Shown one piece after another: positions 1 to 32,000 of a stretch of DNA of 32,000 bases (the first letter of the stretch is position 1; every line of letters begins with the position of its first letter). Location of the stretch: the NCBI RefSeq assembly GCF_051097895.1, contig NZ_CP142525.1, forward strand, positions 240,001-272,000, written 5' to 3'. Under the pieces are notes generated by a model that did no database searches, was not told the origin of the DNA, and saw nothing but the letters and a program-made list of their open reading frames with translations. The stretch comes from Psychrobacter sp. HD31. GTDB lineage: Bacteria > Pseudomonadota > Gammaproteobacteria > Pseudomonadales > Moraxellaceae. The position numbers and the translations under genes are program-made.

Positions 1-2295
1 ATCTACCTCAATTGCGTCATCCAAAAAGCGGTCTAACAGTACAGGGGCTTCGTTAGAGGCTTGTACAGCAGTTTTTAGATAATGCTTGAGTTCTTCTTCG
101 TTATATACAATTTCCATTGCACGACCGCCTAGTACATAAGATGGGCGTACTACTAATGGGTAGCCAACTTCTTTTGCTTGAACCAATCCTTCTTCTAAGC
201 TGGTTGCCAATGCATTTGGTGGTTGTATTAAGTTTAGGTCGTGAATCATTTTTTGGAAACGCTCACGGTCTTCGGCACGGTCAATGGCATCTGGGCTTGT
301 GCCAATAATCTTAACGCCTTCTGCTTCTAATGCACGCGCCAGTTTTAGCGGCGTTTGCCCACCGTATTGTACAATCACGCCATCTGGGCTTTCGATACGT
401 ACAATTTCTAGCACATCTTCTAGGGTAATTGGCTCAAAGTATAAGCGGTCTGATGTGTCATAGTCGGTAGAAACCGTTTCTGGGTTACAGTTAACCATAA
501 TGGTTTCATAGCCGTCAGCACGCATGGCAAGTGCAGCATGCACACAGCAGTAATCAAACTCAATACCTTGACCGATGCGGTTAGGACCACCACCGATAAC
601 CATGATTTTTTTCTTATCGCTTGGGTTTGCTTCACACTCTTCATCATAGCTTGAGTACATGTAGGCAGTTGAGGTTTCAAACTCAGCTGCACAAGTATCA
701 ACACGTTTGTAAACCGGATAGACACCTAAATCCCAACGTTTGTTACGTAGGTCGTTTTGCGATACGTTAAGTAAGGTTGATAAACGAAGGTCAGATAAAC
801 CTTTGCGTTTAAAGGCACGTAAAGTATCTGCTGTTAGGTTATCAAAACCAAGCTGTTTTACTTGTGCTTCTGTGTTAACGATGTCTTGAATTTGTACCAA
901 AAACCATGGGTCAATTTTGTTGATTGCAAACACATCATCAATACTCATACCAGCACGGAAGGCATCGGCAATGTAATAAATACGGTCTGGTGTTGGTACG
1001 GTCAATTTGTTTTTAATTTCTGCCAAGGCTTTGCTTGGCTCAATAGCGGCTAAATCAATTTGTTCATCAAACCCAGTTGCGCCTGTTTCCATGCCACGTA
1101 GGGCTTTTTGCATAGACTCTTGGAAGTTGCGACCAATTGCCATTACCTCGCCAACCGATTTCATTTGGGTTGATAAAGTATTGTCTGCTTGAGGGAACTT
1201 CTCAAAGTTAAAACGAGGGATTTTAGTTACGACATAGTCGATAGATGGCTCAAAGCTTGCTGGCGTTTTGCCGCCTGTGATGTCATTTTGTAGTTCATCT
1301 AGCGTGTAACCAACCGCAAGTTTTGCTGCAATTTTGGCAATTGGGAAGCCAGTTGCTTTACTTGCTAATGCCGATGAGCGAGAAACACGAGGGTTCATCT
1401 CAATAACAACCATACGACCATCGACAGGGTTGATACCAAACTGTACGTTAGAACCACCGGTTTCGACACCAATTTCACGCAATACGGCTAGTGAGGCATT
1501 ACGCATGATTTGATATTCTTTATCAGTCAAGGTTTGAGCAGGGGCAACTGTGATTGAGTCGCCAGTGTGTACACCCATTGGGTCAAAGTTTTCGATAGAA
1601 CAAATGATGATACAGTTGTCATTTTTATCACGTACCACTTCCATCTCATATTCTTTCCAACCAATTAGTGATTCATCAATTAATAGCTGGTGAGTTGGCG
1701 ACATATCAAAGCCACGAGTACAAATCTCGACAAATTCATCTTTATTGTAAGCGATACCACCGCCAGAACCACCCATGGTGAATGATGGACGGATAATGCA
1801 AGGGAAGCCAACTTTTTCTTGAATGGCAAAAGCTTCGTCCATGGTTTCGGCAATGTCTGCACGTGGGCATTCTAAGCCGATTTTTTTCATGGCTTGGTCA
1901 AATAGGTCACGGTCTTCGGCTTTTTCAATCGCATTTTTGGTAGCACCAATGAGTTCGCATCCGTATTTTTCTAATACGCCGTGTTTGTCTAAATCTAAGG
2001 CACAGTTTAATGCCGTTTGCCCGCCCATGGTTGGCAAAATAGCGTCCGGTTTTTCTTTTGCGATGATTTGCTCAACGGTTTGCCATGTGATTGGCTCGAT
2101 GTAGGTCGCATCTGCCATTACGGGGTCTGTCATGATGGTGGCTGGATTTGAGTTAACTAGAATAACTCGGTAGCCTTCTTCTTTTAATGCTTTACAGGCT
2201 TGAGCACCTGAATAGTCAAACTCACAAGCCTGACCAATTACAATTGGACCTGCGCCTATGATAAGAATGCTTTGGATGTCAGTACGTTTTGGCAT
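1..2295 (-). CDS. carB: carbamoyl-phosphate synthase large subunit, N-terminal 765 codons (3' end lies beyond the window start)
   Basis: Absent from the ORF track because its stop is outside the window. Manual translation from ATG at 2295 gives [45 protein letters not shown]... The frame stays open to base 1 (...[51 protein letters not shown]). These are typical CarB ATP-grasp sequences, and the gene lies in the same orientation as carA. Confidence 0.95.
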
Positions 2296-2351
2296 GGTGT
2301 TACCTTTGGTTGAGTTTCTGGATTTTTATTTAGTGTTAATAATCGGTGTTG

Positions 2352-3233
2352 TTAATTTTTAACTCGTTTAAAATATTGCCCATCAAAACGATAAACAATA
2401 CGTTTTTTGGTCACTTCGCCCGAATAAAATTTATCAGAAGCTAACACAACAGGAAAGCTAAAACTATTATCTGATGAATTAAATTCAAACAGTTGACGGT
2501 TTATCTTATTGACATAAAGTGATGACGCATCATAAGAAAATGAAATTTCATCAGTATATCTTGTACGAGTTTTTATTAAGTTTGGATTGTTTAAGCTGTC
2601 ATTGTTTATTTGAAACAGTTTTATGGTAATGGCTCTATCTATGTTAGAACCAATAGCATGAGAGGCTAATACATAAATAGGACTGCCATAAGTCTGCTTA
2701 GCAGCATGTATAGTTGCTAGGTCATATAGTCTGCCAGCAACTTGGTTAGTTGACTCTTTATCTTCATTCAACAAAGATGCTTCATATAGCCCATGTGAGT
2801 TTCCATCATCATCAATGTATTGCACTAAAGCAGAGTAAAAGTGCATGGTGCCACCTGTGTTTTCATCCCAAGTATAAGCGCGAAATCGCTTATCATCACT
2901 GGTTTTAAACAATAACCCTTCTTTAACAGAGTGGGGAAACTGACATGCTATGCTATCAGCTTGCTGTGTATAACTAGTTAAAATAGAGGCAACTGATTGA
3001 TTGGCTGTTTCTGTTTTATCATAATCGGTTGTACTATTGTTAGCATAATTATAGCCAGAGGTCTCAAAACTTTGTTTTAAAGCCCGTGCAATTTTTTTAT
3101 CAACTTTGTCACAAGTTAAGTTTTGAGCTACTGTTTCAATTGTTTTGTTTTTTGCATGAGTCACATTGGTAGAACAGCCCATAAATAAGGCACATAACCC
3201 CATAACTAAAGACTGTTGTAAAATGTGTTTCAT
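2352..3233 (-). CDS. hypothetical lipoprotein (293 aa), no recognisable family
   Basis: ORF with a signal peptide plus lipobox (MKHILQQSLVMGLCALFMG-C-STN). It starts 5 nt after the carA stop and ends 56 nt before the carB start. It is AT-richer than carA and carB by eye. Confidence 0.65.
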   Translation of the reverse strand: MKHILQQSLVMGLCALFMGCSTNVTHAKNKTIETVAQNLTCDKVDKKIARALKQSFETSGYNYANNSTTDYDKTETANQSVASILTSYTQQADSIACQFPHSVKEGLLFKTSDDKRFRAYTWDENTGGTMHFYSALVQYIDDDGNSHGLYEASLLNEDKESTNQVAGRLYDLATIHAAKQTYGSPIYVLASHAIGSNIDRAITIKLFQINNDSLNNPNLIKTRTRYTDEISFSYDASSLYVNKINRQLFEFNSSDNSFSFPVVLASDKFYSGEVTKKRIVYRFDGQYFKRVKN

Positions 3234-3238
3234 TGCTA

Positions 3239-4423
3239 TTACTTCGCCATATTTGCTACAAACTTATCAAACAATGGGGCACAATCATGAGGACCTGGGC
3301 TTGCCTCTGGATGACCTTGGAAACTAAAAGCAGGTTTATTGGTTAACTCAATACCTTGATTAGAGCCATCAAACAGCGAGCGGTGCGTGACTTTTATATT
3401 ATCTGGTAAATTATCTTCATCAACCGCAAAACCATGGTTTTGTGAGGTAATCATTACCGTGCCGGCTTCTACATCTTGCACTGGGTGGTTAGCACCGTGG
3501 TGACCAAACTTCATTTTAATTGTTTTTGCACCACTTGCTAATGCCAATAATTGATGCCCTAAACAAATACCAAAAACTGGGATGTCTGTTTGAGTAATTA
3601 GGTGTTTAATGGCGTTAATAGCATAAGTACATGGCTCAGGGTCGCCAGGACCATTTGATAAAAATACGCCATCTGGGTTGTGTTTAAGTACCTCTTCAAT
3701 TGGCGTTTGAGCAGGCACAACGGTTACATGACAACCACGGTCTACAAGCATACGTAAAATATTCGTTTTAACGCCAAAGTCGTAGGCGACAATGTTAAAT
3801 TTTTGCTCAATATCTGTGCCTAACTCTTTAAAACCCTGACCTTTGCCGTCTTTATTTAATACCCAAGAGCCTTGTGTCCATTCAAAACCATCTTTATCGC
3901 AACAAACTTTTGCCAGATCCATACCTTTTAACCCAGCAAACGCTTTGGCTAAGGCAATGGCTTTTGCTTCATCAAGCTGACCATCTGCATCTGCAGTCAT
4001 GATGCAACCATTTTGAGAGCCTGTTGAGCGTAGTAGACGCGTTAGCTTGCGGGTATCGATATCTGCAATGGCAACCGTGTTGTGTGCTTTTAAATAGTCG
4101 CTTAATGATTGCTGGCTACGAAAGTTGCTTGTTGCCATGGTTAAGTCACGGATAATAAGCCCATTTGCCCAAACTTTATGCCCATCTTTTTTGTATATGT
4201 TGCCAGACTCGACATCTTGCTCATTGGTGCCTGTATTACCAATGTGTGGGTAGGTTAGGGTAACCATTTGTTTGGCATAACTTGGGTCTGTCAAAATTTC
4301 TTGATAGCCAGTCATTGCTGTGTTGAAGACAACCTCGCCAACGTTATGTCCACTAGCGCCAATACTCACACCTTTAAAAATAGTGCCATCAGCTAATGCT
4401 AAAATTGCAGGGGTCGTTGCCAT
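3239..4423 (-). CDS. carA: carbamoyl-phosphate synthase small (glutaminase) subunit
   Basis: [18 protein letters not shown]... followed by class-I amidotransferase motifs ([28 protein letters not shown]). The ORF track starts at GTG 4438, but ATG 4423 is preceded by GGAGA at about 9 nt and is the likelier start. Confidence 0.95.
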
Positions 4424-4734
4424 TGTTTTTGTCTCCACAGTGTCAGTTGAATATATAGTTTATAAAATTTAGGAATCAAAAGCTATAAGCCATAAAAAAG
4501 CGAGAAAACCAAAAATGAAAATGATTATCTCGCTATTAATGTGAAGCTGATAAGTCGGGAAGTTTCATCGTAGGTTTCTCGCTTAGATATAGATTTTGTG
4601 CATTATACAAAAAATAGTGTTAGTTGGCTATATAAATAATGATAATTTTTGTAGATTGACTGCTCGGTTTTTGTTGGACTTGTTAAACTGTTGTGAGTAA
4701 TATGGATAAGCTTATTTTTATTAAGGAAGAATTG

Positions 4735-5271
4735 ATGATTTATAAATATTTAGACAAATCCCCTAAATTTGCCACACCTTTTAATGGTTGGGTGGCAGAT
4801 TCTGCAGTAATCATTGGCGATGTATACTTGGGGCAAAATGCCAGCGTTTGGTTTGGGGCGGTTATCCGTGGTGATAACGCTCATATTAGCTTGGGCGATA
4901 ACACCAATTTGCAAGAAAACTGTGTGATTCATACCGATGAAGGCATTGACGTTATGATTGGCAATGACGTTACCATTGGGCATCTTGCCATGTTACATGG
5001 CTGCACCATTGGTGATAATAGCTTAGTTGGCATTGGGGCAGTGGTGCTGAATAATGCCAAAATTGGTAAAAACTGCATAATTGGCGCTAAAGCTTTGGTT
5101 ACTGAGGGCATGCAAATTCCTGACAACTCTTTAATTGTGGGAGCGCCTGCAAAAGTAGTAAAAACGCTTACTGAAAAACATTTTGATATTTTAAAACGGT
5201 CTGCCCAAATTTATGTTGATAAATCTAAAAAGTTTAAAGAAGGGCTAACTGTGGTGGAAAACCCTTATTAA
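4735..5271 (+). CDS. gamma-carbonic-anhydrase-like / hexapeptide-repeat (LbH) protein, YrdA/PaaY family
   Basis: Left-handed beta-helix hexapeptide repeats (IGDNTNLQENCVIH, IGNDVTIGHLAMLHGCTIGDNSLVGIGAVV). The likely start is ATG 4735 (MIYKYLDKSP...), preceded by AAGGAAG. The track start at GTG 4693 adds 14 aa with no RBS. Confidence 0.8.
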   Translation: MIYKYLDKSPKFATPFNGWVADSAVIIGDVYLGQNASVWFGAVIRGDNAHISLGDNTNLQENCVIHTDEGIDVMIGNDVTIGHLAMLHGCTIGDNSLVGIGAVVLNNAKIGKNCIIGAKALVTEGMQIPDNSLIVGAPAKVVKTLTEKHFDILKRSAQIYVDKSKKFKEGLTVVENPY

Positions 5272-5358
5272 TTTTTTTTGATAATTTAACTTATAATAAT
5301 CATCCGTATTTTAACTTTTATTGATAATGCAAAGCGTGCATTAATTTTTGGATACAAC

Positions 5359-6042
5359 ATGAACACACAAAAAACCTTAGCTTTGTTTGATTTAGACCAT
5401 ACCTTATTAGATATTGATAGTGACTACACTTGGGGCGAGTACATTGTAAAAAAAGGGTTGGTGGATGAAGCCAAATATAGGCAAGCAAATGAAGCGTTTT
5501 ACCACCAGTACATTGCAGGCACTCTGGATGCGACTGAATATAACGAGTTTGTTGCATCCTTTTTAACTACCAAAACAATGGATGAGTTACTAGCATTACG
5601 GGCAGATTTTATAGAAACCGAGGTAAAACCACACATACGCCCAAAAGCGGTAGATGCGATTGCAAAGCATATCAATAATGGCGATGAGGTGGTTATTATA
5701 TCTGCCACCAATGATTTTGTGGTGGGTGGAATCGCTAAAGCTTTTGGTATTGATAGGGCAAACGTGTTGGCAACACCGTTAGAGGTTAAAGACAACCGTT
5801 ATACAGGTAAGCTGACTGATAAACCAAATTTTCAGGCTGGTAAAATTTACCATTTAAACAAATGGTTAGAGGCTAAAAAACAACAAGGTGTGGTGTTTGA
5901 TAAATCTTATGGGTATTCTGACTCTAAAAATGACATACCGCTACTTGAGTGGGCAGATGTGGCAATTTGCGTAACGCCAGATGATGTTTTAAAAGAAAAA
6001 GCTGAGCAAGTAGGGTGGCAAGTGATGGATTGGTCGCTTTGA
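5359..6042 (+). CDS. HAD-IB family hydrolase (phosphoserine-phosphatase-like)
   Basis: HAD motif I is DLDHTLL. Motif II-like is ISATN. Motif III/IV-like is YSDSKNDIPLL. Length is 227 aa. Confidence 0.8.
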   Translation: MNTQKTLALFDLDHTLLDIDSDYTWGEYIVKKGLVDEAKYRQANEAFYHQYIAGTLDATEYNEFVASFLTTKTMDELLALRADFIETEVKPHIRPKAVDAIAKHINNGDEVVIISATNDFVVGGIAKAFGIDRANVLATPLEVKDNRYTGKLTDKPNFQAGKIYHLNKWLEAKKQQGVVFDKSYGYSDSKNDIPLLEWADVAICVTPDDVLKEKAEQVGWQVMDWSL

Positions 6043-6068
6043 TTTTATGTGTATTTATGAGCTAAGCA

Positions 6069-6108
6069 TTCGATAAGGTGCTTTCAAAGCTCCTTATCGA
6101 ACTTTTAT
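6069..6108. terminator. hairpin terminator between the HAD hydrolase gene and the convergent ATPase gene
   Basis: ttcgataagg (6069-6078) pairs with ccttatcgaa (6092-6101), with an inner gctt/aagc stem, followed by cttttat. Confidence 0.55.
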
Positions 6109-6143
6109 ATCTTCACTTTTTCTCGGATTCTGTATAGCTATTG

Positions 6144-8600
6144 TTATAGGCTGGGTTTAGTTATCTCTTTCCGTTTTGCTTTAATTTCTTTATTAATCTC
6201 ATTGAATCTCTGAATTTCTTCATTTAGATTATCCAGACTTGGTTTTTTGACAGAGTATTTATCGCTATGAGAATGTCCTTCCATATATCTACAGCACTGA
6301 TAAAAACTGTCAAGAACCTTATCTTTTAATTCGTCATTAAATATCACAGCACCTAAACTATCAACACTTACTCTTTCTTTAAATCTCTGGACAACTCCAT
6401 TAAATAAACCAAATACAACAAGAGCTTCGTAACTCGTTCTTAGTGCCGCAAAACCACTTTTTATTTTATCTTCTCTAACTTTAGGTGGCAAATTCTTCGC
6501 TTCAGTGTAGTAAGCTTGAGCTTTACCTGAATTTTTGTATGCTTTTTCAAATGAAGGAGTATTATTTAACCAAATTTTACCTGGTTGACTGCCGTTTATG
6601 TTTTCAATCCAATGGCATTGCTTGGAAATTTTTAAATCCTCACAATGGGAGAATAAAGAAGAAACGAAAACCAAATCGTGTGTGAAAACTACAACTTGTT
6701 TTTGTGACGATTCTATTACAAGTCGTTCTGCAATTTCACTCTTTCGTTTCTCATCCAATGATGTAACAGGGTCGTCAAAAACTATCCTTCTGTTTACTTC
6801 CGATAACTGCATTTCTGCAAGAAAATCTGCAATCGCAATTACCTTTTGCTCTCCCTCACTTAAAACGATATTTGGATTTGTTCCTTTTAACTTAAGCTGC
6901 CTATATGATTTACCTGCCGAACCTGTATGATTGATGTCAATCCCAAAGTTTCCGTTAAGTTTCCGACATTCATCATTAAATATATCTATGTATTTTTGAT
7001 TGAAATACTTATTAGATAAAGTTTTTTCAGTATCTGTAATTGTACGTTTTGCAAAGTTAGCTTCCGTTGCTTTTTTAAGCCAAACCTGATTATCAACATA
7101 GGTTTCAAACTTTGAAAAATGGGTATTGAACTTTTTTTTGTGTTCTAAAAACGTTTTTTCTTTTAGTAATCTAGCCAACTGCTTTGTCTGCTTATCTTCT
7201 CTAATAATCTTTATGGATTCATCAATAGCCGTTTCAATATTGGTGTGTTGTATTGTACTGACTTTTATTTCATCTCTTTCGTTTTCTGTTTTGTTTTGAA
7301 TGTCGGAAACAATGTTTTGAGCAAGTGCTTTCTGTTCTGACAGTTTTTTCTTTAATTCTTCTAACTCATTAGGGTATTTTTCGGTCAGCCAAACAGTAAG
7401 TGTGTTGTCTTGAGGAAACAGGTCAAAGTTTAGTTGTTCAAACAATTGCTTTACCTTTTCGAGTGCTTCTTTTGCTTTCTTTGCATTTTCTTCGGCTACA
7501 CTCTTAATAAACTGCCAATAATTGGTAATCAATTTTTCGGCATCTTCTGAAAGTGGTTGCTGACATAATATGCAGTTATCTCCATTTTCGGGATAGGCTT
7601 CATTTGCAGACTTCTGTTTTTTGGCAAACGCTTTGGCTGCTAGGATAAAATCTTTCCATTCTTCTGTTCCTATTCCTTCAATTTGATCTGTTTTAAAGTT
7701 TTCAACTCCTTCAAATTTGGCTGTTGCAGCTTTTGCAATGCAGTCCGTAATTGCATCTTTGATTGTTGTCAGATAGTTTCTTTCAAAATATTTATTTAAA
7801 TTTTCTATTGAACTTTTGTTTTTGCCTAATTGCCTTTTGATTGCTTCAAGGTTCTTCAAATCTTTCTCTTTTCCTTTTGAAGCTAAAAGAAGCTCATCAT
7901 ATTGTTTCTGAATTTTTTCTTTTTCAACTTCATCTTCATCAGAATAAGGAGTGTGTTTTTTCAGGTCTTCAATGTTTGTTTGAGAATTTAGGTTCTGAAC
8001 AATATTTTTAATTTCTGATTCGCCATCAAATAAAGAAGAAAGGTCGTCTGCTGTGTTTACTGATTTTTTAGTTGCAATGTCGATATTTAGTTTTTTTTCA
8101 ACTCGAATGATGGCATTTGTATATTCGGCAAAGAAACTTAGTCCTGCTGGACGGAACTCAAATTCATTTCTCTCGGCAAGTTGCTTGAATAGCCCTTTTC
8201 CATCAAAAACTGCAAACTGACCAAACTCTGCATTATCTTTTTGTGAGTAGGATAACGGAATGTCTGCATTATTGGATTTGAAAGTGAATTTTGCGTTTAC
8301 GGGTTTGTGTCCGTTTTCAAGATGTATATTCTGTAAAATATCTTCTGGTGCTTTGGAGTAGAAGGTTTTTTTTAACAACCTGATATATCCTGATTTTCCC
8401 GAGCCGTTTGCACCGTATATAATAGTAAGGTTTGGATTAAAATCAATGGTTTGATTTTTTATTAAGGCGTTTACACCTTCCACATTTTCAAGTTTTGAAA
8501 GAAGTAAATCAGGTTTGTAATTATCTGCATTTTCTGAATTGTAGTTGATTGTTATTTCTGGTTTTTCTGTTGCTTCTTTTAATTCCAGTTTCTCAAGCAA
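6144..8600 (-). CDS. AAA_13-family ABC/SMC-like ATPase, RloC/PrrC-like candidate anticodon nuclease (818 aa as tracked from TTG)
   Basis: Walker A is GANGSGKSG (about 8388-8414). A long Lys/Glu-rich coiled coil carries CILCQQP (about 7563-7574). ABC signature is LSEGEQKVIAIADFLAE, Walker B is IVFDDPVTSLD, H-loop is VVFTHD. The C-terminal roughly 110 aa has LRTSYE (R-x3-E, 6426-6440) and MEGHSHSD (6265-6285). G+C is about 33%, versus about 40-45% in the flanks. Confidence 0.8.
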   Translation of the reverse strand: MLEKLELKEATEKPEITINYNSENADNYKPDLLLSKLENVEGVNALIKNQTIDFNPNLTIIYGANGSGKSGYIRLLKKTFYSKAPEDILQNIHLENGHKPVNAKFTFKSNNADIPLSYSQKDNAEFGQFAVFDGKGLFKQLAERNEFEFRPAGLSFFAEYTNAIIRVEKKLNIDIATKKSVNTADDLSSLFDGESEIKNIVQNLNSQTNIEDLKKHTPYSDEDEVEKEKIQKQYDELLLASKGKEKDLKNLEAIKRQLGKNKSSIENLNKYFERNYLTTIKDAITDCIAKAATAKFEGVENFKTDQIEGIGTEEWKDFILAAKAFAKKQKSANEAYPENGDNCILCQQPLSEDAEKLITNYWQFIKSVAEENAKKAKEALEKVKQLFEQLNFDLFPQDNTLTVWLTEKYPNELEELKKKLSEQKALAQNIVSDIQNKTENERDEIKVSTIQHTNIETAIDESIKIIREDKQTKQLARLLKEKTFLEHKKKFNTHFSKFETYVDNQVWLKKATEANFAKRTITDTEKTLSNKYFNQKYIDIFNDECRKLNGNFGIDINHTGSAGKSYRQLKLKGTNPNIVLSEGEQKVIAIADFLAEMQLSEVNRRIVFDDPVTSLDEKRKSEIAERLVIESSQKQVVVFTHDLVFVSSLFSHCEDLKISKQCHWIENINGSQPGKIWLNNTPSFEKAYKNSGKAQAYYTEAKNLPPKVREDKIKSGFAALRTSYEALVVFGLFNGVVQRFKERVSVDSLGAVIFNDELKDKVLDSFYQCCRYMEGHSHSDKYSVKKPSLDNLNEEIQRFNEINKEIKAKRKEITKPSL

Positions 8601-8642
8601 AAATGAATATGAAGTATCAATATCGTTATCTGAAATATCATG

Positions 8643-8753
8643 TCAAGACAAAACCTTTGCTGCAAGATATTTTGTCCAATAAGGAAGCGTATCAGCAAAT
8701 TTCTTCACTTCCGTTTCAAGTGTTTCTCTTTGTCGTGCAACGCCTTCATTCAT
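8643..8753 (-). other. 36-codon ORF (MNEGVARQRETLETEVKKFADTLPYWTKYLAAKVLS) ending in TGA 8643-8645, in the same frame as the ATPase ORF; probably its authentic N-terminus
   Basis: Checked codon by codon. ATG 8751-8753 is preceded by GGAAGGA at about 9 nt. TGA at 8643-8645 is followed in frame by HDISDNDIDTSYSF and then the TTG at 8600. The TTG has no SD, and there is no Met before the Walker A motif. Confidence 0.6.
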
Positions 8754-9150
8754 ATTACTTAGTCCTTCCACTTTTATGTCTTATTTTATATTTATTGTTT
8801 ATACCTTATTACGTTTATCAGGGCTATAAGTTATTGTAACTGTTTATTAAAATACTAATGTTTATTTAATTTATGTGCAAGCAGTTACTTAAATGAATAA
8901 CTCTAAATATGGTTGCCTACAACCTCGAGGGACGAGAGGCGACTGAGTTTTAAAAAATACACAGGCGTTAAACCCGCATATTTGCCAATTTAAAAAAGGG
9001 CGAGATGCCGAGGCTAATCGTCTTCTTATTTTGACTATATATTTCAACACACAATCCACAGCAATCAAATCACAAATCTGCTAAAATACGCTTCTTTTTA
9101 TTATTTTAATATTTCGCTTATTTATCAGCTTATTAGTATTTGGATGCATC

Positions 9151-10246
9151 ATGGAAATCAATAGCTATCAAGAACACATTAAAGACTTAGCCAAACGTGG
9201 TCAAGAGCTACGGGGGTATCTTTGACTTTGAAGGCAAAAAAGAACGCCTAGAAGAGGTAAACTTAGAGCTAGAGAATCCAGAAATTTGGAACGACCCAGA
9301 TAAAGCCACCGCTATTAATAAAGAAAAAAGCCTGCTAGATGGCGTTATTAACGTGATTACCTCACTGGATGACACGCTAGAAGATGCCGCTGCCATGCTT
9401 GATTTGGCAGTAGAAGCAGAGGATGAAGATTTGCTAGCCGATGTGCAAAGTGAGCTTGATAAAGCAGAAACCCAAGTTGCCGACCTTGAATTTAAACGTA
9501 TGTTTAGTGGCGAGATGGATGCCAATAACTGTTATTTAGATATTCAGTCGGGTTCTGGCGGTACAGAAGCGCAAGACTGGGCAGAAATGTTATTGCGTAT
9601 GTATTTGCGTTGGTGCGAGTCCCACGGTTTTAAAGCGCAAGTTATTGAGCTTTCTGCTGGGGGTGTGGCGGGTATTAAATCTGCCACCGTAGAGGTGAAA
9701 GGCGACTATGCTTTTGGCTGGCTACGTACCGAGATTGGTGTACACCGTTTGGTGCGTAAATCACCATTTGACAGTAACAATGGTCGTCATACCTCGTTTG
9801 CGTCTGTGTTTATCTCGCCAGAGATTGATGACAACATTGATATTGACTTAAACCCTGCGGATTTACGAGTAGATACTTATCGCTCTAGTGGGGCAGGTGG
9901 TCAGCACGTAAACACCACAGACTCTGCCGTGCGTATTACCCACGTGCCTACAGGTACGGTTGCGGCTTGCCAAAACGAGCGTAGCCAACATGCCAACAAA
10001 GACACTGCCATGAAAATGCTACGTGCTAAGCTATACGAGCTAGAAATGCAAAAACGCATGGAAAAACAGCAAGCATTAGAAGACAGCAAGTCTGACATTG
10101 GTTGGGGCAGCCAAATCCGCTCTTATGTTTTAGATGACTCACGCATTAAAGATTTGCGTACAGGGGTGGAAAGCTCTAATACTGGGGCAGTGCTAGATGG
10201 CGACCTCGATAAATTTATTGAAGCAAGTTTAAAAGCAGGGCTGTAA
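9151..10246 (+). CDS. prfB: peptide chain release factor 2, made by a programmed +1 frameshift: join(9151..9222,9224..10246)
   Basis: Frame 0 reads [24 protein letters not shown] then TGA (9223-9225). The +1 frame continues [12 protein letters not shown]... through the SPF and GGQ ([10 protein letters not shown]) motifs. The track ORF from GTG 9197 is simply the +1 frame. Confidence 0.95.
9211..9226 (+). promoter_or_regulatory. RF2 autoregulatory +1 frameshift site (internal SD-like GGGGG, then TAT CTT TGA C)
   Basis: The sequence cgggggtatctttgac matches the canonical E. coli prfB shift site (GGGGG TAT CTT TGA C). Confidence 0.9.
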
Positions 10247-10271
10247 ATTTACACTTATTTTAAGCTAACTG

Positions 10272-10307
10272 CCCGATAATTAACCAATAGGTTGTTATCG
10301 GGTTTTT
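10272..10307 (+). terminator. rho-independent terminator after prfB
   Basis: cccgataa (10272-10279) pairs with ttatcggg (10295-10302), with an inner aacc/ggtt stem, followed by ttttt. Confidence 0.6.
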
Positions 10308-10355
10308 ACTTTGGGCATAAGCACCGCGCTTGTGTTATATATTTAAGGATTAACA

Positions 10356-11531
10356 ATGGTCATACATAAAAATACCGATTTAAAAACCATTCCTACGCCA
10401 TATTATTTGCTAGATGAAGCTGCCATCGTAAGCAATCTTAAAATCATTAAACAATTGTGTGATGACTCTGGTGCTAAAGCCTTGCTTGCGCTTAAATGTT
10501 TTGCTACGTGGGGCGTTTTTGATGCCATGAAGCCATATTTACATGGTACAACTTCATCGTCACTAAACGAGGTACGTTTAGGTAAAGAGGAGTTTGGCAA
10601 CAGTGAAGGCAAAGAGACTCATGCTTACAGCGTGGCTTACAGCCCAAATGAGATTGATGAAGTACTAACTTATGCTGATAAAATTATTTTTAACTCGCTA
10701 AATCAGCTAGCGGCATTTAAAGATAAAGCCATAGCTAAAAATATACCAGTAGGGCTACGTTTAAACCCAAAAACCAGTAACTCTGAGTTTATCATTGCTG
10801 ACCCTGCACGCCCATACAGTAGGCTTGGCGAACATGATTTAGACAAGATAACCCCTGTATTGCAATATATAACAGGGGTGATGCTACACAATAACTGCGA
10901 AAATAACAGTTTTGAAGCATTTAGTGCCAGCCTTGCTGACATAGAGCAAAAATTTGGCGACATTTTTTATCAGCTAGAGTGGGTGAGCCTTGGTGGCGGC
11001 ATCCATTTTATTGCACCAAACTACCCTGTAGATAAGCTTGCCAAACGCTTAAAAGACTTTAGCCAAAAGTATGGCGTGCAAGTGTACCTAGAACCAGGGG
11101 AGGCAAGCATACACCAAGGGGCAAGCTTGGTAACAACGGTTTTAGATACTTTGCACAACGGTAAGCCACTTGCCGTGGTAGATGCCTCTATTGAAGCACA
11201 CATGCTTGATTTGCTTATTTACCGAGAGACCGCACCACTGGTTGCCATAAATAACACGCCTTGTAAACATACCCAAAGTGAGACAGACACCAGCACCATT
11301 GTTTATGGTAAGTCTTGCCTAGCAGGGGATATTTTTGGTGAGTATGCACTTAATGAATCTGTAAAAATTGGCGATAAACTTGCTTTTGGTAATGCGGCTG
11401 GCTACACCATGGTAAAAAAGAACTGGTTTAACGGGGTTGATATGCCAAGCATTGTGATAAAACGCTTGGATGGCAGTATTGATTTACAACAAACCTTTGG
11501 CTATGCCGACTATAAAGCGAGCCTATCTTAA
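10356..11531 (+). CDS. nspC: carboxynorspermidine/carboxyspermidine decarboxylase
   Basis: 391 aa, with an N-terminus (TPYYLLDEAAI...LKCFATWGVFD) and length typical of the alanine-racemase-fold NspC family. RBS is AAGGA. A carboxynorspermidine synthase gene lies in the same neighbourhood. Confidence 0.8.
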   Translation: MVIHKNTDLKTIPTPYYLLDEAAIVSNLKIIKQLCDDSGAKALLALKCFATWGVFDAMKPYLHGTTSSSLNEVRLGKEEFGNSEGKETHAYSVAYSPNEIDEVLTYADKIIFNSLNQLAAFKDKAIAKNIPVGLRLNPKTSNSEFIIADPARPYSRLGEHDLDKITPVLQYITGVMLHNNCENNSFEAFSASLADIEQKFGDIFYQLEWVSLGGGIHFIAPNYPVDKLAKRLKDFSQKYGVQVYLEPGEASIHQGASLVTTVLDTLHNGKPLAVVDASIEAHMLDLLIYRETAPLVAINNTPCKHTQSETDTSTIVYGKSCLAGDIFGEYALNESVKIGDKLAFGNAAGYTMVKKNWFNGVDMPSIVIKRLDGSIDLQQTFGYADYKASLS

Positions 11532-12449
11532 ATGGTTACCACCCAACATAAAGACCAAAACACGCAGCAAAGATCAGAATCCTTTGGTATTTTTTTAAAG
11601 ATACTATCAGTGCTTGCTTTTGCCATTATGGGTGGGTTAATTAAACATTTAGATGGCAGTATCCCACTTGGGCAGGTGGTGTTTTTCCGCTCTGCCGTTG
11701 CGCTCATTCCTTTAATGATATTTTTAATGTGGGTGAGTGACTTTCCCAGTGGGCTTAAAACTAAAAACCCGTGGGGGCATGTTACCCGCTGTGTTATTGG
11801 TACTTGTGCCATGTTTAGTGCCTTTAAGGTGTTAGAGCTATTACCCCTTGCTGAGGCAACGGCTTTAAATTACTTAAACCCGATTTTTTTGGTGGTGCTT
11901 GCCATGCTGTTTTTAAAGGAGCAGGTAAGCATTAGGCGTTGGCTTGGTGTTGGTTTTGGTATTGCAGGTTTGCTGTTAATTACTATCCCCAAGTTTAGTT
12001 TAGCGGCTTATGGCTCGCAAAGTATGTATGGTATTGGCTTGGGTGTGTTAACGGCTTTGCTAATTGCAGCAGCAATGCTACAGGTACGCCAGCTTACCCA
12101 AATGGGAGAAAACCCCGGAGCAATTACTTTTTATTTTGCGATTACCAGTACGGTTATGGGGGCAGTGGTTATGCTAGCCAGCATTAACAGTAATGGCATC
12201 TTGATGCCAGAGCCATGGCAATTGGCATGCTTAATTGGCATTGGTTTGATTGGTGGGCTTGCGCAAATATCGATGACACTTGCGTTTAAGTATGCGCAGG
12301 CATCGGCACTTGCACCGTTTGATTATTTGGCGATTGTGTTTTCGGTCATCATTGGGTTTGTGGCGTTTGATGAATTGCCAGACACCATGTTCTGGCTAGC
12401 CATGCCACTCATTTTATTAGGTGCAATGGTGGCAAGGGGCAGGGGTTAA
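11532..12449 (+). CDS. DMT-superfamily (EamA-like) permease
   Basis: 305 aa with about 10 hydrophobic helices in two halves. The ATG directly abuts the nspC TAA, suggesting translational coupling. Confidence 0.8.
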   Translation: MVTTQHKDQNTQQRSESFGIFLKILSVLAFAIMGGLIKHLDGSIPLGQVVFFRSAVALIPLMIFLMWVSDFPSGLKTKNPWGHVTRCVIGTCAMFSAFKVLELLPLAEATALNYLNPIFLVVLAMLFLKEQVSIRRWLGVGFGIAGLLLITIPKFSLAAYGSQSMYGIGLGVLTALLIAAAMLQVRQLTQMGENPGAITFYFAITSTVMGAVVMLASINSNGILMPEPWQLACLIGIGLIGGLAQISMTLAFKYAQASALAPFDYLAIVFSVIIGFVAFDELPDTMFWLAMPLILLGAMVARGRG

Positions 12450-13510
12450 ACATTTCTAAAGAGTTCATCGATTACTTTATTATCTATATTCTTAATAAAA
12501 TCCTTAGGGTTAGAGTGTCTTGATTTTAGATTATCTATTTCAGTTGTTTTTGCTCTAATAAAATAATTTTTCTTATTACTATTATCTATAGTAATAAAAT
12601 ATGACAATACAAAACTGTTCACATCAACATTAATATCACAAACCTCTATAAAAAAGTCATAACTATATTTCTCAATAGATTCTACGATATTGTATATGTC
12701 TTTATTTTCAAAATGGATATGTATAACAAAAAAAGCTTCTGTTTTATTATCGGGCATATTTATATAAATTGATTTAAAACTTTCAATTTCACGAGTTTCT
12801 CTTAGTTCCGTTCTTCCATTTTTAATTAAAGTTTCTTTCAGTATTTGATTTTCTTTATTGTAATCAACTGCCTTGTTATCTGTTATTGTAACTTCCGACT
12901 CTATTCTTGATTTATATTCTAGTTCTGTAAAACTAAAGTATTGAGGTATTGTTTTAATTAGTATTAATATACTAAAAGTAAAACATGTAATTGTAGAGAT
13001 ATAAACTTGATATTCATTTAGTTGGAAAAAATTATTAAAATGTAAAGGATATATGAATAGTAAATAAATAGTAGTAATAATTAGGATGTTAGAGATTAGA
13101 CCCAAGTTTGATATGTACCTGAAATATTTGAAGAAACGGTTTTTATATGGATTAAATTTTCTCGAATTAATGGTTACTATATAGCCTTTATGTGAATGAA
13201 AGTCTAAGAATTGTTTGGTAAATACTAAACCGAAGATAATGTGAATGAAAAATAATATATGAGAAGTGATGTTTGTATATAAAATAATCAGAGAAAAAAG
13301 AATATTGTATGCTAGGGTTAGAAAAATAAATCTGCTTTGCCTTACATAATACTTTAGAAACATGCTTCGACTATAATCGAATGAGCTAAATCCGCTTTGT
13401 AAGATAAAAGTGCTTGTAGCTACAATTAGACCAAGTACAGTTGCAGATAAGCTAAGTTGGTTTTCGAAATAATGGTTGTAGTTACTTAATTCTTTAAATA
13501 TATTAATCAT
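12446..13510 (-). CDS. orphan membrane protein: about 5 TM helices followed by a roughly 165-aa soluble C-terminal domain, no recognisable family
   Basis: 354-aa ORF. Sampled 60-nt stretches are 17-27% G+C, versus about 40% next door. Its TAA overlaps the TAA of the convergent EamA gene (ttaa at 12446-12449). Confidence 0.6.
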   Translation of the reverse strand: MINIFKELSNYNHYFENQLSLSATVLGLIVATSTFILQSGFSSFDYSRSMFLKYYVRQSRFIFLTLAYNILFSLIILYTNITSHILFFIHIIFGLVFTKQFLDFHSHKGYIVTINSRKFNPYKNRFFKYFRYISNLGLISNILIITTIYLLFIYPLHFNNFFQLNEYQVYISTITCFTFSILILIKTIPQYFSFTELEYKSRIESEVTITDNKAVDYNKENQILKETLIKNGRTELRETREIESFKSIYINMPDNKTEAFFVIHIHFENKDIYNIVESIEKYSYDFFIEVCDINVDVNSFVLSYFITIDNSNKKNYFIRAKTTEIDNLKSRHSNPKDFIKNIDNKVIDELFRNV

Positions 13511-13799
13511 TTTTTGGCGTTTTAATTTAACTATCGTATCAGTTGGGTATTACAACTATAATTGTATATAAACATACCACCAAACCACATTCAACGCACC
13601 CACTTTTTTATCAAAACTACCTCATCAAAACCACTTAACTTACTAAAGCATTTAAAACAAAATATGCTAAAATATGCAATCAAAATCGGGTGCATCTGTT
13701 TTCCTCGGTCTTCCTTTTTAATAGATGCATAAATAACAACCTGTACCGTCGCTATTAAGCCAATACACATCACACGGTACACAAAGGAGGATTAGTTCC

Positions 13800-15062
13800 A
13801 TGACTGCCACAAAACCTAAAAAAAACGTATTAATCATTGGTGCCGGGGGCGTAGCCCAAGTTACTGCCCACAAATGCGCCATGAACAATGACGTACTGGG
13901 CGAGGTGCACATTGCATCACGCACAAAAGCCAAGTGCGATGCCATTGCCCAAAGCGTAAGCGAAAAAAACAGCTTTAAACAGCCAGCAACCTTGCACACG
14001 CATGAAGTAGATGCGCTAGACGTAGACGCATTAAAAGCGTTAATAGAGCAAACAGACGTGCAAATCGTGATAAACGTAGGCACAGCATTTGTAAACATGA
14101 GCGTGTTAGAAGCCTGTATCCAAACTGGCGCGGCATACATTGATACCGCCATACACGAAGAACCAAACAAAATTTGTGAAACCCCGCCTTGGTACGGCAA
14201 CTATGAGTGGAAGCGTAAACAGCGCTGCGCTGATAACAATATTACCGCCATTTTAGGTGCAGGGTTTGATCCAGGTGTGGTAAACGCTTATGCACGCATA
14301 GGTTATGACATGATGGACGAAGGCTCGGTAACGGATATTGACATTATCGACATTAACGCAGGTAACCACGGCAAATATTTTGCCACCAACTTTGACCCAG
14401 AAATTAACTTCCGTGAATTTACAGGCACGGTTTACTCTTGGCAAAACAGCCAATGGAACTCAAACAAAATGTTTGAAGTAAAACGTACCGATGATTTGCC
14501 AGTGGTTGGTGTGCAAAACAGCTACCTAAGTGGACATGATGAGATTCACTCGTTATCTGCCAACCTAGACGTGCCAAACATCCGTTTTTGGATGGGTTTT
14601 GGCGACCACTACATGAACGTATTTACTGTACTAAATACGCTTGGTTTATTATCTGAACAACCTGTAACCACGGCAGAAGGGCAAGAGGTTGTGCCACTTA
14701 AAGTGGTTAAAGCGGTATTGCCAGACCCAAGCTCGCTTGCGCCAAACTACACAGGCAAAACTTGCATTGGTGACAAAGTTAAAGGCAAAATAAATGGAGA
14801 AGACAGTGAAGTATTTATATACAACGTGTCTGACCATAAAGAAGCATATAACGAGGTTGGCTCGCAGGGTATATCTTACACTGCTGGTGTGCCACCTGTT
14901 GCCACTGCCATGCTAATTGCAACGGGCGAGTGGGATGCAGGGCATATGGCAAACGTGGAGGAGTTAGACTCACGCCCATTTATCAACTTGCTTAACAAAA
15001 TTGGCTTGCCAACCCGCATTAAAGATGCCAATGGCGACAGAGCACTTGAGTTTGAGCTGTAA
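13800..15062 (+). CDS. carboxynorspermidine synthase (saccharopine-dehydrogenase family)
   Basis: 420 aa. Rossmann motif is VLIIGAGGVAQ, RBS is AAGGAGG. Size and architecture fit CANSDH, and it would be the functional partner of nspC. Confidence 0.8.
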   Translation: MTATKPKKNVLIIGAGGVAQVTAHKCAMNNDVLGEVHIASRTKAKCDAIAQSVSEKNSFKQPATLHTHEVDALDVDALKALIEQTDVQIVINVGTAFVNMSVLEACIQTGAAYIDTAIHEEPNKICETPPWYGNYEWKRKQRCADNNITAILGAGFDPGVVNAYARIGYDMMDEGSVTDIDIIDINAGNHGKYFATNFDPEINFREFTGTVYSWQNSQWNSNKMFEVKRTDDLPVVGVQNSYLSGHDEIHSLSANLDVPNIRFWMGFGDHYMNVFTVLNTLGLLSEQPVTTAEGQEVVPLKVVKAVLPDPSSLAPNYTGKTCIGDKVKGKINGEDSEVFIYNVSDHKEAYNEVGSQGISYTAGVPPVATAMLIATGEWDAGHMANVEELDSRPFINLLNKIGLPTRIKDANGDRALEFEL

Positions 15063-15214
15063 TTAATCTGGATTTAGTACGGGTGGATTTGCATAAGTTT
15101 GATTCGCCTAAGTTTTAATTAAATAGATTTGATAAAATAGCCTGTCATACGATGGGCTTTTTTGTGCATGCTTATCAAGCTATCCATATTTTATTCTTAA
15201 ATACACATAAACAG

Positions 15215-16084
15215 ATGTTTAAACCTAATCCAATACCTTACCAAACCTTCACGCTTGCAAACACGACCATCACGGTAAAACGGGTGGATAGGGTGCATAC
15301 CACTATTTCTGGCAATAAGTTTTATAAGCTAAAGTACAATTTAATGCAGGCAAAACAGCAAGGGTTTAACCAAATACTTAGTTTTGGCGGGGCGTATTCT
15401 AACCACATATTTGCCGTTGCCCACGCTTGCAACGCTTATGGCTTTGATAGCATTGGTATTATTAGAGGGCAGGAGCTGGCAAGTAAGTCGCTTAACCCTA
15501 CGCTGCAAACGGCACAAAGTTTGGGTATGAAGCTTGAGTTTATTAGCCGAAGTGATTACCGTAATAAACACACCAGTGAATTTTTGGCACAGCTTAAAGT
15601 ACAATACCCTAATGCTTATATAATCCCAGAAGGGGGCACAAATCAGCTTGCAGTAAAAGGCTGTAGCGAGATTTTAAGCAAGGAAGATACGCAAAATTTT
15701 GATGTCATCGTATTGGCGGTAGGCACAGGTGGCACTATTGCAGGTATTATGAACACTTGCATTTCTGATAATTCAAACCAGCAAGTGATTGGTTTTTCTG
15801 CATTAAACAGTGATTATCAAGCTGATGACATTAACAAGCTAATATCTAATAACTACCATAACTGGCAACTCTATAAAGATGATGTGTTTGGCGGTTATGG
15901 TAAATATAACGACGAGCTTTTGGCGTTTATAGAGGGTATAAAACAGCAAGCCAGCATACCGTTAGAGCCAATTTACACAGGCAAAGCCATGTACCGCTTA
16001 CAGCAGCTACTTAAACAAGGTGAGTTTAAAAGTAAACGTATTTTGTTTATCCATACTGGTGGTTTGCAAGCGTTTGAATACTAA
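15215..16084 (+). CDS. PLP-dependent enzyme of the ACC deaminase / D-cysteine desulfhydrase family
   Basis: Motifs are SGNKFYKLKYNL (PLP-lysine region) and GTGGTIAGI. The start is taken as ATG 15215 (MFKPNP...). The track start at 15152 overlaps a hairpin plus T-run and adds 21 unlikely residues. Confidence 0.7.
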   Translation: MFKPNPIPYQTFTLANTTITVKRVDRVHTTISGNKFYKLKYNLMQAKQQGFNQILSFGGAYSNHIFAVAHACNAYGFDSIGIIRGQELASKSLNPTLQTAQSLGMKLEFISRSDYRNKHTSEFLAQLKVQYPNAYIIPEGGTNQLAVKGCSEILSKEDTQNFDVIVLAVGTGGTIAGIMNTCISDNSNQQVIGFSALNSDYQADDINKLISNNYHNWQLYKDDVFGGYGKYNDELLAFIEGIKQQASIPLEPIYTGKAMYRLQQLLKQGEFKSKRILFIHTGGLQAFEY

Positions 16085-16137
16085 CTTAATTTTAGAGTAT
16101 CAATTTAAAAAAATAAGGTGTTGCCAACTTTAAACAT

Positions 16138-16989
16138 TTATTTGGTTTTGTGGCTATATTCGCATAACTCAAAAACTGGGGTTGAATCATGGTTTGTATA
16201 AACTGCACCGATAACGGCTTCAACGGTTTGATAGCTGGATTTTGGTTTCTTGATTCTCCAATCGCCAAGTACATAGCGGGTTTGGTTATGACTCAGTTTA
16301 TGTATGGCAGGTCGGTGCGTATGACCGTGGATTAGCAAATCAACATTGCGCATTTGTTTGCTAACTTGTTTTTGATTTACGTCCATAATCTCATTTGATT
16401 TATGGGCGTTTTCTTTTTTGCTTTGTTTGCGTAGTTTTTCTGCAATTTGCAAACGTTTTTGCAAGGGTTTTTTTAGTAGCCACCATTGCACAAATCGATT
16501 GCGGGCAAACTTACGAAAACTTTGATAGCGTTTGTCATCGGTGCATAGAGCATCACCATGTTCAAGCCTGGTTTTTTGATGACCAATGCTGATTAAGGTA
16601 GGTTCGTTAATTAAAGTGGCAAAAAAGGCATCGCAAAAGGGTTGTTTTAACAAAAAATCACGATTGCCCTGCATAACAAAAATTTGACAGCCATTTTGAT
16701 GCAACTTATTTAATTGGCTGATAATAGGGGTAATCCAGTGAACTGCTTTTTGGTTTGTATCGAGCGTAAGGTAAGCATCGTCACCAATCCAAGCATCAAA
16801 CCAATCACCCAAAATATAAAGTTTTTTAAGATTGGGTAGGGCAATGGTGTCTTGTAAAAATGCCAAAAAAGCCTGCACAAGGGCAGGCTCATCTTCGCTC
16901 AAATGTAAATCACTCACAAACAGCTCAACAATATCTTGCGGCTGTGTTGTTAATAAGTGATTAAAATTGCGAAAGTAGGCATTTGTCAT
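16138..16989 (-). CDS. lpxH: UDP-2,3-diacylglucosamine diphosphatase
   Basis: Calcineurin-like metallophosphatase motifs in LpxH order: SDLHL, GDWFDAWIGDD, GNRDF, HGD, HGHTHRP. It is adjacent to ppiB, as in E. coli. Confidence 0.85.
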   Translation of the reverse strand: MTNAYFRNFNHLLTTQPQDIVELFVSDLHLSEDEPALVQAFLAFLQDTIALPNLKKLYILGDWFDAWIGDDAYLTLDTNQKAVHWITPIISQLNKLHQNGCQIFVMQGNRDFLLKQPFCDAFFATLINEPTLISIGHQKTRLEHGDALCTDDKRYQSFRKFARNRFVQWWLLKKPLQKRLQIAEKLRKQSKKENAHKSNEIMDVNQKQVSKQMRNVDLLIHGHTHRPAIHKLSHNQTRYVLGDWRIKKPKSSYQTVEAVIGAVYTNHDSTPVFELCEYSHKTK

Positions 16990-16997
16990 AAGCGAGA

Positions 16998-17501
16998 CTA
17001 TTCACTCATGATAGTAGCAGTGTTAATAACAATGGCTTCTTTTGGTACATCTTGATGGAAGCCGTGGTTGCCAGTTGCCACACCTTTAATCGCTTCGACA
17101 ACGTCCATGCCTTCGGTTACTTTACCAAATACAGCATAGCCCCAACCCATTGGGTTTTTGCCAGTGTGGTTTAAAAAGCTATTGTTTGCAACGTTAATAA
17201 AAAATTGACCAGTTGCTGAATGTGGGTCTTGCGTACGTGCCATGGCAATTGTGCCAGTATCGTTGCTTAAACCGTTGTCCGCTTCGTTTTCTACAGGGGC
17301 ATTGGTTGGTTTTTCGTTCATGTTGGTGTCCATGCCACCGCCTTGTACCATAAAGCCATCAATCACACGGTGGAAGATAGTACCGTCATAGTGACCAGAT
17401 TTTACGTAGTTTAAAAAGTTTTCTACGGTTTTTGGTGCTTTTTCGCTGTTTAGCTCTAGGGTGATGTTACCTTTGCTAGTTTCTAGTTGTACAACTGGCA
17501 T
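16998..17501 (-). CDS. ppiB: cyclophilin-type peptidyl-prolyl cis-trans isomerase
   Basis: 167 aa with motifs [20 protein letters not shown] and GYAVFGKV. Confidence 0.95.
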
Positions 17502-17904
17502 AAATTAGTTCCTTAAAAAGAGTAAATAAAAATGTGTGTTTCGTTTATGGGTTTAAGTAATGAGAATTTCAAGGTCAGCATGCTTGTTTTATATAAATCA
17601 TCTTATAACCATTTCATGTTGTTAAAGCTTATCTTAGCAATTTTTTCTTATTTTACATTTGCTTTTTTGTTTTATTAGGCAAACAGTTTTATTGAATTAA
17701 TTATTTGTAAGCTTAAATATTATTATGGATACAGTTGGAGCGCTTAACCTTATACATATTTATTAACATCTTTAATTTATTGATAGCAAAACGCATGGAT
17801 TTTGAAAATTCAATCCCCATCATAGTAGCAAATTTGTTACCATACACATTAATTATATTTGTTTTAATTAATCATCTTTATTTTCTAAAAGCTAGGAAGA
17901 ATAC

Positions 17905-19644
17905 ATGAGCGATAATAACGCTAAAACAACTGAAACTAATGAAGAAAAGCACGATTTTATCCGTGCCATTATTCGTGAAGACATCGCCGAGAATAAATAC
18001 CCACAGATTCACACTCGCTTTCCACCAGAGCCTAATGGTTTTTTGCACGTTGGGCATGCTAAGGCAATTTGCACCAGTTTTGGAATTGCTGAGGAGTTTG
18101 CTGGCGTTTGTAACTTACGCTTTGATGACACCAACCCAACTGCCGAAAAGCAAGACTATGTTGATAGCATCAAACAAGATGTCGCATGGTTAGGCTACCA
18201 ATGGGAGGGTGAGCCTCGTTATACCTCTAGCTATTTTGACCAACTACACGCTTGGGCAATACAGCTTATTGAGCAGGGCGATGCGTATGTAGATTTTCAG
18301 ACTTTAGAAGAAATCCGTGAGAACCGTGGGTCGTTTAAAGAAGTTGGCACACCATCACCACAACGTGATACCAGCGTAGCAGACAACCTTAAGCATTTTG
18401 AAGACATGACCGCTGGCAAATATAAAGAAGGCGAGGCGGTACTGCGTGCCAAGATTGACATGAGTCACCCCAATATGAATATGCGTGACCCTGTTATTTA
18501 TCGAGTGATGCATGAAGTACATCACCAAACAGGCGATAAATGGTGTGTCTATCCTATGTATGACTATGCTCATCCATTATCTGATGCCATCGAAAATATT
18601 TCGCATTCACTTTGTACGCTAGAGTTTGAAGACCACCGTCCGTTTTATGATTGGGCAATTGATAAAATCGGCTTTAGCCCTCGTCCGCATCAGTATGAGT
18701 TTAGCCGTTTGAACATTAACAATACCTTGACCAGTAAACGTAAGCTAAAAGTACTGGTTGATGAAAATATTGTCAGCGGTTGGGACGATCCACGTATGCC
18801 AACCATCGCTGGTATGCGTCGCCGTGGTTATACGCCAGAAGGTATTCGTGATTTCTGTGACCGTGTTGGGCTATCAAAGGCGGATGGGGTCGTTGACTTC
18901 CGTTTATTAGAATTTAGCATTCGTCAATCGCTCGAAAGTATTACCGCTCGTGGTATGGCAGTGCTTCGTCCACTTAAAGTCACCATTACTAACTTTGAAG
19001 AAGCAGTGGCACAGTGGGAATCGTTAAAAGCCGAATCTGTCAATGCTCGTTTTGATGACGCTAATAATACCCTATGGCTAACTCAACCAAAACATCCTAA
19101 TGTGGATATGGGCGAGCGTGAAATTCCGTTTACCAAAGAAATCTACATTGACCAAAGCGACTATGAGCTAGAACCACCAAAAGGTTACAAACGTCTATCG
19201 CCAGAAAAGTCTGAAATTCGCTTGCGTAATACCTATTGCCTAGCCGTAACTGAGCATGTTTTAGATGATGCCGGTGAGGTGGTCGAACTAAAAGCTACCA
19301 TAGACCCAACAACATTGGGCAATAATCCAGAAGGGCGTAAAGTAAAAGGCGTTATCCATTGGGTGTCGGCTTCTCAAGGTATAACTGCAACCGTGCGTTT
19401 GTATGAACAGCTGTTTAATGATGAAAATCCAGGCAGTGCAGACGATGTTCATGAAGTCTTGAATCCAAATTCACTAACAGTGTTAGAAGCAGTGGTTGAA
19501 CCATCGCTTGCGAATGTTGAGGCAGGTAGTCGATTCCAGTTCGAACGTGAAAGCTACTTTATTGCTGACAGTGTTGAACACACAATCGAAAAGCCTGTGT
19601 TTAACCAGATTGTAAGCTTAAGAGACAGTTTCAAACCTGCTTAA
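17905..19644 (+). CDS. glnS: glutamine--tRNA ligase
   Basis: TRFPPEPNGFLHVGHAKA (HIGH motif), LTSKRKL (KMSKS-type motif), 579 aa, RBS AGGAAG. Confidence 0.95.
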   Translation: MSDNNAKTTETNEEKHDFIRAIIREDIAENKYPQIHTRFPPEPNGFLHVGHAKAICTSFGIAEEFAGVCNLRFDDTNPTAEKQDYVDSIKQDVAWLGYQWEGEPRYTSSYFDQLHAWAIQLIEQGDAYVDFQTLEEIRENRGSFKEVGTPSPQRDTSVADNLKHFEDMTAGKYKEGEAVLRAKIDMSHPNMNMRDPVIYRVMHEVHHQTGDKWCVYPMYDYAHPLSDAIENISHSLCTLEFEDHRPFYDWAIDKIGFSPRPHQYEFSRLNINNTLTSKRKLKVLVDENIVSGWDDPRMPTIAGMRRRGYTPEGIRDFCDRVGLSKADGVVDFRLLEFSIRQSLESITARGMAVLRPLKVTITNFEEAVAQWESLKAESVNARFDDANNTLWLTQPKHPNVDMGEREIPFTKEIYIDQSDYELEPPKGYKRLSPEKSEIRLRNTYCLAVTEHVLDDAGEVVELKATIDPTTLGNNPEGRKVKGVIHWVSASQGITATVRLYEQLFNDENPGSADDVHEVLNPNSLTVLEAVVEPSLANVEAGSRFQFERESYFIADSVEHTIEKPVFNQIVSLRDSFKPA

Positions 19645-19692
19645 TCAAATTGATGTTTACAAGTTAGCACTTTTATTCTTGAATAAATTAAC

Positions 19693-19726
19693 AAAACCCA
19701 GTTCATGTTGAACTGGGTTTTTATTG
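19693..19726. terminator. bidirectional rho-independent terminator between glnS and the aminotransferase gene
   Basis: aaaacccagttca / tgaactgggtttt is a perfect 13-bp stem flanked by A- and T-runs. Confidence 0.8.
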
Positions 19727-19783
19727 TTTGCTAATAAATAGCTTGGGTCTGAGTCATGTTATGAACAGATTATTACTACATCA

Positions 19784-21340
19784 CTAAGAGTCGGTACCAA
19801 ACTCTTTACGTTTACGAGCAAAGAATCGCTCTAATCTGTCCATGGCATCTTCTAACTCAAGTAAGTTTGGTAAGAACACAACCCTAAAGTGGTCAGGCTT
19901 ATCCCAGTTAAAACCTGTACCTTGGACAATGAGTACTTTTTCTTCTATCAATAAGTCCATCATAAACTCAGAGTCATTGGTAATGGGGTAAACATCTAAA
20001 TCAATTTTAGGGAAACAATAAAACGCCCCTTGTGGCATGGTACAACTAATGCCTTTAATTGCGTTAAGGCGGCTGACAGCGATTTCTCTTTGTTTGTATA
20101 AACGACCACCCTCATGGGTTAATTCCTTCATACTTTGGTAACCACCCAATGCGGTTTGGATGGTATGCTGAGCGGGTACATTGGCGCATAAACGCATCGA
20201 TGCTAAAATGGTTAAGCCTTCAATAAAGTCGGCTGCATGGTCTTTTTTGCCAGATAGCATCATCCAACCAGCACGGAATCCAGCAATACGGTGTGACTTA
20301 GACAAACCATTATAAGTGAGTACCAATACATCATCTGTTAGGGTACACATTGGTGTATGTACGGTATCATCATAAAGTACACGGTCATATATTTCATCCG
20401 CCATCAGTACTAAGTTGTGCTCTTTTGCCAGTTTAACAATTTGTAGCAGTATTTCTTTTGAGTATAAGGCACCCGTTGGGTTATTTGGGTTAATAACCAC
20501 AATACCTTTAGTTTTGTCGGTAATTTTTGCTTTGATGTCCTCAATATCTGGTTGCCAGTTATCCTCTTCATTACAGCGGTAGTGTACTGCCGTACCGCCT
20601 GCAAGATTGGTTGCTGCCGTCCAAAGTGGGTAGTCGGGCATTGGGATGAGTACTTCATCGCCATCATTGAGCATGGCTTGCATGGTCATGACGATTAGTT
20701 CGGACACGCCATTACCAAGATAAACATCACGGACATTAACGGCAGAACGTAACCCTTTAGACTGATAATACTGAAGCACTGCCTTGCGTGCTGAAAAAAT
20801 GCCTTGTGAATCAGAATACCCAGTTGCGTGGTGCAAGTTTAATGCAACATCTTGCAAAATTTCTTGTGGAGCATTTAAGCGGAATGGGGCAGGGTTGCCA
20901 ACATTGAGCTTAATGATACGATGCCCCTCAGCTTCCATTTTGGTGGCAGTTTTAAGTAAAGGACCACGGATGTCATAGCAAACATTTTGTAGTTTTTCAG
21001 ATTTATTAAGTGGTTTAACAGTGGGCATAGTTTTCGCCTCATTTGTAAGTATGTTGTGTGTGTGGTGATTGATTTTGTTGTCAGTTGTTTGATAACCATG
21101 GAGTAGATAATCAACGCTGCAATCTAAAATTTTTGCAAGGGTGGGTAATTTAGATGCCACAATACCATTGGTGCCTCGCTCCCAATTAGAAATTGCACCA
21201 CGGCTTACTTTAGCCCCTGCTTGTGTCATTTTTGTTGCAAGTTGCTCGGCTGTTAGCCCTTTTGCTTTACGTAGCTCAATTAGACGCTTTGCTTGTGCTA
21301 ATCGGTTGCTATCTTTAGAATTATTCATGCGTTTTCTCAT
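19784..21340 (-). CDS. alaA: XRE-type HTH domain fused in frame to an AlaA-type class-I aminotransferase (518 aa)
   Basis: Residues about 14-80 read LTAEQLATKM...VSRGAISNWERG (HTH_3-like). From about residue 113, SEKLQNVCYDIRGP...NVGNPAPF...NPNNPTG...GLSKSHRIAGFRAGW...RLCANVPAQH is collinear with E. coli AlaA as I remember it. Confidence 0.85.
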   Translation of the reverse strand: MRKRMNNSKDSNRLAQAKRLIELRKAKGLTAEQLATKMTQAGAKVSRGAISNWERGTNGIVASKLPTLAKILDCSVDYLLHGYQTTDNKINHHTHNILTNEAKTMPTVKPLNKSEKLQNVCYDIRGPLLKTATKMEAEGHRIIKLNVGNPAPFRLNAPQEILQDVALNLHHATGYSDSQGIFSARKAVLQYYQSKGLRSAVNVRDVYLGNGVSELIVMTMQAMLNDGDEVLIPMPDYPLWTAATNLAGGTAVHYRCNEEDNWQPDIEDIKAKITDKTKGIVVINPNNPTGALYSKEILLQIVKLAKEHNLVLMADEIYDRVLYDDTVHTPMCTLTDDVLVLTYNGLSKSHRIAGFRAGWMMLSGKKDHAADFIEGLTILASMRLCANVPAQHTIQTALGGYQSMKELTHEGGRLYKQREIAVSRLNAIKGISCTMPQGAFYCFPKIDLDVYPITNDSEFMMDLLIEEKVLIVQGTGFNWDKPDHFRVVFLPNLLELEDAMDRLERFFARKRKEFGTDS

Positions 21341-21938
21341 AAAAACAATATATGCAAGATTTTATTGCATTAAAGCCATTAACTCAATATTTTTTACAAA
21401 AAATTGCAAGAAAAACTTACATTTTTTAGTTAGGGTAGTTGTATCATGATTTGTTGACTCGGTATGTATTTTGATTTGCTTGCTGTGAGTAAAGCCAAGA
21501 AGTAGATTTGGATATTAAAATAAAGACAAATTGTGAAATATAAAATGGCGGATTTTTGCTAGATTAATTATGGCATGAGTTTGAAAATAGTGTAAAAAAG
21601 ACATATAAACGGCAATAATGAAAATCTATTGTTTTACTGCCAGTTTAATAACATGGTAAATAAACATAAAATAGCCAACAAATAAAAAGGCACTCGAAAG
21701 TGCCTTATTTGCAGTCGTTACCTGATAGTTTTAATTATTATTATCTTTTTTTATTATTACGACCTGAGTTTTATAATCCTTGTAAAAGCTTATAAAACTA
21801 AGATCCTCTGTAGCTATGATAACGCCATCTCATACGTTATCTTGGCTACATGGGCTACTATAATAAAGTAAAATTACAGAGTGATGACAATGGATGAATA
21901 TTTATCTTATAAATTTTATAAAAAAGTTAAAAAAATAA

Positions 21939-21966
21939 TTGACACAAATAATAAAATCTATATAAT
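21939..21966 (+). promoter_or_regulatory. sigma70-type promoter for the tRNA-Val/tRNA-Asp operon
   Basis: TTGACA (21939-21944), a 16-nt spacer, then TATAAT (21961-21966). An A/T-rich UP-like tract lies upstream and a GC-containing discriminator (acgctgc) follows. The tRNA starts about 50 nt downstream. Confidence 0.55.
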
Positions 21967-22017
21967 ACGCTGCACACAACGAGATAAGGCATTATTAATT
22001 AAGTGCTGTTTTGTTGA

Positions 22018-22093
22018 GGGTGATTAGCTCAGTTGGTAGAGCGTCTGCCTTACACGCAGAATGTCGGCGGTTCGAATCCGTCATCACCCACCA
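22018..22093 (+). tRNA. tRNA-Val(TAC): tRNA-Val (anticodon TAC)
   Basis: Folded by hand into a cloverleaf: acceptor GGGTGAT/ATCACCC, D arm GCTC..GAGC, anticodon stem TCTGC/GCAGA with loop CTTACAC, T arm GGCGG TTCGAAT CCGTC, encoded CCA. Confidence 0.95.
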
Positions 22094-22122
22094 AATTAAA
22101 GTATGTAAATACTACCAGACAC

Positions 22123-22199
22123 GCAGCGGTAGTTCAGTTGGTTAGAATACCGGCCTGTCACGCCGGGGGTCGCGGGTTCGAGTCCCGTCCGCTGCGCCA
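22123..22199 (+). tRNA. tRNA-Asp(GTC): tRNA-Asp (anticodon GTC)
   Basis: Acceptor GCAGCGG/CCGCTGC, anticodon stem CCGGC/GCCGG with loop CTGTCAC, T arm GCGGG TTCGAGT CCCGT, encoded CCA. Near-identical to E. coli tRNA-Asp. Confidence 0.95.
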
Positions 22200-22240
22200 T
22201 TATTTATGGCAACATAAGTACAACTTATTATACAAGTTTC

Positions 22241-22274
22241 ACCTCACATCCCCCCTGATGTGAGGTTTTTTTTG
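22241..22274 (+). terminator. rho-independent terminator of the tRNA operon
   Basis: acctcacatc (22241-22250), a 6-nt loop, gatgtgaggt (22257-22266), then a T8 run. Confidence 0.8.
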
Positions 22275-23069
22275 TTTAGATATATATGTTAATTTCTCGA
22301 AAATAAAAAAGAACGCTATAAACGTTCTTTTTTAGTATCAGCTAACAAGTCAATAGACAGCTAAAATATATTGTTATTTTAGTTGATTGACTTGCTCGAC
22401 GGTGCCAACCTTGGCAGTGCTTGATAAGCGTGCTGGATTACCATGGTTTTCTATTGGCTTTTTATCACTGGTATAATAGGGGGTTTTAGGTGCGATAAAG
22501 GCAACTGGCTTCTTATGATTGGGTACAGTGAGTGTCACCGGCGTATCGATTGTTACCCCACCACCTAACACTTGGTACAATTGAACTTGGCTCATTGCCT
22601 TCGCTTTTTCAAGATTTAAAATACTCTGTTGGCTACTAAACTCTGAGCGTTGTGCATCTAAAACTGATAAATAACTGTCTAAACCTGCTTTATAACGAGC
22701 ATCCGCAATGGTATACATCTGTTGAAAGTTATCTTGCAATCTATACTGTGTTTCTAAACGTTCTTCTAATGTTGCACGTGCTGCCAAAACATCTGCAACT
22801 TCTTTAAAAGCGGCTTGAATACTTTTTTCATAGCCTGTTAAGGCTTGTTTGCGTGCAATTTGTGCAACTTGATAATTTGCATCTAGCTGACCTGCATCAA
22901 ACAAAGGAACACTGATAGATGGCCCAAAAGACCAACCAAATGCAGATGTTTTAAATAGCTGTTTTAGGTTGGTGCTAGAATAGCCCATACGCCCAGTTAA
23001 GCTGATTGAAGGAAAATAATTTGCACGGGCTACGGCGATATTTGCCCCAGCGGCTTTTAGTTTGTATTC
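22258..23069. repeat. left copy of the direct repeat: 3' half of the tRNA terminator, a 24-nt copy-specific patch, the OMF terminator, and the last 696 nt of the OMF gene
   Basis: 22299-23069 aligns base for base with 29958-30728 at offset 7659, with mismatches only at 22316 and 22570. 22258-22274 (atgtgaggttttttttg) equals 29914-29930. Confidence 0.95.
22374..23069 (-). pseudogene. 5'-truncated duplicate of the efflux outer-membrane-factor gene (C-terminal 231 codons)
   Basis: The frame is open from the repeat edge at 23069 to the stop at 22374. The product is identical to the C-terminus of the 550-aa OMF except for one residue (V versus A). No start or promoter context exists upstream of 23069. 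Confidence 0.9.
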
Positions 23070-23130
23070 GTTGAAATTAGAAATACTATATTATGCTTAG
23101 TTTGTATAAGGTATTGGATGGGATACTTAT

Positions 23131-24411
23131 CTATTGCGCCATACAAGCATGAACACGTAAAAAATCTGCCGAATTACCTAGCAAACTTCCTTTTTTCTGT
23201 TCAATTAAAATTTGATCAGAAAGCTCACGAAATGCACCAAATCCCCCCTTAGTATCTAGTATTACATCTGCCTTTTCTTTAATGTAACTTGGAGAATCAG
23301 CAACTGCAACAGAAATACCACAATTATCAAATGCAGGTAAGTCTATGCTATCATCACCAATATAAACAGTATTTGCTTTAATAGTATTTGCTTTTGCTAT
23401 TATTTCTTTACAAGCGGTTTCTTTATCTTTAATACCAAGAGCAAAAATTTCAATTCCTAAGTCTGCAATACGTTTTCTGAGCGGCTTAGAGTCTCTACCC
23501 GACAATACAGCAACTTTAATACCAGACTCCTGTAGTAATTTAATTCCTAGACCATCACGAACATGAAAACGTTTTAAGGCTTCACCATTTTCGTCATAAT
23601 AAAGTCCCCCATCAGTTAGTACACCATCAATATCAGTGATAACCAAATCAACGTCAGCAAATGTAATAATTTTACTTTGTTGTTGTTCCTTGCCTTCTAT
23701 GATAGAAATAACTTTTTCTAAATCTTCTGGGGTGTCAACACCTGGTCCTGTTTTTGCAACATCAAAAACATAAATAGAAACATCACTATTTAATAGTCTA
23801 AGTTGTTCTAATTTTTCAATATCTTCGATTCTAGAGCTATGCAAAGATTGATATTCTGCTAAGATAGATTTACGATAAGCATACACGCCGACATGTTGTT
23901 TATACTTAACTGATATGGATTCATCACGTGGATAAGGGATAGGAGAACGGCTGAAATAACAAGCACGGTTAGAGCTTGACGTGACTACCTTTACTGTATT
24001 AGGGTTTTTTGCTTCCGTAGCTGAAATATGATGACACATTGTACTAACGCCAATGCTAGGATTTTCTGACATCTTTCTGATTAACATATTAAGATCAGAT
24101 GGTCTTACTAAAGGCTCATCTCCTTGTAAATTAATATATAAGTCAGCATCAACTTTCGTCATTACTTCAACTAGTCTATCGGTTCCAGAAGTGTGGGCTG
24201 TGTCTGTCATGACGACAGTACCACCAAAGTTCTGTACAGCATTAAAAACTCTTTTATCATCAGTTGCGACCACTACTTGGGCATTAGGAACCTGCAAAGC
24301 CTTTTCATAAACATGCTGAATCATAGGTTTGCCTAAAATATCTGCTAATGGCTTACCTGGAAAGCGAGAGGACGCAAAGCGTGCTGGAATGATAATTGCA
24401 ACAGAATTCAT
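23131..24411 (-). CDS. kdsB: bifunctional CMP-Kdo synthetase (KdsB/KpsU) fused to Kdo-8-phosphate phosphatase (KdsC)
   Basis: The N-terminal half reads IIPARFASSRFPGKPLADILGKPMIQHV...NLQGDEPL (KdsB motifs). The C-terminal roughly 175 aa reads VITDIDGVLTDGGLYY...VAVLSGRDS...IGDDSIDLP (HAD-IIIA, KdsC-like). Confidence 0.85.
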   Translation of the reverse strand: MNSVAIIIPARFASSRFPGKPLADILGKPMIQHVYEKALQVPNAQVVVATDDKRVFNAVQNFGGTVVMTDTAHTSGTDRLVEVMTKVDADLYINLQGDEPLVRPSDLNMLIRKMSENPSIGVSTMCHHISATEAKNPNTVKVVTSSSNRACYFSRSPIPYPRDESISVKYKQHVGVYAYRKSILAEYQSLHSSRIEDIEKLEQLRLLNSDVSIYVFDVAKTGPGVDTPEDLEKVISIIEGKEQQQSKIITFADVDLVITDIDGVLTDGGLYYDENGEALKRFHVRDGLGIKLLQESGIKVAVLSGRDSKPLRKRIADLGIEIFALGIKDKETACKEIIAKANTIKANTVYIGDDSIDLPAFDNCGISVAVADSPSYIKEKADVILDTKGGFGAFRELSDQILIEQKKGSLLGNSADFLRVHACMAQ

Positions 24412-24427
24412 ATAGAAACCTTTTTAA

Positions 24428-25282
<855 letters not shown>

Positions 25283-25295
25283 TTATAAAATTTTA

Positions 25296-26264
25296 TTAGC
25301 TAATGCCTGCTTGCATCAAATCTCTTAATGCCATAACCCCAACAAGATTTCCTTCATCATCCATAACCAATAATTGATTGACTTTTTTCTCTCGCATAAC
25401 ATTGAGTGCCTCTACAGCCATCGTATTTTCTGTAGTAGACATGGGTTGAGTCTTCATAACGCTTGAAATTGGTGCTTCCATATCATGTCTTGATGAAATT
25501 AACCGACGTACATCACCATCAGTTAATACGCCATAAGTACCTGAGTCAAAAACAACCGTCATACCTAAACGTTTTGCCGTAATCTCAAATAAAGAGTCCA
25601 AAATACTCGTTGTTCCGTCAACTAAAGGAACATCATCCGATGTTTTCATTAAATCGGCAACAGTCGTAAGTAACTTTTTACCTAATGAGCCTGCTGGATG
25701 AGATAATGCAAAGTCTTCCGACTTAAAGCCTCTTGCCTCAAGTAATGCAACAGCCAATGTATCACCAAGTACCATAGTAGCTGTAGTACTTGAGGTGGGT
25801 GCCAACCCCATTGGACAAGCCTCTTCAAACGCGCCTAAGGTTAAGGCAATATCAGCCTCTTTAGATAAGCGCCCTAATAAATTTTTAGTAATACTGATTA
25901 ATGGAATATCCAGTTTTTTAATAACGGGCAATAATAAGTTAATTTCATCACTATTACCCGAATTAGAAATAGCTAATACAACATCGCCTTGCACAATCAT
26001 GCCTAAATCACCGTGTCCTGCTTCTGCTGGGTGTACAAAAAAGGCTGGTGTTCCCGTTGATGCCATCGTTGCTGCAATTTTTCTGCCTACCAATCCTGAC
26101 TTGCCCATACCAGTAACAATTAATCGACCTTTACAATTTAAAATAGTATCGCATGCAAAGATAAATCTTTCATCTAACTCCATTTGCATTAGAGTTAATG
26201 CTTTTTTTTCAATTTTAATTGTACGAAGGGCACTTTCTAAGTAACTACTTTTCTTAATATTCAT
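25296..26264 (-). CDS. kpsF: arabinose-5-phosphate isomerase (KpsF/GutQ/KdsD family)
   Basis: SIS domain (TGMGKSGLVGRKIAATMASTGTPAFFVHPAEAGHGDLG) followed by two CBS repeats. 322 aa. Confidence 0.9.
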   Translation of the reverse strand: MNIKKSSYLESALRTIKIEKKALTLMQMELDERFIFACDTILNCKGRLIVTGMGKSGLVGRKIAATMASTGTPAFFVHPAEAGHGDLGMIVQGDVVLAISNSGNSDEINLLLPVIKKLDIPLISITKNLLGRLSKEADIALTLGAFEEACPMGLAPTSSTTATMVLGDTLAVALLEARGFKSEDFALSHPAGSLGKKLLTTVADLMKTSDDVPLVDGTTSILDSLFEITAKRLGMTVVFDSGTYGVLTDGDVRRLISSRHDMEAPISSVMKTQPMSTTENTMAVEALNVMREKKVNQLLVMDDEGNLVGVMALRDLMQAGIS

Positions 26265-26332
26265 TACACGACTTCTACTTATGCTAATAAATAACTTTTA
26301 ATAGGATTTGATTTTTATATACAACTTTTATA

Positions 26333-29300
26333 CTAAGTTTCCATAAAAATATTATTTGTACTAAAATGCTTCTCATCTACCTTGATAAACATATGACTTA
26401 CAAATTCCTGCATTGATGTGTCGATATCTGATTGCACATATAAAATATTTTCTTTTAAGAAGACAGCTTTATTTATCTCTAGCATTTTGTAGTTAGGTCC
26501 TTCTATGATTAAATCTTCAAGATAATTTTCTATTTGATTTAGATCATCGCAAAATAATGATAAGTTTTTTAATTGTTTCTTATCTTCGTCTGTTGGTATA
26601 AGACATACGGTACTTGTTGAGTCTAAAACACTAGATTGATATAGTTGGTTTGTACACATTCCCAGGATGATAGTAGAACTAAATAAAAATTTCTCATCCG
26701 ACTTTTTACTACCAACAAACTTTACATCAATGGTTTGATCAAAACATTGTTTAAGACGGTTTATGAAGTCATGCTTGAACTTGTAATCTATATTTATAAC
26801 AACTGACCCTCCTAATTCTTTAATTACCTTGTTAATGCTTTTGGCGATAGTCAGCACAATAGTCCGCGATAACCCATGAGTTAGTAACATGACTGTTTTT
26901 TTCTTCATATCACTGACTTTATTAGTATGATGTGAAATCATATTATTAGTAGGGGAGATACCTGTAGTCATTTGCTTAAGTCCAGTTAACCTGTATCGTG
27001 ATTTTTCGTTATTATCAATCCAAGCAATAGAAGGTGGTAGCTCAATGCTTAATAAATTTGACAGATTATTTTCTTTAGAAGACTGAATAATTGATGAGTT
27101 ATTACCTGTATCGTGACTAACTTTATATAGTAGTTGAGCAGTAGTTGATTCATGATCTATAAAAACAACTTTTTTGTTGTTTTGTAATAAATGTTTAAAA
27201 CTTGCTAATGTAAAAAAAATATGAAATATATCTTTGCTATATTTGATAATGTTTTTTTCAAGTATTTGAATCAGTGCTTTTGGAAGCTTTTTATTCAAAT
27301 CTGACAAAAGTATTGTTGAAAAATATTTAATGAATTGAGGACGGTACGCATAGTAGGAGGAATATGAATACTTTGAATCATTGATTTGTTGATTTAAAAT
27401 ATCACAATTATCAGGTAATTCAGATTTTAGTAGATCATACTCATTTTTTTGATCGTTAATTACCTCTTCATTTAAAAGTAATGTAGCATTTGTACTGAAC
27501 AATGGACTTTGACTAAGTAGTCTTTTAACTAACGTGATTGATGCATCATCTGGCGATAAGCAAACAACAATGCCTTCTTGATTGTAAGAGGGTTGGGTTG
27601 GTTGGTTCAAGGTTATATCGTACCAGAATTTAGCAAATAAACGTTTTTCTTCTGGTATATCAAATGGCTGAGTTAAATCTGTTTTTAATTTTGGTTTTAT
27701 GCCTTTTCGGGCAACATCTCTGCTCAGCTTCTGATTTTTTAGTGCAATATTAATTTTACCTTCAAAATCTAAAACGTTGGCATGATGACATAAACAGTAA
27801 AATAAGTCTTGTATAGAAGAGAGGTCATCGGCATAGATAAAAATTGTATCGTATTCTTCTATGATGCTTTTAGCCGTATTATAAATTTGATATAAGAATA
27901 ATATCTCTTGTTCTATACCTTTAGCTATTATTCTAAGGTAAGTGTCGGGAATCAATTGTTCAGACACATATGACTTTAAAGTGTGTAGTATGGTGTTTGA
28001 AATGGTCTGTAGGTCTGGTGTTGTCTTATTTAACTGACTAAACCAATCTAATGCTGAATTATCTTCAAATGAATAAAGATTGATTGAATTAAGATACTCA
28101 AATGGGACAACAACCTCATTTGATACAGGCGTTATTGTGTCGTGATAAAAAATATCTACTTTTTTTGTATTGTGATTAGTAAGATCACAAGCAAACTCCA
28201 TGGCGTCACTACTATCAGAAATAACAGCTAGTTTTTTGCTACTTGATTTTTTATGATACAGTAAGTCTAACGGGTGAGTGGTAGCTAAATTATAAATTTT
28301 TCGGGTTTGTTGGCTATCAAATAACTCAAGGTTTTGGTTTTGCCTAATAATGCCATCTAAGTAAACTAATGAATCATTTAGATTCGATTTTCTCTTGGTG
28401 TCATTAATACGGTATCTTGGATATAAAATATAAGCTGCAGCAAAAACCTCTAATAAACTTAATTCCCTTTGCCTTCTATCTACATGTTGTCTATCATCTG
28501 TTAATCCCCAACCAGAATAAAAAGGAGCACCCAGAGTTGTAACTGGCACACCATTTATTAATGATTCAAAGCCACCTAAAGAAGTGATTGTATAGACCCT
28601 ATCTACACCGGTTAATGCATCAAACATAGACATATTAGTATGATAAACTTCAACATCTATATCTGTATTTAAAGAATCAGAAATTTCTTTTCTTTTGCCT
28701 TTAAGTACATCGGGGTGTGGTTTGAAGATAACTTGTGCGTTAGGGTTTTCACGAATTGCGATTTTAATTAGCTCTAAATTGGTAATAATTTCTTGGCAAC
28801 CAAATAAAACAGACTGATCGTCTTCTACTTGCCCTAGAACTAAGATTCTTTTTCTAGTTTTTTTACCATATAAACTTTCTGCAATATTATTTTGTGTATG
28901 GTTGTACTTATTAATTTTATTTTTCTTAATAAAGTTAATTGCTTCTTCTGCTTGTTTCATAAGCTCATAATCGGCATCAAAACTATAATGATTTAATATG
29001 TTTTCTAAATCAGATGGAAGAGAAGAGTCGTAGTAAAATCCAGTTTTATCAAGGCATAAAGATACAGGTGCAACTTTATCTGCCCCTAACCCAACAGAAC
29101 GAATAAAACCATCTTCTATATGGTAGATATTGATATTGTTTTCTATAGCGTAAGCAGAAATATTTTGGGGGACTTTTCTGCCCCACATGATAAAACAAAC
29201 TTTGGGCAAAAAGTTAATGACTTTATTATATCGATTTAAATCAGCATTTAGTGACAGGTAGATTAACCTATATTCGGGTAAAAACTGTCTTACATATTCT

Positions 29301-29530
29301 CGTTTCCATTGGGAAACATTAAAAACAAATGCTATGGGTTTTGTAACGTTTATATCTTTTATTATTTTATTTACTTTTGTAATATCATGGTTAATAGATT
29401 GTCGAAATGATTCAACATCTTCTAATAAACCTAAAGCACCCTTTTTTTTAACAGTTAGATATGAACTTTTACTTTTAGCTGACGTTACTTGTAGGAATTT
29501 TTTACTAAATCGACGAATAGGTAATTGCAT
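26333..29530 (-). CDS. 1065-aa multidomain protein: N-terminal KpsC/KpsS-type (Capsule_synth) beta-Kdo transferase domain plus a roughly 650-aa C-terminal region of unknown family; candidate Kdo-polysaccharide synthase
   Basis: Residues about 90-400 carry [61 protein letters not shown] and LYPRY, the motif order I recall from KpsC/KpsS/LipA/LipB. I see no motif I recognise in the rest. G+C is about 28-35%. It is the first gene of the operon. Confidence 0.7.
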   Translation of the reverse strand: [1065 protein letters not shown]

Positions 29531-29913
29531 ATAAATTATATCTCATTAATTAACACTATCTATCTATTAAACATTGTAAATATGACGCTATTGTTAATAA
29601 TATATGAAATATTTATGACTAAAATAAAAAAACTACTATTGAGTTAGCAAGAGAAATTATTTGCAATAACAAACTCTTGTATAGTTTAGGTATGATAATA
29701 TTTAAATAGTGAGACTTAGGGCTTTGTACTGCTTGGTTGAAGCTACCTTCTACAATTACTACTTGCTGTTGAGTCAAACGTTTGTGTTAGCTTTTGTTGA
29801 AAATAAATTTATGAATTGACGAATTATGAAATTAAAGAATGAATAGTAAAGTATGATTAATACTATCAATAGGATATTATGATTAAGTCGTATTAATACA
29901 AATTTTCTTTCTT

Positions 29914-30728
29914 ATGTGAGGTTTTTTTTGGTCAAAAAACAACTATTTTTTCTACTAGAAAATAAAAAAGAACGTTATAAACGTTCTTTTTTAGTATCAG
30001 CTAACAAGTCAATAGACAGCTAAAATATATTGTTATTTTAGTTGATTGACTTGCTCGACGGTGCCAACCTTGGCAGTGCTTGATAAGCGTGCTGGATTAC
30101 CATGGTTTTCTATTGGCTTTTTATCACTGGTATAATAGGGGGTTTTAGGTGCGATAAAGGCAACTGGCTTCTTATGATTGGGTACAGTGAGTGTCACCGG
30201 CGTATCGATTGTTACCCCACCACCTAACGCTTGGTACAATTGAACTTGGCTCATTGCCTTCGCTTTTTCAAGATTTAAAATACTCTGTTGGCTACTAAAC
30301 TCTGAGCGTTGTGCATCTAAAACTGATAAATAACTGTCTAAACCTGCTTTATAACGAGCATCCGCAATGGTATACATCTGTTGAAAGTTATCTTGCAATC
30401 TATACTGTGTTTCTAAACGTTCTTCTAATGTTGCACGTGCTGCCAAAACATCTGCAACTTCTTTAAAAGCGGCTTGAATACTTTTTTCATAGCCTGTTAA
30501 GGCTTGTTTGCGTGCAATTTGTGCAACTTGATAATTTGCATCTAGCTGACCTGCATCAAACAAAGGAACACTGATAGATGGCCCAAAAGACCAACCAAAT
30601 GCAGATGTTTTAAATAGCTGTTTTAGGTTGGTGCTAGAATAGCCCATACGCCCAGTTAAGCTGATTGAAGGAAAATAATTTGCACGGGCTACGGCGATAT
30701 TTGCCCCAGCGGCTTTTAGTTTGTATTC
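29914..30728. repeat. right copy of the direct repeat (part of the intact OMF gene and its terminator)
   Basis: See the left copy. The copy-specific patch here is 27 nt (29931-29957), versus 24 nt (22275-22298) on the left. Confidence 0.95.
29964..29992. terminator. bidirectional terminator downstream of the OMF gene; a degenerate copy lies at 22305-22333
   Basis: aaaaaagaacgtt ata aacgttctttttt is a perfect 13-bp stem. The left copy has c instead of t at 22316, which breaks one base pair. Confidence 0.7.
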
Positions 30729-31685
30729 AGCTTGCAGTACATCTGGTCTATAGTATAAAAGCTCACTTGGTAACCCAGCACTAAATACTTTGTGATTGGT
30801 GATGTTGCTAACGTGTGGGGCAGGGTATAAGTTTTCTGGCACAGGTGAGCCAATCAAGTATTGCATGGCATTACGCAATTGCAGTAGGCTGGTTTGCGCA
30901 TTGTAAGCTGCTAGTTTGGCATTTTGTAGTAGTGACTCTGCTTGTAGCGAAGGTGCTTTAGAGTCTATCCCCGCATTAAAGCGAGCTTTTGTAATTTGTA
31001 ATGACTTTTGACGGCTATTAACGGTAGACTCTGCCAATTGTAATTGTGCTAGGGCATAGCTATAGTTTACATAGGTTTGTGCAATGGTGCTAATAAGGCT
31101 AATTTGGGCAGCATCTTTCGCTGCTGTTGTACCTAAATAAGTTTGTAAAGCTTGATCTTTTAAATTGGCAATTTTACCCCAAAAATCAAACTCATAGTTT
31201 GCCATGCCAAGGTTTACATTAAAGGCAGATGATGAGTTTTTATCCCTTGCATTTGTTGCTAAGCGATTTGCACCACCAGTAATATTGGCACGAGGTATAT
31301 TTGAAATTTGAGTAATTTGATACTGTGCTTCGGCAGATTTTACGGCCAAAATGGCGGATTCTAAATCCTTATTGTTTTGTAAAGCGATTGAAATAAGCGC
31401 TTTTAACTTTGGATCACTATAGTAATCTTGCCAACGTTCTGCGGCGACACTAGGCTGATTTGCCTGACTCACGGTTTTGTTATCCATCGCAGTGAGCTGA
31501 TAAGGTTGGTTAATTGGCAGATTGGGTTCTGCTAAAACTTGATTAGGTTGCTGACTAGGTGGAATGCGATTTTCAAACGTTTTTGTTAAGGTCGAGCATG
31601 CTGTTAAACTAAGGACAGCAGTGGCTACAACAAGTGGTTTGATAGCAGCCGTTGGACTGATAGTTTTGATGATTACAGTATTCAT
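30033..31685 (-). CDS. RND efflux outer-membrane factor lipoprotein (OprM/AdeK/TolC family), 550 aa
   Basis: Lipobox is LSLTAC. It has two OEP repeats with characteristic coiled-coil segments and lies directly downstream of the RND permease gene. Confidence 0.9.
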   Translation of the reverse strand: MNTVIIKTISPTAAIKPLVVATAVLSLTACSTLTKTFENRIPPSQQPNQVLAEPNLPINQPYQLTAMDNKTVSQANQPSVAAERWQDYYSDPKLKALISIALQNNKDLESAILAVKSAEAQYQITQISNIPRANITGGANRLATNARDKNSSSAFNVNLGMANYEFDFWGKIANLKDQALQTYLGTTAAKDAAQISLISTIAQTYVNYSYALAQLQLAESTVNSRQKSLQITKARFNAGIDSKAPSLQAESLLQNAKLAAYNAQTSLLQLRNAMQYLIGSPVPENLYPAPHVSNITNHKVFSAGLPSELLYYRPDVLQAEYKLKAAGANIAVARANYFPSISLTGRMGYSSTNLKQLFKTSAFGWSFGPSISVPLFDAGQLDANYQVAQIARKQALTGYEKSIQAAFKEVADVLAARATLEERLETQYRLQDNFQQMYTIADARYKAGLDSYLSVLDAQRSEFSSQQSILNLEKAKAMSQVQLYQALGGGVTIDTPVTLTVPNHKKPVAFIAPKTPYYTSDKKPIENHGNPARLSSTAKVGTVEQVNQLK

Positions 31686-31766
31686 ATTGTACTCTCTTTA
31701 CAACTTTTTAAGCATTGGCTAACTTTAATAAATGCTCAAAGAGTTTTGTTAGATTTATTGCTGTTT

Positions 31767-32000
31767 TTATAATTGCGTATTATTACTTGCTATTTTAGCA
31801 GTTTGTTTATTTTGGTTGGGTAAATTTGTACCGTCTGAGTCATTGGTGTTTTTATTAACACGATTGTTTTTTTTGTACGGAAAAATTGAGCGTACCCAAA
31901 TATAGAACATAGGGATAAACAACACACCTAATAATGTTGCACTGATAACACCGCCCAAGACGCTGGTACCAATAGCAGTTTGCGAGCCAGAACCTGCCCC
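31767..32000 (-). CDS. RND (AcrB/AdeJ/MexB-type) inner-membrane permease, last 77 codons (5' part lies beyond the window end)
   Basis: The frame is open to base 32000: GAGSGSQTAIGTSVLGGVISATLLGVLFIPMFYIWVRSIF... This is the conserved TM12 end of HAE1 pumps. The track shows only an internal Met. Confidence 0.85.
   Translation of the reverse strand, partial: GAGSGSQTAIGTSVLGGVISATLLGVLFIPMFYIWVRSIFPYKKNNRVNKNTNDSDGTNLPNQNKQTAKIASNNTQL

Follow-up and report, generated by a model that had tools for sequence, protein, structure and literature searches.

Genes and features of the locus

The window analysed here is a 32,000-nucleotide stretch of DNA from Psychrobacter sp. HD31, in which four intact, co-oriented genes lie between a tRNA-Asp gene and the gene for an outer-membrane channel (OMF), the final gene of an RND efflux operon (operon order in the relative L002, MFP-RND-OMF). 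The features are listed in Table 1. A perfect match to the promoter TTGACA-16-TATAAT is present at 21939-21966, beside tRNA-Val. The identities of the four genes (kpsF, kdsA, kdsB-kdsC, and a 1065-aa transferase) and their common orientation, which had been claimed in an earlier note on this DNA, were borne out by Pfam and NCBIfam. Compared with the corresponding fusions of other Psychrobacter, the kdsB-kdsC protein was 67-70% identical at the amino-acid level. The 1065-aa protein contains, at residues 68-391, a retaining beta-Kdo transferase module of the KpsC type (GT107) in which the QXXXD and HP motifs are intact. The remainder, from about residue 400 to residue 1065, is GT-B-like in fold and has lost the family-conserved motifs. 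For the protein, matches were obtained to PDB 6MGD/6MGB (E about 1e-54), and the target-normalised TM-score (TMt) against KpsC structures was 0.77-0.81 with Foldseek. The genes kpsM, kpsT, kpsE, kpsD, and kpsS were absent from both the cassette and the window, and no integrase, transposase, or replicon gene was found among the annotated genes (Pfam, NCBIfam). The region 29531-29913 was searched for a gene remnant, an RNA family, and an ops element, and none was found.

Table 1. Positions in the window of the genes, repeats, spacers, and terminator elements
Feature	Position	Strand	Evidence or content
tRNA-Val (TAC)	22018..22093	+	ARAGORN; Rfam RF00005
tRNA-Asp (GTC), one copy, intact	22123..22199	+	ARAGORN; Rfam RF00005
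Complete tRNA-Asp terminator	22241..22274	+	10-bp stem hairpin (22241-22266), then T8
24-nt spacer, empty-site type	22275..22298	.	identical to L002 at 21/24 positions
Left direct repeat	22299..23069	-	OMF terminator (about 22304-22334) and truncated OMF 3' fragment (22374-23069, codons 320-550)
Novel joint 23069/23070 and 61 nt of AT-rich DNA 3' of kdsB-kdsC	23070..23130	-	
kdsB-kdsC fusion (CMP-Kdo synthetase and Kdo-8-P phosphatase), 426 aa	23131..24411	-	Pfam, NCBIfam
kdsA, Kdo-8-phosphate synthase, 281 aa	24428..25273	-	NCBIfam NF009109, 509 bits, above cut-off
kpsF/kdsD-type arabinose-5-phosphate isomerase, 322 aa	25296..26264	-	TIGR00393, 332 bits; SIS and CBS domains
1065-aa multidomain glycosyltransferase, Capsule_synth domain	26333..29530	-	PF05159
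AT-rich region upstream of cassette	29531..29913	-	24% G+C over 29531-29957; promoter-like site 29562-29535
Orphan 3' half of tRNA-Asp terminator hairpin, second homology block	29914..29930	+	
27-nt spacer'	29931..29957	.	unrelated to 24-nt left spacer; single occurrence in window
Right direct repeat	29958..30728	-	OMF terminator and last 696 nt of intact OMF gene
AdeK-like outer-membrane channel (OMF) gene, intact, 550 aa	30033..31685	-	NCBIfam AdeK/NodT

The G+C content was 32.9% in the unique insert, 38.6% in the left backbone, and 41-44% in the neighbouring housekeeping genes, and GC3 was 0.21-0.27 in the insert versus 0.30-0.40 outside. The lower G+C reported in the earlier note was thus reproduced, but it is a weak sign of foreign origin; since G+C is also low at the homologous native locus of other Psychrobacter, a recent foreign origin is not shown by it.

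Direct repeats and joints

The base-by-base comparison at an offset of 7659 showed the two direct repeats to be 771 nt long and to differ at 2 positions (C at 22316 and T at 29975; A at 22570 and G at 30229), that is, a divergence of 0.26%, and beyond both ends the similarity was at the random level. The same pair was recovered in part by a separate repeat search of the window. Each copy contains the OMF gene from codon 320 to its stop codon (30033-30035 in the right copy) and 75 nt 3' of the stop, including the OMF terminator (29993-29963 in the right copy, with a second copy inside the left repeat). The length, offset, and content of the repeats agree with the earlier note; its "7.66-kb cassette" holds as the repeat period (7659 bp) but not as the size of the insert, because the unique bases between the copies number 6,888. 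The 17-mer ATGTGAGGTTTTTTTTG, also reported there as a repeat of the tRNA-Asp terminator, was found in the window only at 22258-22274 and 29914-29930 (chance expectation, 0.03; two matches in 0/100 shuffles). The break at the latter position sits at the hairpin loop, no hairpin is formed there, and significant homology past the 17-nt block was looked for and not found.

The insertion has left the OMF gene intact, and likewise the terminator of tRNA-Asp. The truncated OMF copy has no start codon at the joint, and an internal ATG opens a 204-aa ORF (22374-22988); the difference at 22570 is a change of the left copy only (Ala to Val), and this copy is probably a pseudogene remnant.

The arrangement is known from one assembly, so that misplacement of a separate molecule in the chromosome, or collapse or expansion of a repeat, was also considered. 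However, the copies differ in the flanks on both sides, at the two internal sites, and in the spacers, all four genes are intact, the joints are unique, and the source contig is 2.17 Mb in length; an assembly artefact is therefore regarded as highly improbable.

Relatives, alleles, and the route of insertion

The tRNA-Asp/OMF interval was compared in relatives, and the empty site that had been predicted was found in two of them. L002 (nucleotide identity to the window, 96.8-99%) does not have the cassette; its OMF gene is full-length and runs directly into its terminator, after which come the 24-nt spacer and then the hairpin of the tRNA-Asp terminator, an order that matches the left flank in the window exactly. 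L003 (OMF, 89% amino-acid identity) also lacks the cassette, and its OMF gene is followed by the hairpin and then by the spacer found next to tRNA-Asp in the window. In L002, L003, and L004 alike, the hairpin is located 3' of OMF. Because recombination between the two 771-bp copies would leave behind a perfect empty site, presence and absence alone give no direction, and the arrangement could be ancestral, with the empty sites of the relatives being secondary through precise repeat-mediated deletion. We consider this very unlikely, since the empty-site lineages differ from HD31 by 1-3% (L002, L005) or 14% (L003) whereas the repeats differ by only 0.26%, the truncated copy has not decayed, and no other assembly has a relative of the cassette proteins at 90% identity or more (at 90% identity, each of them is alone in its cluster, among 5.8 billion clusters).

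As for the source, the gene order GT-kpsF-kdsA-kdsBC is identical in the native loci of P. immobilis (L011), Psychrobacter sp. AOP22-C1-22 (L008), and L010, which are chromosomal and lie between sucCD and kpsS/galU-pgi-ugd. The kds genes have 71-73% nucleotide identity to these loci, the glycosyltransferase has only 34% identity to the P. immobilis protein, and L010 has an equivalent intergenic stretch of 59 nt 5' of galU (cf. the 61 nt beside the left joint). Judged from gene order and similarity, the inserted block is the Psychrobacter-type gene set, low in G+C relative to its flanks as the native locus is. In contrast to the native locus, it has tRNA-Asp and an efflux OMF gene as its neighbours, is bracketed by the 771-bp repeats, and lacks the adjacent kpsS-like gene.

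The two repeat copies differ from L002 at 23-24 shared sites and from L005 at 17, and each has one unshared change, one in the truncated coding fragment and one in a terminator loop. Near-identical copies with common differences fit a recent duplication, and the best explanation is probably a recent, integrase-free duplicative insertion of the Kdo block between tRNA-Asp and OMF in the HD31 lineage by homologous recombination. The duplicated segment would comprise 815 bp, between OMF codon 320 and the loop of the terminator hairpin of tRNA-Asp, and would have arisen most likely when the chromosome recombined with a DNA molecule that already joined the block to an OMF 3' fragment, as a circle via single crossover or in an equivalent ends-in/interchromatid event during natural transformation. 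The two joints of this molecule (OMF codon 320/cassette; cassette/hairpin loop) would be products of illegitimate recombination that probably took place in a sibling strain with the alternative 27-nt spacer. Such differing spacers, with the 22316 difference 18 nt from the left spacer, may reflect a molecule bringing its own spacer allele. No match to the 27-nt spacer was found in any retrieved locus or in JGI metagenome contigs, a plasmid or phage counterpart of the cassette was searched for and not found, and neither a circular form, nor a donor, nor a second occupied genome was found.

The earlier note had proposed Campbell-type integration or a duplication-associated capture. The insertion-duplication footprint stands, but a simple single crossover involving a foreign circle is insufficient, because the copies have about 24 L002 differences in common and the right spacer is unrelated to the left one. 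A reciprocal single crossover predicts a split into donor type and recipient type at each polymorphic site, whereas one allele was observed in both copies; gene conversion, a same-lineage donor, or import of a whole pre-formed structure is therefore needed. Campbell integration and other duplicative routes cannot be told apart here.

One-step duplication-insertion, either by replication template switching or by double illegitimate recombination, would involve no circular intermediate and no homologous crossover: after a stall or break at the tRNA-Asp terminator hairpin, the cassette would be copied, with re-entry 815 bp back inside OMF. The position of the right joint, precisely at the loop of a strong GC-rich hairpin of 10 bp, the resemblance of the duplicated stretch to an 815-bp target duplication, and the near identity of the copies all point this way; however, identical spacers are expected from one template, those found are unrelated (24 nt vs 27 nt), and a subsequent allelic replacement of one flank would be required, so that we regard this route as rather unlikely.

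The whole structure (truncated copy, cassette, half hairpin, spacer', and OMF 3' end) may instead have formed in an unsampled sibling and entered HD31 by double-crossover homologous recombination, e.g., natural transformation, with crossovers in the terminator/3' end of the left copy and in OMF right of the repeat. The allele in both copies diverges from L002 and L005 more than the adjacent backbone: the divergence from L002 is 2.98% versus 0.94%, HD31-specific sites are five times more frequent (11/753 in the repeat allele vs 3/1045 in the adjacent 1 kb; Fisher p = 0.006), and the divergent tract may run past the repeat to 30819. In addition, the left spacer and base 22316 are L002-like, unlike their counterparts at the right copy (spacer' and the alternative base). 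However, the counts are small, the OMF 3' end is somewhat more variable anyway (L002 vs L005, 2.3% at the gene 3' end and 1.6% in the flank), the polarisation by L003 is mixed, a donor was searched for and none was found, and the origin of the joints is shifted to the donor without being explained. Import of this kind is thus given little weight relative to the insertion by homologous recombination in the HD31 lineage.

Comparison with known systems and predicted function

Campbell-type insertion-duplication is made by non-replicating plasmids with an internal or 3' gene fragment, and it is similar to the HD31 locus in that the target segment is directly duplicated around the insert, one copy is truncated and one gene is intact, the event is RecA-reversible, and the empty site has a single copy. 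The HD31 insert differs in having no vector or replicon functions, in the extra 17-nt homology beyond a non-homologous spacer, and in carrying one allele in both copies instead of reciprocal mosaics. RecA could plausibly delete the cassette precisely, or amplify it, via the 771-bp repeats. The cap locus of Haemophilus influenzae type b, which is reportedly flanked by IS1016 copies and said to amplify and delete, likewise has polysaccharide genes between long direct repeats, with RecA-dependent copy change or loss expected; its repeats are insertion sequences and its unit includes export genes, whereas in HD31 the repeats are a host-gene fragment, export genes are absent, and amplification is only predicted. 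Homology-facilitated illegitimate recombination is said usually to replace or delete recipient DNA without duplication of the anchor, and Psychrobacter is reportedly transformable. Transformation-driven merodiploids are tandem duplications of 100-900 kb between IS repeats (Johnston et al. 2013, PMC3784515). Both processes are integrase-free and, in naturally competent bacteria, turn partly homologous taken-up DNA into a duplication or a foreign insert, as is proposed for HD31; the size and the IS repeats of the merodiploids, and the normally unduplicated anchor of homology-facilitated illegitimate recombination, differ from HD31.

Genomic islands associated with tRNA genes and tyrosine integrases also have an insert of low G+C near a tRNA gene. 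Site-specific integration at the tRNA was rejected, as in the earlier note, because no integrase is present, there is one tRNA-Asp gene and it is intact, and the repeats begin 100 nt 3' of it; unlike in such islands, it is not the 3' end of the tRNA that is repeated, and the joint lies in the terminator hairpin about 60 nt 3' of the tRNA. We regard the HD31 locus as a clean but fairly ordinary case of gene gain by recombination.

From the terminators and the promoter-like site, transcription of the cassette operon is predicted to start in the AT-rich region upstream of it and to end at the duplicated OMF terminator. The cassette would increase the supply of CMP-Kdo, and its single intact beta-Kdo transferase module may extend a Kdo-based glycolipid or polysaccharide, for which KpsS initiation and export would have to come from elsewhere in the genome. 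Since the cassette has no export genes, "capsule" is a putative designation. The group 2 (ABC-transporter-dependent) kps locus of E. coli has dedicated paralogues of kpsF and of kdsB (kpsU), together with a retaining beta-Kdo transferase module of the KpsC family (PMC10148158). Dedicated kpsF/kdsB genes and a KpsC-family module are also present in the HD31 cassette, which, unlike the E. coli locus, has none of the five kps genes named above and encodes a protein in which one apparently active Kdo module is joined to a GT-B-like domain that is degenerate. In Acinetobacter, full-length homologues of the 1065-aa protein are located within kpsMTED loci.

Direct repeats at the tRNA-Asp-OMF junction and the empty site in relatives

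The four-gene Kdo cassette lies between two direct repeats of 771 nt. In a base-by-base comparison the copies stay 7659 bp apart throughout and mismatch at two sites (22316 C/T and 22570 A/G); the repeat search found part of this match, and in the offset comparison similarity was at the random level outside both repeat ends. Each repeat contains the last 696 nt of OMF, an AdeK-like outer-membrane channel gene, starting exactly at codon 320, together with the 75 nt downstream; in both repeats the OMF terminator takes up the initial 41 nt. On the right, the repeat forms the end of the intact 550-aa gene; on the left, it contains a truncated OMF fragment with the start codon absent at the joint. 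The earlier note had described the repeats by the same offset, length, mismatches and OMF content, and was accurate. It had also claimed that homology resumes in the 3' half of the tRNA-Asp terminator, which was borne out: the 17-mer ATGTGAGGTTTTTTTTG occurs at two sites only in the window (chance expectation, 0.03), and a dispersed repeat was thereby ruled out. At the left site this 17-mer supplies the terminator's 3' half (hairpin 22241-22266, then T8); at the right-hand site (the half hairpin) the partner arm is absent and no hairpin is formed. A further extension of this homology toward the tRNA region was rejected, since local alignments there scored no higher than shuffled sequences or AT-rich controls (p about 0.12-0.17). 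The overall structure is an insertion with an 815-bp target duplication, and both neighbouring transcription units retain their own terminators. An assembly artefact is unlikely because the copies have distinct flanks and internal differences. Note that the 0.7-kb intergenic region upstream of the tRNA pair is AT-rich (about 27% G+C) and that a perfect sigma-70 consensus (TTGACA-16-TATAAT) is present there.

Features of the Kdo cassette and its surroundings (window positions)
Feature	Position	Strand	Description
AAA/SMC-like ATPase, 818 aa	6144-8600	minus	PADLOC candidate defence family PDC-S06, E = 1.7e-123
ORF, 354 aa	12446-13510	minus	24.8% G+C; no Pfam or PADLOC match
Class I/II aminotransferase, 518 aa	19784-21340	minus	alanine-aminotransferase-like; N-terminal XRE-type HTH, residues 18-84
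Intergenic region	21341-22017		AT-rich
Sigma-70 consensus	21939-21966		upstream of tRNA pair
tRNA-Val	22018-22093		ARAGORN and Rfam
tRNA-Asp	22123-22199		ARAGORN and Rfam
17-mer, left site	22258-22274		tRNA-Asp terminator, 3' half
Left direct repeat	22299-23069		truncated OMF fragment
kdsB-kdsC fusion	23131-24411	minus	CTP_transf_3 and HAD domains
kdsA	24428-25273	minus	NF009109, 509 bits
kpsF/kdsD	25296-26264	minus	arabinose-5-phosphate isomerase; TIGR00393, SIS and CBS
1065-aa protein	26333-29530	minus	PF05159 Capsule_synth domain
17-mer, right site	29914-29930		half hairpin
Right direct repeat	29958-30728		end of intact OMF

Contigs of relatives were located through their OMF homologues. 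The earlier note had predicted an empty site and proposed a comparison of the tRNA-Asp-to-OMF interval in relatives, and such a site was found in two contigs. L002 (Logan SRR33677536) has the same MFP-RND-OMF operon as HD31, and its OMF stop is followed by the terminator, a 24-nt spacer and the tRNA-Asp hairpin, at which the contig stops; this spacer matches the left spacer of the window at 21 of 24 positions. In L003 and L004 (OMF, 89% amino acid identity) OMF likewise runs on to the hairpin with no cassette, and L003 extends beyond the hairpin into what in the window is the spacer next to tRNA-Asp. As expected of a Campbell-type integration, the direct repeats correspond to a single unbroken stretch of the target locus, and the insert-free L002 and L003 have one copy of this stretch with the same outer flanks. 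That the cassette was ancestral and was lost in the relatives is unlikely, because the repeats have diverged by just 0.26%. At the end of the L003 contig (GCA_002754885.1; 11790-11841), the last ~10 bases do not match the 3' end of tRNA-Asp that the window would predict, which may be a contig-end error or another neighbouring gene. A Psychrobacter MAG found in the contig scan with the OMF protein (62%-identical OMF) was uninformative, being non-syntenic and without tRNAs, and two loci with a 75%-identical OMF (L013/L014) were dropped as an outgroup because their downstream context differs.

No integrase, transposase or replication gene was found in the cassette region, and every ORF in 22200-30000 was assigned a kds, glycosyltransferase or OMF function, with no integrase or recombinase among them. 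The repeats begin 100 nt downstream of tRNA-Asp, which is single copy, and are not att repeats of a tRNA 3' end. With neither a recombinase gene in or near the island nor tRNA-derived att repeats, site-specific tRNA integration, which the earlier note had also discounted, is not the origin of this structure. A plasmid or phage origin was rejected: plasmids gave generic kdsA or KpsC-domain matches only (<=70% identity), and viral contigs gave none. In the amplifiable cap locus of H. influenzae type b the flanking repeats are insertion sequences, whereas those of HD31 are fragments of the OMF gene with no transposase.

History of the two copies and the route of insertion

Both window copies share 23-24 differences from L002 and 17 from L005 (Logan SRR29889423), and only two sites distinguish the copies from each other. 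Thus, the duplication is young relative to strain divergence, or the copies were homogenised by gene conversion. At 22570 the truncated copy has a state (Ala to Val) absent from L002 and L005, and at 29975, in the terminator loop, it is the right copy that departs from L002. The divergence between HD31 and L002 was 2.98% inside the duplicated segment vs 0.94% over 1,272 non-duplicated nt to the right. Sites specific to HD31 (L002 and L005 being identical) numbered 11 of 753 in the right copy vs 3 of 1045 in the adjacent sequence (Fisher p = 0.006, on small counts), so that the duplicated OMF segment has ~5 times the density of HD31-specific substitutions seen in the neighbouring 1 kb (30729-32000 side). 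The polarisation of these sites with L003 was mixed, and the OMF 3' end is somewhat more variable regardless. As far as these alignments hint, both copies of the segment appear to have a recombinational history different from that of the adjacent backbone, which would mean that the segment was imported from a sibling strain and later homogenised, or that the whole structure arrived pre-formed. The L005 contig is 1,798 bp long, carries a 99%-identical OMF and stops in the OMF-terminator loop (position 1798), one base before a site where the HD31 copies differ; this end may be a branch between two terminator/spacer variants in the sample.

Psychrobacter is naturally transformable. The insertion mechanism, which we infer from one genome, would be homologous recombination with an incoming molecule that carried the cassette already joined to an OMF 3' fragment, either as a circle integrating by a Campbell-type single crossover or through an ends-in or interchromatid event in the course of transformation, a process that can generate duplications (PMC3784515). 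The two novel joints would have been made by illegitimate recombination, and one of them coincides with the loop of a strong hairpin, where breakage or template switching could plausibly occur. A duplication and insertion by template switching in one step is contradicted by the spacers, which differ: in the right copy the terminator and the half hairpin are separated by a spacer of 27 nt that bears no relation to the 24-nt one on the left. Neither this mismatch nor the raised divergence inside the duplicated segment fits a simple picture of the insertion; the spacer and the 22316 difference match a reciprocal mosaic at the outer end only, among two inter-copy differences in all. The 27-nt spacer and the OMF terminator gave no matches in JGI metagenome contigs. 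A double crossover that brought in the structure ready-made would agree with the allele pattern, but would only move the origin of the joints elsewhere.

The cassette genes and the native Psychrobacter Kdo loci

The genes between the repeats are all intact and all on the minus strand, and the domain assignments confirmed the four co-oriented genes reported earlier (kpsF, kdsA, kdsB-kdsC and the 1065-aa transferase). The lower G+C content was confirmed as well: the unique insert of 6,888 bp has 32.9%, vs 38.6% in the left backbone and 41-44% in the neighbouring housekeeping genes. The 427-nt region from the 1065-aa gene to the right repeat contained no gene remnant, Rfam RNA family or ops element. 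Domain searches found no kpsM/kpsT transporter and no kpsE/kpsD export genes in the cassette or the 32-kb window. The 1065-aa protein and the KdsB-KdsC fusion had no relative of at least 90% identity outside HD31 in a 5.8-billion-cluster collection, exact-protein look-ups with the window aminotransferase, OMF and 1065-aa protein returned no record, and a literature search on strain HD31 found nothing.

The nearest KdsB-KdsC relatives are from other Psychrobacter (67-70% identity). Three Psychrobacter Kdo loci, L008 (AOP22-C1-22), L010 and L011 (P. immobilis), have the gene order of HD31 (large Capsule_synth glycosyltransferase, kpsF, kdsA and kdsB-kdsC fusion), and their kds genes are 71-73% identical to the window in nucleotide sequence. 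In L008 and L011 the block has sucCD on one side and, on the other, a convergent kpsS-like gene and then galU-pgi-ugd; in L010 galU directly follows the block. The native locus is thus between sucCD and kpsS/galU, whereas the HD31 cassette is between tRNA-Asp and OMF, and the shared order and kds identity indicate that the latter is a Kdo block of the genus type at a non-native site. The kpsS initiating enzyme is absent from the cassette, whereas the homologous L008 and L011 loci carry a 326-aa Capsule_synth gene. The native loci have G+C contents of 35-41% in the kds genes and 30-32% in the glycosyltransferase, vs 45-47% in the L008 flanks (for L010 no flanking genes could be compared). Low G+C was therefore rejected as proof of foreign origin; it is a property of this type of locus. 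No export genes were found within the 10-kb flanks of the Psychrobacter Kdo loci. In AOP22-C1-22, remnants of an IS630-family transposase are present between sucD and the Capsule_synth gene (L008, 1771-3870; L009, 261-1147), which indicates that this variable end of the locus is rearranged in other ways in other strains.

Residues 68-391 of the 1065-aa protein matched the solved KpsC beta-Kdo transferase modules in sequence (6MGD, E = 1.4e-54; 6MGB, about 1e-54), and its AlphaFold model (mean pLDDT, 70) gave target-normalised TM-scores of 0.77-0.81 to 6MGB, 6MGC, 6MGD and 8FUW. The KpsC catalytic nucleophile is within a QXXXD motif (PMC10148158). This motif (Q234-D238) and the HP motif (H272-P273) were invariant across 27 full-length homologues, and by sequence, fold and both motifs the module is a GT107 retaining beta-Kdo glycosyltransferase. 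The C-terminal ~670 residues adopt a GT-B-like fold, which matched a polysialyltransferase, UDP-GlcNAc 2-epimerases and WaaA only weakly; no Pfam family matched the C-terminal 685 aa even at E = 10. The family motifs GIQPQ, KPHPxQE, SDTY and GLFSSVLLE (residues about 800-1000) are lost in HD31, and partially lost in the P. immobilis orthologue and in another homologue (P0113). Judged from these motifs, the sequence suggests that the C-terminal domain is catalytically dead or repurposed, at least in the P. immobilis orthologue, whose locus encodes Kdo synthesis alone. A family of enzymes of roughly 1060 aa with a KpsC-like module fused to a GT-B-like domain is flagged, of which the C-terminal domain appears catalytically degenerate in Psychrobacter loci encoding Kdo synthesis only. 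Acinetobacter full-length homologues (about 33% identity) are encoded in classic capsule loci that have kpsM-kpsT-kpsE-kpsD and nonulosonic-acid genes, which links the family to ABC-transporter-dependent capsules. The HD31 protein would have one active beta-Kdo transferase module, backed by a dedicated CMP-Kdo pathway; the predicted product is an extended Kdo glycolipid or a poly-Kdo chain, with initiation and export presumably dependent on genes elsewhere in the genome.

Significance and other features of the window

The insertion footprint, the families of the genes and the type of cassette each belong to a known kind. In HD31, a complete sugar-biosynthesis block was gained at a new chromosomal site without mobile-element machinery, the empty site being found in a near relative. 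The insertion spares both adjoining transcription units, and the 771-bp repeats predict reversible loss or amplification. It offers a concrete place, in a naturally transformable genus, to study whether a Kdo-based surface glycan is switched on and off, or changed in dosage, by recombination. We consider it improbable, if conceivable, that the Kdo block is an integrase-free mobile unit with a captured host-gene 3' "handle", which would spread by transformation, insert harmlessly to its neighbours and act as a RecA-controlled loss/amplification switch for surface polysaccharide; if true, this would be a general, overlooked route for capsule or serotype modules in competent Moraxellaceae.

Elsewhere in the window, the stretch with the AAA/SMC-like ATPase gene (32-34% G+C) is probably another accessory islet. 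The 354-aa ORF has an EamA transporter gene and a saccharopine-dehydrogenase-like gene as neighbours, and the aminotransferase gene encodes an HTH domain fused at the N terminus.
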